Below, piece by piece: positions 1 through 64,000 of a DNA stretch of 64,000 nucleotides. The DNA lies in contig CAWBOS010000010.1 of the NCBI GenBank assembly GCA_963790475.1, forward strand, positions 1,632,001 to 1,696,000. The letters are read 5' to 3'. The number at the start of each line of letters is the position of its first letter. Within the stretch, counting starts at the first letter, position 1. The notes under the pieces are model-generated. The model made no database searches. It was not told the DNA's origin and saw nothing but the letters and a program-made list of their open reading frames with translations. Source of the DNA: an uncultured delta proteobacterium. GTDB lineage: Bacteria > Desulfobacterota > RBG-13-43-22. The position numbers were made by a program, and so were the translations under genes.

Positions 1-1131
1 GTCAACTTCCCCTCTGTCTTACAGATGATGAGCGACAACCTGGAGTGGACCGAGATGCTGGGGGACGCCTTCCTGGCCGGGGAAGACCAGGTGATAGACA
101 CGATCCAGAGGCTCAGGCAGAAGGCCCAGTCCCAAGGCTACCTCAGGAGCACTAATGAGCTAGTGGTGGATTCTGATCCTCAGACCCGGGAGATCATCAT
201 CGAGCCGTACGACCCGGAGGTGGTCTACGTTCCGGTCTATGACCCGATGGTCGTTTACGGCCCATGGTGGTGGCCGGCTTATCCGCCTTTTCATTACTAC
301 CCGCGAGGGAGAATCACCCCCGGTCGGTTCATCGGATTCGGCTCTGGGGTGCGGATTGGTGTGGCCTGGGGTTATGCCTGGGGCGGCTGTGACTGGCACA
401 ATCACCGGGTGATGATCAACATCACCAGAAACATACGCCTTAATAATCGCATCGACCGCAACCGGTATACGCCTCACTTCAACGTTGATAGAGGCGGCCG
501 AGGGGTCTGGGTGCATGATCCTGATCACCGTCGGGGGGTGGCCTACCGGACTCCGGCCATCGCCCGGCAGTTCGGAAGGGGGCCTCTGCCCGGTTCGGAC
601 ACCCGTCGCGGCTTCAGAGGGTATGATCGTCCAGTTCCTGGAGGAGTTATCCCCCGGGGAGTTAGCCGTCCAAGCACCGAGCAACCCCAGGGATTCCCCA
701 GACCCTCCGCGCTTGAACCGGCCAGACCGATCACACCTGTTCCACAACCAAGGGTAACTACCAGTCCAACACCGAGGGTAACCCCTATTCCACAACCAAG
801 GGAAACCCCCAGTCAACGGATTGGTAGACCTGAGCTACGAAGACAACCCCCTCCCCCTGTTCAACAGCCGCAGCCTGCTCCGCGTCCGGTTCTCACGCGT
901 CCGGAGGGTTTCAGACCGCCTCCCGCCCAGATACATCGTGAAGTTCAAGGGCTTCAAGGGCCTACGGTCTTTGGCGGTTCCGGTCCCGGCGGTCAGACGC
1001 GGGAGGATAGCCATCGAGGGCATGAAAGCCTCTCCGGGACAAGGCCCGAGCGCCAAGGGCCCGAAGGTGGCAGACCCGAAAGAGGAGGCGGGCATCCAGG
1101 TGGTGAAAATCCAAGAGGGCGCGGCAAATGA
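1..1131 (+). CDS. DUF3300-domain protein (5'-partial), Pro/Arg/Gly-rich low-complexity tail
   Basis: Frame is open from base 1. WT..LGDAFL..V.D.IQRLR and IIIEP.DP.VVYVP.YDP.VVYG.W motifs. Adjacent to a DUF2950 gene as usual. Confidence 0.85.
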   Translation, partial: VNFPSVLQMMSDNLEWTEMLGDAFLAGEDQVIDTIQRLRQKAQSQGYLRSTNELVVDSDPQTREIIIEPYDPEVVYVPVYDPMVVYGPWWWPAYPPFHYYPRGRITPGRFIGFGSGVRIGVAWGYAWGGCDWHNHRVMINITRNIRLNNRIDRNRYTPHFNVDRGGRGVWVHDPDHRRGVAYRTPAIARQFGRGPLPGSDTRRGFRGYDRPVPGGVIPRGVSRPSTEQPQGFPRPSALEPARPITPVPQPRVTTSPTPRVTPIPQPRETPSQRIGRPELRRQPPPPVQQPQPAPRPVLTRPEGFRPPPAQIHREVQGLQGPTVFGGSGPGGQTREDSHRGHESLSGTRPERQGPEGGRPERGGGHPGGENPRGRGK

Positions 1132-1172
1132 GATTTGACCAAAGGCCCCAAATGCCTAGGGAGGATATAGTG

Positions 1173-2165
1173 ATGTGTCGATCCAAAGAGACTGCAGAAA
1201 AAGGTTGGTTCAAAAACAAGGGAATAACTGTGGCCGCCATCGTTCTTACCGTTGCCTTTATAGGCGGCAACGTCTATGCCAGGACCCCCAGGAACCAGAA
1301 AGGCTATTCTTCTCCGCAAGAGGCCGTCAAGGCCATGGTGGATGCGGTCAGGACCGATGATACCCGATCCCTCCTGAGGATATTAGGACCCGGAAGCAAG
1401 GCCCTTATTCTATCCGGGGATCCGGTGCAGGATGAGGCAGGAAGGGAACGGTTCATCAAACGTTTCCAGGAGAAAAACAGGCTGGAAGAGGTCTCCGGAA
1501 AGGCCACGCTTCTCCTGGGAAAAGATGACTGGCCTTTTTCCATCCCTATCGTCAAAACCGAAACAGGATGGAAGTTTGATACCCGGGCAGGCAGACAGGA
1601 GATACTGGCCCGTAGGGTCGGGCGCAATGAATTGAATGCCATTCAGGTTTGCCTGGCTTATGTGGATGCTCAGAAGGAATATGCCCTGCGGCAGGGCCGC
1701 CAGGGAAAGGGCCTTCTTGAATACGCCCAGGAGTTCATCAGTACGCCGGGCAAACAGGATGGCCTTTATTGGGAGGCCGGCGAAGGCCAGGAGCAAAGCC
1801 CCATGGGGCCCCTTTTTGCCGCTGCCCGGGATGAGGGCTACAGCGGGAAACTCATGGCCGACACCCCGATGCCTTACCACGGATATCTCTACCGAATTCT
1901 CAAAGCTCAGGGTCAAAAGGCTCCGGGCGGCGCCCGTGATTATGTGGTCGAGGGCAAGATGATTGGTGGTTTCGCTCTTATCGCCTACCCGGCGCGATAT
2001 GGCTCTTCGGGAGTCGTGACCTTCATGGTCAATCAGGATGGAGCCGTATTTCAAAAGGACCTGGGTAAGAACAGCAGAACGATCATACAAACCATAACGG
2101 TCTTTGATCCTGATGAGACTTGGGTGCGTGTAACCCCCAAGTATAATAAGGACACACAAAAATAA
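1173..2165 (+). CDS. DUF2950 family exported protein
   Basis: Signal-like N-terminus. WPF.IPIVK, RR.GRNEL.AI, PYHGY.YRIL and GGFAL.A.PA.YG.SGV.TF.V motifs. RBS GGAGG before ATG 1173. Confidence 0.85.
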   Translation: MCRSKETAEKGWFKNKGITVAAIVLTVAFIGGNVYARTPRNQKGYSSPQEAVKAMVDAVRTDDTRSLLRILGPGSKALILSGDPVQDEAGRERFIKRFQEKNRLEEVSGKATLLLGKDDWPFSIPIVKTETGWKFDTRAGRQEILARRVGRNELNAIQVCLAYVDAQKEYALRQGRQGKGLLEYAQEFISTPGKQDGLYWEAGEGQEQSPMGPLFAAARDEGYSGKLMADTPMPYHGYLYRILKAQGQKAPGGARDYVVEGKMIGGFALIAYPARYGSSGVVTFMVNQDGAVFQKDLGKNSRTIIQTITVFDPDETWVRVTPKYNKDTQK

Positions 2166-2435
2166 CTCGGAAGAGCTGCAAAAAATAATGACAATCTGAA
2201 AAATTGTTCGGACCGAAACTTTAAGAAGTTTAATTTCGGGATAACATTATTACTGATAATCTCGTAATATGTCGTCATGCCGGTGAAAACCGGTCCCGCC
2301 TATAATTGTGCCATATGGCATTGAATGGTAAAATGATGATCATGATTGGTAAAGGAGTTAAGTCTACCCAGGCGAAGAAATCCAAGCCACGGGTTAGACC
2401 GAAATCCGTTTTTCAACCTCAAGGGGAGGACCGGC

Positions 2436-3257
2436 ATGATCAACAACTCAGCACTCCAAAAATGGGATCGACTGGCCCAGAAACAATTGGATCGACAGTT
2501 CATGAATGAAATCATCCAAGGTCTGCAATGCTCGCCTTTCGAAGCCGGTGCCATCCTGGACACCGTCTACAAAGTGTATCGACCTTATTTTGAAACCAGT
2601 GGCACGCTTAAGCCAGGGCAATTACTCTTTCAGGTAATTGCGGTGGAAGCGTCCCCGAATAAACCTTTAGCTCAGGGCCGACAAGTGACCGTAACGCTGA
2701 CTCTCGATTCCGGTCCGGAGGACCTGAAGATCCGAAAGCAAAAAGGGATCATCGGACTCAGGCAGCACCGACTCCAGCGGGTTTGTCACGAAGCCTTCCA
2801 ACAAGGAGGCTTGTTGACCCTGGAGGACTTGGCCAATCGGTTGTTCAATTGTGGCGAAAGAACCCTGTCTCGAGATCTACAGGCCCTCCAAGAAAAAAAG
2901 GTTCTCTTGCCCCTTCGTTCCACGATTAAAGATATGGGCCGTTCCATTTCCCATCGTAACCTAATCGTCCAGGAATGGCTCCAAGGAAAAGAATATACCG
3001 AAATCGCTCAGACCACCCATCATAGTATTCCTGCCATAAAAAACTATATCGACAAATTCAAACGGGTCATCGCTTTAACCGAGGAAGGATTTGACCGCCA
3101 TACCATCGCCTTCCTGGTCAAACTTTCGGCTCAACTGGTTGAAGTCTATTATCAGCTTTATCAAACTCTTACGATCGTTCCTCATCGGAAAGAAGAATTG
3201 CGCCTTTTTCTAAAAAAAAAGAGCCCCTTCCCGACGCCGCCCAGGAGGATCCGATGA
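2436..3257 (+). CDS. DUF1670-domain protein A
   Basis: EAFQQGGLLTLEDLA...P.R..IKDMGRSISHR...HSIPAIKNY. RBS GGAGG before ATG 2436. Confidence 0.8.
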   Translation: MINNSALQKWDRLAQKQLDRQFMNEIIQGLQCSPFEAGAILDTVYKVYRPYFETSGTLKPGQLLFQVIAVEASPNKPLAQGRQVTVTLTLDSGPEDLKIRKQKGIIGLRQHRLQRVCHEAFQQGGLLTLEDLANRLFNCGERTLSRDLQALQEKKVLLPLRSTIKDMGRSISHRNLIVQEWLQGKEYTEIAQTTHHSIPAIKNYIDKFKRVIALTEEGFDRHTIAFLVKLSAQLVEVYYQLYQTLTIVPHRKEELRLFLKKKSPFPTPPRRIR

Positions 3258-4003
3258 TTAAAGCGCCGGACAGTCAAAAACGATATAACGCCGCCAGAGA
3301 TCGCTTCCTCCAGGCGGGAATGATCAACTTTTTCGCCCGTGAATTCCCCAAACTCTTTGGCCCAGTGATGCGGCAAAAACTGGCCGAAGAAATTGTTGGT
3401 CTTTTTGAAAGCCTATCCCCGGAAGTCAAGCGACTGAAACCGGGGCAAATCCTTTGGAATGCCCTGGACCAGAAAACACGGGGCGATTCACCCCGCCGCA
3501 GATATGTTCCGGTCGTGTTATCCATCATTACCCCGGAGGATGTAGAACGACTGGCTCAAGGCCAGCCCCTGTCCCAGATCGCTGAAAAGGCCATCGCCCG
3601 CATAATCTTGGAAGCTCATGACCAAGGCGGCATCCTTTCCATGCGCGATATCGGCTTGCTCCTCTTAAAACATCCATCCCAGGTCTCTCGGTTAAGAAAA
3701 AATTATGAGAAAGATCAGGGCTGCACTCTGCCGCATACCGGTGCCTTACATGACATGGGATCTTGTCTGTCCCATAAAACCACCATTCTGCAGAAGGTAC
3801 TTGTCGAAAAAAAAGATCCGGCCGATGTCGCCAGAGAATGTCGTCATACTCAGCAAGCGGTCGACCGATACCTTAAAGACTATCATCGTGTTAAAACGGT
3901 TTATGACCAAAACCAAGACCTAAATTATATCCATATCGTAACCGGATTAGCCAAACATGTGGTTAAACAGTACATTAACATCGTCAATCATGAAAACTTT
4001 TAA
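3254..4003 (+). CDS. DUF1670-domain protein B
   Basis: EAHDQGGILSMRDIG...HDMGSCLSHK...HTQQAVDRY, paralogous to the upstream ORF. ATGA overlap, AGGAGG RBS. Confidence 0.8.
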   Translation: MIKAPDSQKRYNAARDRFLQAGMINFFAREFPKLFGPVMRQKLAEEIVGLFESLSPEVKRLKPGQILWNALDQKTRGDSPRRRYVPVVLSIITPEDVERLAQGQPLSQIAEKAIARIILEAHDQGGILSMRDIGLLLLKHPSQVSRLRKNYEKDQGCTLPHTGALHDMGSCLSHKTTILQKVLVEKKDPADVARECRHTQQAVDRYLKDYHRVKTVYDQNQDLNYIHIVTGLAKHVVKQYINIVNHENF

Positions 4004-4398
4004 CTTGACCCGCCATTTGGCGATAACTTTGGCGGGATGGATTCCGACTTTCGTCAGAATGACAAAAATATGCTTTCCGTTATTTTTTCGAGATCATTTT
4101 TGATCGATTCCGATATTTTAAGGATTACAATTCCATATATTTTACTGCCGTAGTAGTATTTAACCCCTTCCTGTTTTTACCGCTCCTCCCCATATTCTTT
4201 TTTTTCAAATTTAGACCGATAGTAATGCTAATAAATCAGCACTGTAGATTGATAGGCTTTAAAGAATAAGCTTAAAAATCTATTGGTGATAAAAATTGAA
4301 ATTTGTATTACTATATAAATTGCTTCTTTAATTGATCCGATCATAAGGCGATTTAGTCGTTATCCGACCCTGAAACAAAAAAGGAAGGGAAAGAAGAG

Positions 4399-5511
4399 AT
4401 GAATTCTATTACCTGGTCGCCAGGTCTGATAAGTAATTTAGTCGAGATTCTTAAGACGGGAATTCTCTTAACAGACAATCACGGGTGGATCCGCTTTACT
4501 AACCATTTGGCAAATGGTCTATTGGGTTATCCCCAAGATTATTTGAACGGTAAATCGATCGAGACCCTTTTTTTGCCTGAAGATACCCGGGTTTTCCTAC
4601 CCAATATCTTGAGATTGACCCGGGACAACACCGGCTTTGATGGGGAGGTCCTTTTAAGGAAGAAGGATGGAAATTCCATTTTTGTTAACTGTTCCACGGC
4701 CCTTTATAAGGATAATTCCACAGGCCATGAGTTAATCATATTCGCTCTGCAAGATATCACCCCTTTTAAAAAAATGGAAAAGAAACAAATCGAATCGGAG
4801 AGATTTGTCGGGCTAGGAATGATGACCGATCAAATTTCCCACCAGATTCGAAATCCTATTACTGCCATAGGGGGATTCGCTTTACGTTTGGCCAGGGATC
4901 AGATATCGCCTGAGGAGTATGCTGATTACACCAAAATTATTCACAATGAAGCCAAACGATTGGAGCACATCATCGATCGATTGGTGGAATTTGCCAACGT
5001 TCACTCCGACCGTTTTTTTGCTTTAACACTTGCTGAGGTTTTTGACGAGGTAAGGAAGGCCTCCCAGCTTGAACTGGAAAATAATTCGGTTAGAATTAAA
5101 TTCCCTGATTCAGCGACTTTACCGGTTAAACCCCTTTATGTTGATCTAGGCCTTATCGAGCAAGCCTTGCGGTGCATTGTTCAAAATGGTTTGGAGGCCA
5201 GCCCCAATGAGGGTGAGGTAACGGTAACCGGTGATATTATCGAGAATCACGTACTGATCGGGGTTAAGGATCATGGAGAAGGGATCGAGCCTGAACACCT
5301 TCCTTTCATCTTCGACCCCTTTTTTACTACGAAATTTAACCGCCTGGGCCTGGGGCTCACCATGGCTCAGCGAATTGTTCAGGTTCATAAAGGTCATATT
5401 GATGTTGATAGTGTCCCTAAGGAAGGAACCAAAATCAGCATAATTCTTCCCCTTGATCGTCGACGGGAGATTAGAACCAGGCTTTTCCAGAAAAAACCTT
5501 TGGCTATTTAA
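4399..5511 (+). CDS. PAS-domain sensor histidine kinase
   Basis: PAS/PAC N-terminus, H-box SHQIRNP, DHGEGI, F.PFFTTK and GLGL boxes. Confidence 0.92.
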   Translation: MNSITWSPGLISNLVEILKTGILLTDNHGWIRFTNHLANGLLGYPQDYLNGKSIETLFLPEDTRVFLPNILRLTRDNTGFDGEVLLRKKDGNSIFVNCSTALYKDNSTGHELIIFALQDITPFKKMEKKQIESERFVGLGMMTDQISHQIRNPITAIGGFALRLARDQISPEEYADYTKIIHNEAKRLEHIIDRLVEFANVHSDRFFALTLAEVFDEVRKASQLELENNSVRIKFPDSATLPVKPLYVDLGLIEQALRCIVQNGLEASPNEGEVTVTGDIIENHVLIGVKDHGEGIEPEHLPFIFDPFFTTKFNRLGLGLTMAQRIVQVHKGHIDVDSVPKEGTKISIILPLDRRREIRTRLFQKKPLAI

Positions 5512-5825
5512 GATGTCCGCAAGATCCCCCCGGATGATGCTGTGCATTAAAATACCCCTGGAGATCAATCTTGAGTCAGTTAACAACATTAGGGTAAAGG
5601 GGCAGGCCGACTCGGGGTGACATTGAAGCCTCTGCATTGGAGAGGAAATGAAGGGGTTGGATTGTCTTCCCTTGCCTTTTAGGCAACTTGCGATGGGAAG
5701 AAGCGGGAGGCAAGATAATGTTGCCATAAAAGAGAATATGAAAACAACTTCTACTAAGATATTGACGCCAAGAGTGTATCGAGGAATGTCTCCTGAATCT
5801 TTAATGAAAAATAGAATGAGGGGTT

Positions 5826-6947
5826 ATGTTTAATCTTATAAAAGTCAGAGAACAATTTGGAAAAGAGTGTACCGGCTGCGGTCTTTGTTTGGAAAAGTGT
5901 CCCATAATCTCCAAGACGGAGCTTAAGGGTGTTGATCCCCAAAAGATTATGGGTGAGGTACTCGATCTCTTCGTAAATAAGAAGGTCGGAGAACTGGCCA
6001 GAAAGAAAATTTATTCCTGCCTCTATTGTTATACCTGCACGGCATCCTGCCCCCAAGGCCTTACTCCGGCCCTTGGCTTTGCCGTCGCCAAGGCGATTCT
6101 CCAGGAAATCGGAGACCCCGTGCCCAAAGGCGTGTCCTCGATTCTAAAAGTTGCTGAGGAATTGATCGCCATGGCCTTGCCGTCTTATCAGGAACATCTC
6201 CGGGAGGAGGATTGGCTAATAACAGAAATAAATAAGAAACCGATACCGCCAATCAAAACCATTCTCTTCTCCAGTTGCTTCGGACTCATCCAAAGGGAGG
6301 TCTTGATTACTGCGGTTAAGATATTAAAGCGCATCGATCCCTCCCTCAAAGTCTTGGGAGGCTTTGATTACTGTTGCGGGGAACTCCAGCTTATTGCCGG
6401 CCGTCCCGAAGAAGCCGATAGACAATTTTCCAAACTGATGGAGGGGCTGAACACCCTTTCCCCGGAAAAAGTGGTGACTTTCTGTCCCACCTGTAACATG
6501 AATTTCGATCATCATAATCCGAAAACCACCTGGTCATGGACTTTTATTACCGACTTTATTGCCGAACACCTGGATGAGCTTGGACCCTTTAAGGAGATTG
6601 AAACCACCGTTACCATTCATGACCCCTGCCACTTTGTCCGTGGAGTAAAACCCGGCTCAGACTCCCCCAGAAAGATATTAAATGCCATACCGGGAATTAA
6701 GATCATCGAAATGGAAAACAGCCGGGAAGAAACCTGGTGTTGCGGAGGCTACGCTATCGGCGGATCGGGAAAGCCGAGGTTGGATTTCCGGGATGGCAGG
6801 CTTAAACAGGCCCAAGATACCGGTGCCGATATCTTGGGCCTTTATTGTCCCGGTTGTCTGATGGTCTTAGGACCGGAGGGACCTAAGCATAACTTAAAAA
6901 TTGACTCCCTGCTTACTCTCCTGGGTAAGTCCATAGGGATAAAATAA
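5826..6947 (+). CDS. Fe-S oxidoreductase, 4Fe-4S dicluster + two CCG domains (HdrD/GlpC-like)
   Basis: Two CxxCxxCxxxCP motifs, two CCG motifs, HDPCH, CPxC. Confidence 0.88.
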   Translation: MFNLIKVREQFGKECTGCGLCLEKCPIISKTELKGVDPQKIMGEVLDLFVNKKVGELARKKIYSCLYCYTCTASCPQGLTPALGFAVAKAILQEIGDPVPKGVSSILKVAEELIAMALPSYQEHLREEDWLITEINKKPIPPIKTILFSSCFGLIQREVLITAVKILKRIDPSLKVLGGFDYCCGELQLIAGRPEEADRQFSKLMEGLNTLSPEKVVTFCPTCNMNFDHHNPKTTWSWTFITDFIAEHLDELGPFKEIETTVTIHDPCHFVRGVKPGSDSPRKILNAIPGIKIIEMENSREETWCCGGYAIGGSGKPRLDFRDGRLKQAQDTGADILGLYCPGCLMVLGPEGPKHNLKIDSLLTLLGKSIGIK

Positions 6948-6979
6948 GAAAACCTTTTCAGTTTAAAATTGGAAACGAC

Positions 6980-7402
6980 CTATTTCTCCCCCCCGGCCAG
7001 TTTTATCATTTTGGCCGAATTCGGAGTAAGGGGCTTGCCGTCAGCCTTAACATTGTTGGCCTGAAGGGCAAAGGAGATGATATCCAGATATTCATTGTCC
7101 TTCAAGCTGCCAGGCTTGTTAGCCGGCATATTTTTCTTTGCGAATTCATAGGCTTGACCGGCCGTCTTCATCTTCGGCAGGTATCCCGGACCGGCTACCG
7201 GAGAAGTCTTGGTACCGGCTATTTTACCGAATTGCGCGGGAACCGTGCCACCCTCGCCATTGGCCCCATGGCAGATCGCACAATTTTTGCCATAAAGCGC
7301 CTTCCCATTTGAGGCCTGCTCGGTGGTGTAGGCAAAAGCCGGTGCCACCCCAAAAACCACAATCACTAAACACAGAATCAACCGCCAGCTCTTTTGCGAC
7401 AT
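6980..7402 (-). CDS. Monoheme c-type cytochrome
   Basis: Signal peptide, CAICH heme motif, MP axial ligand. Confidence 0.9.
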   Translation of the reverse strand: MSQKSWRLILCLVIVVFGVAPAFAYTTEQASNGKALYGKNCAICHGANGEGGTVPAQFGKIAGTKTSPVAGPGYLPKMKTAGQAYEFAKKNMPANKPGSLKDNEYLDIISFALQANNVKADGKPLTPNSAKMIKLAGGEK

Positions 7403-7515
7403 TTTTGTCCTCCTTCTTGGATTATTTTTGATAAACCTATCACAACGAGAAAAGAAATTAAATAATATGGATTTGGTATTTTTAGGAAAAAAAGGTTGTA
7501 GTTAAATAATTCCGA

Positions 7516-9441
7516 CTAAGCTAAACCCTTCCGAATATCCAGATCCGCGGCGATATCATCCAGTCCGAGTTGGTGAAGTTTTTCTTTGGTCTGCAACCCG
7601 GAACCCGGGTTCCAACCGCGCAATCGGTAATACTCGGTCTTCATGGACTCGAATTGTTCCCGGTCAACCACTGCCCCTTTTCTGCTGATCGTTTCGCCCC
7701 CCTTTCCGGGGGCCAAACATTCCGGATTCAGGAAAGTCTCTTTCAAGGGTATTGTGTAAAACATCTCATGGATACGGTCGGCCTGTCTCCCCATATGACC
7801 TTCCCGGGTCAGAATGGCTCTCTGCAAATTGAATATGCGCTCACCGGTTTGATTCAAACCCGCTTCATCCGTTTCCCTGCCGGTCACCGCCGAGTAGATC
7901 CGGCTCTCCAGCGCCGGATCGCCTTTGTGATCTTCCGAGCAAACCACATCGGTGATCGGCCAGGAAAAATCGCAGAGGATCAGGCTTTCCTTGGCATATT
8001 CCCGGTCTTGGACTAATTTGGCTGCCAGGGCTTTCCCGTTGTAGGTGGAAAAATCAGCCCCTTCTTCACTGCCCCAGAATGTCTTAGCTATCCAGCGGAC
8101 CAGATCGGTGGACATATAAGCCTCCGGATTACCCCCCAACCAACTCACCCATTTGAGGACAGGGCTCCTGACGGCATGAAGCTGCTGAATCGGCTGGCGT
8201 GGTTCGGTGGCATAAAATATTCCAGTGGTGATATACATTCGGGGACAATAGGCCGGACCGTGGTCGGCGATGGAAATCTGGTCGGCAATCAACTCCGGGG
8301 CCCCCTGCCCTATTATTTCAGCGGCCCGGGTTGTGCCCTGGGCCAGGATATCGCCGATGCCTTCCCGGAAAGAAATCTTTTTGGCCAGGGCTTCGATGAA
8401 TTCGAGGCTGCCGATTTGAGCCAGAGGCAGGCCGGTGTTTTCTTCAGTGAATATTCCTGCCCGGTGACCGCGAAAGAGCAAAGTGACGATCGAATCCATA
8501 ACCATGGTGTCAAACCCGTAGCTGTCGGCGATTCGGTTGGCAAAGAAAGGAACTTCAGTGCGTTCTCCAAAGAATTTCCAGGCTGCCTGGGCGTAGTACA
8601 TAGAAGACTGACACATGGTTTTACCCCGGGTGCCGTCTTTCGCTTGATAAATCAAACGACCGGTACAGGCCCCTATGCAACCAAAGCAGGCCTGCCTTCT
8701 CAATCCCGACCCTTCCGGCATGAGCTTTTCCAATGTTCCGGGTTTGAGTTTTTTCAGTTCTCTCACGTAGCCGACCAGTTCCCGCAACTTTTCCGGGTGG
8801 GCAGCTTTGATGCTTTGGTCCCCTTGAACCACGATGGCTTTCAGCTTTTTTGAGCCCATCACGGCACCAAACCCGCTGGAACCACTGGCATCGTTGTCTG
8901 CCAAAAGACCGGCAAAAGCGACTTGATTGTCTCCGGCCGGTCCGGTGGCCAGAACCCTCGTCTCCTGGCCCAAGGTCTCTTTAACGGCTTGGCGGACTTC
9001 CACCGCGCTTTTCAGCCACAGCCGGGAGGCATCCTTGATTTCAACTTTATCGTTGCGGATAGAGATATAAACCGGTTTGTCGGAAACCCCTTCCACAATT
9101 AATCCGTCATAACCGGCAAATTTTAAATGAGCCCCCCACTGGCCCCCCATGTTGGAATAACTGAAGGTGTGAGGATCGGCCGATGGAGACTTCGCACACA
9201 CCTGCCAGCGTGAACCTGATAAGCCCCCGAAACCGGCCAAAGGTCCGGTAACGAAGATCAGGCAGTTTTGAGGATGAAAGGCATCCACTTCCGGTGGCAC
9301 CAGGTCCCAATAGATTTTAGCGGCCAGACCTCGACCGCCGATAAAACGGTCCACGTATTGGGCCGTGGGAAGATGACTGATTTGTCCCGTGGATAAATTA
9401 ATCCTCAAGACCTTTCCGGCATAACCATATTCGTTTTCCAC
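7516..9441 (-). CDS. Aldehyde:ferredoxin oxidoreductase family (W-pterin)
   Basis: GGRGLA, AKSP, GPAG, G.GAVMGSKKLKAI, YY..RGW motifs. Confidence 0.92.
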   Translation of the reverse strand: MENEYGYAGKVLRINLSTGQISHLPTAQYVDRFIGGRGLAAKIYWDLVPPEVDAFHPQNCLIFVTGPLAGFGGLSGSRWQVCAKSPSADPHTFSYSNMGGQWGAHLKFAGYDGLIVEGVSDKPVYISIRNDKVEIKDASRLWLKSAVEVRQAVKETLGQETRVLATGPAGDNQVAFAGLLADNDASGSSGFGAVMGSKKLKAIVVQGDQSIKAAHPEKLRELVGYVRELKKLKPGTLEKLMPEGSGLRRQACFGCIGACTGRLIYQAKDGTRGKTMCQSSMYYAQAAWKFFGERTEVPFFANRIADSYGFDTMVMDSIVTLLFRGHRAGIFTEENTGLPLAQIGSLEFIEALAKKISFREGIGDILAQGTTRAAEIIGQGAPELIADQISIADHGPAYCPRMYITTGIFYATEPRQPIQQLHAVRSPVLKWVSWLGGNPEAYMSTDLVRWIAKTFWGSEEGADFSTYNGKALAAKLVQDREYAKESLILCDFSWPITDVVCSEDHKGDPALESRIYSAVTGRETDEAGLNQTGERIFNLQRAILTREGHMGRQADRIHEMFYTIPLKETFLNPECLAPGKGGETISRKGAVVDREQFESMKTEYYRLRGWNPGSGLQTKEKLHQLGLDDIAADLDIRKGLA

Positions 9442-9510
9442 AGAATAATCCTTTCAATTTACTATAGCGGACGATATAAATTTTTATCCGTAAAGGGCAC
9501 ACCCCTTGAC

Positions 9511-9578
9511 GTCATGCCGGACTTGATCCGGCATCCAGACAATTCAAAATCCTGGATTCCGGCTTTCGCCGGAATGAC
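9511..9578. repeat. REP-like palindromic repeat (GTCATnCCGG...CATCCAG...CTGGATTCCGGCTTTCGCCGGAATGAC)
   Basis: Two hairpins in inverted arrangement. Relatives at 24998, 42075 and 62645, and a split copy at 2274/4038. Confidence 0.85.
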
Positions 9579-9611
9579 AAGAATGGGCTCCAGCGACTTT
9601 TAATGAATCCG

Positions 9612-9881
9612 TCAACTCTCAATACGCTCCAATCCGAAAATGACCGTATTGGTATTATCCGGACATTGGAGTTCTTTTTTAAGATTGATCCAATCATTGG
9701 GAGAGGTCTCACGGCAATAAGCGGTCAGATAAGGAATAAGGGCCGGCAAGGCATACATACAAATCCCTTGGGGTCGGCCCGCTTCGATCATCAACCCGCC
9801 CTTGACATGAAAAAAATCACCGACCTTATAGCCTGCCGAACAATAACCTTTTACCGACTTAACGGTAAGTTTAGCATCCAT
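9612..9881 (-). CDS. TIGR04076 family small Cys protein
   Basis: V.G.C..G.KVGD, .C..A, QCPD...V.F..ER. Upstream of AOR. Confidence 0.8.
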   Translation of the reverse strand: MDAKLTVKSVKGYCSAGYKVGDFFHVKGGLMIEAGRPQGICMYALPALIPYLTAYCRETSPNDWINLKKELQCPDNTNTVIFGLERIES

Positions 9882-9959
9882 AAGCCACCTCCAGTTTAAA
9901 TGACTTTCTTACATACTATTCAGGGGAAAAAAAGAAATCAAGAAATAAAATACCGAAAT

Positions 9960-10023
9960 CCTCCCCTCTCAAAGGAGAGGAAGCTGCCTCTCCCCTCCGA
10001 GGGAGAGGGTTGGAGTGAGGGGG
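9960..10023. repeat. CCTCTCCC...GGGAGAGGGTTGGnGTGAGGG REP-like repeat
   Basis: Short tandem hairpins of a common intergenic repeat type. Confidence 0.55.
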
Positions 10024-10548
10024 AAACGAATATTTCCTGTTTCGTGGCGCCTCAACGAGGTGGTCGGCATTTCCTCAAGTTGCTAACGAAGTATACTATC
10101 TCCGGAATTTCCCCGCCTACAACTACAACCGTTATTCAAAGCCGGGCGGAATGTTGAAACCCCCTGTCAGTTGTTCCTATAGCAACACGGCGAATTGAAT
10201 GGGCGTGTGATCTTCCAGATAAGGCCCAATAGTCTGAACACCTACAGGCAAGCCGGCGAGCATGAAGCCGATGGGGGATAGATCCCTTATTTTTGATGTC
10301 TCTCAATGGGATCTCAAACTGTTGTCTCGGTCCGACCCAATGCCATTAACTTAAGGATAAGCACTTTAATTACAATAAGTTATCTTATTTTCTGACTTAC
10401 CCATCACTTCCCCTTTTTCCCTCAATCCTTTTTGTTTTCTCTGGATTCCCCGATTTTTTTCTTGACAAATGTCAGTTTATATAATTAGTATTACTGTAAT
10501 AACAACTTACTTGACTATCAATTCCTTATCCCTTAGGAGGCTCTTTCC

Positions 10549-10914
10549 ATGAAAAAAGAGGATCTTAAAGAAGTCCTTCTTCAAGTCATTGAACTTCAGC
10601 TTGATTATCAGTTACGGGCTATTCGCCAGCTTCAAGGAAAACCGGAGATTGAACCTGTCATTTCTCCTCGAAAGGGAAGAAGACGTCAGTCTCTTGTCGA
10701 TTTATCCATTAATTTACTTACTGAAAATAGGAAACCCTTACATGTCAATGATCTCGTCCAACTTCTCCAACAACGTTTCGGACGTCTCACCGACCGGGAC
10801 ACCTTGTCCAGTGCCTTGGCCAAAAAGGCTCGCCAGGGCATTCTGCTTAAACAGACCGCTCCGGCCACATTTTCTCTCATCAAAGGAAAGGAGAAAACCC
10901 ATGTCAAAACCTGA
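10549..10914 (+). CDS. Winged-HTH (HARE-HTH-like) passenger protein inside IS4
   Basis: AGGAGG RBS. LL.E..KPLHV..LV......GR..DR.TL.SAL...APATF pattern. Confidence 0.65.
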   Translation: MKKEDLKEVLLQVIELQLDYQLRAIRQLQGKPEIEPVISPRKGRRRQSLVDLSINLLTENRKPLHVNDLVQLLQQRFGRLTDRDTLSSALAKKARQGILLKQTAPATFSLIKGKEKTHVKT

Positions 10915-12263
10915 TCTACGATTGCTTACTCAATGGCTCGATCCAGCTCTGGTGTCCAGGCTGGAAGACCGACGGTATCTGAAAAATGAATGGCGCCGTC
11001 ATCGCAAATTGGCCACCCTGGAAACGCTCTGGCTGATGTTGGCTGTGTCGTTGGATACCCATCGTTCCAGCCTCCACGAGATCCTCCGCTTGGCTACGGG
11101 ACATCTCGGACATCAAATGGTCTATTTCCGTGGCCGCTTTCTGCAAAGCCCGGGCCCGTTTTTCCCCTGGAGGCTTTATCCTGGGTTTATGGCGTCTCTG
11201 GTCTCCCGACTGCAAAATGCCTGCAAGGACCAACACCGTCGTTGGCATGGGTTGCGCCTGCTGGCCAGCGACAAGACCACTCTCGCCTTACCCGAATCAA
11301 CATCCCTTTACCAATGTTTCGGTGCCCACAAAGGCCAGCAGGGATTGGGGCCGATTGCCGTCGAACTTTGTTGCCTCTTTGATCTGATCAGTCGTGCTCC
11401 CCTTCGATTCGTCTTCGACAAAATCTGTACCTCGGAGCACAAGCTCATCCGCAAATTCATCCAATACCTTAAAAAGGGGGATCTGCTTCTGTTGGACAAC
11501 GGCTTTTACAACCACGCCACTTTCAACAAAATCCTCTCTCGGCAGGCCCACTTCATCATTCCCACTAAGACGACTAACCGTCCCCAAGTAATCCAAGCCC
11601 TCGGCCCAGGAGATTATCTTTGCCAGATCACCGACTCCACCGATAAAACCACTCTTACCGTCCGGGTTGTTTTTGTTTATCGAAACGGCTTTCGCCGGCG
11701 CCGTCTGGTCACCTCTCTTTTAGACCCCTTCCTTTTCCCCGTTTCAGAACTGGCCAATCTCTACCACCTGCGTTGGGACATCGAGACCTTCTATCGCGAT
11801 TTTAAGCACACCCTGAAAGCCACTTCCTGGCATTGTAAATCTCCCACCTCTTTTCATCAGGAACTCCTGGTGCACATGATTGCCCTGTGCCTCATCCGCC
11901 TGGCCATGCTCGAAGCCAGTTGTTTGGCCAACCTCACCGTCGCTCAACTTAGCTTTTCCCGTGCGCTCACGGAGACCCGTTTATTTTTAAAACTTTTATT
12001 GTCTACGGCCGAGGTTTTACTCTGGTCTTCCCTCTACGCAGCCTTTGTGCTATGTTGCTCTCGTCATCGTGTCCAATGCAAACCAGACCGGCACTTTCCC
12101 CGTGACCGACAGCATATATCGAAAAAAAAGCCGTGGCGTCGTCGAGAAACGCCGTCCAGGACGAAGACGTAATCCTGCACGTATGTATACCTCAAATCCG
12201 GATATTGTTATTAAATCCGAAACCATAAAGGATAGTAAAGACAGAGTTTTTCTCTTAAGTTAA
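10901..12263 (+). pseudogene. IS4-family DDE transposase with several frameshifts
   Basis: LASDKT, LLLDNGF and Y..RW.IE..RD.K motifs. The conserved AFCKARARF motif and the C-terminal ...FLLS* (stop within the TIR) lie in other frames. Confidence 0.8.
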
Positions 12264-12290
12264 CGGCATTAGGTCCGACCCCAATTTCAT

Positions 12291-13607
12291 CTACCCTCCG
12301 TTTATAGAAGAAATATATTTTTTGATCGATCGACATATTATTTCTATGGTCTCGATGAATTTCGATTCATCCGATTCCAAAAGAGTGAATCGAAAACCAT
12401 TGTAGGTAGAGTTAAAACCTGACATAAGCGGCACAACACAGATGCCTGTTGAGGCCAAAAGGTTATAGGCAAACCTTCTATCAAGCACCTTTTCCTTCGT
12501 AATAATGTCTTCAAAAAAATTCCTTACCTCATCATTTTCAATGGCAAGCGCCTCTGTATTGGTAAGCACTCCATCCTTGAATATCACACTCATGTAAAAC
12601 GCTCCATGGGGCATATTCACGACAAGTTCAGGAATTTTTGAGAAATGATCATAGGCGATCTCTGCCCGTTTCTTGTACTGTCCGCAACGCTTTTCAACAT
12701 AGGGATAGTAACGAGGGTCGCTCATAATGGTCGGAATCACACTCTGTGGAAGGGTCGTTGAACAAACCTCAAGCATCTTTGAATCGATAAGCGCCTTGGT
12801 ATAGGCCTTGAAATCCTGGTCTTTGTCTCTGTTATAGAACTCTATCCAGCCGCATCTCGCCCCAGGCCAGGGGAACTCCTTGGAAATGCCGCGCATACCT
12901 ATTCCGGGCACGTCTTCGATAACGGCGGCAAGCTTTTTATATTCAACGTCTCCATAGGTTAGATTGGAATAGATTTCATCCGAAACGACAAAGAGATTAT
13001 ACTTGCGTGCCAGGTTAATAATTTGCTTCATAACATCAACTTCATATACAAATCCGGTAGGATTGTCAGGATTGATGATAAGAATGCCTGAGATCTCGGG
13101 ATGCCCCTTGATCTTTTGTTCCATTTCATTAAGATCAGGCTGCCACCCATTATAGGGATTGAGCGCATAAGTAATGTAAGGCGCATCAGCATGCGCTGCT
13201 TCGGCAGACGAATGTGTCGGATAGGCGGGATTGGGGCCTATAATTCTCGTATTGCGGTTGAGATTCCTGTATATCATCGAGATAGCATCACCAAGTCCGT
13301 TAAAGAAAAGAATGTCATCCGGGGTGATTTGAATCCCTCCTTCAATATTTCGCTCATAGGCGATATATTCCCGCGCCTTCAGGAGTCCCTTGCTTGGAGA
13401 ATACCCATAGGTTGCATTCTCCGATACCGCATCGATAACATGTTTTTTTATCCAATCCGGCACCTCCTCGCCCTTCTCAACCGGGTCACCAATGTTCTCC
13501 CAAACGATTGGCACACCCATTTGCTGCACCTTTTGCGCGAGCGCAACAATTTCACGGATTTCGTATACCAGATTTTCCGCCCCGGGATGAACGATATTAT
13601 TCCTCAT
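12291..13607 (-). CDS. PLP-dependent aminotransferase class I/II (AlaA-like)
   Basis: NIGDP, INPDNPTG, SDEIY, SKE..WPGARCGW. Confidence 0.9.
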   Translation of the reverse strand: MRNNIVHPGAENLVYEIREIVALAQKVQQMGVPIVWENIGDPVEKGEEVPDWIKKHVIDAVSENATYGYSPSKGLLKAREYIAYERNIEGGIQITPDDILFFNGLGDAISMIYRNLNRNTRIIGPNPAYPTHSSAEAAHADAPYITYALNPYNGWQPDLNEMEQKIKGHPEISGILIINPDNPTGFVYEVDVMKQIINLARKYNLFVVSDEIYSNLTYGDVEYKKLAAVIEDVPGIGMRGISKEFPWPGARCGWIEFYNRDKDQDFKAYTKALIDSKMLEVCSTTLPQSVIPTIMSDPRYYPYVEKRCGQYKKRAEIAYDHFSKIPELVVNMPHGAFYMSVIFKDGVLTNTEALAIENDEVRNFFEDIITKEKVLDRRFAYNLLASTGICVVPLMSGFNSTYNGFRFTLLESDESKFIETIEIICRSIKKYISSINGG

Positions 13608-13657
13608 ATTTCTCCTCTAATATCCATTGACGTCACTATAAGAACCTATGAACAGTC

Positions 13658-13765
13658 TGGGGTCGGCCACGAAAACCTGTTGATTATTCATAATTAATGT
13701 TCCGGAAAAAGGTAGAAATGATACTATTTTCTTTAAGATTAAAAAGTTCTCGTGGCCCGACCCCA
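13658..13765. repeat. MITE-like inverted pair of the CGTGGYCCGACCCC motif
   Basis: TGGGGTCGGCCACGAAAAC (13658-13676) and GTTCTCGTGGCCCGACCCCA (13746-13765) around an AT-rich core. Confidence 0.6.
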
Positions 13766-13878
13766 ATTTACAAAAACCGCGACATAAACCTTTTTTAAGG
13801 GCCAGAATTTACAATAACATTCATCATATCATAAAGTCCGCGTGGTCAGCCCCCCATAACATTAAATGTAACCTGGAA

Positions 13879-15006
13879 TCAACCAAATAATGGAGGCAAT
13901 GACTCAACCGGCACATGGTCTCTGGTTTTTTTCAGGGTAATGGCATCCGACGGGCAATTGGCGGCACACACGCCGCAACCAAGGCAATAATCCAGATTAA
14001 TGGCCATTGCAGTTTGGCCGGCCTCCTCCTTGGATTTAATCACTTCCATGGGGCACATCTCTACGCAGGTTCCGCAGAGAGAGCAAAGGTCGTCATCGAT
14101 CACCGGCGTAAAGTTGGTGTTTGCCGCTCTCCCCTTGTATCTCATATCTTTGATGGCGATTAATGCCCCGCAACAGCATGAGCAGCAGTTACATATAAAG
14201 GTTGCCGGCGCCTGCATATTCTGGGTTGAATGTACCAATCCGGCCCGTGAAGCCTTTTTCAACAATTCCATCATCTCATCAAAATTCAGCTTCCGTCCGA
14301 TACCCGCTTCAATCGCCTTCTCCGCAGCCTCCCCGGCACCCAAGCAGAAATTTTCTTCGGTCCGTTTACAGGGTTCTCCTGCTAATTTTGCCGCTGTTCG
14401 GCAGGAGCATTGAACCACGGAAAAAATGTCATATTTTGAAAGGTATTCTCCAAGAACTTCAAAAGGCAGGATTTGATGCTCCACTTTTAGGGTTTTATTT
14501 ATTTCAATGGTTTTTTGTGTAGGCTCCACTGCGGGCACAAAACGCCATCCCGCCTCTGGGTTGAAATTAGAAGGTTCTTTGATAGGTAATTCCAATCCCG
14601 GCGTAAAGGCCACTTTTAGCAGGCGGCGATGAGCTTCGGCAGCCAGCTTCATTCTTTCAGGGTCATCTTTTTCAAAAGTAAAATAGCTTTCAAAAACTCC
14701 CGGCAGGTAAGCGGAAATAAAAACATTTTCTTCTCTGTCAGAGGGGATTTTGCCTTTCATCACCATATCCATCCACAAAGCCCCGGCTTCTTCAATGGAT
14801 CTTCCAGCCAACTCCGCTGCTTTTTTGAGCGGCACTTTCTCCCAGGTTTTATTTAGACAACCGGTCAGAAATTCGGCTTCTTCCTCGGAATACATATTCC
14901 GCAACAGTTTGTCCGTTAATGGATGTTTCGGCAAAGGGGCAAAGCCTGGAACACTTGGGCTCAGCAATTGCCGCAGCTTTTCGTACGTCTCCTCTGTATT
15001 TGCCAT
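13879..15006 (-). CDS. 4Fe-4S dicluster-domain protein
   Basis: CSCR, ICNCCSCCCG and two C-terminal CxxCxxCxxxCP motifs. Confidence 0.88.
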   Translation of the reverse strand: MANTEETYEKLRQLLSPSVPGFAPLPKHPLTDKLLRNMYSEEEAEFLTGCLNKTWEKVPLKKAAELAGRSIEEAGALWMDMVMKGKIPSDREENVFISAYLPGVFESYFTFEKDDPERMKLAAEAHRRLLKVAFTPGLELPIKEPSNFNPEAGWRFVPAVEPTQKTIEINKTLKVEHQILPFEVLGEYLSKYDIFSVVQCSCRTAAKLAGEPCKRTEENFCLGAGEAAEKAIEAGIGRKLNFDEMMELLKKASRAGLVHSTQNMQAPATFICNCCSCCCGALIAIKDMRYKGRAANTNFTPVIDDDLCSLCGTCVEMCPMEVIKSKEEAGQTAMAINLDYCLGCGVCAANCPSDAITLKKTRDHVPVESLPPLFG

Positions 15007-15177
15007 TTCAGTCTCCTTCCCGGGTTATCGAGCCCTTTTTAATGTTTTATCAGCAATAAGTTCTTCTGGGGCCAGCCCAAGCCGACCCCCAATTAAACTC
15101 TTCTCACCCAACAGTTATTCTAAAGTTTTCCGTATATCTCCCCATCCGAAGAGGGTCTTTAGGGTTATAGTTAATAG

Positions 15178-15558
15178 CTAGAACATCGCGAAAACATGCG
15201 GACCGAAGATAATAAGCCCAATTATGACGGCACCGATGGCGGAAATCAATACAGCTCCCGCAGCTACATCTTTGGCTTTTCCGGCCAGGGGATGAAAATC
15301 AGGAGAAGCCACGTCGGTAAGAATCTCGAAGGCCGTATTCAGAGCTTCAGCAGTCCAAACGGCAACAATCGCCAGAACAATCCAGCACCATTCGGATTTC
15401 GCAAGGGTGAAATAGAAACCTAGGGCGGTAACCACGACCGTAGCAAAAGCGTGAACCCAGGCATTGTGCTGAGAAGCGAGCATGACAACTACGCCTTTAA
15501 TCGCACACCGAATACTTCTTAGCCTGCCTGAAAATGTAAGATTCGTGTTGTTATTCAT
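15178..15558 (-). CDS. dgkA: Diacylglycerol/undecaprenol kinase family
   Basis: AEALNTAFE..D...P..HPLAGKAKDVAAGAVL. Confidence 0.9.
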   Translation of the reverse strand: MNNNTNLTFSGRLRSIRCAIKGVVVMLASQHNAWVHAFATVVVTALGFYFTLAKSEWCWIVLAIVAVWTAEALNTAFEILTDVASPDFHPLAGKAKDVAAGAVLISAIGAVIIGLIIFGPHVFAMF

Positions 15559-15888
15559 CGATTTGGTAGATGGTCATCCCTGGGGGAGCGGGATCAGGTC
15601 TATAATGTTTCACTTTTTCTATCCTTCTATCGTTTAGACTTCTGAAGAGATTTGTAAAGTAAAATTCCAGACAGTCTGTAAGTTATTGGCTAACGGCATC
15701 GCTGTTCTTCTTAAACCCATCTTTGGGGGAGGTTAAAAGATCGGTTTAAGGCCTTTCTAATCCCTTATTTTTATATCTTTCATTGGAATTTCAATCTCTT
15801 GTCCGACCCCAATTAAAAATTAAAATGGACCAATTAAAACAATTAAACAATGAAAACAAGAATGAAGCCTCAATGGTCTATAGAAGGA

Positions 15889-16437
15889 TCAGTGCCGGGC
15901 CGATAATCTGCTGGCCACCAGGCGTGCTAATTCTAGAAGCGCACTGACCGTCTCCGCTTCATCATCATCCCATGAGAGCGTCACCTGATAAGGCCCTTGA
16001 TAAAAATTCATGAAACCGTCTTCCAGCAGGGCCGCCATGCCGATCGATACCTTTTTGCCTTGTTTCCCCATCTTCTGTTTAAAGACACCCGCAGCGCCTT
16101 TCTCAGATGTCATTTGATAGATCTCCAGATTCATCAGTTTCCCGGCCTTATTGCGATAGGTCGCCATTATGGCCTGTTTGAATCCTGCTTTAATATAGAT
16201 CTCGGCACCACCGTTGATAAGTTTATACAGTTTAGTTCCCACTGCTGTTTGGGGCGTGTCGTCCAATTGCCATCCCTGCAGTTGAGACTTGGAGGGAAGC
16301 AAGTCGAACAGGACCTTGGCCCCCCTGGGATCTTCTGCCTGGCTGAAAACCGGAACCAAAAACAACCAGAGAAAGACGCCTAAGATCATGCCCACGGAGC
16401 TGGAATACACCAGTTTATGCCTCATTTTATGCCTCAT
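15889..16437 (-). CDS. Exported protein, DUF6599-like
   Basis: Signal peptide, LY..INGGAEIY...GF, LEIYQM.S...A.GVF. Confidence 0.65.
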   Translation of the reverse strand: MRHKMRHKLVYSSSVGMILGVFLWLFLVPVFSQAEDPRGAKVLFDLLPSKSQLQGWQLDDTPQTAVGTKLYKLINGGAEIYIKAGFKQAIMATYRNKAGKLMNLEIYQMTSEKGAAGVFKQKMGKQGKKVSIGMAALLEDGFMNFYQGPYQVTLSWDDDEAETVSALLELARLVASRLSARH

Positions 16438-16487
16438 TTATATATCGAAGTCTTCCGTTCCTTAAGCCTGATGGCTCAATCGATGTA

Positions 16488-17432
16488 CTAGGCAATCGCT
16501 TTGATTCGCAATTTATCAAGGTCCATTTCGCCGAGACCGTGCCGATAGGCATTGCCAATCATCAGAATCTCTTTCGGGTGACGGCCAAGGAACCGGCAAC
16601 AAAAGGCGTCCAAACTCACCCGATTCAGTGATGCCGCTATGATATCGGCCCTTCCCAACTTGCCCGGCCCGGAAGGGCCATTCTCGGTTAAAAACTCGGT
16701 GGCATCAGAGATGCAAAGATCCGGCTTGCACACGAGATTGAGGTCGGCGATGCATTGTGAAAGATGTTCGACATCGCCCATTGAACTAACCTTCTTGAGG
16801 GACCCGATATGGAAACGGATATTGGTGGAAAAAGGGCACAACCCCATCATGTTCTTCAAGGTTCCGGTAATATGCACGCCGCGATGCTGCTTGGTTTTAG
16901 CGATGTTGATAAAGACATCGCAGGTCAACAATTCCTTGCTCACCCTGGCCTGCTTGAGCAAGATTCCGCCGGGGATATCCCTTGGGACATGATCACCGCT
17001 TTCAGGCTTCAGGCTCTTAATGGCGGCAGCATATTTCCCTGCCAAAGCCGATCGTTCCCAGTAATTTTTATGCGGGTTTTTTAAGTAGCAAATCTCCTTT
17101 GCGCCGGCATCGAGGCACATTTGCATAACGGCCAAGGCAATATCCGGGTTGACCGACGCCCCGAAGTGCTTAAAGGGCGAATTCACCAAAAGCCCCACGC
17201 GATCCCCTCGGCGTACAAACGACGCTATTCCGCCCAATGGTTCCACAGCGCGAAGCGTATTGGCAAAGTAATCTCTGCCTTTCACGGCAACAACATCCGG
17301 TTTTAACGTTTGCCCAAGCGCCCCCGTCGGGGTGATTCCCATAAGACGCCAAAAGACGTCATCGCCCACCAGGGTCCCGGCGCCCAAAAGGGCGGCCTTT
17401 CTCAGAAAAGATCGACGACTTATTTTTTTCAC
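16488..17432 (-). CDS. Tat-exported DUF362 Fe-S protein
   Basis: SRRSFL Tat motif, K.K.H....TGTLKNMMG, NGP.GPG. Confidence 0.85.
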   Translation of the reverse strand: MKKISRRSFLRKAALLGAGTLVGDDVFWRLMGITPTGALGQTLKPDVVAVKGRDYFANTLRAVEPLGGIASFVRRGDRVGLLVNSPFKHFGASVNPDIALAVMQMCLDAGAKEICYLKNPHKNYWERSALAGKYAAAIKSLKPESGDHVPRDIPGGILLKQARVSKELLTCDVFINIAKTKQHRGVHITGTLKNMMGLCPFSTNIRFHIGSLKKVSSMGDVEHLSQCIADLNLVCKPDLCISDATEFLTENGPSGPGKLGRADIIAASLNRVSLDAFCCRFLGRHPKEILMIGNAYRHGLGEMDLDKLRIKAIA

Positions 17433-17481
17433 GGGTCTGGTCCTCAGTTATTATTAAAAAAACCCTTTTTGCGGTACAAAC

Positions 17482-17545
17482 CACTAACACAAGCGTCACC
17501 CGGAGCCGGCTGTTTCGGCGATCGGGTGCACGCGTTTGGTTAGCG
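17482..17545 (-). other. attC site (64 bp)
   Basis: Minus strand CGCTAAC...GCGTGCACCCG...CGGGTGACGC...GTTAGTG. The stop codon of the upstream gene overlaps R''. Confidence 0.85.
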
Positions 17546-18085
17546 GGTTTTCTCATCTTTACCCGTTCCGTCTACGTTACCTATGCCGTACTTGTGGGGC
17601 TCCATGTGCTTGACTTCCTCGGTATGAGCAAAAAGGATAGACGCCAGCAACGTTGTATTGATTTGAAAGAACGTTTTTATGTTCTTTATGCTGTCCATCG
17701 CATCCCTCGGCGGACTCGTGCTTGTCAGTGTTTTGAGCTGAAGGCATTTATCCCTAATACGCTGGGTCTCGAAATTGATACCTTCGAAAGAATGGGCGAA
17801 GTCGTTCCTGATGTTTTTGATAAGCTTCAGGTCTTCAAATTCACTTTGCTCTAGTAGACCTAAATAATAGGCGAGGTTGATTTTAGCGCTCATTGTGGAA
17901 AGGGGTGACATTCCATCAAATAAATCCCTTTCTACCGACTGGTGGTCAATCAGGAAAGCAAGAAGGAGTCGTTCCAACAGCTCTTCGAGGAGAGCGCTTG
18001 ATACTATCGCCGAAGCCCGGTCAGTTTGCTTAAACACCTCCTCAAAAGTCCGGTTCAATTGATCACCAAAACTACCCTCCGACAT
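17540..18085 (-). CDS. MtlR-family (HEPN-fold) cassette protein
   Basis: DR..AIV.SALLE..L, PLST.SAKI.LAY.LGL, IRNDFAH (RxxxxH). Confidence 0.8.
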   Translation of the reverse strand: MSEGSFGDQLNRTFEEVFKQTDRASAIVSSALLEELLERLLLAFLIDHQSVERDLFDGMSPLSTMSAKINLAYYLGLLEQSEFEDLKLIKNIRNDFAHSFEGINFETQRIRDKCLQLKTLTSTSPPRDAMDSIKNIKTFFQINTTLLASILFAHTEEVKHMEPHKYGIGNVDGTGKDEKTR

Positions 18086-18115
18086 CGCAACCTCTTAATT
18101 GAATGTTTACCGCTG

Positions 18116-18376
18116 CTACCTGTGTGTCCCTTCGGTCAGCCGAATTCCTGTGGCGGTGCCAAGATGGAGTTTTCCTGACCTGTTGGGTGTCCGTTCGATC
18201 TCATATTTTGCTCCGCATTGGCATTGGACTCGGTACTCTGCATCACCCGTTCGGTTTCCCAAAAGTTCACGGCATTCGACGCAAAGCCACGCAGCGTTAT
18301 TGCCCCAAACCAGCGCTACAGAATCCTTGAACGGAAGTCCCTCACGGTTCTTAACAAATGTCCTCGTGGTGTTCAT
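18116..18376 (-). CDS. Small Zn-ribbon-like cassette protein
   Basis: CxxC...CxC. Starts just after the cassette GTTAGCG core and a GGAG RBS. Confidence 0.65.
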   Translation of the reverse strand: MNTTRTFVKNREGLPFKDSVALVWGNNAAWLCVECRELLGNRTGDAEYRVQCQCGAKYEIERTPNRSGKLHLGTATGIRLTEGTHR

Positions 18377-18389
18377 TTCTTCTATTCTC

Positions 18390-18478
18390 CGCTAACGTTC
18401 GGAGTGAGCCGCTTCGGGTTGGCCGCAGAGCGAAGCGGCGCGGCTAACCCGAAGCGGCTCTCGACTCCGTTGTTGGAT
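18390..18478 (-). other. attC site (89 bp)
   Basis: Minus strand ATCCAAC...long imperfect palindrome...GTTAGCG. Confidence 0.9.
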
Positions 18479-19110
18479 CATTTCTTGCCGTCTCTCTTCT
18501 CGATCTGTTCCTTCTTTCCCGGTGGCAGAGAATCATAGAGTGTGTCGATCTGCTTGGGTTGCGTGATCATGGCATCTGCAATGAAGTTGACCAACCTGGC
18601 GAGATGGACGGCGGTCTCGGGGTCGTCGCGCAAGTCAATCTCTCCAGGATGCACAGCGTCATTCCCAACAACGCGGACAATGTCGAGGCTCTTCTGAATG
18701 CGGGGATTAAGGCCCTTCTGGACCAGAGCGGCAATGTCTTGGTTGATGTTCTTGCCCGGCTCGCCAAGGTGAGCACAGAGCTTCTGGATGCAAAGACGGA
18801 GCAGCGCGGCGGCACCACGGGGGGACCGGTTGACAATGTTTCGAGCTTCCTCGAAGTCCCGTCGAATGTCTTCTGGGAGATCTGGATTCGGCATAGGCGC
18901 AGTGGATGAATCCGGGAACACCATGTTGCCTGCCCACCAGATGCTGTACTTAGAGCAGTGGCTACACTGGCACACGTGCAGGCCCTTGACCAATAAATGA
19001 TTACTGGGGATCCAGCACCCGTCGCCCCAGACCTGTCTGGCGTACGGGTTGCAGAAAGGGCAGTTAAAGGATGTTCCTTGGAACTTCGGCGGTGTAAACG
19101 GTTGAGTCAT
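18478..19110 (-). CDS. DUF4145 (HEPN) protein with N-terminal Zn finger
   Basis: CPFC/CSHC, EA......SPR.AAALLR..., R..GNDAVH. Confidence 0.88.
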   Translation of the reverse strand: MTQPFTPPKFQGTSFNCPFCNPYARQVWGDGCWIPSNHLLVKGLHVCQCSHCSKYSIWWAGNMVFPDSSTAPMPNPDLPEDIRRDFEEARNIVNRSPRGAAALLRLCIQKLCAHLGEPGKNINQDIAALVQKGLNPRIQKSLDIVRVVGNDAVHPGEIDLRDDPETAVHLARLVNFIADAMITQPKQIDTLYDSLPPGKKEQIEKRDGKK

Positions 19111-19127
19111 CTATCATTCCTCTCTTG

Positions 19128-19180
19128 ATCCAACGCCTGAGTTAAGCCGCGCCGCGAGGCGTCGGCTTGAACGAAATGTT
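19128..19180 (-). other. attC site, interrupted in R'' (remainder at 21621-21627)
   Basis: Rejoined site reads GCCTAACATTTCGTTCAAGCCGACGCCTCGCGGCGCGGCTTAACTCAGGCGTTGGAT. Confidence 0.9.
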
Positions 19181-19339
19181 CAAGTAAGCCGCTGTGCGGC
19201 AGAACCGTTTCTATGTAATCCTTCCTGAAAAATCTCTTCAGAAGTCCATTCGATAGGACGCATACCGTTTAGTCCAGTATGATACTTCAAACCCCCTCCT
19301 CATAGGAAGGGGAAATCCATCCTTATAAGGAGAAGTATC

Positions 19340-20227
19340 ATGATGAACAATTGGTATGACAAAACGATCCAAGCTCTTCAACTCAACGGTAAAGGGGAAC
19401 GCACCCAGGAAGCCTACGCCCGCTCCGTCCGCATGCTCACCCAGTTTTATAACAAAACTCCTGATTCCATCAGCGAACAGGAACTTCAGGATTATTTTCT
19501 TCAACGGAAAAATGTCGATAAGTGGGCCCCCAATACCATGCGGATATGCTATTGCGGCATACGCTTCTTTTTTGAAAAAGTACTCCAGCGCAACTGGCAC
19601 ATCCTCGGAATCCTCCGAGCCCAAACCGAACGAAGACTCCCGGCCGTCTTGAGCGTTGAAGAAGTCCGTAAACTCCTGGCCCAGGTTAAAACCTTCCAGA
19701 ACTATGCCTATCTTTCCACCGTCTACTCCTGCGGTCTGAGACTTCAGGAGGGACTCTATCTCGAAGTCTCCGATATCGATAGTGACCGGATGATGATCCA
19801 TATCCACCGGGGCAAAGGCGCCAAAGATCGCTATGTCCCTCTCCCCCAATCCACTCTCAGCCTGCTCCGTCGCTATTGGGTCACCCACCGTCATCCTGCC
19901 CTCCTTTTTCCAGCCATCGGCCGAACCAGACAAGGCGTCAAGGAAGCTAAAACGCCCATGGCCAAAAGCAGTGTCCAAGGGGCCTTCCGTCGAGCCAAGT
20001 TTGCTGCCGGAATCCACAAAAAAATGGTCTCTGTTCATACCCTCCGGCACTCTTATGCCACCCATCTGCTTGAGGCCGGCGTCAACCTTCGGGTCATCCA
20101 AAGATACATGGGCCACGGCCAATTGGAAACGACCATGGTCTATTTGCATCTCACTCAAAAAGGTCAAGAGGATGCCTGCCAGTTGATCAATCAGGTGATG
20201 GGGGGCTTAGACCATGACCACCATTAA
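19340..20227 (+). CDS. Site-specific tyrosine recombinase (SAM-like N-domain, IntI/Xer-related)
   Basis: YSCGLR, GKGAKDR, HTLRHSYATHLLE, MGH..LETT.VY. Confidence 0.95.
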   Translation: MMNNWYDKTIQALQLNGKGERTQEAYARSVRMLTQFYNKTPDSISEQELQDYFLQRKNVDKWAPNTMRICYCGIRFFFEKVLQRNWHILGILRAQTERRLPAVLSVEEVRKLLAQVKTFQNYAYLSTVYSCGLRLQEGLYLEVSDIDSDRMMIHIHRGKGAKDRYVPLPQSTLSLLRRYWVTHRHPALLFPAIGRTRQGVKEAKTPMAKSSVQGAFRRAKFAAGIHKKMVSVHTLRHSYATHLLEAGVNLRVIQRYMGHGQLETTMVYLHLTQKGQEDACQLINQVMGGLDHDHH

Positions 20228-21314
20228 TGAGATCTTTCGAACCTTCGGCCCCCAATACCTGGGGCGCTACGGTCAGACTATGCCTAAAATACACCGCCAG
20301 GTCATCGAGGCCATCATCGGCTGCCGTACCGAAGCCTGCGGCCTCGTCCTATACCAGTGTGAAAAATGCGGCCAGTCCCATCTGATCTATCGTTCCTGCG
20401 GCAATCGCCATTGCCCCACTTGTCAACACCATAAAACCCAACAGTGGTTGGATAAACAGATAAAGCATCAACTTCCCGGACATCATTTCATGATGACCTT
20501 TACCGTCCCCGAACAACTGCGCCGCTTTATACGGAAAAATCAGAGGGTGGCTTATTCCGCCTTGTTCAAAGCCTCCTCCGAGGCCATCAAAAAGCTGGCT
20601 CCGGACGAAAAATACATCGGCGGTGATCTTCCGGGATTCCTCGGGGTCCTTCATACCTGGGGACGTACCTTGGAGTATCACCCCCATATCCATTACATCG
20701 TCCCCGGCGGAGCCCTCTCCACCACTGACGGTCTCTGGCATCCCTCAAGGATCGATTTTTATCTCCCGGTCAGAGCCCTCTCCAAAATCTTTAAGGCCAA
20801 GTTCAAAAAGGCCATGAAAGAAGTCGGTCTCTTCGAGCAAATCCCTACTGAGGTCTGGCAGATCGACTGGAACGTCAACTCTCAAGCCGTAGGTTCCTCC
20901 GAAGCCAGCCTAAAATACCTCGCCCCTTATGTCTTCAAAGTGGCGATCTCCAATTCCCGCATCCTCAAGGTGGAAAACAACACCGTCTTCTTCCGATACA
21001 CCAAACCTCATAGCCATCGGTTGAGGACTATGGCCCTCGGTTCCATGGAATTCCTCCGCCGTTTCCTTCAGCATGTCCTGCCCACCGGATTCATGAAAAT
21101 CCGCTATTACGGCTTCATGAACCCCAATTGCTCGGTCCCTTTCGAAAGAATATCTACCCTCATTCAAATGGCCTATTCCTTCGTCTTGAAGATGCCCGAA
21201 TATCAGCAAAGCCCTTCTCCAACTCCCATCTGTCCCAACTGCGGCGGAACCCTCAGATACCTCGTATCCTTCATCCCCGGTCTCACTCCTCAATTGACCC
21301 TGGACAGTTCTTGA
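20214..21314 (+). CDS. IS91-family transposase (Zn-binding + Y2 domain)
   Basis: SCGNRHCPTCQ, HTWG..L.YHPHIH (HUH), YLAPY, HVLP.GF.KIRYYG. Confidence 0.95.
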   Translation: MTTINEIFRTFGPQYLGRYGQTMPKIHRQVIEAIIGCRTEACGLVLYQCEKCGQSHLIYRSCGNRHCPTCQHHKTQQWLDKQIKHQLPGHHFMMTFTVPEQLRRFIRKNQRVAYSALFKASSEAIKKLAPDEKYIGGDLPGFLGVLHTWGRTLEYHPHIHYIVPGGALSTTDGLWHPSRIDFYLPVRALSKIFKAKFKKAMKEVGLFEQIPTEVWQIDWNVNSQAVGSSEASLKYLAPYVFKVAISNSRILKVENNTVFFRYTKPHSHRLRTMALGSMEFLRRFLQHVLPTGFMKIRYYGFMNPNCSVPFERISTLIQMAYSFVLKMPEYQQSPSPTPICPNCGGTLRYLVSFIPGLTPQLTLDSS

Positions 21315-21998
21315 ACGGTCTTCCTAAGACCCCCTTCTTAAATCCAAAATGTCAAAGAACTAAAGCGGTAGGGACTCCTATGTCCAGAGTCCTAAAAATC
21401 GATGGGTGCTTTTATCTGATCAGTGAAAAAAGGTATTGCCGTGCTTCGTAAGGTAAGTTCTTAGTCCTTTTCCTGTTCCCTGAGTCTATTTATAAGCTTT
21501 TTATCCTCTCCTCAGTTCGTCCCCCTTCGAACCTTTACCCTTTATAGATCGTCATTATTTATCCGGGCTTCTTGAACAATGGATTGAAACGACCTTTCAG
21601 GATCGTCTCAATCCTTATTGGTTAGGCCTTTGTGTCATGACTAGCACGGGCGATGTAAGGCCTGGGACGGAATCGAAAAAGAACAAAGATGCCAGTAATG
21701 AACAAAGTGGCACCCAGCCAAGAAAGTTGAGAACTTGGCGCTGCCGTAAAAAAGTGAAAATACACCATCGGCGCAACGCCGCTCAGGCCACTAACCGCCC
21801 TGCCTTTTGAGCCGTCCCGCCATGTCCACCCCAGCACACTGATCCACATCTTGGCTCGGGCATGCACTCTTGAACGTGCAGAGCCTTTGGACGGAGATTT
21901 CGGCGATGGCGGATGAGTTCTAGGCTCACTCACATCTCGGCGAGCCACCACCTGATGCGCGGCACAGCCGTTGACAATCCGCCGGATGCCACAACTCA

Positions 21999-22745
21999 TC
22001 ACCGCGTCATCAGCGCGAACACACCCCAACCTAGGTATTCACGTGTGTAAGCGGCGTAGCGCTCGGGTTCCGAGGTCAGTTTGGCTCGAACATCTTTCGC
22101 GAACTCGTCGTCGGGATTAGCTTCAAGCCATCGGCGCATGGTGAGCCATTTAGCCGCCTCGTATCTGTCCCAGCCGTCTTGGTCTGCCAAAACCATTTCC
22201 ACGACGTCGTAGTCAAGGTGGCCGAAAGACGCGAGAAGTTCTGGAAGCGTGAGAAAGTCGGAGATTGAGCCGGCAAGACACCCCTTGGCAACATCTTCCG
22301 TCGGCGGTAACTGCCGCCAGTAGGGCTCGCCGATGAGGATGATCCCTCCGGTGCGGAGGCTCTGCGCCAGAAGCTCGATAGTGCCGATGACTCCCCCAGC
22401 GATCCATGTAGCACCGACACAGGCTGCCACACCGGCCTTGTCGTCCGAGACGTAGCCGGTAGCATCGCCATGGATGAACTTGACTTGATCGGCGACGCCG
22501 AGTTCTTCAGCGCGGAGTTTCGCTTGCTCGGTGAACAACTGGCTCATGTCGATGCCGGTGCCGATGACTCCGTAATCGCGTGCCCAGGTGCACAGCATCT
22601 CCCCCGAACCGCTGCCGAGGTCGAGCACTCGGGTCCCCGTTTCCAGACGCAGCGCCGCGCCGAGAGTGGCGAGCTTTTCGGGTGTGAACGGGTTATGGAT
22701 GCGGTGAGCACTTTCGGTGATGTTGAATATCCGTGGAATGTCCAT
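21999..22745 (-). CDS. yjhP: Class I SAM-dependent methyltransferase (YjhP-like), cassette gene
   Basis: MDIPRIF.I.ES.HRIHNPFT, LDLGSGSGEMLCTWARD, WDRYEAAKWLTMRRWLEANPDD. Confidence 0.85.
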   Translation of the reverse strand: MDIPRIFNITESAHRIHNPFTPEKLATLGAALRLETGTRVLDLGSGSGEMLCTWARDYGVIGTGIDMSQLFTEQAKLRAEELGVADQVKFIHGDATGYVSDDKAGVAACVGATWIAGGVIGTIELLAQSLRTGGIILIGEPYWRQLPPTEDVAKGCLAGSISDFLTLPELLASFGHLDYDVVEMVLADQDGWDRYEAAKWLTMRRWLEANPDDEFAKDVRAKLTSEPERYAAYTREYLGWGVFALMTR

Positions 22746-22786
22746 TTCGGGAAATCTCCTTATGGGTGTGAATAGATTCGGTCACG

Positions 22787-22830
22787 GCCTAACAAAATAT
22801 TGAATAGTTTCTTTTCAATTACCAAGAAAT
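22787..22830 (-). other. attI-like or secondary site heading the array
   Basis: Minus strand ATTCAAT-ATTTT-GTTAGGC in AT-rich DNA, with no attC palindrome. Confidence 0.5.
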
Positions 22831-23341
22831 TTTAGAATTGATCATTTAAACAATAAATAATTGAACCATATTTATTAGATATTATTATTTTAATTTAGTT
22901 GTTCAACACCTGATTTCTATCCTTATGGGGTTTTCCGTTCAATTCGAACATACCCTGATCCTGTTTCCAAATGAGGGTCAGAACCAGGGTAAAAATTTGG
23001 ATCTTACCGGAACTGGGTGTTTTCTTGGGTGGATCTTTTGAGGCATGGAGCTGGGCCATAAATCTCCTCAAGATCTGAAGGAAGAGGGTTGTTGGATTGA
23101 GGGTGCTGGGGACTTATTAACATAACCGCCTAATTTGTCAAGAAATTAGTTTTTGCCGTTGGCAATATTCGACATTAGATCAAATAGGTTTCGTGGTTCG
23201 ACCCCGATTTGCACGCCCCAATTTCTTATCTTTACAAAGAGAAATAATTTATCTAATTTAAATTATTTAAATTAAAAATGACCGTAAGACCGGTCAAAAC
23301 ATTTCTAAAATGATGATATACTACAGAAAGGAGAATCTGGT

Positions 23342-24643
23342 ATGCGGATACTGTTTGTCTCGACCAATCGATCCAGAGCTGCCATGTTACCGATGCCGCT
23401 GGGACTGGCCTCCATCATTGCCCAGATGCATGAAGCGCGACACGAGATCAGAGCGCTTGACCTGATGTTTTGCGATCAGCCCGAAGCAGAATTAATGCAA
23501 ACCTTGGCAGGTTTTAAACCCCAGATAATCGCCCTTTCCATCAGAAACCTGGATAATCAAAGCTGTCTCAATACAGAATACTATCTACCCCTGGAAAAAA
23601 AATTCGTTGAACTGTGCCGGGAAAACTCCCGGGCAACCCTTATCATTGGCGGAGCGGCCTTTACCGTCAGTCCGGTGGCGGTTTTTGGATATCTTGAGCC
23701 CGACTTTGGAGTTATCGGCGAAGGCGAAACCGTATTTCCGAAACTGGTCGATCGAATAGAACAAGGCTCCGATTGCACCGATCTGCCGGGACTGGTCTGG
23801 AGAGATGCCGGTGGCATTCGACATAATCCGCACGCATTCGTCACCGACCTGGACGCACTGAAGCCTCCGCGCCGGGATCTGTTCGATAATCAGCGATACG
23901 CCAAGGAAAGGGGCATGGCCAATATCGTGGTGAAACAGGGCTGCCCATTCGGGTGTCTCTATTGTGACAGCCCGCATGTTATGGGTAAACACTGGCGGAT
24001 GAAATCTCCGCAAACCGTAGCGGCGGAGCTGGAATCGATCCAGAAGGACATTGGTGTTAAGATGTTGTATTTTACTGATGCCATTTTCAATCATCCGGTA
24101 GAACATGCCAAAGCCATCTGCCAGGCTATTATCGATCGCGGACTGAGCATTCGTTGGGTGGCAACCTTACATCCTGCCTTTGCAGACCATTCACTCCTGG
24201 AATTGATGAAGAAAGCCGGCTGTGTGGTGGCTTCATCCAGTTGTGACACTTGCTCTGAAAAGATGCTCCAGGTCATGCGAAAGGGATTCACCAAGGATGA
24301 ATTAAAGTCCTGCCTGATCATGCTGGAAGAGATGCAAATAAGTTACATCCCCTCCCTGCTGTTCGGCGCTCCCGGGGAGAACAGGGAAACGGTGGAAGAG
24401 TCCATCCGATTCCTCGAAGAACGAAAACCCATGATGCTGGATTTCTGCGCGGGGATAAGGTTAATGCCCCATACACCGCTGTTCGACATTGCGGTCAGCG
24501 AGGGCGTTATTTCTGCCGACGACCCGCTCATGGAGCCCAGGTTCTACATCAGCCCCGATATCGCAGACTGGATCGAGGAATACCTCACGAAGATTTGTTC
24601 CACCCATGAAAAATGGAATGTGAACTGGAGAAACAAGCCGTGA
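23342..24643 (+). CDS. B12-binding radical SAM protein
   Basis: N-terminal cobalamin-binding domain (SIRNLDN), CPFGCLYC motif. Confidence 0.9.
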   Translation: MRILFVSTNRSRAAMLPMPLGLASIIAQMHEARHEIRALDLMFCDQPEAELMQTLAGFKPQIIALSIRNLDNQSCLNTEYYLPLEKKFVELCRENSRATLIIGGAAFTVSPVAVFGYLEPDFGVIGEGETVFPKLVDRIEQGSDCTDLPGLVWRDAGGIRHNPHAFVTDLDALKPPRRDLFDNQRYAKERGMANIVVKQGCPFGCLYCDSPHVMGKHWRMKSPQTVAAELESIQKDIGVKMLYFTDAIFNHPVEHAKAICQAIIDRGLSIRWVATLHPAFADHSLLELMKKAGCVVASSSCDTCSEKMLQVMRKGFTKDELKSCLIMLEEMQISYIPSLLFGAPGENRETVEESIRFLEERKPMMLDFCAGIRLMPHTPLFDIAVSEGVISADDPLMEPRFYISPDIADWIEEYLTKICSTHEKWNVNWRNKP

Positions 24644-24997
24644 TGACCTTTAATAGAAGCATCAGTATAAAAACACGTCATCAAAGAACCCCGTGGTTAT
24701 GATCTGCGGCTTACCCAAGGAATATGAATAAGAAGGGGAGAAAAAGGACCGCGATTTTCAGGCGTCGCTCTTGATTTTTTTAAAGGTGGACATATCTTTA
24801 TAACATGAGATAAAAAAGCAGTTTCCCGAATTGCCATTTTTTCTCGATTGAAAACTACAGATCAGGGTCAATATGGGTTATCAACGAAAACCACAATCAA
24901 ATTTCACTTAAAATACCTAACCCGGACAAGCCGGAACCATAGTTGAAATATTGTAACATGTGGTGGATTCGTAAAAAGTCGCCGAAAGCCTATTTTC

Positions 24998-25075
24998 GTC
25001 ATTCCCTTGAAAAAGGGAATCCAGTGTTTTTAATAAGTTGAGAATAGCCTGGATTCCCGCCTCCGCGGGAATGAC
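24998..25075. repeat. REP-like palindromic repeat
   Basis: GTCATTCCC...GGGAATCCAG...CTGGATTCCCGC...GCGGGAATGAC. Confidence 0.85.
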
Positions 25076-25136
25076 GACGAAATATTCTATCCAATTTGAG
25101 TAGAATTCTATTCCTAAGTTACTAAAGGAAAAAGTG

Positions 25137-25430
25137 ATGATTGAGATAACGATAACGGAAACAGCGAAAATTGAACTTTCCAAGGTACTGAGATATTTTG
25201 ATGCTCAATCCGTTCGGTTGATTCAGAAAGGCTATGGTTGAACCGGCCCCAGATTGGCAATGGTTCTGGATGAACCAAGAGAAGAAGATGAAATCGTGCA
25301 TTTACAAGACTTCGAGTTCGTTTATAATAAACACGAGAAAGATTTATTTAATCAAACTCTTATAGACTATAAAGATTCCTGGTATGGTGAAGGTTTTACG
25401 GTCTGCTCTCCGACCTCCGAGCCATGTTGA
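25137..25430 (+). CDS. HesB/IscA-like selenoprotein (UGA = Sec at codon 35)
   Basis: MIEITITETAK...VRLIQKGYG-TGA-TGPRLAMVLDEPREED...IDY..SWYGEGF...C. RBS AAGGA. SECIS-like hairpin just after the TGA at 25239-41. Confidence 0.85.
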
Positions 25431-25853
25431 AATAGATAGCAGTAGGGATCATAAATCGGGGACAGCCACTCTTTTTTAAATGAAAACAATGAATCAGGAT
25501 TTTAGTGTTCACGAAGCGTATCTGAAAATGAAAAGAGGGAGGTTGTTCATTTCATTCACTTTAGGTTTATTAAATTTTATCTGCAGATAACAGAAAAAAA
25601 ATTTTCAATACTTTTATTCTAGCCATGTCCGTAACTGAAGGAGGAGATTTTAATATTCTCTTCCACAGATAAAGGGAAAACTGAGGATGAGGAGATATCT
25701 CAATTCATTTTTTTCCTTTAATAAGGTTATCATATTTATCCGGATTTTCCAAAAAATGAATTAGTGAATGAAATTAACGACTTCCCGTTTTAAGTATTTT
25801 ATGAGCAACTGAAAATCAACATGAAAAAACCAAGGGCAGCAAGGCGATGGGTT

Positions 25854-27200
25854 TCAACCGTCCCTGATCGAGACACTAATTTCATCATAATCCGGTAGAT
25901 CAGTCTCGACATTTCGAACCACTGGAATTATGTATCCGCTCACACTGGCCAACATTCCTGATACAGCTGTGCAAAGAAACATTATTGCAATCCCGGCCCC
26001 CGGGCCGGTGCCTACAAGCCAACCAAAGGTATCCGCTAAAAGGCCCCCGGAAGACATGGCCGGTTCAAATAGGCGATCTGCTAACGGCCCTGCAAGAATA
26101 TAGGCTAATGGAAGGCTCATCTGCTGTGCCATTCCCTGAACGGAGAATACTCGTCCCTGGGCATTGGGAGCGACCTTTTTCTGCCATAGGGAACGATTGG
26201 CGCTGTCAATTAGCGGTATGAACAGGGCTGATAAAAAGGCCGCCGATGTCCAGACCGGAATACTGCGACCCGTTGCAAAAAGAATATCACCTAATATGAA
26301 AGATGCTCCTGCCCCCGCAAGAATTCCGTGGATTAGTCGTTTTGGCCCTCCCCAGAGAGTTACTATTGTGGCTCCAACGATCCCACCAACACCAAGGGTG
26401 GCCTGAACCGTTGCCAGCGCCATTTCATTACCACTGCTTCGAGCAAGGATCAATACAGGCAGGATCGAAAAATAGGTTAGACCCGCAAAAAAGTTTATGC
26501 CTGAGAAGATTAACAAGAGCCCTAATAATCCCCTGCGTTGAAGAATGTATCGAAAACCGAAACTGAAATTCTGCCAAAAAGAAGAGCAAGTCGTTCTATC
26601 CGTGGACTCAGGCGCAGGGTTAGGAATATGAATTACTAATAAGGTGCTGACTGCCATCAAAAATGTAATGATGTCGATCAGCATTATTCCATTAATATGG
26701 ATCACGTAAATTAAAATACCGGCCAAAATTGGGGCAAATACCTGCGCCATATAATCAGCGAGCGACCAGAGTGCGCTGGCTCTTGTGTATTGAGTTTTTG
26801 CCACCAAGCAGGTTATTGCGGCCCTATAAGCAGGGACCTGAAACGCCATAAACAATCCAGCAATAGTCCGGCTCAAATATATGTGCCATATCCGCAAATC
26901 GCCATTGAGATAAAAGAACAGGATCGCTGTTGTCATTAGACCTTCTCCGATATCACTCAGGATAAGAACAAAACGCCGGTTAAAGCGATCGACCACTATT
27001 CCTGCCAATGGGCTGATGAGGATATACGGCACAAAGGTAAAAAAGCCTACTAAAGCTAATGTAGTCGCCCTGCCTGTCTGCTGATAGGCCCATATTAAAA
27101 GCGCGAAACGTGTCATACCTGTTCCCGATATGGATATCAACCGACCTAACCATATAATGATAAATGTTTGCCAATTACTGACATATTGATTCTTGAACAT
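25854..27200 (-). CDS. MFS efflux transporter (DHA3/macrolide-efflux-like)
   Basis: About 12 TM segments, AG.VVDRFNRR motif A, QGRVFS. Confidence 0.85.
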   Translation of the reverse strand: MFKNQYVSNWQTFIIIWLGRLISISGTGMTRFALLIWAYQQTGRATTLALVGFFTFVPYILISPLAGIVVDRFNRRFVLILSDIGEGLMTTAILFFYLNGDLRIWHIYLSRTIAGLFMAFQVPAYRAAITCLVAKTQYTRASALWSLADYMAQVFAPILAGILIYVIHINGIMLIDIITFLMAVSTLLVIHIPNPAPESTDRTTCSSFWQNFSFGFRYILQRRGLLGLLLIFSGINFFAGLTYFSILPVLILARSSGNEMALATVQATLGVGGIVGATIVTLWGGPKRLIHGILAGAGASFILGDILFATGRSIPVWTSAAFLSALFIPLIDSANRSLWQKKVAPNAQGRVFSVQGMAQQMSLPLAYILAGPLADRLFEPAMSSGGLLADTFGWLVGTGPGAGIAIMFLCTAVSGMLASVSGYIIPVVRNVETDLPDYDEISVSIRDG

Positions 27201-27295
27201 TTTTTATACTCCATTTTAGCCGCCCGCTTGGATCGGCGAGACGCAAAGAGCGCTGAAGACAATATGTTTTAACGTTGGTGCTGTTTCTTCAGAAC

Positions 27296-27333
27296 AAAAA
27301 AAAACGGCTGCGGGAGTGTACCCGCAGCCGTTT
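27296..27333 (-). terminator. Intrinsic terminator upstream of MFS gene (possible attenuator)
   Basis: CGGCTGCGGG/CCCGCAGCCG stem followed by T9 on the minus strand. Confidence 0.75.
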
Positions 27334-27364
27334 GTGTAGCTGTATTTATTTAATTTATTATGTC

Positions 27365-27404
27365 AAAAAAAGGGCACACCTCTGGCGTTGAAATAGAAGT
27401 GGCC
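27365..27404 (-). terminator. Second terminator-like hairpin
   Basis: GGCCACTTCT/AGAGGTGTGCC followed by T7 on the minus strand. Confidence 0.5.
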
Positions 27405-27776
27405 TCCAATGGTTAATAATATGTATTCATGTGGAATCATATAATTCTTTAGGTATGTTAAATACTTCTCCTTTTGAATTAAGAGGAAGTTTATCATGCT
27501 TAATAGAAAAGTCAATCTTTTTGTGAGTTAGGGTCTCGCTCTTGGCTCTTAATCGTTCTTTTGGATAAACAGAAACAACCCAATGGCAAAAAACCATCAC
27601 AACATTTTTTTCCTTGACCACGGTTTTTTCGTTCCTTAGAGAAGTTCATCTTAGTGGAAGGAATTCCGATGGAGGAAATCTTCAACGAAAAATAATGAAA
27701 GTAATCTTTTCAAAATTAGCCAAGCCGATCAGGAGTGCGGTGACCATCTGTCTGAATTGAACCTGCTTATTTTAGT

Positions 27777-27903
27777 TTATCCCTTCTCTTTTCCGGTGGC
27801 CAACCATTGCCGGAAAAGTTCGTAAATATCTTTTCGCGGGCCCAAGTAGTGATTTAATTTGCTTGCTGGAAGTTTCAGAATAAAGCAGGCGATAGGAAGG
27901 CAT
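27777..27903 (-). pseudogene. RelE/ParE toxin with internal deletion
   Basis: N-terminus MPSYRLLYSETSSKQIKSL joined out of frame to C-terminus HYLGPRKDIYELF. Confidence 0.75.
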
Positions 27904-28178
27904 TATTCTTTCCAGGCCGAATCATGGTCCAACACTCGGCCTTCTTTAAAATCTTTTTTTGAGGCCTGTAGAGCAGTTATTATCTTTCGGTCACTCAAAA
28001 CCTCGATCGTCTCCAGGAGACCTTCATACCGGGATAGCGACATCATCACCCCGATGGGCTCACCATTCTTGGTCAGGGCAATCGTCTCCTCTTCCTTTTC
28101 CATATTTTTAAGAATATCAAGAAGGTTTCTTTTTACTTTGGTAACGGGCAGAATTTTCTGGAAATCTTCCATGGGCAC
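27903..28178 (-). CDS. Phd/YefM antitoxin
   Basis: TKNGEP.GVMMS...YEGLLETIEVLSD. Confidence 0.9.
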   Translation of the reverse strand: MPMEDFQKILPVTKVKRNLLDILKNMEKEEETIALTKNGEPIGVMMSLSRYEGLLETIEVLSDRKIITALQASKKDFKEGRVLDHDSAWKE

Positions 28179-28248
28179 TCCTGAATGATATTTTTAATGA
28201 CCATTATAATTTTCAAATTAAATTTGTCAACAAACAATTAAACAGGAT

Positions 28249-28294
28249 AAAAAAACCCCCGATGGACTATAAATTAGCCCTCGGGGGTTTTTTT
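28249..28294. terminator. Bidirectional intrinsic terminator after ahcY
   Basis: A7-CCCCCGA...TCGGGGG-T7. Confidence 0.8.
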
Positions 28295-28422
28295 ATCAAT
28301 TTCATATTCCTAAGAAGCGTCCCGAATCCTGATAATAGCTTCATTGGGGTGATAGGCGATGGGGTTTAGGAGATCAGAGTCCCCGGTTTTTCTCCGAGTC
28401 CCCGTCTCACCCCGTCAATGTT

Positions 28423-29679
28423 TTACGTCCCCATCTCCCAGGAGGCCAGATATTTTTTCTGCTCGGCGGTCAGGTTGTCTATCTTGATTCCCATCGAGGC
28501 CAGCTTGAGCCGGGCGATTTCCCGGTCGATCTCTTCCGGAACGCCATAAACCATCTTCTTCAAGGTCTTGCCCTTTTGAACCATATATTCGGCACATAAG
28601 GCCTGATTGGCAAAACTCATATCCATCACGCTGGGAGGATGGCCCTCGGCCGCGGCCAGATTAATCAACCGGCCTTCCCCCAGGACATTGATCTTCTTTC
28701 CGCTGTTGAGTGTATATTCTTCCACATATTCCCGAATGAAGCGTCGTTTCTTGCTGATCTGACCCAGGGATTTCAGGTCCAGCTCGACATTAAAATGTCC
28801 CGAATTGGCCACGATGGCCCCGTTTTTCATGGTCAGGAAATGCTCCCTGCGAATCACATTGATATCCCCGGTCAGGGTGACAAGGATATCCCCCACCTTG
28901 GCCGCTTCAGCCACCGGCATCACTCGGAAGCCGTCCATAACCGCTTCCAAGGCCTTGAGGGCATCCACTTCAACAATAATGACATCGGCTCCCATGCCCT
29001 TGGCCCGCATGGCCACACCCCTTCCACACCAGCCGTACCCGCAGATCACAAACTTACTCCCGGCCAGCAGCCGGTTGGTGGCCCGGATAATCCCGTCAAT
29101 CGTGCTTTGTCCGGTACCGTAGCGGTTATCAAAAAGATGTTTGGTCTTGGCGTCGTTGACAGCGACAATCGGATAGGAGAGCACTTTTTTTTCAGCCATG
29201 CTCCGCAGACGGATCACGCCGGTAGTGGTTTCCTCCGTTCCTCCCAGAATCCCTTTAATCAAGCCCCTTTTCTCGGAGTGAATCGTGGACACCAGATCGG
29301 CCCCGTCATCCATGGTCAGATGAGGTTTTATCTCCAGGGCCTGATAGATATGCTTATAATAGGTTTGGCCATCCTCCCCTTTGATGGAAAAGACCTGGAC
29401 TTGGTCTTGTTGAACCAGGGCCGCGGCCACATCATCCTGGGTGCTTAACGGATTGGAGGCACACAAGGCCACTTCCGCCCCTCCGGCCTTCAGGGTTCGG
29501 ATCAGGCCGGCGGTCTCGGTGGTTACATGAAGACAGGCCGCCAGGCGAACCCCCTTCAAGGGTTTTTCTTTAGCAAACCGTTTCCGGATACTTTCCAGGA
29601 CCGGCATACTCTGATTGGCCCATTCGATACGTAAGGCCCCGGAAGCGGCCAGATTTAAATCTTTGACATCGTATTTCAC
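28423..29679 (-). CDS. ahcY: Adenosylhomocysteinase
   Basis: [43 protein letters not shown]. Probable GTG start. Confidence 0.97.
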
Positions 29680-29825
29680 TTTAAGTTCCTTTCCTTGATA
29701 AAATATGGGTTTAAGGTCCAAGGTATACGGTTAAATAAGGAGCAATATCGGCTTAAGATTTTCCTTGAACCTCCTGCCCCTGCGGGCCTGCAGGCGCAGG
29801 CCTTGAACCTTGAACATCTTTTTGA

Positions 29826-30998
29826 TTATTTCTTCAATCCCGCCCGTTCTCGGAGGATTTCGATTTTATCTGTTTTTTCCCAGGAAAAACCGGGTTCATT
29901 CCTGCCGAAATGGCCGTAGGCAGCGGTTTTCTTATAGATGGGTCTTAACAAATCGAGATAAGAAATCACGTCCGCCGGTTTAAAACTGAAAATCTGTCTT
30001 ATGATCTGATTGATATTGAAGTCCGGGATTTTTCCGGTACCCCGCGTATCCACAAAAATGGAAAGGGGTTCGGCTTTACCGATGGTATATGAAACCTGGA
30101 GTCGGCAGGTATCGGCCAATCCGGCTGCGACCACGTTTTTGGCCACATAACGGGCCATATAGGAGGAACTGCGATCCACCTTCGAGGGATCCTTGCCGGA
30201 AAAGGCCCCGCCGCCATGGCTTCCGCGGCCACCATAGGTGTCGGCAATGATCTTGCGCCCGGTCACACCACAATCCCCCATGGGCCCGCCAACCACAAAA
30301 CGTCCGGTGGTGTTTATAAAATATTGGGTTTTTTTGGTCAGGAGCTTGGGCGGAATGACCTTTTTGATGACCGTTTCAATAATACCTTCCTGTAATTTTT
30401 TGTAACTTATATCGGGATTGTGCTGGGCGGCAATGACCACGGCCGGTATGGATACCGGCTTCCCATTTTGATATTCCACGGTCACCTGGGTTTTGCCGTC
30501 CGGCCGCAGAAAATTAAGGATTTTCTTTTTCCGAACCTCAGCCAGTCGTTTGGCCAAAAGATGGGCATACCAGATGGGCATGGGCATAAAATCTTTGGTC
30601 TCCGTGCAGGCATAGCCGAACATCATCCCCTGATCCCCGGCCCCTTGTTCTTTTTTCTCTCCCAGGTTGTTGACCCCCTGGGCAATGTCCGGAGATTGTT
30701 TGTCGATAGTGGTCAGGACCGCACAGGTTTCCCAATCAAATCCCATGGAAGAATCGTTATACCCGATTTCCTTGATGGTCTGGCGAACGATCTTGGGCAT
30801 ATCCGCATAGCAAGAGGTGGTGATCTCTCCGGCGATCAAAGCCAGGCCGGTGGTGACCATGGTCTCACAGGCCACCCGCCCTTTGGGATCTTCGGCCAAA
30901 ATAGCATCCAAAATAGCATCAGAAATCTGATCGGCCACCTTGTCCGGATGCCCTTCGGTAACCGACTCCGAGGTAAAAAAATAATTCGAACTGCTCAT
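29826..30998 (-). CDS. metK: S-adenosylmethionine synthetase
   Basis: [36 protein letters not shown]. Confidence 0.98.
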
Positions 30999-31150
30999 AT
31001 GCAGGTCCTCCTTTTGAAAAATTTCCTTATAATAAACATCGTCTGCTTTTTGTCAAGCGAATAATGTCCAATAGTCAAGAGAATCAAACCCTTTTGCCCT
31101 AACCATTCCCCAATTCCCGGCAATCCTCAAGAATCCATCCGGAGTCTTTT

Positions 31151-31789
31151 CTAAGACCTCTTTTTTTGAACCAGCTTGACTATCCATTCGATAATCGTCG
31201 GAAAATCGACCATGCTGGAATCAACGGAAAGATGAAAGTTTCGGGCATCCAGCCAATCCACTCCGGCCATATCCCGGACAAATTTGGCCTTGGCATGGTC
31301 CGATTCTTTGACTCTGGCCTGTACTTCCTGCTGGTCGGCTGTCTTTTGACCCTCCATTATTCGTCTGACACGAAACGGCCGTGGGGCATGGATTAAGACC
31401 CTGATCACCTCAGGTCGGTCTTTCAGGGCATAGAATCCTCCTCGTCCCAGGATAACGGCATTATACCGTTCGGCAATCTCGTTCATGATTTTGCCTTCCA
31501 CGGTGAACAATTCCTTATGGTCAACCGGCCGCCTCTGGGGAAGAGGAACGGAAATTTCCGGTATGCCGAAAGAGAATCCTTTCATAAGCGTCTCCAGGAA
31601 GGTCGCCGATCTTTCATCGAGGTATTGAAGGGCTCCGGGGTCCGTCCCCAGACGGTCTGCGGCCTGTCGCAGGATTTCCCTATCGACATATTGGAAACCG
31701 AGTTCTTTGGCCACCGAATACCCGATAAAAGAACCGCCGCTCCCCATCTGTCTCGACAAGGTTATGGTCATAGGTTTTTTTTCCGCCAT
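31151..31789 (-). CDS. Cytidylate kinase-like family protein
   Basis: ITLSRQMGSGG, VILGRGG. Confidence 0.85.
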   Translation of the reverse strand: MAEKKPMTITLSRQMGSGGSFIGYSVAKELGFQYVDREILRQAADRLGTDPGALQYLDERSATFLETLMKGFSFGIPEISVPLPQRRPVDHKELFTVEGKIMNEIAERYNAVILGRGGFYALKDRPEVIRVLIHAPRPFRVRRIMEGQKTADQQEVQARVKESDHAKAKFVRDMAGVDWLDARNFHLSVDSSMVDFPTIIEWIVKLVQKKRS

Positions 31790-31856
31790 AGATCCTCCCT
31801 CTTTGCTAAACGTTTCACAACGACATACCGGTTATTGGCCGATATCTCTAAGGACA

Positions 31857-33401
31857 TCATTCAAAAGTTGACAATCGGTCATCCTTAATGAATAGGGCCA
31901 GAGGAACGGAGACAAAAAAAAGTATGGAGACCAGGAAGTAAACGTGATTAAAGGAAAGCATACTCGCTTGTCTTAAAACGATTCCCCCTATAGCCTTGGC
32001 AGCCCTGTTATCCGCACCCACCTGGTCAAAGCCTTGAGCGTAAAAATAGGATGAGAATTTTAGCAATAATTCGGAAGTGACATCTCTATAAACATTTACC
32101 TTCTCCACCAGCACCGACCTATACCAGATTTCTCCCCGGCTCAGTAGGGTCGCGGCGGCGGCGATGCCGATACTTCCGAATACCTGCCGAATGACCGTGT
32201 AAAGTCCGGTAGCGGCAGGCAAGAGCGGTTTTTCGATAGTGGACAAGGCCGCCGTGCTTAAAGAGGTAAATATGAGCCCGAAACCGGCTCCCTGTAGAAA
32301 CTGGGGGAAAAATATATCCCAATATCCGACCGAAAGGGAGAGGCGCGAAAACTGGTAGAAGGAAACACCGGTCATAAAGAGTCCCACCCCTATCAGCCAT
32401 CTCGGCCCCGTCTTGTTATAGAGTCGGCCGCCAACCGGCATGGCGATGAGCATGGCAATGCTTCTCGGCAACACCATCAGGCCCGAATCAAAAGCGGGAT
32501 AATTAAGGAGTTGCTGTAAAAAGAGTGGGAGGGTGAAAAGACCCCCCATCAGGCCCATGCCCAGGAGACCTCCGAGAAAGGTTCCTGTGCTGAAATTGAT
32601 ATCCTTCAAGATTCGTAGATTAACCGCCGGTTTATCGGTAGTCAATTCCCGCCAGATAAACAACAGAAAACCTATGATGGAGGCCGCTGCCAGATATTTA
32701 ATTAAATTGGATGAAAACCAATTTTCCAGATTGCCTTTTTCCAAGAATATCTGAAAGGCCCCCAGACCCAAGGCCATGAACATCAAGCCCGCAAAATCCA
32801 TCTTCCCTTTTTCCTTGACCAGATAAGGCGGATCTTTAATGTACCGTAGAACTAAAAGGATGTTGATGATTCCTATGGGAACGTTGATATAAAAGACCCA
32901 GGGCCAGGAATAATTATCGGTAATCCATCCTCCCAGGGTAGGGGCCAATGCCGGACCTAACATAACACCAAACCCATAAACGCCCATGGCCTTGGCCTGC
33001 TCTTCGGGGGGGAAGGTTTCTCTCAATACCGCCATGGCCGTGGGTATGAGGGCGCCGCCGCCTATTCCCTGAATAAGACGAAAGACGATTAAGGAGTTCA
33101 AATTCCAGGCCAGTCCGCAAAGCATGGAAGAAATGGTAAAAAGAAATACGGAAATGTTCAGGAAACGCTTTCGTCCTAACCGGGAGCTGAGCATGGCCAC
33201 AATGGGCATGATGATGACGCTGGAGAGAATATAACCGGTCGCCACCCAGGATATCTCCTCCACGGAGGCGCTGACCGACGCCCTTATGTGGGGAAGGGCG
33301 ACATTGACGATGCTGCCGTCCATGGCCGCCATAATAGTACCGGTCATGACCGTTATGGCGATCATCCACTTGTTAACCGGGCTTTCGTGTTGTTCGTCCA
33401 C
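31857..33401 (-). CDS. emrB: DHA2 (EmrB/QacA) MFS efflux permease
   Basis: D.SIVNVALP, WPWVFYINVPIG, about 14 TM segments. Confidence 0.9.
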   Translation of the reverse strand: MDEQHESPVNKWMIAITVMTGTIMAAMDGSIVNVALPHIRASVSASVEEISWVATGYILSSVIIMPIVAMLSSRLGRKRFLNISVFLFTISSMLCGLAWNLNSLIVFRLIQGIGGGALIPTAMAVLRETFPPEEQAKAMGVYGFGVMLGPALAPTLGGWITDNYSWPWVFYINVPIGIINILLVLRYIKDPPYLVKEKGKMDFAGLMFMALGLGAFQIFLEKGNLENWFSSNLIKYLAAASIIGFLLFIWRELTTDKPAVNLRILKDINFSTGTFLGGLLGMGLMGGLFTLPLFLQQLLNYPAFDSGLMVLPRSIAMLIAMPVGGRLYNKTGPRWLIGVGLFMTGVSFYQFSRLSLSVGYWDIFFPQFLQGAGFGLIFTSLSTAALSTIEKPLLPAATGLYTVIRQVFGSIGIAAAATLLSRGEIWYRSVLVEKVNVYRDVTSELLLKFSSYFYAQGFDQVGADNRAAKAIGGIVLRQASMLSFNHVYFLVSILFFVSVPLALFIKDDRLSTFE

Positions 33402-33408
33402 GGGACCT

Positions 33409-34455
33409 CTATTTGGCAGAGAGTTTGGACCCGGTGGGACGGCTCACGTCTACGTCGGGAACAACGGACATACCGGGCCATAAGGGATGGTCCGGGTCAA
33501 AAGGGGTATCGATAGTGATTTTCACCGGGATACGTTGTACAACCTTGATGAAATTACCGGTGGCGTTCTCCGGAGGAAGCAGGCTGAAGACTGAACCCGT
33601 GCCCGGTTGGAGGCTGTCGATATGTCCTTTGAACACCTTGCCGGGATAGGCGTCGACTTTTATCTCGACCGGCTGGCCCACCGTCATTTTCTTGATTTGA
33701 GTTTCCTTGAAATTGGCCACGATCCAGGGATTCTCTTTGACGATGGAAAACAAGCTCTGACCTGGTTGAACATATTTTCCGACATCAATATTCTTCATCG
33801 CGATAATTCCCGAGATGGGGGCGGCAACCACCGTTTTTGAGAGATCCAGGTGGGCCCTATCCCTGGCGATTTTCGCCTCTTTGATCCTGTAATTCTGGGT
33901 GTTCAAGCGGGCTTCCAGCGTTTTTACCCCGGTCTCTGCTCCTTCCACTGCCGCCGCAGCCGCTTCTTTCCGGGCACTGGCCACATTCAAAACCGACTCC
34001 GCGTGTTCATATTGACTGGTAGTGACCAATCCTTCTTTATACAGATTTTTGCTTCGTTCCAATTCTTTATTAGCCAGGATTTCTTCGGCCGAAATGGCAT
34101 TCAAACCGGCCCGGGCTTGTAAAAGACCCTTCTTCTTTTCCTCCACAGAAGCTTGGATTTCGCTTTCTTCCGAGTTTAAGCGGGAAATGTTTTCCTTCCT
34201 TTCTTGAAATACCGAGGAGAAATCATCAGGGGCAATTTCGAGCAAAGGCATTCCGGCTTCAACCGATTGGTTATCTTTAAAATTGATTTTGACCACCCGC
34301 CCCTTGACCTCTGCGGCAATGGGGACAATAGTCCCGGCTACATAGGCATCCTCCACCTCTTCATGAGAAAGAGAACGGATAAAATAGGCGGCCAGATAAA
34401 TGCCCCCGGCCAAAACTACCAAAACGACTAATCCTCTGAATCCCCATTTCTTCAT
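33409..34455 (-). CDS. emrA: HlyD/EmrA membrane fusion protein
   Basis: ANFKETQ, FSLLPPENATGNFIKVVQRIPV. Confidence 0.92.
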   Translation of the reverse strand: MKKWGFRGLVVLVVLAGGIYLAAYFIRSLSHEEVEDAYVAGTIVPIAAEVKGRVVKINFKDNQSVEAGMPLLEIAPDDFSSVFQERKENISRLNSEESEIQASVEEKKKGLLQARAGLNAISAEEILANKELERSKNLYKEGLVTTSQYEHAESVLNVASARKEAAAAAVEGAETGVKTLEARLNTQNYRIKEAKIARDRAHLDLSKTVVAAPISGIIAMKNIDVGKYVQPGQSLFSIVKENPWIVANFKETQIKKMTVGQPVEIKVDAYPGKVFKGHIDSLQPGTGSVFSLLPPENATGNFIKVVQRIPVKITIDTPFDPDHPLWPGMSVVPDVDVSRPTGSKLSAK

Positions 34456-34799
34456 GAGCGTTTTCGTACCCTCCCAAGCATTTCAAGGGACCTTGTCCCG
34501 GATGGTTAGTATAGGTCCGCTTCTTTACAATTTATTCAGTTTATTATTCAGCCCCTTGACTAAAGTTATATATTTTATCAGGCTTGAGTTTATTTATCCA
34601 CAGTTAATTTTATCGTTAATTTTATCGTTTTCAAACCAGGTTTTTTTTAACCCCTTTGAGGAAAATTCGCCTGAGATTTTAAACATATTAACCTTTGGTA
34701 AAACTTATCTTGATATCTGGATAGCTGTGATATATACAGTCTAGTAAAACAAGTCAGGCAAACATTTTTTTCAACTTTTCTGTAGAAAGGAGATTTAAA

Positions 34800-36518
34800 A
34801 TGGAAGCAAGGACCTATCCTGAGTACAGCACCAATTACCCTCTGCTCCTCACCACCTTTATGAAAAGGCCGGTTAGAGTCTATCCTAATGAGATCGGGAT
34901 CGTTTACCGCAACCAGTTCACGGCTGAATATCAGCGATTCACCTGGGGCGCATGGTATAAACGGACCTGTAAATTAGCCAATGCCCTCAAAAAGCTGGGT
35001 ATCAAATCCGGAAAGCCGGGGGAACCCGGCGATCGGGTCGGTACCATGGCCCTGAATACCCACCGTCATATGGAACTTTATTATGCCGTCCCCTGCTCCG
35101 GGGCCATGCTCCATCCCATCAATGTCCGGCTGGCTCTGGAACATATCATCTATACCATCAACCATGCCGAGGATACGGCCATTTTCTTCGATGATATTCT
35201 CCTGCCCATGGTGGAAGGCATCTATGACCAGATTAAGGGCAAAGTGAAAATTTTTGTTTATATGTCCGATAAAAGAGGGCTGCCTCAAAGCAAGATCGAA
35301 AACCTTTATGAATACGAAGCCCTGCTGGAAGCGGAACCGGACACATACGAGTGGCCCCATCTTCATGAGGACACTTATGCCACCCTGTGCTATACCACAG
35401 CTACCACCGGTCTTCCCAAAGGAGCTATGTTTACTCACCGGGCCCTTTATCTGCAAACGATTCACCTAATGGCCATGACCTCAATCAACAATGATCCCAG
35501 CACGGTGTATGTTGGAGAAAACGGGGTGCCCATGATGACCACACCCCTCTTCCATATCCATGCCTGGTGCCAGCCTTTTGCCTATGTCTTCAGTGCCCAG
35601 AAAATCGTCTTGCCGGGAATGTTCACGGTAGATGGTTTTTGCGATCTGGTTCAAACCGAAAAGGTAACCAGCGTGGCGGTTGTGCCGACTATTTTGGCTC
35701 TAATTCTGGAGTATAAAGATATCGACAAGTACGATCTGAGCAGTCTGAAGTCCGTGGGGGTAGGCGGCGGGGCCCTGCCTTTGGGTTTGAAGTCCAAGGT
35801 CGAGAAACGGATTCCGGGATTCAGTGCCGCTTCCGGATACGGTATGACCGAAACGGCCCCGGTGACCATAACGGCTTTTGTTAAGAAATATATGAGAGAT
35901 TGGCCCAAGGAGAAACTGGATGAAGTTAAGGTAAAAACAGGACTTCCCGTGCTTGGGCTGGAAGTCGATGTGGTAGATGATAAAGGAAAACCTGTACCGC
36001 ATAACAACAGCACCATCGGCGAAATCATTATTCGCGGCCCCTGGGTTATGGAACGGTATTATAAAAATCCGGAAAAAACAGCCGAAGTCTGGCATGACAA
36101 CTGGTTTCACACCGGAGACATGGCCACGGTGGATGAAGAGGATTTCGTCGTCATCGCCGACCGGATGTCCGACGTGATCCGCAGCGGCTCGGAAATGGTC
36201 CCGACTGTCCTGCTGGAAAACCTGGCCGGCATGGCCGATTTTGTCCTGGAGGCCACCATCGTGGGGGTTCCCGATGAGGTTTGGGGGGAAATCCCCATGG
36301 CTCTGGTCAAACTGGTCCCCGGTTCCAAGGCCACCGAAGATGACTTTATTAAATTTCTGGAGGCTGAAGGTGTGGCCAAGGGTAAAATCACCAAGTGGAT
36401 GCTGCCCAAGCTGGTGGCCATTGTCGATGATGTGCCCAAGACCAGCGTGGGAAAATACAACAAACGGGATATCAAAAATAATGTGAAAACCTACCTGGAA
36501 AAAGCCAAGAGGATGTAA
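34800..36518 (+). CDS. Medium/long-chain acyl-CoA ligase
   Basis: YTTATTGLPKG, YGMTET, WFHTGD, PKTSVGK. Confidence 0.9.
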   Translation: MEARTYPEYSTNYPLLLTTFMKRPVRVYPNEIGIVYRNQFTAEYQRFTWGAWYKRTCKLANALKKLGIKSGKPGEPGDRVGTMALNTHRHMELYYAVPCSGAMLHPINVRLALEHIIYTINHAEDTAIFFDDILLPMVEGIYDQIKGKVKIFVYMSDKRGLPQSKIENLYEYEALLEAEPDTYEWPHLHEDTYATLCYTTATTGLPKGAMFTHRALYLQTIHLMAMTSINNDPSTVYVGENGVPMMTTPLFHIHAWCQPFAYVFSAQKIVLPGMFTVDGFCDLVQTEKVTSVAVVPTILALILEYKDIDKYDLSSLKSVGVGGGALPLGLKSKVEKRIPGFSAASGYGMTETAPVTITAFVKKYMRDWPKEKLDEVKVKTGLPVLGLEVDVVDDKGKPVPHNNSTIGEIIIRGPWVMERYYKNPEKTAEVWHDNWFHTGDMATVDEEDFVVIADRMSDVIRSGSEMVPTVLLENLAGMADFVLEATIVGVPDEVWGEIPMALVKLVPGSKATEDDFIKFLEAEGVAKGKITKWMLPKLVAIVDDVPKTSVGKYNKRDIKNNVKTYLEKAKRM

Positions 36519-36690
36519 AGAAGGAGCAAACTTAAAACTTCATTTGAAGTTGAGCCATTATCCTTCTTAACCTTTTTTAATGAGACTTCCAGTCCTTGAG
36601 CGCCAAGAATTTTCTCCTGGCGTTCAAGGACTTGTTAAAATTCTCTATTCCTGTCACTAAATTCATATCATTTCAAATGAGTGGTAAGGC

Positions 36691-37581
36691 TCAGACCACC
36701 ACCAGCCAAACCCCAACCACACTTACAATAACCCCAATAATGGCAAACCTCCTCGGTTTTTCCCCGAGGATGAAGATAGCAAAAGGCAAGGCAAAGAGAG
36801 GGGCGACAGCAGTCAAAAGCACAGTTTTCCCTGCACCGATCAGTTGAATCGCCGATATGTATCCCACGGCGGCCACCCCGTAGGTGAGCAGACCGGCGGA
36901 AGCAACCAGGATCAGATTTTTTCTGCCAATCTGCCTAAACGATGTTTTTCCCTTTTTCGGACCTGAATGAAATAAAAATAATAAAACAATCGCCGAAGTG
37001 GAAATCCTGAGTCCTGCGGCAACAAAGGGATCGACTCCGGTCACACCGATTTTCAACAGGATCGTTGCCCCGGTCCAGGTCACGATGGCGATCAGTATGA
37101 AAAGCAGGCCCTTGGGGTTGATCCGTTTTTTATCCCTTGAGTTGCCTCCCTGCCCCCTGGATGAAGTCATCAAGTAAATGCCCAGGACCACCAAAACGGC
37201 CCCGGTTATGGTAATCCAGGTAAACTGTTCGCCTAAGAATAAAATTGCCGATAGGACCGCCAAAAGGACAAAAGCGCACTGGGAAAGAGGGAAGGCGATA
37301 GAGATATCCAAAAGGGCCACACTTTTGATATAGATCGTATCCCCGATGGCCATGGCCAATACGCCGGAAATGACCACATAGACCAAAGATCCCCAGGGAA
37401 TATGGGAAAAAGCTTCGTATCTGCCTGTAACTATAATCAATAATATGAGCAGTGCCGAACCGACCCAGGTGCGAAGGGTGTTGATGACCAGTGAATCGAT
37501 CTTATCGGCCACCAGTTTAACACAGATACTGCTGATCGACCAGGCCAGCGACGTCAGCAGCGCGATACCCGCTCCAAGCAT
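36691..37581 (-). CDS. DMT/EamA transporter
   Basis: Two EamA repeats ending in LGE. Confidence 0.88.
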   Translation of the reverse strand: MLGAGIALLTSLAWSISSICVKLVADKIDSLVINTLRTWVGSALLILLIIVTGRYEAFSHIPWGSLVYVVISGVLAMAIGDTIYIKSVALLDISIAFPLSQCAFVLLAVLSAILFLGEQFTWITITGAVLVVLGIYLMTSSRGQGGNSRDKKRINPKGLLFILIAIVTWTGATILLKIGVTGVDPFVAAGLRISTSAIVLLFLFHSGPKKGKTSFRQIGRKNLILVASAGLLTYGVAAVGYISAIQLIGAGKTVLLTAVAPLFALPFAIFILGEKPRRFAIIGVIVSVVGVWLVVV

Positions 37582-37719
37582 AGCTTTCTCCGCACCTGCC
37601 CTAATAGTGAAATACGATTGCTCTTAAAGCCTGCCTACCAGGGGATAATCCTTAGATCGGGCCGGCAGGCCATTCACCGCTTGGCTTTCCGCAAATAAAT
37701 ATCCTCTGTAATCTGCTTC

Positions 37720-38316
37720 TTATTCGTGAATTAACTGAAGCCCAATCCGGTCCCAGGTCGCACATCTTTCAATTTTATCAAAAATAGACTGGGCTCTATT
37801 CCAGGGACGATCAAATAAGGCAACCCTGGTGTCCATGGTTTGAGATATATATTCAGCCATGGACAGAGAGTCTTCCACAGCCAGACCAAATTTCATGGAC
37901 GAAAGGTCATTCATTGAAATAGCGATCCTGTGATCTGTGTCCGGTCTGGAATATTTATCCACCATGATGAAAGAATCGTAGGGAACCTTATGCGAAGAAA
38001 GCCATTCCAATGAGGTCTCATAAGTGGAAGTTAAACGACCGGTCACTATGGCGATTTCATACCCCTGGGCGGCCCAATTCTTTAAAACTTCTATTGCCCC
38101 ATCAACGGGGTCTAATCCCAGTATTTCTTCCGGCCGGTGAATGAGCTCAAAAAAATAATCATATTCTTCCTGACTAAGCCCAAAAGCTTCCTGGAAATTG
38201 AAGGAGGTAATTTGCTCTAATCCGACCTCCCTTCCATATTCCCTTTTTAACAGTTTGCTGGACGCCAGAGTCGTTTCCGACAAAACATCATCCAGGTCGA
38301 CATAAATGGGTAACAT
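37720..38316 (-). CDS. HAD 5'(3')-deoxyribonucleotidase (NT5C) family
   Basis: DLDDVL, VTGR, VED, FDRPWN. Confidence 0.8.
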   Translation of the reverse strand: MLPIYVDLDDVLSETTLASSKLLKREYGREVGLEQITSFNFQEAFGLSQEEYDYFFELIHRPEEILGLDPVDGAIEVLKNWAAQGYEIAIVTGRLTSTYETSLEWLSSHKVPYDSFIMVDKYSRPDTDHRIAISMNDLSSMKFGLAVEDSLSMAEYISQTMDTRVALFDRPWNRAQSIFDKIERCATWDRIGLQLIHE

Positions 38317-38393
38317 AAAAAGACTCCAATTTGTTTTCTCTATTAGGGGAATTGAACGATAATGACTTCGAAGGCACAGTATTCCGAATTTAT

Positions 38394-38669
38394 TTATAGA
38401 TGCCCTTTAAGATGATCGCCTTTATAGATATTCTTACGATGACCGATTCTGAGGATTAAGACATCGTTACCTAATAAAGCGTAAATGACCCGACAGTCCC
38501 CTACTCGAAATTTACGTAGCCCGGCAAATGGTCCTTTGAGGACCGGATTGAATTCGGCTTTTCTCACAAGCTCCCGTTCAATCCGGTCAAGGAGACGACC
38601 GGCCTCCGCTCTGGACAGCTTTTTTAAATCACGATGAACTGACTCTTTGTAAACGATATTATAAGCCAG
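38394..38669 (-). CDS. RelE/ParE toxin with CTG start (not in ORF track)
   Basis: AYNIVYKESVHRDLKKL...LKGPFAGLRKFRVGDCRVIY...ILRIGHRKNIY. Overlaps the antitoxin end. Confidence 0.75.
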   Translation of the reverse strand: MAYNIVYKESVHRDLKKLSRAEAGRLLDRIERELVRKAEFNPVLKGPFAGLRKFRVGDCRVIYALLGNDVLILRIGHRKNIYKGDHLKGHL

Positions 38670-38877
38670 GAGATTTCCTCAGCTCTTTGCCGGACACAAC
38701 AGGATCTGTTTTATCATGGAGCCGATCGAGGGCAATCTGCAGGTCTGCGTAATCTTCTATGTAGGATTCTAACGCTTTCTGAATAATGAAAGAACGGGGT
38801 CTCTCTGTTTCCTTGGCCATGTTGTCCAATCGTTCGGAAAGTTCCTTGGGCAGTCTGACTGACAGGGCTGTACTCAT
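38659..38877 (-). CDS. Ribbon-helix-helix (CopG/RelB-like) antitoxin
   Basis: LSVRLP.EL..RLD..A..T.R.RSFII..ALE.Y. Confidence 0.88.
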   Translation of the reverse strand: MSTALSVRLPKELSERLDNMAKETERPRSFIIQKALESYIEDYADLQIALDRLHDKTDPVVSGKELRKSPGL

Positions 38878-39032
38878 GAAGTGCCTCCTGGTTCATTTGT
38901 ATTACAATGTAGTTAGTCGCAACTTAAGTCAAGCATATTTGGAAATGAAATTCAATCCGAGAGGAATCGTTTAAAAATTGAAGATTATCGGCAAAGCAAA
39001 AGTGACAGAATGTTCAGGACTGGTAAAGGCCA

Positions 39033-39272
39033 TTACCCCCCATTCAGGGCCTGAAATATCAGGACCTGTGATCCGGGGGTCAGCCGTTCGTCCTTCGGTA
39101 AAATCCGGCTGTCCATCAATACCGTTCCACCCCGTTCGTCAGAAATATTCAGACGGGCCAAAAGGTCGGCAACCTTCGACCCTTCGGGCAGGTCCACTTC
39201 AAGACCTTTCTCAAAATCGTAATCGGAAAAAAGGTCACTCAAAGTCCCAAATAATTTAACAGTGATTCTCAT
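39033..39272 (-). CDS. MoaD/ThiS sulfur-carrier protein
   Basis: MRITVKLFGTL...C-terminal GG. True start probably ATG 39272. Confidence 0.85.
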   Translation of the reverse strand: MRITVKLFGTLSDLFSDYDFEKGLEVDLPEGSKVADLLARLNISDERGGTVLMDSRILPKDERLTPGSQVLIFQALNGG

Positions 39273-39327
39273 CAGGAAAAAGTTTGCACTATGGATATGG
39301 TAACGTTTTAGCTGTTTAATATATGCC

Positions 39328-39515
39328 TTTTGCGACAGATCCACGGCGACATCTTCAGACTTTCTTCCGGGCGGACCCCCTATGGATACCCTACGGGGCC
39401 GGCTTTCGCCTGGAAAAACTTGCTCACACGCACGGGCCGGCAAGGTACTGATTGACAGGTCGTCAATCAGTACCATTCTTCTGTCTGTCTTGGTCTGCCT
39501 TCGTCCGTTGCAAAA
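39328..39515 (-). ncRNA. Candidate structured RNA / 5' leader (~185 nt)
   Basis: 5' and 3' ends pair in an interrupted stem, with a 13-bp internal hairpin. Begins right after a consensus promoter. Confidence 0.45.
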
Positions 39516-39519
39516 ATAA

Positions 39520-39548
39520 AGTGTATAAGGGGACTAACCAAATGTCAA
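39520..39548 (-). promoter_or_regulatory. Sigma70 promoter TTGACA-17-TACACT
   Basis: Direct match on the minus strand. Confidence 0.75.
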
Positions 39549-39673
39549 AATATATGATACGATCCTATTTATTTCTGAGTTCCTTTTCAAGAATCGCTTG
39601 ACTTATGCCTGAGATTAGGTAATATTATGTTACTATCATAAATGCATACTATCCTTGAGAAAAAGGAGTCAAC

Positions 39674-40117
39674 ATGAGAGAAAAACAAATGGAACAGATT
39701 TCCCAGAATGCACTTGAACTCTTTCCATTGCTGAAGCGCCTTTTCAACGGAGATCCCCGAGACCCGGCGCTTGTACCGCTCCGAAACCAAACCTTCAGTA
39801 TCCTTCGGATATTAATAAGAAACGGACCGCTTCCGGTCTCGGCTGTCGGCAAGCGATTGCTCATCGCCAAACAAAACATGACCACACTCGTCGATAAGCT
39901 TATGAAAGAGGGTTTGGTTGAACGGAAATTGGATGCCACGGACCGGCGCGTCATTAACGTCTTCATAACCAAAAAGGGGATTAAATTTTTACAGGACAGT
40001 ATGCAGGGCTTGAAAAAAATCGTGAGTCAAAATTTATCGGAGCTTAGTGAGGAGGACATTGAATCCCTTTATAAAGCTTTTCAGACCATCAGAACCATTG
40101 CCCCAAAGTTAGGCTGA
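39674..40117 (+). CDS. MarR family regulator
   Basis: LVDKL..EGLVER..D.TDRRV.....T.KG. Confidence 0.92.
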   Translation: MREKQMEQISQNALELFPLLKRLFNGDPRDPALVPLRNQTFSILRILIRNGPLPVSAVGKRLLIAKQNMTTLVDKLMKEGLVERKLDATDRRVINVFITKKGIKFLQDSMQGLKKIVSQNLSELSEEDIESLYKAFQTIRTIAPKLG

Positions 40118-40191
40118 AAAATTATTTGACTACCAATCCATAAAAAGGTGGGGTTCCGGACCTCACCATAACCAGGAAGGAGAACGGAATC

Positions 40192-40983
40192 ATGACCAAG
40201 CAAGAAATTTTATTTAAGAAAGAGGATGGGATCGCCACGATTACCTTGAATTGTCCGGAGAGAAAGAATTCATTCTCCATGGACATGATCGACCACTGGG
40301 TCAATGCGCTGGGACAATGGCGGACCGACCCGGAGGTCAAGGTCATCGTCTTGACGGGGAGCGGCGACTCTTTTTGTGCCGGTGCTTATTTTGCTCCGGC
40401 TCAGGACGGAGCCGTTGCGGCCCCTACGGCTTTTGATCACAAAACCAACTTATGGGAACGGATCCACCGTATCCCTCTGACCCTGGAGGATACGGATAAG
40501 CCGGTGATCGCCGCCCTGAATGGGGTAGCTGTCGGCGCCGGGCTGGACATGGCCCTGATGTGCGATATTCGTTTTGCCGCCGAGTCGGCCAGGTTTTCCG
40601 AAGGGTATGTTAAAGTAGGATTCGTTCCGGGAGACGGCGGGGCCTACTATTTACCCCGACTGGTCGGGGTAGCCAAAGCCCTGGAGCTTCTTATGACCGG
40701 TGACTTTATTTTCGCACCGGAGGCGGAACGCATCGGAATGGTCAACAAGGTTTTCCCTGACGACCAACTGATGGACGAAACCTATAAATTCGCCCGGCGG
40801 CTGGCAGACGGACCGACCAAGGTCATTCAACTGATTAAACGCGCCGTCTACCAGAGCAGTCGTGTGGATTTGAGAACGGCTTTGGATATGATCTCCTCTC
40901 ATATGGGCGTTATTCGTACGACTAAGGACAGTCAAGAGGCCATGAAGGCTTCCATGACCAGACTTAAGGGTGGGAAAAAATAA
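40192..40983 (+). CDS. Enoyl-CoA hydratase/isomerase
   Basis: FCAG, KPVIAALNG.AVGAG, G.VPGDGG. Confidence 0.92.
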   Translation: MTKQEILFKKEDGIATITLNCPERKNSFSMDMIDHWVNALGQWRTDPEVKVIVLTGSGDSFCAGAYFAPAQDGAVAAPTAFDHKTNLWERIHRIPLTLEDTDKPVIAALNGVAVGAGLDMALMCDIRFAAESARFSEGYVKVGFVPGDGGAYYLPRLVGVAKALELLMTGDFIFAPEAERIGMVNKVFPDDQLMDETYKFARRLADGPTKVIQLIKRAVYQSSRVDLRTALDMISSHMGVIRTTKDSQEAMKASMTRLKGGKK

Positions 40984-41986
40984 AAAAGTCAAACCAAAAA
41001 GGTGCCCATTGAAAGAAATCGTTCAAGAAATCGCCCCGGGCCTATACCGGATCAGCATCCCCCTGGCCTTTGGGCTCGATTATGTCCATACCTATGCCGC
41101 AATTGACCAGGAGCGGGTCGCCCTTTTCGATACCGGGCCCTTAATGCCCTCCAGTTTGTCCCTATATCAAAAGGCCTTGGCCGGAATCGGGAGATCGATA
41201 GAAGATGTAGATCGGATATTCATCACCCATTCCCATGTGGATCACTGCGGGTTCGCCGGACAGATCAAAAAGATCTCCGGCGCCCGTATTTTTCTGTCGG
41301 AGATTGAATTCGAGGCCATAACCCGTGCCCATCAGGATCAGCCAAAAATCGACACGCTGGGGCATTTTTGGCGACAATACGGACTGGACGAAAAAACCAT
41401 TCATACCTTCAGTGCGGTTTTAGACGCCTTTACGATGGCAACCGCCCCATTTACTACGGATCATTTTTTAAACGACGAAGAATTCATAAAGTTTGGAAAG
41501 CGAACCTTCCAGGTTCTCTTCACCCCCGGCCACACCCGGGGGCATATCTGTTTCTTTCTGCCGGAAGAGCAGATTCTTCTGGCCGGCGATTGTATTTTGC
41601 CGCACATAACACCCAACCTGAGCCCCGACCTCACCTGTCCCTCGTTTCTGCCCCTGGAAAATTTTCTAAGCTCGCTGGAGCGGATCGGCGCTTTGCCGGT
41701 CCATAAGGTCTATCCCGCCCACGGGGAACCTTTTAATAATCTCAAAGGGAGAGTGGAAGAAATTATTGAACATCACATTCAACGAAAGGACCTGACCTTA
41801 CAATCCGTTACCCGGGATTCCCAAATGCCGGCTGAGATATCCAAAAAGATTTTCGGGGACTCTCTTTCCGGTTTTGATAGAGGCCTGGCCCTTAATGAAA
41901 CCTATGTCCATCTCCTGCAATTGGAAAAGGAGGGACGAATTGTAAGGGCAGAAAATGACGGACTGATATCTTTCAAAAAAATTTAA
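40970..41986 (+). CDS. MBL-fold metallo-hydrolase
   Basis: THSHVDHCG, TPGHT.GH, PAHG. Start uncertain. Confidence 0.9.
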   Translation: MGKNKKVKPKRCPLKEIVQEIAPGLYRISIPLAFGLDYVHTYAAIDQERVALFDTGPLMPSSLSLYQKALAGIGRSIEDVDRIFITHSHVDHCGFAGQIKKISGARIFLSEIEFEAITRAHQDQPKIDTLGHFWRQYGLDEKTIHTFSAVLDAFTMATAPFTTDHFLNDEEFIKFGKRTFQVLFTPGHTRGHICFFLPEEQILLAGDCILPHITPNLSPDLTCPSFLPLENFLSSLERIGALPVHKVYPAHGEPFNNLKGRVEEIIEHHIQRKDLTLQSVTRDSQMPAEISKKIFGDSLSGFDRGLALNETYVHLLQLEKEGRIVRAENDGLISFKKI

Positions 41987-42046
41987 GTCACCGTACTTCC
42001 GCCAGAGCCGGGAGGCTTGAAAATATTAGCCCCTCGAAGGGGCTCA
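41986..42046 (-). mobile_element. IS200/IS605-type end remnant
   Basis: Minus strand GAGCCCCTTCGAGGGGCT...CCTCCCGGCTCTGGCGGAAG...TGAC double hairpin. No transposase present. Confidence 0.45.
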
Positions 42047-42074
42047 AAAACAAAAGCCCAAACCCATTAATGCC

Positions 42075-42199
42075 GTCTCCCCGGCGAACCCCGGATCGGG
42101 TCCGGGGCAGGCGCCGGGGTCCAGGGGTTTCTCAGGCTATGGAAAGTTTCTGGATTCCGGCTGGAGTCTATCCCGCACTTGATGCGGGACCGAAATGAC
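42075..42199. repeat. REP-like repeat with nested hairpin insertions
   Basis: GTCTCCCCGG...GTCCAG...CTGGATTCCGG...AATGAC. Confidence 0.7.
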
Positions 42200-42324
42200 G
42201 ATCCAGAGGTTAATTCATTTTAGAAAAATATCTCTGACGGGGTATTGGAAAAATAATTGATACTCTTCGGGCCGGTCTATCCCTATTGTTAACAGGCCAC
42301 ACTACAGTGTTGAGGAGATTAATA

Positions 42325-43686
42325 TTGTCACATTGGGCCTATGATTCGGTTTTCTATCACATTTACCCGCTCGGATTTTGCGGCGCTCCGCCTGAGAATG
42401 ACTTTTCCTCCCCGGCCGATCACCGTCTGGAACTGCTCTACGACTGGCTGGGGCATTTACAGAATTTAGGCGTCAATGCCCTGTACTTGGGGCCGTTATT
42501 TGAAGCCAGCGCTCACGGTTATGATACGGCCGACTATTTCCAGGTGGATCGTCGCCTGGGAAACAATGAAATGTTATCACGCCTGAGCGCCGTTCTCCAC
42601 CGGAAGAATATTCGCCTGATCCTGGACGGGGTCTTCAATCATGTGGGAAGAGATTTTTGGGCCTTCCGTGATGTCCTGAAGAACCACCCTCAGTCCGCTT
42701 ATTGCGACTGGTTCCAGGGACTTGATTTCCACAAACACAGCCCCTATAACGATCCCTTTACCTACGAGGCCTGGAACGGACATCATAACCTGGTCAAGCT
42801 CAACCTAAGCAGCCCTGCGGTTAAGGGTCACCTCTTCCAGGCGGTGGATATGTGGATTCGTGAATTTGCCATCGACGGCCTGAGATTGGATGTAGCCGAT
42901 TGCCTTGACCTCTCTTTTCTAAAGGAGCTATCGGCCTTTTGTAAAAGTCGCCGTTCCGATTTCTGGTTAGTGGGAGAGGTGATTCACGGTGACTACCGAA
43001 AATGGGTCAACCCGGAAACCCTGGATTCGGTCACCAACTACGTCGGATTCAAGGGTTTGTACTCAAGCCATGTGGACAAAAATTATTTTGAACTGGCCCA
43101 TACCCTGAATCGCCAGTTTGGAGAAAAGGGGATGTATCGGAATCTTCCCCTCTACTCTTTTGCCGATAACCATGATGTTAATCGTGTGGCCAGCCAGCTC
43201 AAAAACCCGGCCCATCTCTACCCGCTCTACAGCCTGTTGTTTACCATGCCGGGTGTCCCTTCGATCTATTATGGAAGTGAATGGGGCATCGAAGGGAAGA
43301 GAACCAGCAGAACGGACCAGGCCCTTCGGCCACGTCTTGACTATTCCCAGATCTCTAAGAACAGCCCGCACCCTGATTTGCCCGGAGTCATAAGTCGCCT
43401 GGCTCAAATCCGGCACCAATCCGAAGCCTTGCGCTACGGTAATTATCGCCCGCTTTTGGTCAAATCCGAGCAATTGGCCTTTGCCCGGCAAACACAGGAG
43501 GAGTATGTAATTGTGGCCGTCAACGCTGCAGACAAACCGGTTCCTATTGAATTACCGGTCCCGGTGAGCGGGAAGAAGCAGTTGATTGATCTTCTGAACA
43601 AAGGCGACCATTTCCCGATCCATGGGGGAAAAGCACGCATCCCTGCTTTAAATCCCTGTTGGGCGCGGATCATGACCGTCAAGTAG
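42325..43686 (+). CDS. GH13 alpha-amylase family (cyclomaltodextrinase/neopullulanase-like)
   Basis: HGYDT.DY, DGVFNH, DGLRLDVA, GEV, DNHD. Confidence 0.9.
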   Translation: MSHWAYDSVFYHIYPLGFCGAPPENDFSSPADHRLELLYDWLGHLQNLGVNALYLGPLFEASAHGYDTADYFQVDRRLGNNEMLSRLSAVLHRKNIRLILDGVFNHVGRDFWAFRDVLKNHPQSAYCDWFQGLDFHKHSPYNDPFTYEAWNGHHNLVKLNLSSPAVKGHLFQAVDMWIREFAIDGLRLDVADCLDLSFLKELSAFCKSRRSDFWLVGEVIHGDYRKWVNPETLDSVTNYVGFKGLYSSHVDKNYFELAHTLNRQFGEKGMYRNLPLYSFADNHDVNRVASQLKNPAHLYPLYSLLFTMPGVPSIYYGSEWGIEGKRTSRTDQALRPRLDYSQISKNSPHPDLPGVISRLAQIRHQSEALRYGNYRPLLVKSEQLAFARQTQEEYVIVAVNAADKPVPIELPVPVSGKKQLIDLLNKGDHFPIHGGKARIPALNPCWARIMTVK

Positions 43687-43756
43687 CCGGCAGACTTGTG
43701 GATTTTACATGCTATTGAAATGAGGAATTATTGGCTGAGTAACTATCTTACTATTT

Positions 43757-46288
43757 TTAGCGACAACTCCAAACCCTATAAAGCCCCACGGCCCATTCCA
43801 TTAACGCCTTCTCGGCAATCGTCGGATCACTCAACTCTCGGTCCTGGTGGGCTACGTATTCATTTCTAAAGGTGTAGATGGTATCTGCCACCTGAAATAA
43901 ATCAGTTTGCGACAGGCCGGAAAATTTTTCCCGGACCGTTTCAAAAACGCCACCAACCCTTCGTTGTGTAGTCCGAGTATATTCCAGACACCAGCGTAGA
44001 AGTCCTATAGGCATCAACCCGTTTTGATCAACGAGAGTCCTTTCCAGGTTGGTTGCCTGGCGTTTATGAAAGTTGGCTTCCCCAACAGGCAATTCACTCA
44101 GATCAAGATGAAAAAAATCGTAGCGTCTATTTCGATCAGACGGGATTTCTTCCTGCAATTGCCTCAAGATCAGGGCCTTGGCTGCTTCATCCATTGGGCC
44201 GAGAAGGGGAGTAAAAACCGGGGCGAAAGAAATTACTTTTTTCTTTTTTAGAAATTGAAACAAAGCTAGGGGCATTTGGATCCTCATCTTTTCCACAATT
44301 TCATTGGCAAAAAGATGCCGTCCTTCATATTGAATTTCCGCGGACTTTGTTCCCCCTAAAGGCAGCGGTTCATATTTGGAGAATTCCTTTCGAATATCCC
44401 TTATCGTCATATTTTCCAGCCTGGGAATCCGGCTGTGCCCCGGAGAAATGGACGGCAGAAGAATATTGAGTTTTTTTACTTCCTTATTCTCCCGATCCGG
44501 GAAAATGGTCACTGTACTCTTAGGAACCTTTTCCACGTCCACCACTTCGATGATCAGACCTTCTTGGCTGAGTTCCTGTTGATAGAGACTCACAAAGGCG
44601 TTATGTTCGACTACGGTAACTAATTCCGAGGCCCCTCCGACGGACGGCGTCATTCGTCGCAAACCCCTTCCGACGGTCTGTTCCGGCAAGATATTAGCCT
44701 TGGAGGTATAAGGGCGAAGGGGAACAATGGTGGTCACGTTCTTGACGTCCCATCCCTCCCGAAGCATAAGGACCGAGACAATGCACTGATAAGGACTTTT
44801 GCCCGAATCCAGGTCACGAGAAAGCTCCCGTAAGATGGAGAGATTCTCTTCGCTGATTTCTTTCTCGCTCTCCACAAAAACCGGATAGCCTTTCTTCTTT
44901 CCCCCGACCCATCTGATGGTTCCTTTCAGGTTGGTATGAAGGTTGATCGTTTTGCCGTTTAACTCCAAAAACAGGGGATCGGAATTCAGCCGCTTGGTGA
45001 TCTGGTCGGCCGCTTCGGTATCCTCGCTCATAACAAAAAGCAACGGCTTTTTATCGCTTTTAATCCATTCTTCTTTAGACTTCAGCCACCGTTGGTAACC
45101 CATCATCAGATGTTGTTCAAATTTCTTCGAGGCATCTTTGCTTGGGGTTTCCGAAAGACCTTCTCTCCGGCCGATAATCGGGGTCTTGACAATGCCGCCG
45201 TCAACCGCCTCGCCCAGAGGGGCATCGCAAATAACGTGCTGAAAGATACGGCCATGATTGTCCTTAGGCGTGGCCGAAAAATCCAATTGGGCCGCCAGCC
45301 CTCCGCCGGTCCTGTTATTAATTTCCCGTTGCAGAAATCCGACCGCTTCATTCCAGGCCGAGCCCGGGTCCCAGAGGTGGTGGGCTTCATCATTTAAGAC
45401 CATAACCCTTTCATGGGCCGTAATCTGCTGACGAAGGGCCTTTCCGGTATCCAGGGCGCTTCCTTTGGAGACCTCTGGTCCCATCCATCCATAGGTTTCG
45501 GCCTCTTTCCGGGCCTTCCTTTTTCCCGGGTCATAAAGGCGGTGGATATTGGTAAGATAAAGAGTTCCCCCTGTGGCCGCACCACCCGGGGAATCCTGAA
45601 GGACCACGGTCAGATTAAAATCTCCTTTCCAGGCCACCGGGATCAATGGATCGCTGTCAAAGATACGACCATTTCCAAAGTCTTCCTTAAGCCGTTCAAA
45701 GACCGTCAGGTTGGGGGCAATTACCACAAAATGTCTGGCCAAAGGGGAATCGCTTTCCCGTAGAGAATGGAAGTAACTCCAGACAATGGCCAGGCTCATG
45801 ACCTTGGTTTTCCCGGCACCAGTAGCGAGTTTGAAGGCGTACCTGAGCCATTGGTCCTCGGCCGGATTGACCCCCAGGGCAGCCGTCTCCCGATCTTCTC
45901 CGCCAAATTCGGAAATGACTGATGACAGGCTCTTTAGTCCACGGACTTCATAAAGATAAATAAAAGTTTCAATAGCCTCCCGTTGACAAAAATAATATTT
46001 AAAAGGAATGCGTTCTCCGGCAGGATTCTCAAAAATATGGTCCCGCTCAAACCAATGATATAACAGTTCCCGGGTGGTATCCGAGGCCCCGGCATAATCC
46101 GTTTCCCGCCAATCCTTGACGAATGATCGAAGGTTGTTGGCAATGACTATGGAGGAAGGTCGTCGGCTTTTGACAACCTTGGCCGGTTGTCCGGACTTTC
46201 GGCCCGAACACGGTGGAAATTCGGTTCTTCATGAGAGGCATAAAGGTTCAAGGGCAGCGGGATTAATGATGGGGCTGGGCATTGACAT
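43757..46288 (-). pseudogene. Type III restriction Res-like DEAH helicase, disrupted
   Basis: ATGAGKT Walker A, NDEAHH, SATP, LREGWDV, EQTVGRGLR. In-frame TGA at codon 20 (46229-31). No nuclease motif evident. Confidence 0.75.
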
Positions 46289-46323
46289 CTCCCTTTTCAG
46301 AGAAAACCGAATCGCTTTAAGGT

Positions 46324-46773
46324 TTAAATCGACGCTGAGATCAGGGATTCGCCCTGGAGGGCGAGAAATTCTTTTGCGCTGACAATTTTAATCTGTCCGA
46401 CTTCATTAAGGTCAAGCAGGTGTTTATCCCCGGAGACAACAATTGGGGCCTTAGCTTCTAAGGCAAGTTCAAGAAAAATGGCATCTTCCTGATCCTCGAT
46501 TTTGATCCGTTTGGCTTTGGCTGCTGACCGTCTGGAAATAGCATAGAATTTGCTTTCAAGAATTAGGGTTTCAATAAGAGTCTCGGGGTTTCCTCCACTT
46601 TTCTCAAGAATTTTTCTGAATTTTTTTCTCCGGATAACCCTTTCAAATTCCTCTATGGTCGATTGGCTCTGAACCAAGGAGTGCTTCTCCAGAATAATTT
46701 TCAAAGCCTGAGAAGGGGGGCCTTTCCACAAAACGGCTGAAACCAACACATTGGTATCAACGACGATGTTCAT
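46324..46773 (-). CDS. PIN-family toxin (TIGR00305-like)
   Basis: VVDTNVLVSA, D..D..FLELA, VSGDKHLL. Confidence 0.9.
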   Translation of the reverse strand: MNIVVDTNVLVSAVLWKGPPSQALKIILEKHSLVQSQSTIEEFERVIRRKKFRKILEKSGGNPETLIETLILESKFYAISRRSAAKAKRIKIEDQEDAIFLELALEAKAPIVVSGDKHLLDLNEVGQIKIVSAKEFLALQGESLISASI

Positions 46774-46993
46774 TCTCTTTCCTTGCCTTGTGGATTTCCT
46801 TGTTTATTTCTTCCATGGTCATAAAATCTTCATCCGGTTCGGCAGAAAAATCCAAAAGAGAATGAGGTTTTTTGATGATCAGGCTGTTTCCTTCTATGAT
46901 GGCAATAAATTTCTTTCGCCTCCCCAACCACTTTCTCAAGATTGAATTGGTTTTTAGAGTCTGTCCGTCCGAATAGATAACAGTAGTTTGCAT
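46757..46993 (-). CDS. Putative antitoxin (AbrB-like)
   Basis: Small ORF overlapping the PIN gene, MTMEEINKEIHKAR tail. Confidence 0.7.
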   Translation of the reverse strand: MQTTVIYSDGQTLKTNSILRKWLGRRKKFIAIIEGNSLIIKKPHSLLDFSAEPDEDFMTMEEINKEIHKARKENEHRR

Positions 46994-47052
46994 TTTATGT
47001 CCTCCTTGGGTTTTCCCCTTTTGCCCTTTTTGATATTATACCTCAATTTCAA

Positions 47053-47578
47053 ATGATGCTCAAAGGGCTTGCCTTCCTGCCAGTTGAAGTCCACGGCCCA
47101 AAAGTCAATGAAATCAAAACCGCTTTTAATGGCCCGTTCTTTGAGCACTGCCAGTTCCTTGCTCGGCACCTCGGCCAGACTGGGAATAAATTTTTTTAAC
47201 TTAATATCCAAACGACGTTTCCCCTCTTTGGTACTGTAAACCGGCTCGGCTTCCAAAACGGCCATTTCCAGAAAAGGCGGGGGATTGGTACGACTTTTCT
47301 CCATGATCTCCCGAGGGATGGGGATCAGCTTGATCTTGACCCCTTCCGCGGCCTCCAGTTCATGGCAGATCAACCTGAGGTCCATCTCAAATTCCCAGGC
47401 CAAGCAATGGATTTCTTTCGCCCCGGCCTCATGGGCCGCCTTGACCACCGGGCTCAACTCATTTCTTGAGAAAATACTGTCTATCCCACCCGCATGGACA
47501 AAGGCCTGCCCTTTACGCCCATGAATCAAGCCATTAGTATTGGGCAACAGCTCGGCCCGGTAGAATTCCAAAACCCCT
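47053..47578 (-). pseudogene. C-terminal fragment of type III Mod DNA methyltransferase
   Basis: LAWEFEM and FIDFWAVDF.W motifs. Catalytic part absent. Boundaries approximate. Confidence 0.6.
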
Positions 47579-47737
47579 AAAGGCAGGGCGGCATACCCGG
47601 CCCCGGTCATACTGGTGCCCAGGTCGCGAAAGGCCAGCATATCCGCATACCAAAAGTACTTGGCCCATAAAGCATTTTGTCCGTTTTCCGGAGAAGAATG
47701 TCATAGAAATCAATGATTCAAACCTAATACACTTCAA

Positions 47738-48079
47738 TCATAAATTCAAAAGAATCCGAAGACGATCTTCCACAGCGGCCATTGCTTGCTGGGAAACCAG
47801 GCCCAACCGCTTGGAAAGCCTGTCTTTGGAGACGGAACGAATATCTTCACATTTGATGAAGCTTCGTTTAAGAAGTCCTCCATCGGAAATTTCAATGGGA
47901 ACATGGAAGGGTATCCCTTTTTCCTTTGAGGTGATGGGCATAACTACAATAAGCTCAGCCGGGCCCTGGTTAAACAGATCTACAGAGACAATAAGGGCAG
48001 GCCTTCTTCCGAATGGCTCGCGCCCCCGCGTGGGATTCAAATCAACCAACCAGACTTCTCCCCGTCGTGGTTCTGCCAT
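47738..48079 (-). CDS. PemK/MazF toxin
   Basis: RGEVWLVDL.PTRGRE..G.RPALIVS, V.PITS, IRSVSK.RL. Confidence 0.92.
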   Translation of the reverse strand: MAEPRRGEVWLVDLNPTRGREPFGRRPALIVSVDLFNQGPAELIVVMPITSKEKGIPFHVPIEISDGGLLKRSFIKCEDIRSVSKDRLSKRLGLVSQQAMAAVEDRLRILLNL

Positions 48080-48083
48080 ATTG

Positions 48084-48329
48084 TTAGTCCCTTTGACTAT
48101 CGGACAAGGTGGCTTCCCACTGTTTTCTTTCTTCCAGCTCCGCCTTCCAATTCTTGGAGTTTTCTTTTAATACCAAATAAGCCTTGTTGGCTTCTTGAAG
48201 AAAACGATGGCGACGGTACTCCTCAATCGCCGCATCCAGGACGGTTTGAAGCGATTTCCTCTCCTGCGCGGCTATCTCCCGCAGAATATTGCTGGATTCT
48301 TTACTTATTCGAATGGTTGAACTTGACAT
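48084..48329 (-). CDS. Antitoxin of MazF module
   Basis: RHH-like start, W.ATL.D tail, directly upstream of the toxin. Confidence 0.8.
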   Translation of the reverse strand: MSSSTIRISKESSNILREIAAQERKSLQTVLDAAIEEYRRHRFLQEANKAYLVLKENSKNWKAELEERKQWEATLSDSQRD

Positions 48330-48467
48330 GGTCTCTCCTTACCCAGATATCGGTTACATATGTGTATACAAAAAAGTAACCGAAATTTCAACCTATTTCT
48401 TGAGAGGGCATTTTTTAGATCAGGGATTTTTTAAAGTCAAAACCCAAGATTCCGGAGGATGGATTTT

Positions 48468-48584
48468 GAGCCTTGTCTGTTTCCCGCGCCTCTTCCTCCA
48501 GAGTATTCAATTCCTCCACGATCTCGGCCATGGCCGGTATTCCTCCTCTTCAGCGAGGTAGAAATAAAGACAGGGAGAAATATT
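48468..48584 (-). pseudogene. C-terminal remnant of type I R-M HsdM
   Basis: NISP.LY....EEEYRP / AEIVEELNTLEEEARETDKA with a frameshift. Confidence 0.5.
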
Positions 48585-48740
48585 TAGGGTCCTATATATC
48601 CCCCCGGCAATCGGCCCAATCTCCTTAGATTTTTTTCCCTCCACTGTTTTTTCTTCTTTTTTTCCCTTTGATCGTAATCTTATCTTATTCTATACTCCAC
48701 CATCAAAGGATATTTTCTATCTGATAGGGAGGAGGAGCCA

Positions 48741-49640
48741 ATGGAAGCGATCTGGCAGTGGGGCATCAACCTCATCATGACCATACAACAGGTCCACGGG
48801 CCGGTGCCGGACAGCATCTTCCGTGGGATAACTTTCCTGGGCGAGGAGCAGTTCTACCTCCTCTTTCTGCCTCTGATACTGTGGTGCTTCGATTACAGCT
48901 TTGGCGCCCTCCTGGCTGTCTTTTTTCTGCTCTCAAGCTCTCTCAATGTCATGTTGAAAGATTTGCTGCAGCAGCCTCGTCCCTTCGACCTCAATCCCGG
49001 CCTGAAGCTGTCCCAGGCAACGGGATATGGCCTGCCCAGCGGACACGCGCAGCTAACAGTCACGGTTTGGGGCGCCATTGCCGACAGGGTGAAAAGGCCC
49101 TGGTTCTGGTCGTTGACGGTGGTGTTGTTGCTGCTGATAGGATTCTCCCGTGTTTACCTGGGTGTACATTTTCCAACAGATGTGCTGGCCGGATGGATTA
49201 TTGCCGCACTATTGCTGGCTTTTTACATCAGGTTCAGCTCCCGGATGGGGAAGTGGTTGGCCGACCGGCACTTGGGACTTCAACTTCTACTGGCCGCAGG
49301 CGTGCCCGTTTTGCTGCTTGTGCCCAATCCCTCCCTGGAGGGACTCACCATCTCGGGCACGTTGTTCGGGGTGGGTGTTGGTTTGGTATTTGCGCGCCGT
49401 TACGTGCCTTTCAGCGCCCGGGGACGCTGGTGGAAACGCCTGGTTCGTTTTCTGGTCGGTATCATGGTGCTGTTGGCGCTTTACCTGGGGCTTAAGGCCA
49501 TGTTCCCGGCTGATGGGTCAGTGGCCGGGGCAATAGGCCGTTTCCTGCGCTATGCGCTGATAGGCGGTTGGCTGGTCATCGGCGCCCCCTGGCTTTTCCG
49601 GCTGCTGCGCCTGGCGGAGGCCTGCCGTTCAATCCCTTAG
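48741..49640 (+). CDS. PAP2 family membrane phosphatase
   Basis: K......RP, PSGH, SRVYLGVHFPTD. Confidence 0.92.
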   Translation: MEAIWQWGINLIMTIQQVHGPVPDSIFRGITFLGEEQFYLLFLPLILWCFDYSFGALLAVFFLLSSSLNVMLKDLLQQPRPFDLNPGLKLSQATGYGLPSGHAQLTVTVWGAIADRVKRPWFWSLTVVLLLLIGFSRVYLGVHFPTDVLAGWIIAALLLAFYIRFSSRMGKWLADRHLGLQLLLAAGVPVLLLVPNPSLEGLTISGTLFGVGVGLVFARRYVPFSARGRWWKRLVRFLVGIMVLLALYLGLKAMFPADGSVAGAIGRFLRYALIGGWLVIGAPWLFRLLRLAEACRSIP

Positions 49641-49917
49641 AGTCGATGGCCGACACAACCTCTCATATCCTTAACTGGAGAAAACAAACAATTTAAAGCA
49701 GATCCATTAGTAAAATTCAATCTCCACTATCTCTGTCAATACCAAAGATTTCATAAGTCCCTCATTCAAATTTTGACCTGCCAACTAATTTTTTTATCAA
49801 AAAAAGTCTTTTTTAAAAATAACTTGACTTTTACTTGAGAATAGGTAATGTAATATTACAATCATATTTTTATACTATAATAACAAATAACCAAAAGAAC
49901 GCGGAGGTTTTCTATCT

Positions 49918-51534
49918 ATGTTGGTCGATGATTTTTCATTAGAAACCGTTGAGGCGGGAGGTTATCCGATACAAACCTTCAAAAACCGCTTCCCGAATTT
50001 GTGGGAAATGTTTTTTCATAGCGCTTCCACTTATCGGGATGAAATATGTCTGATCGAAGGACAAAGGCGGATCACCTTCGGACAGGCGGCGGATCTGGCG
50101 ATTCGCCTGGCTGCCCACATCAAAGAAAAAACAGGTGCCGGCCGCGGTGACCATGTCGGCCTCTTGATGGAGAACTCTATCGGTTTTATTATTTCCTTTT
50201 GGGCCATCCAGAAGATGGGGGCAGTGGCGGTTATTTTTAATACCCGCTTAGCCGCGCCGGAACTGAAGCGGCAGCTACAATTTTCCGATTTGAGAGTACT
50301 ACTGTCTTCCCCGCTTTTGTCATCGAAAGTTCAGGAGATCCCTTCTCAAGAACTCAATTTCCACCAGGTGGTACTCGAGTATGACCGGCTGATGCACCTC
50401 CCCGGAGGGGAACAGACACCGCCTTCGAAGGGGATTTCCGAAGATGATACGGCCTTTATTCTTTTCACCTCCGGGACCTCGGGGACACCAAAAGGGGTTA
50501 TGCTCACCCATCGCAATATTATTACTTGCGCCTTCAGGTCCGGCGCAACGATCGCTCAGGGATTGGCCCTGGCTGCTTCTTCAGGCTCCCCGGTCCAGGA
50601 ATCATCCAAAAAGCAATATATGCTGATCGTCGCTCCCCTGTTTCACATCATGGCCATAGAGCAAATGTCGGCGGCCGTATTTCTGGGACGGGGCAGTATT
50701 CTGCTGGCCTCTTTCAACCCCCAGGAAATTATGGAACTTGTAAACCGGGGAGAACTCTTTGGCCTTACCGGAACGCCGACCATGTATTGGCTGCTCCTTA
50801 ATAAAACGGCCATTCGGCGATCTAAAGTGGAAAGTATCAGGAGGCTTGGTTTTGGCGCGGCCCCCATGGCGCCCGATTTATTGAAAGAACTAAAAGAAGT
50901 TTTTCCTTCTGCCCGCCTCAGGAATGGCTATGGACTGACCGAAGCCCCTTCCATCAGCGCCCTGCCCGACTTGTATATGGAAACCCATCCGACTTCGGTC
51001 GGAAAACCGACCTTATGTACCAAAGTAAAGATTGTCGATCCCCTGAGCCGAGAAGAACTGGGATCGAATGTTGTGGGTGAATTGGCGGTACGCGGCGCCC
51101 TGGTCACCAAGGGGTATTACAAAGTGCCGGAAGAAACCGCCAAAGTGTATCAAGAGGGATGGTTTTACACCGGCGACATGGCCTATCAGGATAGGGATGG
51201 ATTCCTCTTCCTGGTTGGACGCAGCCGGGAGATGATCAATCGTGGAGGAGAAAATGTCTACCCGGTAGAGGTGGAAAATGTCCTCCATCTTCACCCCAAA
51301 ATTCTGGATGTGGCCGTTTTTGGCCTGCCCGATCCGGTCATGGGCAGCATCGTGGTCTGTGCGATAGTCCCCAGACCGGGTGCCGGAAAAATTACAGTAC
51401 AAGAAATACAGGCCTACTGCCAGGATCAATTGGCTCCTTATAAAATTCCTCAGAAGGTATTCTTTTTAGCCGAAATGCCGACCAATCCGGGAGGAAAGGT
51501 GATGAAGAATAGACTCGTCGAACAATTTTCCTGA
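49918..51534 (+). CDS. AMP-dependent acyl-CoA synthetase
   Basis: FTSGTSGTPKG, YGLTE, TGD, RGGENVYP.EVE. Confidence 0.92.
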   Translation: MLVDDFSLETVEAGGYPIQTFKNRFPNLWEMFFHSASTYRDEICLIEGQRRITFGQAADLAIRLAAHIKEKTGAGRGDHVGLLMENSIGFIISFWAIQKMGAVAVIFNTRLAAPELKRQLQFSDLRVLLSSPLLSSKVQEIPSQELNFHQVVLEYDRLMHLPGGEQTPPSKGISEDDTAFILFTSGTSGTPKGVMLTHRNIITCAFRSGATIAQGLALAASSGSPVQESSKKQYMLIVAPLFHIMAIEQMSAAVFLGRGSILLASFNPQEIMELVNRGELFGLTGTPTMYWLLLNKTAIRRSKVESIRRLGFGAAPMAPDLLKELKEVFPSARLRNGYGLTEAPSISALPDLYMETHPTSVGKPTLCTKVKIVDPLSREELGSNVVGELAVRGALVTKGYYKVPEETAKVYQEGWFYTGDMAYQDRDGFLFLVGRSREMINRGGENVYPVEVENVLHLHPKILDVAVFGLPDPVMGSIVVCAIVPRPGAGKITVQEIQAYCQDQLAPYKIPQKVFFLAEMPTNPGGKVMKNRLVEQFS

Positions 51535-51560
51535 ATTGGATGTAAAAGAAAAAGTTTTTG

Positions 51561-51752
51561 TTCACCGCAGACGCAAAGGACCCAGAGAGAATCATTCTTA
51601 TTCAATCCCCTGAGAGGCGGGATTGAATAACCCAGTTCTGGCCTCCATTCAAACAATCACCCGCAGGGTAGGGAATGTTATTGATTGCCAGCCCCTCACC
51701 GGCAATCAATAAAAATATTTTTTCTTTGCGCCCTCTGCGTCTTTGCGGTGAA
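51561..51752. repeat. MITE-like repeat with TTCACCGCA...TGCGGTGAA ends
   Basis: Inverted ends TTCACCGCAGACGCAAAG and CTCTGCGTCTTTGCGGTGAA. Confidence 0.65.
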
Positions 51753-51813
51753 AACAGTTATTTTAATAGGCCGAACTTCAAAAAAAAAGCAAATGACAGA
51801 AAAGGAGAAAAGA

Positions 51814-52974
51814 ATGGACTTTCAATTGACGGAAGAACAAAAACTTTTCAAACAATCGGTACATGATTTTGCCGATTCTCGTATCGCGCCGATGGTGGAC
51901 TATTGGGAGAAAGGAGACCTTTCCCTGGCGCGGAAGGATCTCCTTTCCGAATACCGGGAGTTGGGCTTGCTGGGTATTACCCTTCCGGAGGAATATGGCG
52001 GCCAGGGACTGCCGGCGATTTACGCCATCCTGGCCATGGAAGAGCTGGCCAGGGTCACCACCAGGGCCTCCGGTGTGGTCATGGAGAGCAGTTTCGGGCC
52101 GATACGGGCCGTGGAAAAATTCGGGACGGAAGAACAAAAGCAACGATTTATTCCCCCCTGTGCCCGCGGTGAGAATTTTATGTCCGTCGGCATGACTGAA
52201 CCAGGAGCAGGATCGGCACTGACCGACTTAACAACTCGGGCCGTTCTTAAAGGGGATCACTATGTGGTCAACGGCCAAAAAAGATTTATTTCCGGAGGAG
52301 GCCATTCGGACTGGTATATGGTTTATGTCCGCTTGAGCGATCGTAAAGGACACCAGGGAATCGGCGGAATAGTGGCCGAAAAAGGCACTCCGGGATTTTC
52401 CTTTGGAAAACAGGAAGAATTCATGGGTCTTCACGGCATGCACAGCTGCGATCTTATTTTTGAAGACTGTCTAGTCCCCAAAGAGAATCTGATCATTCCC
52501 GAAGGCGGTTTCGCCAAGTTGATGCAGGCCTTTGATGTGGAACGCTGCGGGAATGCCACCCAATCGCTGGGGATCGCCTGGGGCGCCCTGGAGGCAGCCA
52601 AAAAATATTCCAAGGAACGAACGGCCTTCGGAAAACCCATCTGCGAATTTCAGGCCATACAATTACTCCTGGCGGATATGGCTATGAAGGTCGAGGCCGC
52701 CAGGCTCCTGATCTACCGGGCGGTGGTCAATGCCGGTAATGGATTGCCCTCGGTATTCGAATCTTCCGTGGCCAAATGTTTTGCCAATGAAATCGGCAAG
52801 GAGGTTACGGACATGGCCATGCAGGTCTTCGGCGGGTACGGCTATTCCAAAGAGTACCCCATCGAACGTATGCTGCGGGACAGCCGCGGCTGGCCCCTGG
52901 CCGGAGGTACGGTTCAAATTCAACGGATCAACATCGCCTCGGCTATGCTGGGAAGAAGGTTTGACCAGAGATAG
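51814..52974 (+). CDS. Acyl-CoA dehydrogenase
   Basis: MTEPGAGS, NGQKRFIS, FGGYGY..EYPIER.LRD. Confidence 0.93.
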   Translation: MDFQLTEEQKLFKQSVHDFADSRIAPMVDYWEKGDLSLARKDLLSEYRELGLLGITLPEEYGGQGLPAIYAILAMEELARVTTRASGVVMESSFGPIRAVEKFGTEEQKQRFIPPCARGENFMSVGMTEPGAGSALTDLTTRAVLKGDHYVVNGQKRFISGGGHSDWYMVYVRLSDRKGHQGIGGIVAEKGTPGFSFGKQEEFMGLHGMHSCDLIFEDCLVPKENLIIPEGGFAKLMQAFDVERCGNATQSLGIAWGALEAAKKYSKERTAFGKPICEFQAIQLLLADMAMKVEAARLLIYRAVVNAGNGLPSVFESSVAKCFANEIGKEVTDMAMQVFGGYGYSKEYPIERMLRDSRGWPLAGGTVQIQRINIASAMLGRRFDQR

Positions 52975-53001
52975 AGACGTTTCAATAATAGGGAGGGAAA
53001 A

Positions 53002-53133
53002 ATGAAAAAGAGTTTCAGGGGATTCATTTTATTTTTTATTGTTTTCACCCTAATAGGGACGGGCTTAGTCTCTGAAACCGGTGCGGCGGAAAAAGTACAG
53101 TACGGCGGTACGCTCACCTATTTGAAAAGGGGG
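53002..53133 (+). pseudogene. N-terminal fragment of ABC peptide substrate-binding protein
   Basis: Signal peptide + KVQYGGTLT. The reading frame ends even after removing the intron. Confidence 0.6.
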
Positions 53134-55067
53134 ATCGAGGTAGGACAGCCAGTTACCCGACTGCCCCCTCACAGACCCCGGCGTGCAGAATTACCGCACC
53201 GGGTTCCTCAGAATTATTCGCTTGGGTGCTTCTGCCCTCAAAAGGCCATTTCCAGTTGCTTCGGCAATTTCTTTTCCGTTATCCGTGGTTTCTCTATCCG
53301 GAAATATTTCAGAAGTTCATTAAAACCAGGCCAGGTGTAACTCTTACGCTGGCTTCTCCGATTCAGACGCTTGAATAATATCCTCATCGCCCGATAGTAG
53401 AATGATGCCAGACTCTTAAAGTTCCCAATCACTCCGTAGTAATTGTAATACCCCCGAAGCTTCGCATTGAGTTTACTGAAAAAGTCTGTCATCCGTAGGT
53501 TGATGTTCTTTCTACACCATTCGTCAAAGTTCTTTATGGAATTCTTGTACTTCTTCCGGGAGGTCCGTTTCCAAATGTGCACTTTCCCTGCTCTGCTCGT
53601 CCTCCATCGAAATTCAAATCCCAAAAATTCAAACATGGCCTTGTCTTCCCTGTGCAGCCGACTAAAACGGATTATCCGTGTCTTTTCTTCCGCCAAGGTC
53701 AGACCGAACTTCCCCAGACGTTTGCCCAGCACATCATAAAACCGCTGGGCATCCCTCTGGCTTTGAAAGGCACATATAAAGTCATCCGCATATCTGCAAT
53801 AGTATGCCTGCCCGCAATGCGCTTTCACCACTTCCTCAAACCACTCATCCAAAACATAGTGTAAGTAGATGTTGGCCAATATCGGCGATACGATTCCTCC
53901 CTGGGGTGTTCCCGTTATGGGATCGATCACCCGGCCTTCTTCCAATACACCGGCCTTTAGCCACTTCCCTATCAAGCCCAGAAACGGCTTATCATCGATC
54001 TTCTTCTTCAGCATCTCCATCAACAGGGTGTGATCGATTGCATCGAAAAAGCCTTTGATATCAGCTTCGACAATATAGTTGAATCCCCCGAACTGAAGCT
54101 TTGTGGATACCTCCTTGATCGCATCCAGTGCTCCCAGTTTCGGCCTATATCCAAAGCTGCCAGCCTTAAATATCGGCTCGTATATCGCTTCCAGTATCTT
54201 GGCTACTGCTGTTCGCAGCAGCTTGTCTTCCGTGGCCGGAATCCCAAGAGGTCTTGTTTTCCCTCCTGGTTTCGGTATGAAACGCCTCAACACCAACTTC
54301 GCCCGATACCAGCCCCCTTTGACCCGCTCGACCAGGTCAACTATATGATCTGTCAATCTCTCCCCGTATTGCCAGTAGGTCACCCGATCTACTCCAGGCG
54401 CTGACTTCCGGTTCATAAATCTCCAGCACCAATACAGCATCTCTGCGTCGATCCGTCCCATCAGGTTCTGAAATCGGTGGTCTTTATGTAGTGCAGATTT
54501 CTCCGCTATTCCCCGCAGTGAGGTTTGCATTAATTCTCCAGCCCGACTTTGTCCGGTTAATGTTTCCTTTGCAGACTACATAATCCTGCTCACCCCTTCC
54601 CCCTGTGATCGGCTCTACCGTCTCTGAGTACTATGAGTGAGTATGACTCCCTGACCGTCTTCGGCACGCCTCCTTTTTCTCGTTGGACACGCCTACCTGA
54701 TCTCCCTTCTTCTCAGGAACTGTCAGGGTCTCCCAGGTTCCATAGTGCTTCTCTTCATACATGCCACGCCCTTCTTCCGACACCGGCAGACCCTCCAGAT
54801 TCTTGCCCTTAACGAATCCTTTGTTTCGGCTTCCGTTCAACGTATAACGTCGCCATCTGCTTCATATGAATTACGATGCTGTATCATGCTTCAGGAGAGC
54901 ACCCCTCTCCCTGTGGCCTATATGATTCCCTGTGTACGCTTCGTGTGGGTCGTTCAACCACTTGTCTATCCTTCCCAGTCACGCAACACTCGGTACGGGT
55001 GGTTGGCTATTCCTTACCCGACAGGGACTCTCACCCTGTAAGAAACACCAGGCTTGGCCTGGCGCAC
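53134..55067 (-). mobile_element. Group II intron
   Basis: 5' GTGCG at 55067. Domain V GAACCCGGTGCGGTAATTCTGCACGCCGGGGTC. Domain VI and 3' end CCTACCTCGAT at 53134. Confidence 0.92.
53238..54530 (-). CDS. ltrA: Group II intron reverse transcriptase/maturase (no endonuclease domain)
   Basis: RPLGIP..EDK, GTPQGG..SP.LANIYLH, RYADD, LRGYYNYY. Confidence 0.95.
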   Translation of the reverse strand: MQTSLRGIAEKSALHKDHRFQNLMGRIDAEMLYWCWRFMNRKSAPGVDRVTYWQYGERLTDHIVDLVERVKGGWYRAKLVLRRFIPKPGGKTRPLGIPATEDKLLRTAVAKILEAIYEPIFKAGSFGYRPKLGALDAIKEVSTKLQFGGFNYIVEADIKGFFDAIDHTLLMEMLKKKIDDKPFLGLIGKWLKAGVLEEGRVIDPITGTPQGGIVSPILANIYLHYVLDEWFEEVVKAHCGQAYYCRYADDFICAFQSQRDAQRFYDVLGKRLGKFGLTLAEEKTRIIRFSRLHREDKAMFEFLGFEFRWRTSRAGKVHIWKRTSRKKYKNSIKNFDEWCRKNINLRMTDFFSKLNAKLRGYYNYYGVIGNFKSLASFYYRAMRILFKRLNRRSQRKSYTWPGFNELLKYFRIEKPRITEKKLPKQLEMAF

Positions 55068-55507
55068 ACGTTGTCCATTTAATTCAAAATCTTTTTATTT
55101 TTGGGCGCAAAGTGGGTGTCCCTCCACTTTTGTTACCCTCGCCCCTTGGAGCAATCTCAACCATTGGAACCAAGCCGTCAATGGCTCGGGCACACAATTG
55201 CCTGAACCGGAAAATTTTCTCGGTCTTGATCATCCATCTTTATAAATTTTGCCATGTCTTATTTTCTTCAAGTCGAGCCAGTCCTCCTCGAAGAAGAAGG
55301 GCGACGGCAGCAAAATGGCCTGGCCTCCGGAGGAAATTATTTATCTCTGAGATGGCGGCGAACAATTCGAGCGATATTGATTGCCGCACTATATGCCTCT
55401 TTGGGGGAGTTCGGCCCAGAGGGGCTTACCCCCCGTAGATCGGGACGTTGGTTCTAAGTTGCATAACTTCCATACTCGTAAGTTGTTTGACTCCCTATCA
55501 TTATTAT

Positions 55508-56038
55508 TTAATCCCATGACCTCCGGTGCCAAAACTCTCGTTTTAGTCCCTCGTAGAGGTTGAAGACGATCGGGCAAATCTGGCAATTTGAAAAAGCCTG
55601 GTTGACCCTGAAAATGAATTCCCGCTTGTGCAAGTGGGGAAATGAGCGACAGTCGGCCGGCCTTTGGTCATAAACAGTACAACGATTGTCCTTCAGAAAA
55701 GGACAGGGAAGGGTATTGAAGGTCTCACCTTCTCCGTCTTCGTCCGTCCGCAGGTATCGGGCACGAAAGGCACTCACGGGCAGGCCCTGCGCTTGTGAAA
55801 GCCGTTTTACATCCGCCTTAGTGAGAAGAGGCCGGGACACCCGGCAGCAGTTAGCGCAGGAGGTGCACTCGATCCTGGAGGATAGTTCCCGGTACAGTTG
55901 GTGAACCTTGGAGTCGATTCTGTGAATCGACCAATTGGAGCTTTTCAAAAAACATCGGAAAGCCCAATTAGCCTTTTCCCGAAGCCGGGCGAGTTTTTCA
56001 ATCCTGTTGATATCGGTCTCTATTTCCATCCCTATCAA
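55508..56038 (-). CDS. YkgJ family cysteine-cluster protein
   Basis: CTSCANCC, PCPFL....C.VY..RP..CR.FP. Confidence 0.88.
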   Translation of the reverse strand: MIGMEIETDINRIEKLARLREKANWAFRCFLKSSNWSIHRIDSKVHQLYRELSSRIECTSCANCCRVSRPLLTKADVKRLSQAQGLPVSAFRARYLRTDEDGEGETFNTLPCPFLKDNRCTVYDQRPADCRSFPHLHKREFIFRVNQAFSNCQICPIVFNLYEGLKREFWHRRSWD

Positions 56039-56111
56039 GTCCCCAACATTGGATGTCCCCTAAGATATCTTTGGACTGGGTCAGGTCCATTTTCCTTGCA
56101 TTTGTTTATTA

Positions 56112-56309
56112 TCAGCGTCTATCCGGATTAAATTTAATCACCCGCATATTCGGAATATGATGGTAATGTTTGGTATTGGCCGTTAGAAGGACTTCCGAAG
56201 TATTAATACAAGTAGCCGCAATCAAGGCATCGGCCAATTCCAGGGAGTGACTTAAAAAGAATTCCTCAATAAAGATCATGGCTCGTGTTGAAATATCAGA
56301 ATTGAAAGG
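56112..56309 (-). pseudogene. C-terminal half of VapC/PIN toxin
   Basis: SHSLELADALIAAT...LLTAN.KHY. N-terminus missing. Confidence 0.7.
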
Positions 56310-56410
56310 AGGATTCTCCCTACACTTTTTTCTTCTTGATTCTGTTTTTTCGTTGCCTTATATTTTCCCTTCAAAAAGGAAATTCTTATCTAAATGGTCC
56401 AAGGTGAAAG

Positions 56411-56692
56411 GTGAAAGGGAAAATACAAAAGATAAAAAAGGCTAATCAAGATGAGTCTTCAAAACTGAGGCCTTGCAACTCCAAACTTGAACCGCCCGCT
56501 TTTGTCAGACGCCGCCGCTGTTCGGATTGTCTTTATTGCCAGGTTTGCTCGCTGGAGCGCTGCCGTCTTTGCTGGGCCTCGAAAACGAACCCCCAAAAAA
56601 AATTGTCCATGGCCGAACAAATCGCCCTCTATAATCGAATCAATAAAAAGAAAGTAACCAGGAAGAAAAAAGATTCTAGCGCCAGGTCCTGA
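56411..56692 (+). CDS. Small Cys-rich hypothetical protein
   Basis: CxxCxxCxxCxxxxCxxC then KLSMAEQIALY. AAGGTG RBS. Confidence 0.6.
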   Translation: MKGKIQKIKKANQDESSKLRPCNSKLEPPAFVRRRRCSDCLYCQVCSLERCRLCWASKTNPQKKLSMAEQIALYNRINKKKVTRKKKDSSARS

Positions 56693-56755
56693 CATTTCTA
56701 TTTCTGGTCAGCGAATTTCTTTGGAGAGTTAAAGAACAAAAAGACGGATGAAATG

Positions 56756-56783
56756 AAAAGCCGGGTCCAAGAGGACCCGGCTT
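56756..56783. terminator. Terminator between convergent genes
   Basis: AAGCCGGGTCC/GGACCCGGCTT hairpin. Confidence 0.7.
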
Positions 56784-56824
56784 CTTCGATTTGCCTGCCA
56801 TTTATTTGTTGCAGGTCCCTTTTT

Positions 56825-58108
56825 CTATTTTCTTTCTTTTTTCCTGGTCTCGATGGCTTCCCAGCGTTCCCTCCAAGGCTGCCAGAAGGGAATCTGTTTT
56901 TCCTTGGGGAGATCAAAAATATTCAGGGGTTTTCCCCTGAATTTCTCGGGCCCAGGCCATTTTTCAACCTCCTGCATCAGCTTTTCCAGATAGAAATCGG
57001 AATCGCCCAGATAGAGCTGTTTGGTCTTCCCCCTTCTGGAAAAGAGGGGCAAAAGCCCTCGATCCACTTCATAGCCGACCCCGGCCAAGACCTGGTGACC
57101 GCGCCAGCAGGCCCTCTCATGAGAATCGCTGGTCCAGGCCTTGGCCATGGCCACTTCCAGATTGCAGGGAAGGTTATCATTGAGTTTCCATACCGCCTGA
57201 TAGGTCAGCCACCTGGAGGCATCCACTTCGCTTAATAGAAAGACACAATGGTCCTGTACATATTGGTTGATGCCGATGGGCATATCGAACTGGACCCTGG
57301 CCTTGGCATATCCAACGGTAATTTCCAATACGCGTTGTCCGGCGCCGACCATGTCGGCGCAAAGTAGAACAGCCCCTTTATTCATGACCTTTTCCAGAGG
57401 CGCCCAGCCTTTATGGAGGGGACCGACCATATTCTCCCTGGGGATCTTAACCCTTCGGAAGGCAACCTCGCACTGTTTGTCGCCTGCCGTCGTCTCCAGA
57501 ATTTCATAGCTTACTCCCGGGGCTTTGGCATCCACCAGAAAAAGGGTGATGCCGTCTTCAGGTTTATTCCCCTTTCGGGTTCTGGTAACACACAGCAGAT
57601 AATCGGCAATATGGGCATCATGGACGAACAGCTTCGTCCCATTGATGATATAATCATCCCCCTTGGGAGTGGCGCTTACCGTTACCCCTTCGGGCTTCCA
57701 GGCCGTTCCCTCCCAACTGGATTCCGGTTCGGTCAGGGCCAGCGAAAGGATCAGTTCTCCTTTGGCAATCTTCGGCAGCAGGTCCGCTTTCTGCTTATTA
57801 CTCCCTGCCTCCAAAACAGTCAGACCGCCTAAAATAATCGTGGACAAATAAGGACTGGGCAGCATGGCCCTTCCCATTTCCTCGAACAATATGGCCAGGT
57901 CAAAGAAACTGCCCCCCTTCCCTCCAAATTGTTCCGGATATCCCAGTCCCAGCCACCCTTTCCCGGCCATTTTCCGCCAAAGCTTCTTTGAAAAACCCTG
58001 ATCATCTTCCTCCATTTCCCGGACAAAACTCTCGGGGCATTCCTTTTCCAGAAACGCCCGGGCCTCTTTTTTCAGTCTTTCCTGCGCTTCGGTAAGAGAA
58101 AAATCCAT
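56825..58108 (-). CDS. Acyl-CoA dehydrogenase (likely non-catalytic partner subunit)
   Basis: ALTEP, NGTKLFV, R.QF..PIG..Q. FadE27-like pattern. Confidence 0.85.
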   Translation of the reverse strand: MDFSLTEAQERLKKEARAFLEKECPESFVREMEEDDQGFSKKLWRKMAGKGWLGLGYPEQFGGKGGSFFDLAILFEEMGRAMLPSPYLSTIILGGLTVLEAGSNKQKADLLPKIAKGELILSLALTEPESSWEGTAWKPEGVTVSATPKGDDYIINGTKLFVHDAHIADYLLCVTRTRKGNKPEDGITLFLVDAKAPGVSYEILETTAGDKQCEVAFRRVKIPRENMVGPLHKGWAPLEKVMNKGAVLLCADMVGAGQRVLEITVGYAKARVQFDMPIGINQYVQDHCVFLLSEVDASRWLTYQAVWKLNDNLPCNLEVAMAKAWTSDSHERACWRGHQVLAGVGYEVDRGLLPLFSRRGKTKQLYLGDSDFYLEKLMQEVEKWPGPEKFRGKPLNIFDLPKEKQIPFWQPWRERWEAIETRKKERK

Positions 58109-58147
58109 AATCCCGCTCCTTTCTGTGTATGGCAATACCCTTTTGAG

Positions 58148-59380
58148 TTATTTTTTCTTTTCCTGCAAAGATTCGGCGATGACTTTATTAAACTTGGCCG
58201 GTATTCTGGGTAAACCCAATCCTCTGCCTGCTGCGACAATCTTATTCACTTCCAGTGTGCCGGCCGGGTGGACGCTGCGGGCGATCTGCCAGCGGCGTTC
58301 AACCTTTCCTGCGAATTTGGCCCATTTCGACCCGGAGCGGAGTTGGCCGTAAAGCCCCAGGATATTCATCATGTTCTCCGGATGCTGAGTCGAAATGAGT
58401 TTATTAAAAAAGCCGCTCAAGTCATAAGGTTTCGAACCCAATTCTTTCTTTTTAGAATGCCGCCAAACCGCTTCCCAGGCGATGAGTCTCTGGATCTCGA
58501 TATCGAGAGCCATCTTGGCCAGGGTCTTCCGAACATCGGGATCCTTAATGAGAGGAACTCCGTTACGTTTTGTTTTTTTACAAAATTGAATGAATTCCAC
58601 CAACATCCGTTTATGGGTGGCGGGATTACCGGTGCCGCTGCGTTCGAATTCGAAGGCGGCCATAGCGTGGTAGAATCCTTTATTGAGCTCTCCGAGAAGG
58701 TTTTCTTTGGGCACCTTTACGTCTTTATAAAAGATATTCACCTGGGTGCCGAAACCCATGGTTCCCTGGGCCTGGTAAGTGATACCCGGTGTATCTCCCG
58801 GAACGAGAAAAAGGCTGATCCCCTGATGTTTTGGTTCGGTATCGGCGGTCCGGGCCAGGGTATAAAGGTAGTCAGGTTTTACCATTGTACTGATAAAAGT
58901 CTTCTGGCCGTTTAATACATAATACTCACCCTCCGGAACCGCTCTGACTTTCTGGTTGGCTTCGTCCGAACCGGCCTCGGGTTCGGTAAAGGCCTGGTTC
59001 CATATAGCCGTCCCTTTGGCTATGCCGGGCAAAAACTTTTTCTTTTGTTCCTCCGTCCCGAAGATCTGAACGGCTGGTCCGGCAATATGAAGTCCTGAAA
59101 AATTGGGCCACCGTCCTCCGGTGTATCCCCATTCCTCCTCCACGACTCCCTGCTCGATCGGGCTGAGTCCCAGCCCACCCGTTTCCCGGGACCATCCAGG
59201 GGTCAGATACCCTTTGCTGCCGGCCTTTTTTTGGAATTTCATCCAAAATTCGGTCTGGGCTTTGGTCAAGGAAAACATCGTTTCCACGCCCGGATCAAAA
59301 TCTTCCGGTATTTCGTTTAAGAAAAATTCCCGGGCATCCTTTCTCAACTTCTCCTGCTTTTCAGTAAATCCGAAGTCCAT
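58148..59380 (-). CDS. Acyl-CoA dehydrogenase
   Basis: FTEPEAGSD, NGQKTFIS, FEFER, GT.EV.K. Confidence 0.9.
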   Translation of the reverse strand: MDFGFTEKQEKLRKDAREFFLNEIPEDFDPGVETMFSLTKAQTEFWMKFQKKAGSKGYLTPGWSRETGGLGLSPIEQGVVEEEWGYTGGRWPNFSGLHIAGPAVQIFGTEEQKKKFLPGIAKGTAIWNQAFTEPEAGSDEANQKVRAVPEGEYYVLNGQKTFISTMVKPDYLYTLARTADTEPKHQGISLFLVPGDTPGITYQAQGTMGFGTQVNIFYKDVKVPKENLLGELNKGFYHAMAAFEFERSGTGNPATHKRMLVEFIQFCKKTKRNGVPLIKDPDVRKTLAKMALDIEIQRLIAWEAVWRHSKKKELGSKPYDLSGFFNKLISTQHPENMMNILGLYGQLRSGSKWAKFAGKVERRWQIARSVHPAGTLEVNKIVAAGRGLGLPRIPAKFNKVIAESLQEKKK

Positions 59381-59810
59381 ATCCTTCCTCCTTATTCAAG
59401 GGTTAGTTGAACTTTATCGAGATCGGAAATTAGAAGTCTCCCTCACCTCCTCTCCTGAACATCCCGAATTTCCCCAAACAGTTCAAGGGTTGGCCTTCCG
59501 GAGTGAAGACCGCACAGTATTTAATATCAAATTTGGGGGATCGAAAAGAAATGCCTTTTGGGATCGGGTCAGAGATCATCGCTCTTCTCGGGATCGTAAA
59601 AAGGAGGGGTTAAAAGCAATAAATCATAGTGTTTTCTATATCATAACTTTTTAATTAGTCAATAGCTTATTAAAAAAAGAAAGCGGGATCAGGGTTTGAT
59701 CAGAGGCGCGGGGAAGATCCCCTTGTGGGTAGGGGGCCCCCAGGGGACTAAAATAATCGGCCTTTTCTTCATAATGAAGATTCCCAACAGTTAGGTGAAG
59801 GCCATTTTTA

Positions 59811-61529
59811 TCAGAAGCTAAAAGTACTGTCCATCTCCTCATCGCTGATCATAACCACGGTATTGTGCGGCGGAAGGGGTTCCTTATAAAAATATTCTGG
59901 CAGCCGATCATCCCGGTTGGTGAACCCTGCTCGGCGATTAAAATCCAGTTCGGCCTTTAAAACGCGTATCCCCATTTCGGTTATGGCCTCCGGACCAAGC
60001 TGGGTGCCGAGTTTGGCATTCAACACCTTAAGAAAGGCCGCGCCCCCTTCCGGTGTGGACATGGCCCCCAGGGTAAAGACGCAAAGACCGGTGCAATCCA
60101 GTGCGGCCACGGCAATCTGGGCGTTTCGCGAGGCCTGGACCTGGCCGTCAGGTTTCAAAGGATTGAGACGTCCGGCCAGGGAAGGGCCGACCAGATTTCC
60201 GGCCGTATGATCGGCACCCATGGGAGAGGTGGAATAAGTAACGGCATTGCCTTGCAAGCCCCGGGGGTCATAGGCGGAAATACTCTGTCCTTTAACCACC
60301 GGGACCCGGCGGTGGTTGAAATGTTGCCCCACGGCCACTGGGCCGTTGCCCAGGATTCGACCCATCTCTGTCCCCTTGACGGTTTCTTCCACCATCTCCA
60401 CGGCGGCCTGGAAATCTCCGAATTTTTTATACCCGGCATCCATGGCCACGGCGATAGCCACACCGGTACTGATGGTATCCAGTCCGATGTCGTCACAGAG
60501 GAAATCCAGTCGGGCTATGGTATCCAGGTCACCGATCCCGATCATCCCCCCCATAGACCAGATAGTCTCGTATTCCAGGGAAGAGGTTATATATTCACCT
60601 TGTTTATCAACGTATACATTGGAACAGTGAATAATGCATTGGCTGCAACCCATATGGCTGGGATTCCCGCCCCTTTCCTTGATGACTTGGGCCAGTTTCT
60701 CTCCGCTGATCTTTTCCCAATCTTCAAACACCCCCTTGCGGGCATTGTAACTGGGAAAGGCGCCCATGGCATTCACCGGGGCCACCAAACCGGCCGTCCC
60801 CAATTTCGGGAGGACCTGTCCGGAATGGGGAAAGGCCCGGATCGCCTTAGCGAAGGTCCTGGCCGCTTCCCGAAAGGCCTCCGGATCGACGATGGCATCA
60901 GGACTGTTTCCCCCCTGATCCACCACCAGGGCCTTCAAACCCTTGGACCCCATTACCGCCCCCAAGCCTCCCCGTCCCGCTGCCCGACAGGGACGGCCAT
61001 CGATATCCGATCCCTGGATGGAGGCGACTTTCAGACCAAGTTCTCCGGCCGGGCCAATGCCGATCACCGAATTCTTTTCCCCATAGGACTCCAGAAGTCT
61101 CACCACCAGTTTATAGGTCCGCATTCCTTTGAATTCATTGGCCGGTAAAAGAAAAGCCTCCCCTTTTCCATCGATCCGCAAAAGATGGAGTTCCCCATCC
61201 GCGGCCTGCCCTTCCACAATAACGGCCCCAATCCCCAAACGTCCCAGGGCGGCGGCAATCGTGCCTCCACAATTGCTTTCCTTGATGGTCCCGGTCAAAG
61301 GGCTTTTGGCGCCGACTGAAATCCGGCTGGTGTTGACCAGACTCGTTCCACTTAAGAGTCCCGGTGCAAAAATGAGCTTATTTCCCGGACCCAAGGGGTC
61401 GCATTTCGGGGGGACTTCGGCATTGATCATCACCGAAGTCAGACCACGTCCTCCCAGACCGAGATAACCTTCGGGTAATTTCTCAACCCGGATGGTTTTT
61501 TTGGACATATCCACTCTAATAATTTTCAC
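59811..61529 (-). CDS. Aldehyde:ferredoxin oxidoreductase family
   Basis: AKSPLTG.IKESN, GRGGLGAVMGSK, EYET, CDD.GLDTI, MGADH. Confidence 0.93.
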   Translation of the reverse strand: MKIIRVDMSKKTIRVEKLPEGYLGLGGRGLTSVMINAEVPPKCDPLGPGNKLIFAPGLLSGTSLVNTSRISVGAKSPLTGTIKESNCGGTIAAALGRLGIGAVIVEGQAADGELHLLRIDGKGEAFLLPANEFKGMRTYKLVVRLLESYGEKNSVIGIGPAGELGLKVASIQGSDIDGRPCRAAGRGGLGAVMGSKGLKALVVDQGGNSPDAIVDPEAFREAARTFAKAIRAFPHSGQVLPKLGTAGLVAPVNAMGAFPSYNARKGVFEDWEKISGEKLAQVIKERGGNPSHMGCSQCIIHCSNVYVDKQGEYITSSLEYETIWSMGGMIGIGDLDTIARLDFLCDDIGLDTISTGVAIAVAMDAGYKKFGDFQAAVEMVEETVKGTEMGRILGNGPVAVGQHFNHRRVPVVKGQSISAYDPRGLQGNAVTYSTSPMGADHTAGNLVGPSLAGRLNPLKPDGQVQASRNAQIAVAALDCTGLCVFTLGAMSTPEGGAAFLKVLNAKLGTQLGPEAITEMGIRVLKAELDFNRRAGFTNRDDRLPEYFYKEPLPPHNTVVMISDEEMDSTFSF

Positions 61530-61716
61530 AATACCGCTCCTAATTAATACAGGCGTATTAATTTCTTGAAATAATTCTATTTCTATCTATGATGATGTTA
61601 AAAAGAATTCCGCCGAGAAAGGAAAAGAGCTGATAACAAGATAAACTTACCATAATCTCCAACCCATGTCATCCCGGATTTCAGGGAGGTCATGGCCTTT
61701 AATGAAGGGGAAAACC

Positions 61717-62544
61717 ATGGACAATAGATCGGAAGAAAGGTTGCTAACAGCTCAAGACGGGATAAATATTTTAATGACCCGAAATTTCAAAGACCGTCCC
61801 AGGGCGGTGGTGGTAATCGTTCATGGAATATGTGAACATTCAGGGCGCTATGACCACACCGCCTCCCGGTTCAATGAATGGGACTATTCGGTTTATCGAT
61901 TTGACCTCCGGGGTCATGGACGTTCCGGAGGCCAGCGGGGATTTGTAGAAAACTATGAACGTTTTATTGACGATACCGACCTGGTCCTTAATGTCGCCCG
62001 GCAGGAAAATCTCGGACTTCCGATCTTTCTTTTGGGCCACAGTATGGGAGGATTTATATCCGTAGCCTATGGGGTTAAGCACCCGGACCGTCTTTCCGGG
62101 CTTATTCATTCCGGGGCGGCGGTCATGGTCCTCCCGGCGGTGAAAGATCTGGGAGAGAACTTCGATTACAACGCAATGGCTTTATCCCCTGTTCCTAATT
62201 CCCTGTCCAACCTGATCAGCCGGGACCCGAAGGTCGTCAAGGCTTATGACGACGATCCTCTGGTGCTCAAAGAGTTTACCATGAAGCTTATGGGAGAAAT
62301 TTTTATCACCGGAGTGAATTGGTTGTTGGAGAATATGAGTAGCTACCGTTCTCCCTGCTTAATCCTTCACGGCGGGGATGACCAGATCGTCCCCGCCGAG
62401 TCCTCACGAAATCTGTATAATCGAATCGCCTCAACGGACAAGCAGATCAAGATCTACGAAGGTCTCTATCACGAAATCCTGAACGAACCGGAAAAGGAAA
62501 CCGTGCTCACTGATATCCATCAATGGATCGAAGACCGGATTTGA
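61717..62544 (+). CDS. Lysophospholipase / alpha-beta hydrolase
   Basis: HG..EH.GRY, GHSMGG, D, HEILNEPE. Confidence 0.9.
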   Translation: MDNRSEERLLTAQDGINILMTRNFKDRPRAVVVIVHGICEHSGRYDHTASRFNEWDYSVYRFDLRGHGRSGGQRGFVENYERFIDDTDLVLNVARQENLGLPIFLLGHSMGGFISVAYGVKHPDRLSGLIHSGAAVMVLPAVKDLGENFDYNAMALSPVPNSLSNLISRDPKVVKAYDDDPLVLKEFTMKLMGEIFITGVNWLLENMSSYRSPCLILHGGDDQIVPAESSRNLYNRIASTDKQIKIYEGLYHEILNEPEKETVLTDIHQWIEDRI

Positions 62545-62644
62545 AATATTGAAAGATGCACAGAATTTATTCACCCCAGTAAGAGCTTTAGCCTGCGCTC
62601 CTCTCCTAATCAATACATAAACCACAAATTTCTCTTACGAAGTC

Positions 62645-62722
62645 GTCACCCCGGAGAAAGCCGGGGGTCCAGGAGAGTAAGCACGGTTAGAAACACTGGA
62701 TTCCGGCTTTCGCCGGAATGAC
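62645..62722. repeat. REP-like palindromic repeat
   Basis: GTCACCCCGG...GTCCAG...CTGGATTCCGGCTTTCGCCGGAATGAC. Confidence 0.85.
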
Positions 62723-62876
62723 GAACGCGGGCCTTTGATGTTTTTTTAGGATCTAATCAATAGTTGAGAAAAGTATCACATCTTTTAGTCTAAGAGTTTT
62801 CCTTCTACATTATCATGCTTGATGTTGCCCTCAAGGATATGAGCCTTTCATTGGTAATCTTGAACCCTGTTTTTAA

Positions 62877-64000
62877 TTACTTCCTCTCAATAATCATACA
62901 GATCCCCTGACCGCCGCCCCCGCAGATGGTTTCCAGTCCGTACCGGCAATCCCGGCGGGTCATTTCGTTGACCAGGGTGGTCAAACGCATGGTCCCGGTG
63001 GCCCCGATGGGATGACCCAGAGAAATACCTGAACCGTTTACATTGACTTTGGCCTCCATGGCCTGGTCATCAAGACCCGAAAGGCGGCCGTCGGCCAGGG
63101 CTTGAACGGCAAAGGCCTCTTGAACCTCGATCAAATCGATCTGGTCAATGGTCAGGCCGACCTTTTGCAAAGCTTTGTTGACTGAGGCCGGAACCGCCGG
63201 ATAGGTCAGAGTCGGATCCGTAGCGGCCACTGCGCAGGAACGATAATAGGCCAGGGGTTTTGCACCCAGGGCCTTGGCCTTTTTTTCCGAGGCCAGGACC
63301 ATCACGGACGCACCGTCATTCTCAGAGGAGGAGTTCCCCGCCGTACACACACCGTCCTGGTAAACCGGACGTAGTTTGGCCAGCCTCTCCAGCGTGGTAT
63401 CCCTTCTCGGCCCTTCATCCGTATTGAAAAAGAGGGGCTGGCCGTCTTTCCCTTTGCCGAGGGGAATGGACACGATTTCCTGAGCGAATTTGCCGGCATC
63501 CTGAGCGGCAATAGCCCGTTGATGGCTCCGGAAGGCCCAGCGATCGGCCTCTTCCCTGGAAATATTTTCTTTCTTTGCCGCCGCCTCGGCCCAGGTCATC
63601 ATGGAACTCAATTCACCGTAGCGGGCAACGGGCTGAGACATGACCCTGGCCCTCTGAATACGGTCATAAAAAGGGAGGCCCCACATGGCCAGGGCCCCAT
63701 GCCCCCGGGGCATGAAACCATACTTTTCGTGGTTTTTACCACCGAGTCCCCATCTGATATCTCCGGGGATGTAAAGTTCGGCCTGACTCATACTGTCCAT
63801 CCCGCCGGCAATGACGATGTCCGCATCACCGGTCTGGATTTTCAAGGCCCCATAGTAGATGGCTTCCAATCCGGAGCAGCAACGCCGGTCCAGGACCACC
63901 CCCGGAACCGTATCCGGCCAATCGGCCTCCAGAACAGCCATGCGCGCTCCATTGGCACATTCCCCGTTCTGATAAGCGGTCCCCATGATCACATCTTCGA
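62877..64000 (-). CDS. Thiolase (acetyl-CoA C-acyltransferase), 5'-partial
   Basis: R.C.SG, EAFA, GHPIGATG, CGGGGQG. Confidence 0.93.
   Translation of the reverse strand, partial: EDVIMGTAYQNGECANGARMAVLEADWPDTVPGVVLDRRCCSGLEAIYYGALKIQTGDADIVIAGGMDSMSQAELYIPGDIRWGLGGKNHEKYGFMPRGHGALAMWGLPFYDRIQRARVMSQPVARYGELSSMMTWAEAAAKKENISREEADRWAFRSHQRAIAAQDAGKFAQEIVSIPLGKGKDGQPLFFNTDEGPRRDTTLERLAKLRPVYQDGVCTAGNSSSENDGASVMVLASEKKAKALGAKPLAYYRSCAVAATDPTLTYPAVPASVNKALQKVGLTIDQIDLIEVQEAFAVQALADGRLSGLDDQAMEAKVNVNGSGISLGHPIGATGTMRLTTLVNEMTRRDCRYGLETICGGGGQGICMIIERK

Follow-up and report, generated by a model that had tools for sequence, protein, structure and literature searches.

The locus examined here raises two questions: what is the 1.7-kb unit, carrying two DUF1670 genes, that lies between the arms of a host REP-like repeat, and what moves it? 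We analyzed a 64,000-nucleotide stretch of DNA (the window), and all positions count from its first letter. Our reading is that window positions 2301 to 4027 form an insertion-sequence-like element that is autonomous, belongs to an unclassified family, and moves according to the DUF1670-based model proposed below, and we give this reading a probability of about 0.55. The more general point, that the 1.7-kb DUF1670 element is genuine and common mobile DNA that enters the loops of DNA hairpins, is well supported. The features of the locus are as follows.

2274 to 2293, plus strand: left arm of a host REP-like composite repeat; flank, outside the element, with similar arms at many genome sites.
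2294 to 2300, plus strand: 5' (C-rich) arm of the target hairpin, TCCCGCC; the element's left end abuts its 3' side.
2301 to 4027, plus strand: the mobile element proper, TATAATTG...GGCGATAAC, 1,727 bp; three left junctions; ends kept in 76 of 103 loci.
2301 to 2320, plus strand: left end of the element, with a -10-like TATAAT at 2301 to 2306 and the palindrome TGCCATATGGCA at 2309 to 2320.
2362 to 2400, plus strand: leader stem-loop upstream of orfA, with covariation; coordinates from the window fold.
2436 to 3257, plus strand: orfA, DUF1670 paralogue A, 273 aa (PF07900, E 8e-47).
3254 to 4003, plus strand: orfB, DUF1670 paralogue B, 249 aa (PF07900, E 5e-48), overlapping orfA by 4 bp.
4004 to 4027, plus strand: right end of the element, CTTGACCCGCCATTTGGCGATAAC, with TTGACC at 4005 to 4010 and the palindrome GCCATTTGGC at 4012 to 4021.
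4028 to 4037, plus strand: loop (TTT) of the target hairpin, then its 3' (G-rich) arm, GGCGGGA, complementary to the left flank.
4038 to 4063, plus strand: right arm of the same host repeat (REP-like composite); flank, with 12 other genome matches and found in most congeners.

The mobile unit, TATAAT...GATAAC, has boundaries that differ from those in an earlier note on this DNA. That note had reported an inverted repeat, TCCCGCCTATAATTGTGCCATATGGC at 2294 to 2319 with a partner at 4012 to 4037, and the repeat is there: 18 of 26 bases are identical and the outer 7 are perfect (binomial P of ~3e-6 for at least 18 of 26 in one fixed pair). The distance between the repeats is 1,744 bp as stated, and the two ORFs do fill the interior, with the stop of B ending at 4003, 8 bp short of 4012. 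However, TCCCGCC and GGCGGGA are not the tips of the element; both are the stem of a target hairpin that exists without it. If the 26-bp repeats including these bases were the termini, the insertion at 2294 to 4037 would have interrupted a REP palindrome, with ...CCGG on one side and TGGATTCC... on the other. The 18 of 26 match with its seven perfect outer bases fits such termini, as does the CCCGCC/GGCGGG that flanks most members of the DUF1670 element family. Against this, the unoccupied hairpin CCGGTCCCGCC-N2-4-GGCGGGATGGAT occurs six times in this genome (compared to none for a reversed-pattern control), and the unoccupied REP composite occurs once in each of two congeners (G012 and G007), both without DUF1670. 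The complementarity of the flanks is also not confined to 6 bp but continues through locus-specific bases, to as much as 25 bp at locus L045 and 13 bp at L098. Furthermore, the third copy in this genome joins TATAAT straight to ...CACCACC, and one subfamily with an unchanged left end has CCCTTT|NNN AAAGGG flanks in place of CCCGCC/GGCGGG. We consider termini of this form very unlikely. The earlier note was right to see REP-like arms in the flanks, but the intact palindromes at 9511, 24998, and 62645 are not the unoccupied equivalents it took them for. They are related REP pairs with similar arms, 13- to 24-bp spacers, and no central CCCGCC...GGCGGG hairpin, and the real unoccupied equivalents sit elsewhere in the genome.

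The insertion site was a C-rich arm, a loop, and a G-rich arm in 65 of 65 distinct flank pairs, with a C-rich position matrix and the left-flank consensus CCC[G/T][C/T][C/T]. The element attaches by its left end 3' of the C-rich arm, immediately ahead of the 2- to 4-nt loop; the 2 to 3 bases past the right tip differ among loci, and after them comes the complement of the left flank. The two flanks could form perfect stems of 6 bp or more at 39 of 65 loci, compared to ~15 of 65 when right flanks were dealt to other loci, and of 7 bp or more at 30 of 65, compared to ~6.6. As the earlier note had observed, no multi-base target duplication exists at this locus; across the family, the duplication is one shared base at most, the last element base being the same as the last left-flank base in all 65 pairs. 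Several residues track the target type (77, 78, 83, 171, 196, 208, and others in B; 11, 149, 189, and 223 in A), a pattern that is confounded by phylogeny and serves only as a lead.

In this genome the element occupies three loci, as two copies plus a fragment of 520 bp, all 100% identical, and the left junctions at these independent loci all start at TATAAT. Only one copy has an intact right end. Copy 2 lacks the final 13 nt, its left and right flanks belong to different REP families, and its left REP arm carries base changes, though the element is 99 to 100% identical over the parts present; copy 3 is a 5' fragment. The right end and mixed flanks of copy 2 and the truncation of copy 3 are left unexplained by the model proposed below.

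Among the 103 loci examined, both conserved ends were present in 76, at a spacing of 1,697 to 1,769 bp, and in each of 15 clusters, elements sharing at least 97% identity sat in two or more different flanks. Near-identical copies in different surroundings, which the earlier note had proposed looking for, are therefore found both here and in these clusters. The conserved ends it expected are also real, except that TCCCGCC is no part of them. Unconserved ends, fixed synteny, or a match to a known ISfinder family were to speak against its proposal; we found conserved ends, variable synteny, and no matching Pfam or NCBIfam transposase model. The hallmarks of insertion sequences in general are present, namely, near-identical copies in varied contexts, defined ends, and only mobility-related genes. 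Mobility is well supported.

The distribution of the element is patchy among relatives and wide overall. The Pfam cut-off was passed in 2 of 61 related genomes, G000 itself and one with a broken fragment; 12 of 13 congeners had no match at all and the thirteenth had only a sub-threshold fragment. The family comprises ~950 clusters at 50% identity among 1.8 billion proteins, and record titles and taxa place its sources in metagenome-assembled genomes of many bacterial phyla and in archaea. Of the best 120 homologues, 111 were on contigs of 3.5 kb or less, the assembly behavior of a repeat. Five other genomes had one assembled copy each, with a degenerate fragment in addition in G065, counts that are uninformative because assemblies collapse repeats. 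A plasmid tblastn search with B gave no match. One could instead see here an immobile, conserved two-gene regulatory operon flanked by REPs by chance, and the modeled resemblance of the proteins to transcription factors (below) would suit it. Identical copies at three loci, the near absence from congeners, variable synteny, the 15 near-identical clusters in different flanks, and conserved termini make an operon of this kind extremely unlikely.

We also looked for the element in its excised form and for its empty site. No circle junction was found in the contigs of four sequencing runs, a search of contigs only that bears neither way on excision. A joint from 2300 to 4031 with AAA between (runs X2 and X4) was considered as an empty allele and rejected; its loose ends match C12:963343, so it was assigned to a paralogous unoccupied REP. 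No orthologous empty allele of copy 1 was found among the congeners (76 to 82% identity) because the two flanking genes are not neighbors there, and the flanks of copy 3 had no match within the genus.

Both genes encode full-length members of PF07900 (DUF1670), a family without an assigned function. Against its 220-position model, with a curated cut-off of 25 bits, A scored 159.9 bits (positions 17 to 220) and B scored 163.7 bits (positions 13 to 220). We found no publication naming DUF1670 or PF07900 in the literature searched. orfA starts at MINN with GGGGAGG ahead, and both this start and the ribosome binding site are conserved. In the other elements with both ORFs called (67/68), the spacing of A and B varies between a 26-bp overlap and a 50-bp gap, with overlaps of 8, 4, and 17 bp the commonest. 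Judging from dN/dS ratios of 0.10 to 0.33 for A (six pairs) and 0.07 to 0.13 for B, both genes are under purifying selection. The order A then B was complete in 19 of 22 genome loci, the remaining three being cut by contig ends. No conserved third gene was found; the longest minus-strand frames (80 to 319 codons) are clade-specific, and a conserved antisense gene was rejected for this reason.

A-like and B-like units are fused in one natural protein (P0237, 532 aa), and proteins of ~940 aa contain three or more DUF1670 units. Prediction of an A+B complex gave an ipSAE of 0.43 compared to 0.01 for the best control, a result the tool itself rates as "weak support," with at least 54% of contacts shared between runs and a partner pLDDT of at least 71. 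About 24 residues, among them R116, E120, D132, D167, S173, H174, H198, Y206, R212, and Y240 in B numbering, are at least 95% conserved in both paralogues. B also has an H/C cluster (H161, H166, C171, and C196).

The earlier note had seen no DDE, HUH, serine recombinase, or DEDD motif, and none of these families was among the Pfam or NCBIfam matches of A and B. Pfam (E of ≤0.1) returned only DUF1670 and sub-threshold helix-turn-helix (HTH) families. NCBIfam, which includes models built on ISfinder families, returned nothing. A profile search against PDB sequences gave only ArsR (E 0.84), the only PHROGs and PADLOC matches of A were marginal and of HTH/WYL type (E 0.009 and 0.003), B had none, and the ESM Atlas gave only DUF1670 clusters. 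The AlphaFold models of A and B are of moderate confidence (pLDDT, 76.8 and 71.8; pTM, 0.50 and 0.41) and had no Foldseek match at E of ≤0.001. The best matches were MntR, sigma/TFIIB-like, and LuxR/MarR regulators, so the predicted structures resemble only HTH/winged-helix regulators; RNase-H-like and RuvC-like folds were absent among the matches. Neither Pfam, NCBIfam, nor Foldseek detected a serine or tyrosine recombinase domain, although with models of this confidence a very divergent, all-helical active site is conceivable. A word-index search showed no longer homologues; an exhaustive HMMER search did find DUF1670-DUF1670 fusions, and neither search found a nuclease or recombinase fusion partner. 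Chimeras of DUF1670 with UvrD and with a DnaG zinc ribbon resemble read-through or insertion artifacts.

An interior without a known catalytic domain could mean that the element is a non-autonomous cargo derivative, mobilized in trans by an unrelated transposase, with the DUF1670 pair as passenger regulators. However, the A-B pair fills the element in 76 of 76 complete elements and both genes appear to be under purifying selection. Ends and gene pair occur together across hosts down to 47% protein identity, and a search of this genome for other sequences with these ends returned only the three copies and one chance match with four mismatches. We therefore regard a passenger role as improbable.

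The ends themselves carry two kinds of signal. In 73 of 76 elements, the left tip opens with TATAAT or TATATT, and an outward-facing, -35-like hexamer lies 17 nt before the right tip (TTGACN in 63 of 76; here, TTGACC). If the right tip abutted the left tip, the joint would read TTGACN-17 nt-TATAAT, with at least 10 of 12 matches to a promoter in 72 of 76 elements and 12 of 12 in 18 of 76. When the element is integrated, its top-scoring promoter-like site reaches only 8 to 10 of 12. This arrangement implies a circular or tandem intermediate. In addition, the putative protein-binding palindrome GCCA-N2-TGGC lies near each tip, at a distance of 9 bp on the left and 6 bp on the right. Its arms are intact in 67 of 76 elements on the left, where the departures are 0 compensated and 9 broken, and in 72 of 76 on the right, where all 4 departures are uncompensated.

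Between the left end and orfA lies a stem-loop predicted by RNAalifold from 16 leaders. Its stem pairs in 90.8% of cells compared to 66.6% in shuffles (0 of 500 shuffles reached the observed value), and double changes were found in 15 of 15 pairs, compared to 50% or less in slid controls. It could act as an RNA structure of the 5' UTR or as single-stranded DNA. The loop is identical in the CCCGCC-targeting and CCCTTT-targeting subfamilies. Because it stays constant while the targets differ (complementarity judged by inspection), we rejected the loop as an obvious target guide. We also rejected the leader as an N-terminal extension of A (...RKEGVARLEF...), since in L035, L041, and L043 the upstream frame shuts within 8 to 16 codons, yet both the motif and the covarying stem are retained. 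Rfam on 2200 to 4100 gave only a chance miRNA match (E 0.66).

We propose the following model. The paralogous A and B would cooperate as a hetero-oligomer, bind the GCCA-N2-TGGC palindromes near both tips, and synapse the ends. The element would leave, or be copied, with its right tip abutting its left tip, as a circle or a head-to-tail junction. This junction would build the near-consensus promoter and give a burst of orfA-orfB expression through the structured leader, and the joined tips would then recombine site-specifically with a hairpin or palindrome target. The chemistry would be conservative and recombinase-like rather than a staggered DDE cut, with catalysis supplied, by elimination, by DUF1670. 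Since A and B are the only conserved genes in the element, we infer that DUF1670 is itself the recombinase, to which we give about even odds. In its full form, the proposal is that the hetero-oligomer is a recombinase class not yet described, neither DDE, DEDD, HUH, serine, nor tyrosine. Its HTH modules would recognize the palindromes, the circularized element would insert at the arm/loop boundary without duplication, and the proteins would set a specificity that varies by subfamily (CCCGCC or CCCTTT stems). We hold this full form tentatively, a little short of an even chance.

The same proteins could also do less. A and B might only recognize DNA and regulate, with a host enzyme doing the cutting and joining (a Xer-type recombinase, a topoisomerase, or replication and repair acting on hairpins). 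Both models do look like multi-HTH regulators with no recognizable active-site fold, and the palindromes near the tips act as typical operators of dimeric HTH proteins would. However, such a host factor must be near-universal, since the family spans many bacterial phyla and archaea, and by inspection the ends have no visible resemblance to dif-like sites. The ~24 residues conserved in both A and B likewise exceed the usual needs of DNA binding. Weighing these points, we think a host enzyme possible but unlikely. The first idea of the earlier note, a mobile, insertion-sequence-like element outside the known types, is supported: the element fits no transposase family tested, and its gene pair and ends are conserved.

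To our knowledge, all characterized prokaryotic insertion sequences use one of a few enzyme classes. An element with only two DNA-binding genes, unlike those of known transposases, may therefore represent an undescribed way of moving DNA. If A and B catalyze, they would form a new and compact class of transposase or recombinase (two proteins of ~250 aa), and precise, scarless insertion at short palindromes would be of interest for genome engineering. Should they instead bring in a host enzyme, the element would be a new form of insertion sequence parasitism. In both cases, a function open to testing can be assigned to DUF1670, one more specific invader is added for REP and terminator-like hairpins, and genome annotation acquires a rule for a repeat that now breaks assemblies and is labeled "hypothetical protein."

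Among known systems, IS1397 and ISKpn1 of the IS3 family also insert into the loops of REP/BIME palindromic units, the target type seen here. They belong to the DDE class, have an orfA-orfB frameshift, and make 3- to 4-bp duplications, whereas the DUF1670 element has no DDE/rve match and no such duplication. The same separates it from DDE transposases in general (IS3, IS30, IS630, and others), as do the lack of an RNase-H-like match and a duplication of one base at most. IS110-type elements form a junction promoter. IS110/IS1111 elements (e.g., ISPpu9 and IS621-type elements; PMC11187229, PMC12288879, PMC8450116) are close in further respects: sequence-specific insertion into REP or palindromic sequence without classical target duplication, abutted-end or circular forms (proposed, for the DUF1670 element), and a non-coding structured leader ahead of the transposase gene, comparable to our covarying stem-loop. 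IS110/IS1111 elements encode one DEDD (RuvC-like) transposase and a target-complementary seekRNA or bridge RNA, whereas here there are two DUF1670 HTH paralogues with no DEDD match and a leader loop that is constant across targets. The ends of the DUF1670 element also differ in carrying a protein-type palindrome.

IS200/IS605 elements (IS608, ISDra2) and the REP-associated Y1 transposases (RAYT/TnpAREP) are another near system (PMC3333891, PMC6006769, PMC8266576). They share insertion directly 3' of a short specific sequence without duplication, a palindrome near each end, and an association with hairpin or REP DNA. However, the DUF1670 element has no HUH/Y1 (Y1_Tnp) match in Pfam or NCBIfam, and its end palindromes do not covary as hairpins would, with 0 departures compensated and 9 plus 4 broken. 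Unlike IS200/IS605, the junction-promoter design suggests that the DUF1670 element passes through a double-stranded joined form.

The earlier note described a pair of DUF1670 genes, orfA and orfB, as an insertion element bounded by 26-bp inverted repeats with TCCCGCC tips. The repeat strings were found as quoted (2294-2319 versus 4012-4037, 18 of 26 bases identical, with the outer 7 perfect), the two ORFs fill the interval between them, and orfB stops 8 bp short of the right repeat. However, the tips proved not to be element termini. All three left junctions in the source genome begin at TATAATTG, directly preceded by ...CCGGTCCCGCC at two junctions and by ...ATCACCACC at one. The composite repeat flanking the window copy is also found unoccupied, as CCGGTCCCGCC-(TA/AAA/AAAG)-GGCGGGATGGAT, six times in this genome (reversed-pattern control, 0) and once each in two DUF1670-free congeners, G012 and G007. 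Since the repeat exists without the element, TCCCGCC/GGCGGGA forms the stem of a hairpin that was there before insertion, and the corrected element boundaries are 2301-4027.

Features of the element and its copies (plain coordinates are window positions, the window being C10:1632001-1696000; C6 and C12 are other contigs of the source genome)
2301-4027: element, 1,727 bp (copy 1)
2362-2400 (approximate): leader stem-loop between the left end and orfA, strong covariation
2436-3257: orfA, PF07900/DUF1670, full length, E 8e-47
3254-4003: orfB, PF07900/DUF1670, full length, E 5e-48
C6:754431-756144: copy 2, reported 99-100% identical over the part present
C12:1412919-1413438: copy 3, a 520-bp fragment (window 2301-2820), 100% identical, within an AcrB-family gene

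Both products are thus DUF1670 proteins, as first described, with about 25% identity to each other judging from cross-hits. The order A then B held at all 19 genome loci with room for both (22 loci; the other 3 are cut), and no third conserved gene was found inside the element. Of 76 complete elements, 68 had both ORFs called intact, the 8 misses being attributed to the ATG-only rule of the calling heuristic, and dN/dS was 0.07 to 0.33 (6 pairs). The only genes of this IS-like family are the two DUF1670 paralogues.

DUF1670 sequences in the source genome are confined to the three loci (5 hits). The Pfam cutoff was exceeded in 2 of 61 related genomes, the source genome included; the other, G019, carries a broken 89-codon fragment. 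Twelve of 13 congeners lack DUF1670, and the remaining one has a 22-bit fragment. Homologues at E ≤ 0.001 came to 1,048, and 111 of the best 120 are known solely from contigs of 3.5 kb or less, as expected of a repeat that breaks assemblies. We compared 103 loci, of which 80 came from metagenomes and 22 from species genomes, with the window as the remaining one. Both ends were present in 76, lying 1,697 to 1,769 bp apart; of the others, 7 had the left end alone, 18 the right end alone, and 2 neither end, most of these loci being truncated where a contig stops. Conserved ends therefore stood as proposed, but not with the TCCCGCC tips, which belong to the target hairpin. Near-identical copies in different flanks, a check that the earlier note had suggested, were found in 15 clusters (at least 97% identical), each with at least two different flanks. 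The DUF1670 element is a genuine and widespread IS-like family, with hairpin-loop targeting and a junction promoter.

The consensus of the left flank, taken from 65 distinct flank pairs, is C(54) C(56) C(64) [G38/T22] [C45/T20] [C48/T17], and the right flank has 2 or 3 variable bases followed by the complement of the left; farther out the flanks remain complementary, in sequence particular to each locus. Perfect stems of 6 bp or more were found at 39 of the 65 loci, compared to about 15 when right flanks were dealt to other loci, and stems of 7 bp or more at 30, compared to about 6.6; the longest were 13 bp (locus L098) and 25 bp (L045). At L028, the joined flanks restore a REP unit of the type intact at window 24998. 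One subfamily with the same left end is inserted in CCCTTT/NNN-AAAGGG hairpins (slash, insertion point) and a few elements in C(C)TCC/NNN-GGAG(G) sites. The left end adjoins the C-rich arm, which gives an orientation rule. The reported lack of a target-site duplication agrees with the flank pairs, whose sole regularity is one shared base: in all 65 loci, the element finishes on the same base that closes the left flank (C in 48, T in 17), a match that reflects either a 1-bp duplication or a crossover core of 1 bp. Ten columns of B (including 77, 78, 83, 171, 196, and 208, window numbering) and four of A (11, 149, 189, and 223) share no residue between 38 CCCGCC- and 18 CCCTTT-targeting elements, a comparison confounded by phylogeny; the conserved TRGDSP loop in the beta-hairpin of B is among these columns.

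The flanking sequences are, as first noted, arms of REP-like repeats, a family abundant both in this genome and across the genus. Inverted REP-unit pairs (GTCATnCC...GGAATCCAG / CTGGATTCC...GGAATGAC) lie at window 9431-9630, 24918-25117, and 62565-62764 in a BIME-like arrangement with 13- to 24-bp spacers, and their arms occur in most genomes of the genus. A second composite repeat surrounds the same CCCGCC-loop-GGCGGG hairpin (...CCCATCTAT-hairpin-ATTGCCCTCATCC...GACGTACTTCTACGTACGTC...) at C12:359426, C10:1619443, C6:673656, C10:398379, C12:264992, and C6:756139-756260. The last is the right flank of copy 2, whose left flank comes from the other REP family. Separately, an identical block, ...TTTAGTTGATTTAGAAACC-CCCGCCCTAAGGGCGGG-GTCATGTGGACTGGCTATGCCGGTCCCGAATGGGCTTGGCTGAAA, has at least 7 copies in the source genome (C10:353396, 602813, 893418, 971229, and 985140 [reverse]; C12:1090731 and 1227843) and looks like the end of another multicopy element or repeat family.

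A GCCA-N2-TGGC palindrome sits near both ends, 9 bp in from the left tip and 6 bp in from the right. The left palindrome has both arms intact in 67 of 76 elements and the right one in 72, and departures are never compensated, so the palindrome resembles an operator for a dimeric HTH protein rather than a hairpin conserved through base pairing. The element opens with TATAAT or TATATT in 73 of 76 cases, and in 63 of 76 a TTGACN hexamer is separated from the right tip by exactly 17 nt. With the ends abutted, 72 of 76 elements match the promoter consensus at 10 or more of 12 positions, and 18 match at all 12; the top promoter-like site near the integrated left end scores only 8 to 10. This split promoter is the strongest mechanistic clue and implies that, at some stage, the right and left tips are joined to each other.

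Pairing in the leader stem-loop was 90.8%, compared to 66.6% in shuffles (0 of 500 as high), with double changes in 15 of 15 pairs (slid controls, at most 50%). Its conserved loop is identical between subfamilies with different targets, which makes a regulatory role likelier than that of a guide. We rejected the stem-loop as coding sequence, because in L035, L041, and L043 the frame does not stay open upstream. In L027 to L031, L034, L036, and L038 to L040, the orfA frame is open upstream through the left end into the flank for 53 to 59 codons, so translation of a host gene could read into A.

An intact right end in the source genome is found only in copy 1. Copy 2 ends at ...CTTGACCCGCC, without the last 13 nt, and copy 3 at ...GTTGACCC, each just past a TTGACCC string and finishing in a C-run like a target arm. 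These ends hint that a target-like motif may be mistaken for the right cleavage site; the structures of both copies are left unexplained by the mechanism proposed below. Copy 3, in the region C12:1411414-1414938, breaks a minus-strand AcrB/AcrD/AcrF-family gene that, by our reading of the junction, also has an in-frame TAG within a few codons of the insertion. This region had no match in 13 congeners and may be foreign DNA or bin contamination (estimate for the genome, 9.68%).

AlphaFold models of B and A (pLDDT, 76.8 and 71.8) begin at the N terminus with two long helices, followed by a beta-hairpin and by helical HTH/winged-helix modules. Foldseek against the PDB gave nothing at E ≤ 0.001, the top matches above that value being MntR, sigma/TFIIB-like, and LuxR/MarR regulators; profile searching against PDB sequences returned ArsR alone (E 0.84), and NCBIfam, PHROGs, and PADLOC added no further identity. 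Twenty-four positions are at least 95% conserved in both paralogues (55 + 55 distinct sequences), including R, E, D, D, S-H, H, Y, R, and Y. Exhaustive searching gave 948 clusters (50% identity) at E ≤ 0.001 and 478 at E ≤ 1e-10, none with a catalytic partner domain fused to DUF1670. They include proteins of some 940 aa that contain three or more DUF1670 units and a natural 532-aa fusion whose first half best matches A and second half B. P0275 (450 aa; a UvrD-helicase N-terminal fragment fused to a C-terminal DUF1670 part) and P0198 (400 aa; full DUF1670 and then a DnaG-type CHC2 zinc ribbon) may both have arisen by read-through from insertions in host genes. The predicted A+B complex had an ipSAE of 0.43 (best control, 0.01), which the prediction tool grades as weak support: 58 of 80 solved complexes reached the mark, as did 2 of 110 mismatches, but only 7 of those 80 scored 0.60 or below. 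Contact agreement between runs was at least 54%, and partner pLDDT was at least 71. Taken with the natural fusion and the frequent gene overlap, the prediction makes hetero-oligomerization of A and B likely.

These data establish a defined element, a hairpin target, an orientation rule, insertion without duplication, and a conserved split promoter. In our model, A and B would bind the palindromes near the tips and bring the two ends together. A joined-end form, circular or tandem, would arise, and its junction promoter would turn on orfA-orfB. This junction would then undergo conservative, site-specific recombination with a palindromic target, at the boundary between arm and loop. Catalysis by DUF1670 is plausible but unproven, an argument by elimination: the two proteins are the sole conserved content, and we found no other element with the same ends in the source genome. 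The main rival assigns catalysis to a host enzyme, with A and B as specificity factors.

The absence of DDE, HUH, serine-recombinase, and DEDD motifs, noted at first inspection, was borne out by Pfam, NCBIfam, and Foldseek, in which A and B matched none of the defining IS110/IS1111, IS200/IS605, DDE, serine, or tyrosine enzymes. In the paper library searched, no paper came up for DUF1670 or PF07900, and wider terms gave nothing relevant. A curated ISfinder entry may exist. IS200/IS605 elements insert 3' of a short motif without duplication. The DUF1670 element shares this behavior, but its end palindromes do not behave as IS200-type hairpins. Nearest in behavior are IS110/IS1111 elements, which are reported to insert specifically into REPs (PMC11187229, PMC12288879, PMC8450116).

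Follow-up and report, generated by a model that had tools for sequence, protein, structure and literature searches.

An IS91-family insertion sequence with a tyrosine recombinase gene interrupts an integron attC site and belongs to a clade that prefers such sites

The chief gene-capture system underlying multi-resistance is the integron, and mobile elements known to home to its attC sites are few. Cassette junctions lie at the core-site GTT, and IntI, the integron integrase, acts on the bottom strand at the R' box. A folded single-stranded DNA (ssDNA) hairpin is the substrate in CTX phage, where a Xer-type recombinase without the IntI-specific insert exchanges one strand and replication resolves the product; this phage uses host recombinases and a dif target. 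Specific insertion into attC in one orientation is described for the IS1111-attC group (IS110 family) and group IIC-attC introns (PMC9229058). Their enzymes, a DEDD transposase in the former and a reverse transcriptase with a ribozyme in the latter, are unrelated to those of our element. The positions they occupy within attC differ from its position as well. The same study mentions ISShvi3, an IS91-like element of a Shewanella integron, as 'adjacent to an attC site', and states that no IS interrupting an attC was found (PMC9229058). Adjacency is how an insertion immediately after the R'' box would look to an attC finder.

The IS91/IS801/IS1294 elements share many features with the one studied here: a transposase that combines an HUH motif and two tyrosines with a Zn-binding N-terminus, insertion without duplication of the target, a target tetranucleotide abutting the right end and similar to that of the left end, and the occurrence of truncated right ends and deletion derivatives. 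Unlike them, our element has an additional, catalytically conserved tyrosine recombinase gene, uses the target word GTTA/GTTG (xAAC) and not GTTC/CTTG, and strongly prefers folded attC, on one strand. An IS91 subgroup with an integrase ORF is listed in ISfinder, and we know of no role for this integrase. In IS801 and IS91, the right-end target tetranucleotide resembles the left-end one and the right end is the essential one (PMC3189936), and the model is that of rolling-circle transposition with ssDNA circles (PMC5714925).

The window analyzed here, a stretch of 64,000 nt from the genome of an uncultured delta proteobacterium (contig CAWBOS010000010.1), contains an IS91-family insertion sequence at positions 19178–21620, of the subgroup in which a tyrosine recombinase gene precedes and overlaps that of the Y2 transposase (Table 1). 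A second, 100% identical copy (L002) is present in the same genome; the common stretch is exactly 19178 to 21620/21, with divergence beyond it, so the ends of the element are not a chance reading. The junction has a 3-nt ambiguity within the window, reduced to 1 nt by comparison with the second copy. The latter splits an XRE gene (HTH_3), and there is no attC at that place. Besides a truncated copy, this genome holds a 424-bp deletion derivative and a solo right end; together with the two identical copies, they indicate recent activity of the element. A scan of the element for sigma-70 promoters and terminators yielded sites no more numerous than in shuffled sequences.

Table 1. Features of the element and of the cassette array that it interrupts (positions in the window).
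Feature	Coordinates	Strand	Basis
Last attC of the array, after MtlR-like ORF 17540–18085	17482–17545	–	Direct reading; Pfam for the ORF
Next attC of the array, after DUF4145 cassette ORF 18478–19110	18390–18478	–	Direct reading; Pfam for the ORF
Main portion of the attC split by the element, comprising R', L', loop and L'' (top strand, here the minus strand)	19128–19177	–	Direct reading, folding
IS91-family element, 2,443 bp	19178–21620	+	Identical second copy L002; metagenome contig skipping 2,443 bp
Left terminal repeat GTTCAAGTAAGCC	19178–19190	+	Complementary to 21566–21577
Left-end hairpin GCCGC-TGT-GCGGC	19188–19200	+	Direct reading; stem kept in relatives
Tyrosine recombinase, 295 aa, Xer/IntI-like	19340–20227	+	Pfam PF00589 (Phage_integrase) and PF13495 (SAM_4)
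IS91-family Y2 HUH transposase, 366 aa	20214–21314	+	Pfam PF04986 and PF14319; overlaps the recombinase gene by 14 nt
Right subterminal repeat GGCTTCTTGAAC	21566–21577	+	Complementary to the left terminal repeat
Right-end hairpin (GGATTGA.ACGA / TCGT.TCAATCC) with 6-nt tail TTATTG	21581–21620	+	Direct reading, conservation
R'' box of the split attC, reading GTTAGGC (plus strand) or GCCTAAC (cassette strand)	21621–21627	–	Direct reading
GTTAGGC core at the array start, upstream of the methyltransferase cassette	22787–22793	–	Direct reading

The transposase contains the Zn_Tnp_IS91 (PF14319, 6.5e-29) and Y2_Tnp (PF04986, 2.8e-54) domains and scores 373.8 bits with NF033538 (cut-off 125), while all 23 transposases aligned share its Cys cluster, H158/H160 and Y235/Y239 without exception. 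Membership in the IS91 family agrees with the absence of a target duplication and with the right-flank tetranucleotide resembling the left-end one.

The recombinase gene is always linked to the transposase gene across phyla, overlapping it, and R134, K159, H233, R236, H259 and Y268 are invariant in all 23 recombinases compared; being catalytically conserved, the protein presumably acts on DNA. Its NCBIfam scores for XerA (180.7) and IntI (175.8) are both under the cut-off, the latter being 265 bits for the IntI model TIGR02249, with which a true IntI (L040) scores 444.4. The scores for XerD (152, cut-off 329.6) and XerC (140.5, cut-off 335) are below the equivalog cut-offs, which rules out both assignments; the XerD of the same genome scores 381.9. 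By sequence, the closest relative with a solved structure is VchIntIA. Identity to IntI1 is 32% over 290 residues, with 39 gap positions, mostly in the region of the IntI-specific domain. This domain, located between patches II and III, is absent, and the IntI model matches two stretches, 9–177 and 235–306. In the phylogenetic tree, the 27 IS91-linked recombinases cluster together, separate from nine IntI and two XerC/D sequences (support 100/97); being unrooted and having just two Xer sequences, the tree speaks of this separation and not of the IntI or Xer sister group. Thus, the score below the cut-off, the missing insert and the separate clade rule out identification of the recombinase as IntI, and the comparison with IntI suggested in the earlier note has a double outcome: the protein groups outside the IntI clade, its nearest solved relative being nevertheless an IntI. 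Structure prediction for a complex of the recombinase and the transposase, made with two alignments, gave a score of 0.23, which is under the mark for a verdict.

The left end of the element starts with GTTCAAG (19178–84), and GTT triplets are found at 19178–80 and 21621–23. The right end is comprised of CTTGAAC (21571–77), AAT, GGATTGA (21581–87), A, ACGA and a 10-nt loop, and past the loop, of TCGT, C, TCAATCC (21608–14) and TTATTG (21615–20), followed by GTT. The left end pairs with the subterminal right repeat around a hairpin, and this pairing is preserved by compensatory changes in Cloacimonadales, gammaproteobacterial and Nitrospirota sublineages, so that the CTTGAAC/GTTCAAG complementarity noticed earlier from the letters alone is real. 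The stem of the left hairpin is GCTGC/GCAGC in the Cloacimonadales clade. Out of 132 related loci scanned, the right end is kept in 84, with both ends present in 55 and the right end only in 29. One metagenome contig (L130) contains a single head-to-tail junction of the right and left ends.

The element resides in a small cassette array with cassettes on the minus strand. No intI is present beside the array, and the whole-genome search gave no IntI over the cut-off. When joined, 19128–19177 (50 nt) and 21621–27 form a 57-nt single hairpin (–11.3 kcal/mol) with AAC/GTT at the base. The interrupted site has all features that define an attC, that is, RYYYAAC...GTTRRRY, paired R and L boxes, a length within 50–140 nt and location at a cassette boundary; its left part is closely similar to the aadA1 attC in L080. 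A natural empty site is found in a 492-nt metagenome contig from another study, where 19177 is joined to 21621 in an uninterrupted attC (with the 3-nt ambiguity); similarity of this contig to the window ends at 19132, at the AAC/GTT of R', and a different cassette lies beyond. The element is inserted in the attC without target duplication. Read on the top strand, the insertion point comes right after the AAC of R'', where, in the folded site, the basal stem gives way to the unpaired spacer. As the cassettes are on the minus strand, further attCs are present, and the stop codon of ORF 21622–22029 falls inside the R'' box, the element is inverted relative to the cassettes and located at R''. The earlier note had described an integrase and IS91-like element inserted precisely at an attC core, in the R'' box and opposite to the cassettes, and all its features are found at the positions given there; its observation that precise deletion restores an attC is borne out by the 57-nt hairpin and the natural empty site. 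Its “self-mobilising cassette” is, on the contrary, an insertion sequence. Identity as an integron gene cassette is ruled out by two own genes and IS91-type ends, by the second copy inside the HTH_3 gene and by the lack of IntI in the genome; unlike cassettes, the element has its own transposase, and its recombinase lacks the IntI insert and scores under the cut-off.

The preference for attC characterizes the clade and is no peculiarity of the insertion in this window. The 66 unique right flanks have the consensus GWTAGGC, with G in all 66, T in 59 or A in seven at the second position, and T in 65 at the third; GTT, which also begins the left end, opens 58 of these flanks, and GAT, seven. The flank consensus is GTTAGGC on the right and GTCSGCTGCA-N7 on the left. 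By our own criteria, not those of IntegronFinder, an L-box stem of at least 6 bp is present in 16 of 35 reconstructed empty sites vs. 75 of 3,616 control AAC sites, and a single attC hairpin, in 19 of 35 vs. 56 of 1,420 control AAC sites from the same loci (3.9%), the metagenome sites being partly non-independent (one attC is shared by L086 and L088, and another by L110 and L111). These criteria were used in place of the raw constrained folding energy, which does not separate the sites from GC-rich controls; the first attC scan, demanding near-perfect R''/R' complementarity, produced nothing useful. At 20 of 49 sites, the junction coincides with the end of an open frame in the cassette sense, compared to 52 of 350 controls. 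The arms are asymmetric, with more unpaired bases on the 5' arm in 15 of 19 sites, which is weak for strand assignment. An element from Salinivibrio is also located in an attC-like site, and IntI is present in 6 out of 21 genomes of the class. The survey of flanks proposed in the earlier note thus yields an excess of attC/GTT targets, and terminal complementarity, in the window's clade, and not the random GTTC/CTTG sites without a conserved terminal hairpin that would speak against it. A literature search (without ISfinder, TnPedia and supplementary files) found no paper stating that integrase-bearing IS91 elements target attC.

Insertions outside attC are observed as well, in L002, L020, L025, L085, L106 and L141, and in two further sets, from Nitrospirota and Cloacimonadales. 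Ten Nitrospirota and 13 Cloacimonadales copies whose integrase gene is intact occupy xAAC/TAAC sites other than attC; attC-like sites are seen in none of 11 Nitrospirota copies, and 12 of 13 Cloacimonadales copies are at TAAC. A CRISPR reading of the Nitrospirota flanks was rejected, as the motif occurs once per locus. All that sets the Nitrospirota copy L031 apart from its 99.9% identical sisters is the base preceding TTCAAG. In the second copy of L030 and in L038, the left end is ATT, the right repeat is GAAT, and the flank also begins with A.

Relatives in attC-type spots include those on two clinical resistance plasmids. Two other integrase-bearing IS91 elements are found in class 1 integron attCs on E. 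coli IncC plasmids, one in attC_aadA1 (in one of 72,556 plasmids, the uninterrupted site being present in other plasmid records), and the other, at R' of attC_aac(6')-IIa. Moreover, 11 IncN plasmid records, all representing one insertion event, contain an IS91 element that lacks the integrase and sits at the attC_aadA2 GTT. Its left end, subterminal repeat, hairpin and tail are the same as in integrase-bearing elements, and its integron has IntI1.

From these comparisons we infer the cutting and joining enzyme, the strand used and the role of the recombinase. We see about an even chance that insertion into folded attC DNA is catalyzed by the Y2 transposase, with the recombinase as an accessory. 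At the right (ori) end, the transposase would nick the minus strand just past the flanking xAAC, and replication would displace this strand. A second cut by the transposase would follow the ...CTTGAAC that the element carries at its left (ter) end, and the enzyme would then join the single strand into a target cut behind an xAAC. In the predicted fold of the junction of the element's own ends, a 7-bp stem ending with AAC/GTT leads through an internal loop to a second stem with a terminal loop, that is, an attC-like two-stem hairpin as in integron cassettes, and folded attC may be preferred as a target because its geometry copies this layout. The recombinase might help to capture the target, to resolve multimers or circles, or to exchange the second strand, and would not set the insertion site. 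The transposase is favored over the recombinase because the integrase-less IncN element has the same ends and lies at the attC_aadA2 GTT, because integrase-bearing Nitrospirota and Cloacimonadales copies need no attC, and because the ATT left end, the GAAT repeat and the A-starting flank change together. Against the leading role of Y2 speak the conservation of all six catalytic residues of the recombinase, the overlap and constant linkage of the two genes across phyla, the relationship to VchIntIA, and the position of the junction precisely at the arm/spacer border, the point of cleavage expected for a tyrosine recombinase on a folded core site. Besides, the tetranucleotide alone explains neither the attC enrichment nor the use of one strand, and the integrase-less case is a single event where IntI1 could have supplied the recombinase.

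Division of labor between two enzymes is possible, though we consider it rather unlikely: Y2 would excise and replicate an ssDNA circle, and the element's own recombinase would join the attC-like end-junction hairpin to folded attC by one strand exchange at G|TT, the product being resolved by replication. Similar reactions are those of IntI on cassettes and of XerCD on CTX phage ssDNA. This scheme agrees with the junction hairpin, kept by compensatory changes in four clades and arranged as a recombinase core site, the element ending at the arm/spacer border; with the invariant catalytic residues and the similarity to VchIntIA and IntI1; with the L031 difference, which fits a cut between N and TT; and with the flanks having only T or A at position 2 (GWT), which is the rule for IntI secondary sites too. 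Moreover, as the genome has no IntI, attC recombination there would need the element's own enzyme. Contrary to it are the lack of the IntI-specific insert that reads extrahelical bases, the position of the recombinase clade apart from IntI, the integrase-less relative with the same ends and the same attC GTT target, the spread of intact-integrase copies at plain xAAC sites, and the layout, which is the ordinary IS91 one. Hence the proposal of the earlier note, that the HUH protein makes an ssDNA circle and the recombinase integrates it into attC, holds in the targeting of attC by the clade and is weakened by the integrase-less relative as to the integrating enzyme; GTT is indeed present at both junctions, as is usual in the IS91 family. 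Likewise rather unlikely is a hybrid “cassette-transposon”, an HUH-made ssDNA circle whose joined ends would mimic attC and be recombined with folded attC by an insert-less IntI-like recombinase, each lineage choosing the top strand (R'') or the bottom one (R') by the asymmetry of its own hairpin.

It is improbable that attC is not targeted at all and that only the GTTA/GTTG word is recognized, insertions in attC being seen since the cores hold this word and persisting as harmless. The target word is short, non-attC insertions do occur, and those between cassettes disrupt no gene, but the flank consensus extends over 7 nt to the right of the element and some 16 nt to its left, the hairpin criterion separates the sites from control AAC sites of the same loci, and attCs make a tiny fraction of the GTTA words of a genome. 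Besides, the word is present on both strands of attC, yet the window's clade uses only the R'' side, as seen from the L'' consensus and the open-frame test. Still less credible, and in our view very improbable, is movement of the element as a cassette by the host integron integrase, with the end hairpin serving as attC. This would fit the plasmid cases L083 and L174, which are oriented like cassettes and lie exactly at R' G|TT in a class 1 integron with intI1. The end repeats of their clades, GTTCAAC/GTTGAAC, match RYYYAAC/GTTRRRY, and the IntI genes in some genomes of the class also agree with it. However, the window's genome has no IntI over the cut-off, its second copy is in a gene without attC, and the CTTGAAC/GTTCAAG repeats of the window's clade do not match the core consensus. 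Furthermore, this clade is always inverted and at R'', entering the top strand, whereas IntI inserts cassettes elsewhere.

The lineage is spread among environmental Thermodesulfobacteriota and their relatives, and related elements are found in class 1 integrons on IncC and IncN plasmids. A widespread IS91 lineage homing to attC adds a new class of integron parasite. Insertion severs R'' (or R') from the remainder of the attC, with the expected result that cassettes become frozen or fused and that a rolling-circle element, able to mobilize adjacent DNA, comes to lie inside resistance arrays. If cassette-transposons in the above sense exist, integrons would be acted on by a second and independent family of structure-specific ssDNA recombinases, one that can function in IntI-less hosts, and rolling-circle transposons might be linked in evolution to the integron system. 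The long-unexplained integrase of IS91 elements gains a concrete, testable context, and the element itself is a natural experiment on the recognition of folded attC by ssDNA enzymes.

The element is an active member of the IS91 family, within an integrase-bearing subgroup. In NCBIfam its transposase is assigned to this family at 373.8 bits (cut-off 125), and its recombinase falls between families, scoring 180.7 for XerA, 175.8 for IntI, 152 for XerD and 140.5 for XerC, each below the respective cut-off. In the alignment R134, K159, H233, R236, H259 and Y268 of the recombinase are kept in 23 of 23 sequences, and among solved structures the sequence search ranks the integron integrase VchIntIA first (E = 4e-33), above XerA and XerD. 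However, according to the model match and the alignment the IntI-specific insert is missing, and in the tree the recombinase clade is separate from both IntI and XerC/D. A 309-codon frame antisense to the recombinase gene (window 19238–20167, minus strand) is most likely spurious.

Features of the element, its derivatives, the cassette array and an integrase-less relative (window positions unless a locus is named)
Feature	Location	Strand	Remarks
IS91-family element	19178–21620	+ (genes)	2,443 bp, two overlapping genes
Recombinase ORF	19340–20227	+	Phage_integrase and SAM-like N-terminal domains
Transposase ORF	20214–21314	+	IS91 zinc-binding and Y2 transposase domains
Array start	22793–22787	-	Lone GTTAGGC core, beside radical-SAM-like gene on other strand
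Methyltransferase ORF		-	First in array, after GTTAGGC core
ORF	22029–21622	-	Stop codon inside GCCTAAC; interrupted attC next
attC	18478–18390	-	Follows DUF4145 ORF
attC	17545–17482	-	Follows MtlR-like ORF
Truncated copy (L003)	G000:C6:609749–610439		3' transposase fragment and right end; flank GTTGGGT, just past opposite-strand stop codon
Deletion derivative (L004/L007)	L004 ~1500–1925, G000:C10:140841–141264		424 bp, both ends, internal deletion
Solo right end (L005)	G000:C12:796917–796983		67 bp; flank GTTAGCT
Integrase-less IS91-family element	L174 1333–2815		K. pneumoniae IncN pTHC11-2; ten other plasmid records

The element ends given in the earlier note, and its claim that precise deletion restores an attC, are confirmed by a second copy and by a natural empty site. 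The copy, on a different contig of this genome (L002), is 100% identical: it matches the window exactly from 19178 to 21620/21, with no identity outside, and interrupts an HTH_3 (helix-turn-helix) gene, the flanking frames matching profile positions 2–26 and 28–55. A 492-nt contig from a soil metagenome run of another study (X4) links 19177 straight to 21621, omitting 2,443 bp (ambiguity 3 nt), with 3 differences from the window over 288 nt; it stops resembling the window at the R' AAC/GTT (19132) and continues with other sequence. Thus, the uninterrupted site occurs in nature and acts as a cassette boundary. The 424-bp derivative in the same genome descends from an 83%-identical relative, with the first ~40 recombinase codons fused to the right end; its right flank is GTTAGGCC, and its left flank is a hairpin-forming stretch with a decayed-looking R' (GTA). 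The truncated copy and the solo right end are possible one-ended or decayed products.

On folding, the restored attC is a 57-nt single hairpin with AAC/GTT at the base, and its larger part is strongly similar to the aadA1 attC read in plasmid locus L080. The array (17482–22793, minus strand) has three recognisable attCs, and no clear one separates the methyltransferase ORF from ORF 22029–21622. The window contains no intI gene, and no protein of its genome reaches the IntI cut-off, the top match to the IntI model being the element's own recombinase; within its class, 6 of 21 genomes have IntI. The array is CALIN-like.

A protein-guided scan of species genomes yielded 63 loci in Thermodesulfobacteriota, Nitrospirota, Cloacimonadales, Binatia, Planctomycetota and others, and the best 80 of 387 loci were taken from the metagenome scan. 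The recombinase gene lies upstream of the transposase gene in most loci long enough to tell. Among 132 loci of the window's clade, 55 retain both conserved ends, 29 only the right one and 28 only the left one. On a Desulforhabdus MAG contig (L040, 363–2789) a true IntI gene, scoring 444 bits on TIGR02249, immediately precedes an IS91-family transposase gene on the same strand.

With one multi-copy Nitrospirota genome left out, the consensus of 66 unique right flanks is GTTAGGC (positions 1 to 7: G 66; T 59, A 7; T 65; A 52; G 44; G 37; C 36). That of 60 unique left flanks is GTCSGCTGCA-N7 (T 40 at –16, G 42 at –13, C 42 at –12, T 46 at –11, A 48 at –8, T 43 at –2), the complement of the L'' arm in aadA-type attCs of annotated integrons. 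Empty sites were rebuilt by script, and 35 unique ones whose left flank is 70 nt or longer were tested, these being partly non-independent (one attC is common to L086/L088, another to L110/L111): 19 fold as single hairpins, compared to 56 of 1,420 controls (binomial p ~5e-18), and 16 show a correctly spaced, exact L-box stem of 6 bp or more, compared to 75 of 3,616 AAC sites of the same loci. A cassette-sense open frame of at least 60 codons ends within 40 nt of the junction at 20/49 sites and 52/350 controls. Five more sites (L022, L024, L039, L145, L162) resemble attCs by eye and fail the strict criteria, while those of L002, L020, L025, L085, L106 and L141 have no attC look. Within the window's clade the R'' side is the only attC side used. 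Hence the attC insertion described in the earlier note extends beyond a single locus, and the window's clade very probably favours attC sites in a fixed position and orientation. In the literature searched we found no paper stating this preference for integrase-bearing IS91 elements; one Shewanella study (PMC9229058) places an element of IS91 type "adjacent to an attC".

Copies in Nitrospirota and Cloacimonadales use other targets. One Nitrospirota MAG (L029–L037, L052, L056) carries ten or more copies, 99.9% identical, at CAAC/AAAC sites beside a common variable motif of ~33 nt (GTTTCCATT..ATGTAATTTTCAAC on the active strand), most of them immediately after it; by the attC criterion 0 of 11 sites are attC-like. 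The motif contains a small hairpin with a covarying stem; a CRISPR array was ruled out, as there is one motif per locus. In a Cloacimonadales chromosome (L059–L071) an element with 41% identity occurs thirteen times, always without attC features; 12 of the copies are at TAAC, and four or five are within a repeated two-hairpin motif. The integrase frame is open in the aligned copy of each set.

On direct reading, all terminal features listed in the earlier note lie at the coordinates given there. GTTCAAGTAAGCC at the left terminus is the complement of GGCTTCTTGAAC at 21566–77, which is internal to the right end. From there to the right tip come 3 nt of spacer, a hairpin in two parts and a tail of 6 nt. 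If the termini were joined, a long hairpin would result, its base a 7-bp stem with AAC/GTT at the end, followed by an internal loop, another stem and a loop. The CTTGAAC/GTTCAAG complementarity is kept across clades by compensatory changes: GTTGAAC pairs with GTTCAAC in the Cloacimonadales and gammaproteobacterial clades, and ATTCAAG with CTTGAAT in a Nitrospirota sublineage, where the flank of both copies also starts with A. This covariation fits base pairing in single-stranded DNA and two binding sites of one protein equally well, and so does not establish a hairpin. At a metagenome contig edge (L130, 66–80) a right end abuts a left end head to tail, and in two cases (right flanks of L056 and L153) the element adjoins a solo right-end hairpin; it seems that the right-end/GTT junction itself is used as a target, or that tandem copies arise.

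As for the inserting enzyme, we give about an even chance to the possibility that the Y2 transposase inserts the element into folded attC DNA, the recombinase being an accessory. IS801 is reported to target tetranucleotides similar to that of its left end, its right end being the essential one (PMC3189936), and a summary of the rolling-circle model with ssDNA circles is given in PMC5714925. GTT at both junctions of the window's element is the standard layout of the family. Moreover, 11 IncN plasmid records representing one insertion event have an integrase-less element of ~1.5 kb downstream of blaIMP-6. Flanked by aadA2 and qacEdelta1, it occupies the R' GTT of attC_aadA2 in cassette orientation. 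The element leaves no space for an integrase gene, yet it matches integrase-bearing elements in its left end, in the subterminal repeat and in the hairpin and its short tail; its end repeats GTTGAAC/GTTCAAC agree with the core-site consensus. Hence neither the end architecture nor the attC core target needs an element-borne recombinase, with the limit that class 1 integrons carry IntI1, which could substitute for it.

The two-enzyme mechanism of the earlier note, where the recombinase itself integrates the circle into attC, fares less well, and we consider it rather unlikely. The conserved catalytic residues and the kinship with VchIntIA stand in its favor, as do the exact coincidence of the element ends with the arm/spacer border in the folded site and the exclusive use of the R'' side within the window's clade, which a bare tetranucleotide cannot explain. 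On the contrary, the ordinary junctions, the integrase-less IncN copy, the open integrase frames at non-attC sites in Nitrospirota and Cloacimonadales, and the position of the recombinase apart from IntI and XerC/D, without the IntI insert, argue against it. The remaining probability goes to survivorship bias or to a host IntI; targeting of a bare tetranucleotide is at odds with the R'' preference as well.

Integrase-bearing pairs are also present on plasmids. In the E. coli IncC plasmid NZ_LT985243.1 a pair (recombinase identity 37.5%) is flanked by aadA1 and qacEdelta1 and is inverted relative to the cassettes, immediately past the R'' GTCTAAC of attC_aadA1. Out of 72,556 plasmid records, just one has this element. 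Partial or full matches to the query occur in 2,516 records, and in the others listed both flanks match within ~85 bp, constituting an uninterrupted aadA1 attC. A different pair in the E. coli IncC plasmid NZ_AP018145.1 is located between aac(6')-IIa and aadA4, in cassette orientation, exactly at the R' GTT. A Salinivibrio element occupies an attC-like site amid small same-strand ORFs. A gene for the reverse transcriptase of a group II intron (L081, 1146–2618) lies 0.8 kb from a Photobacterium integrase+IS91 element, possibly two kinds of attC invader side by side. Lineages related to the window's element have thus reached clinical class 1 integrons.
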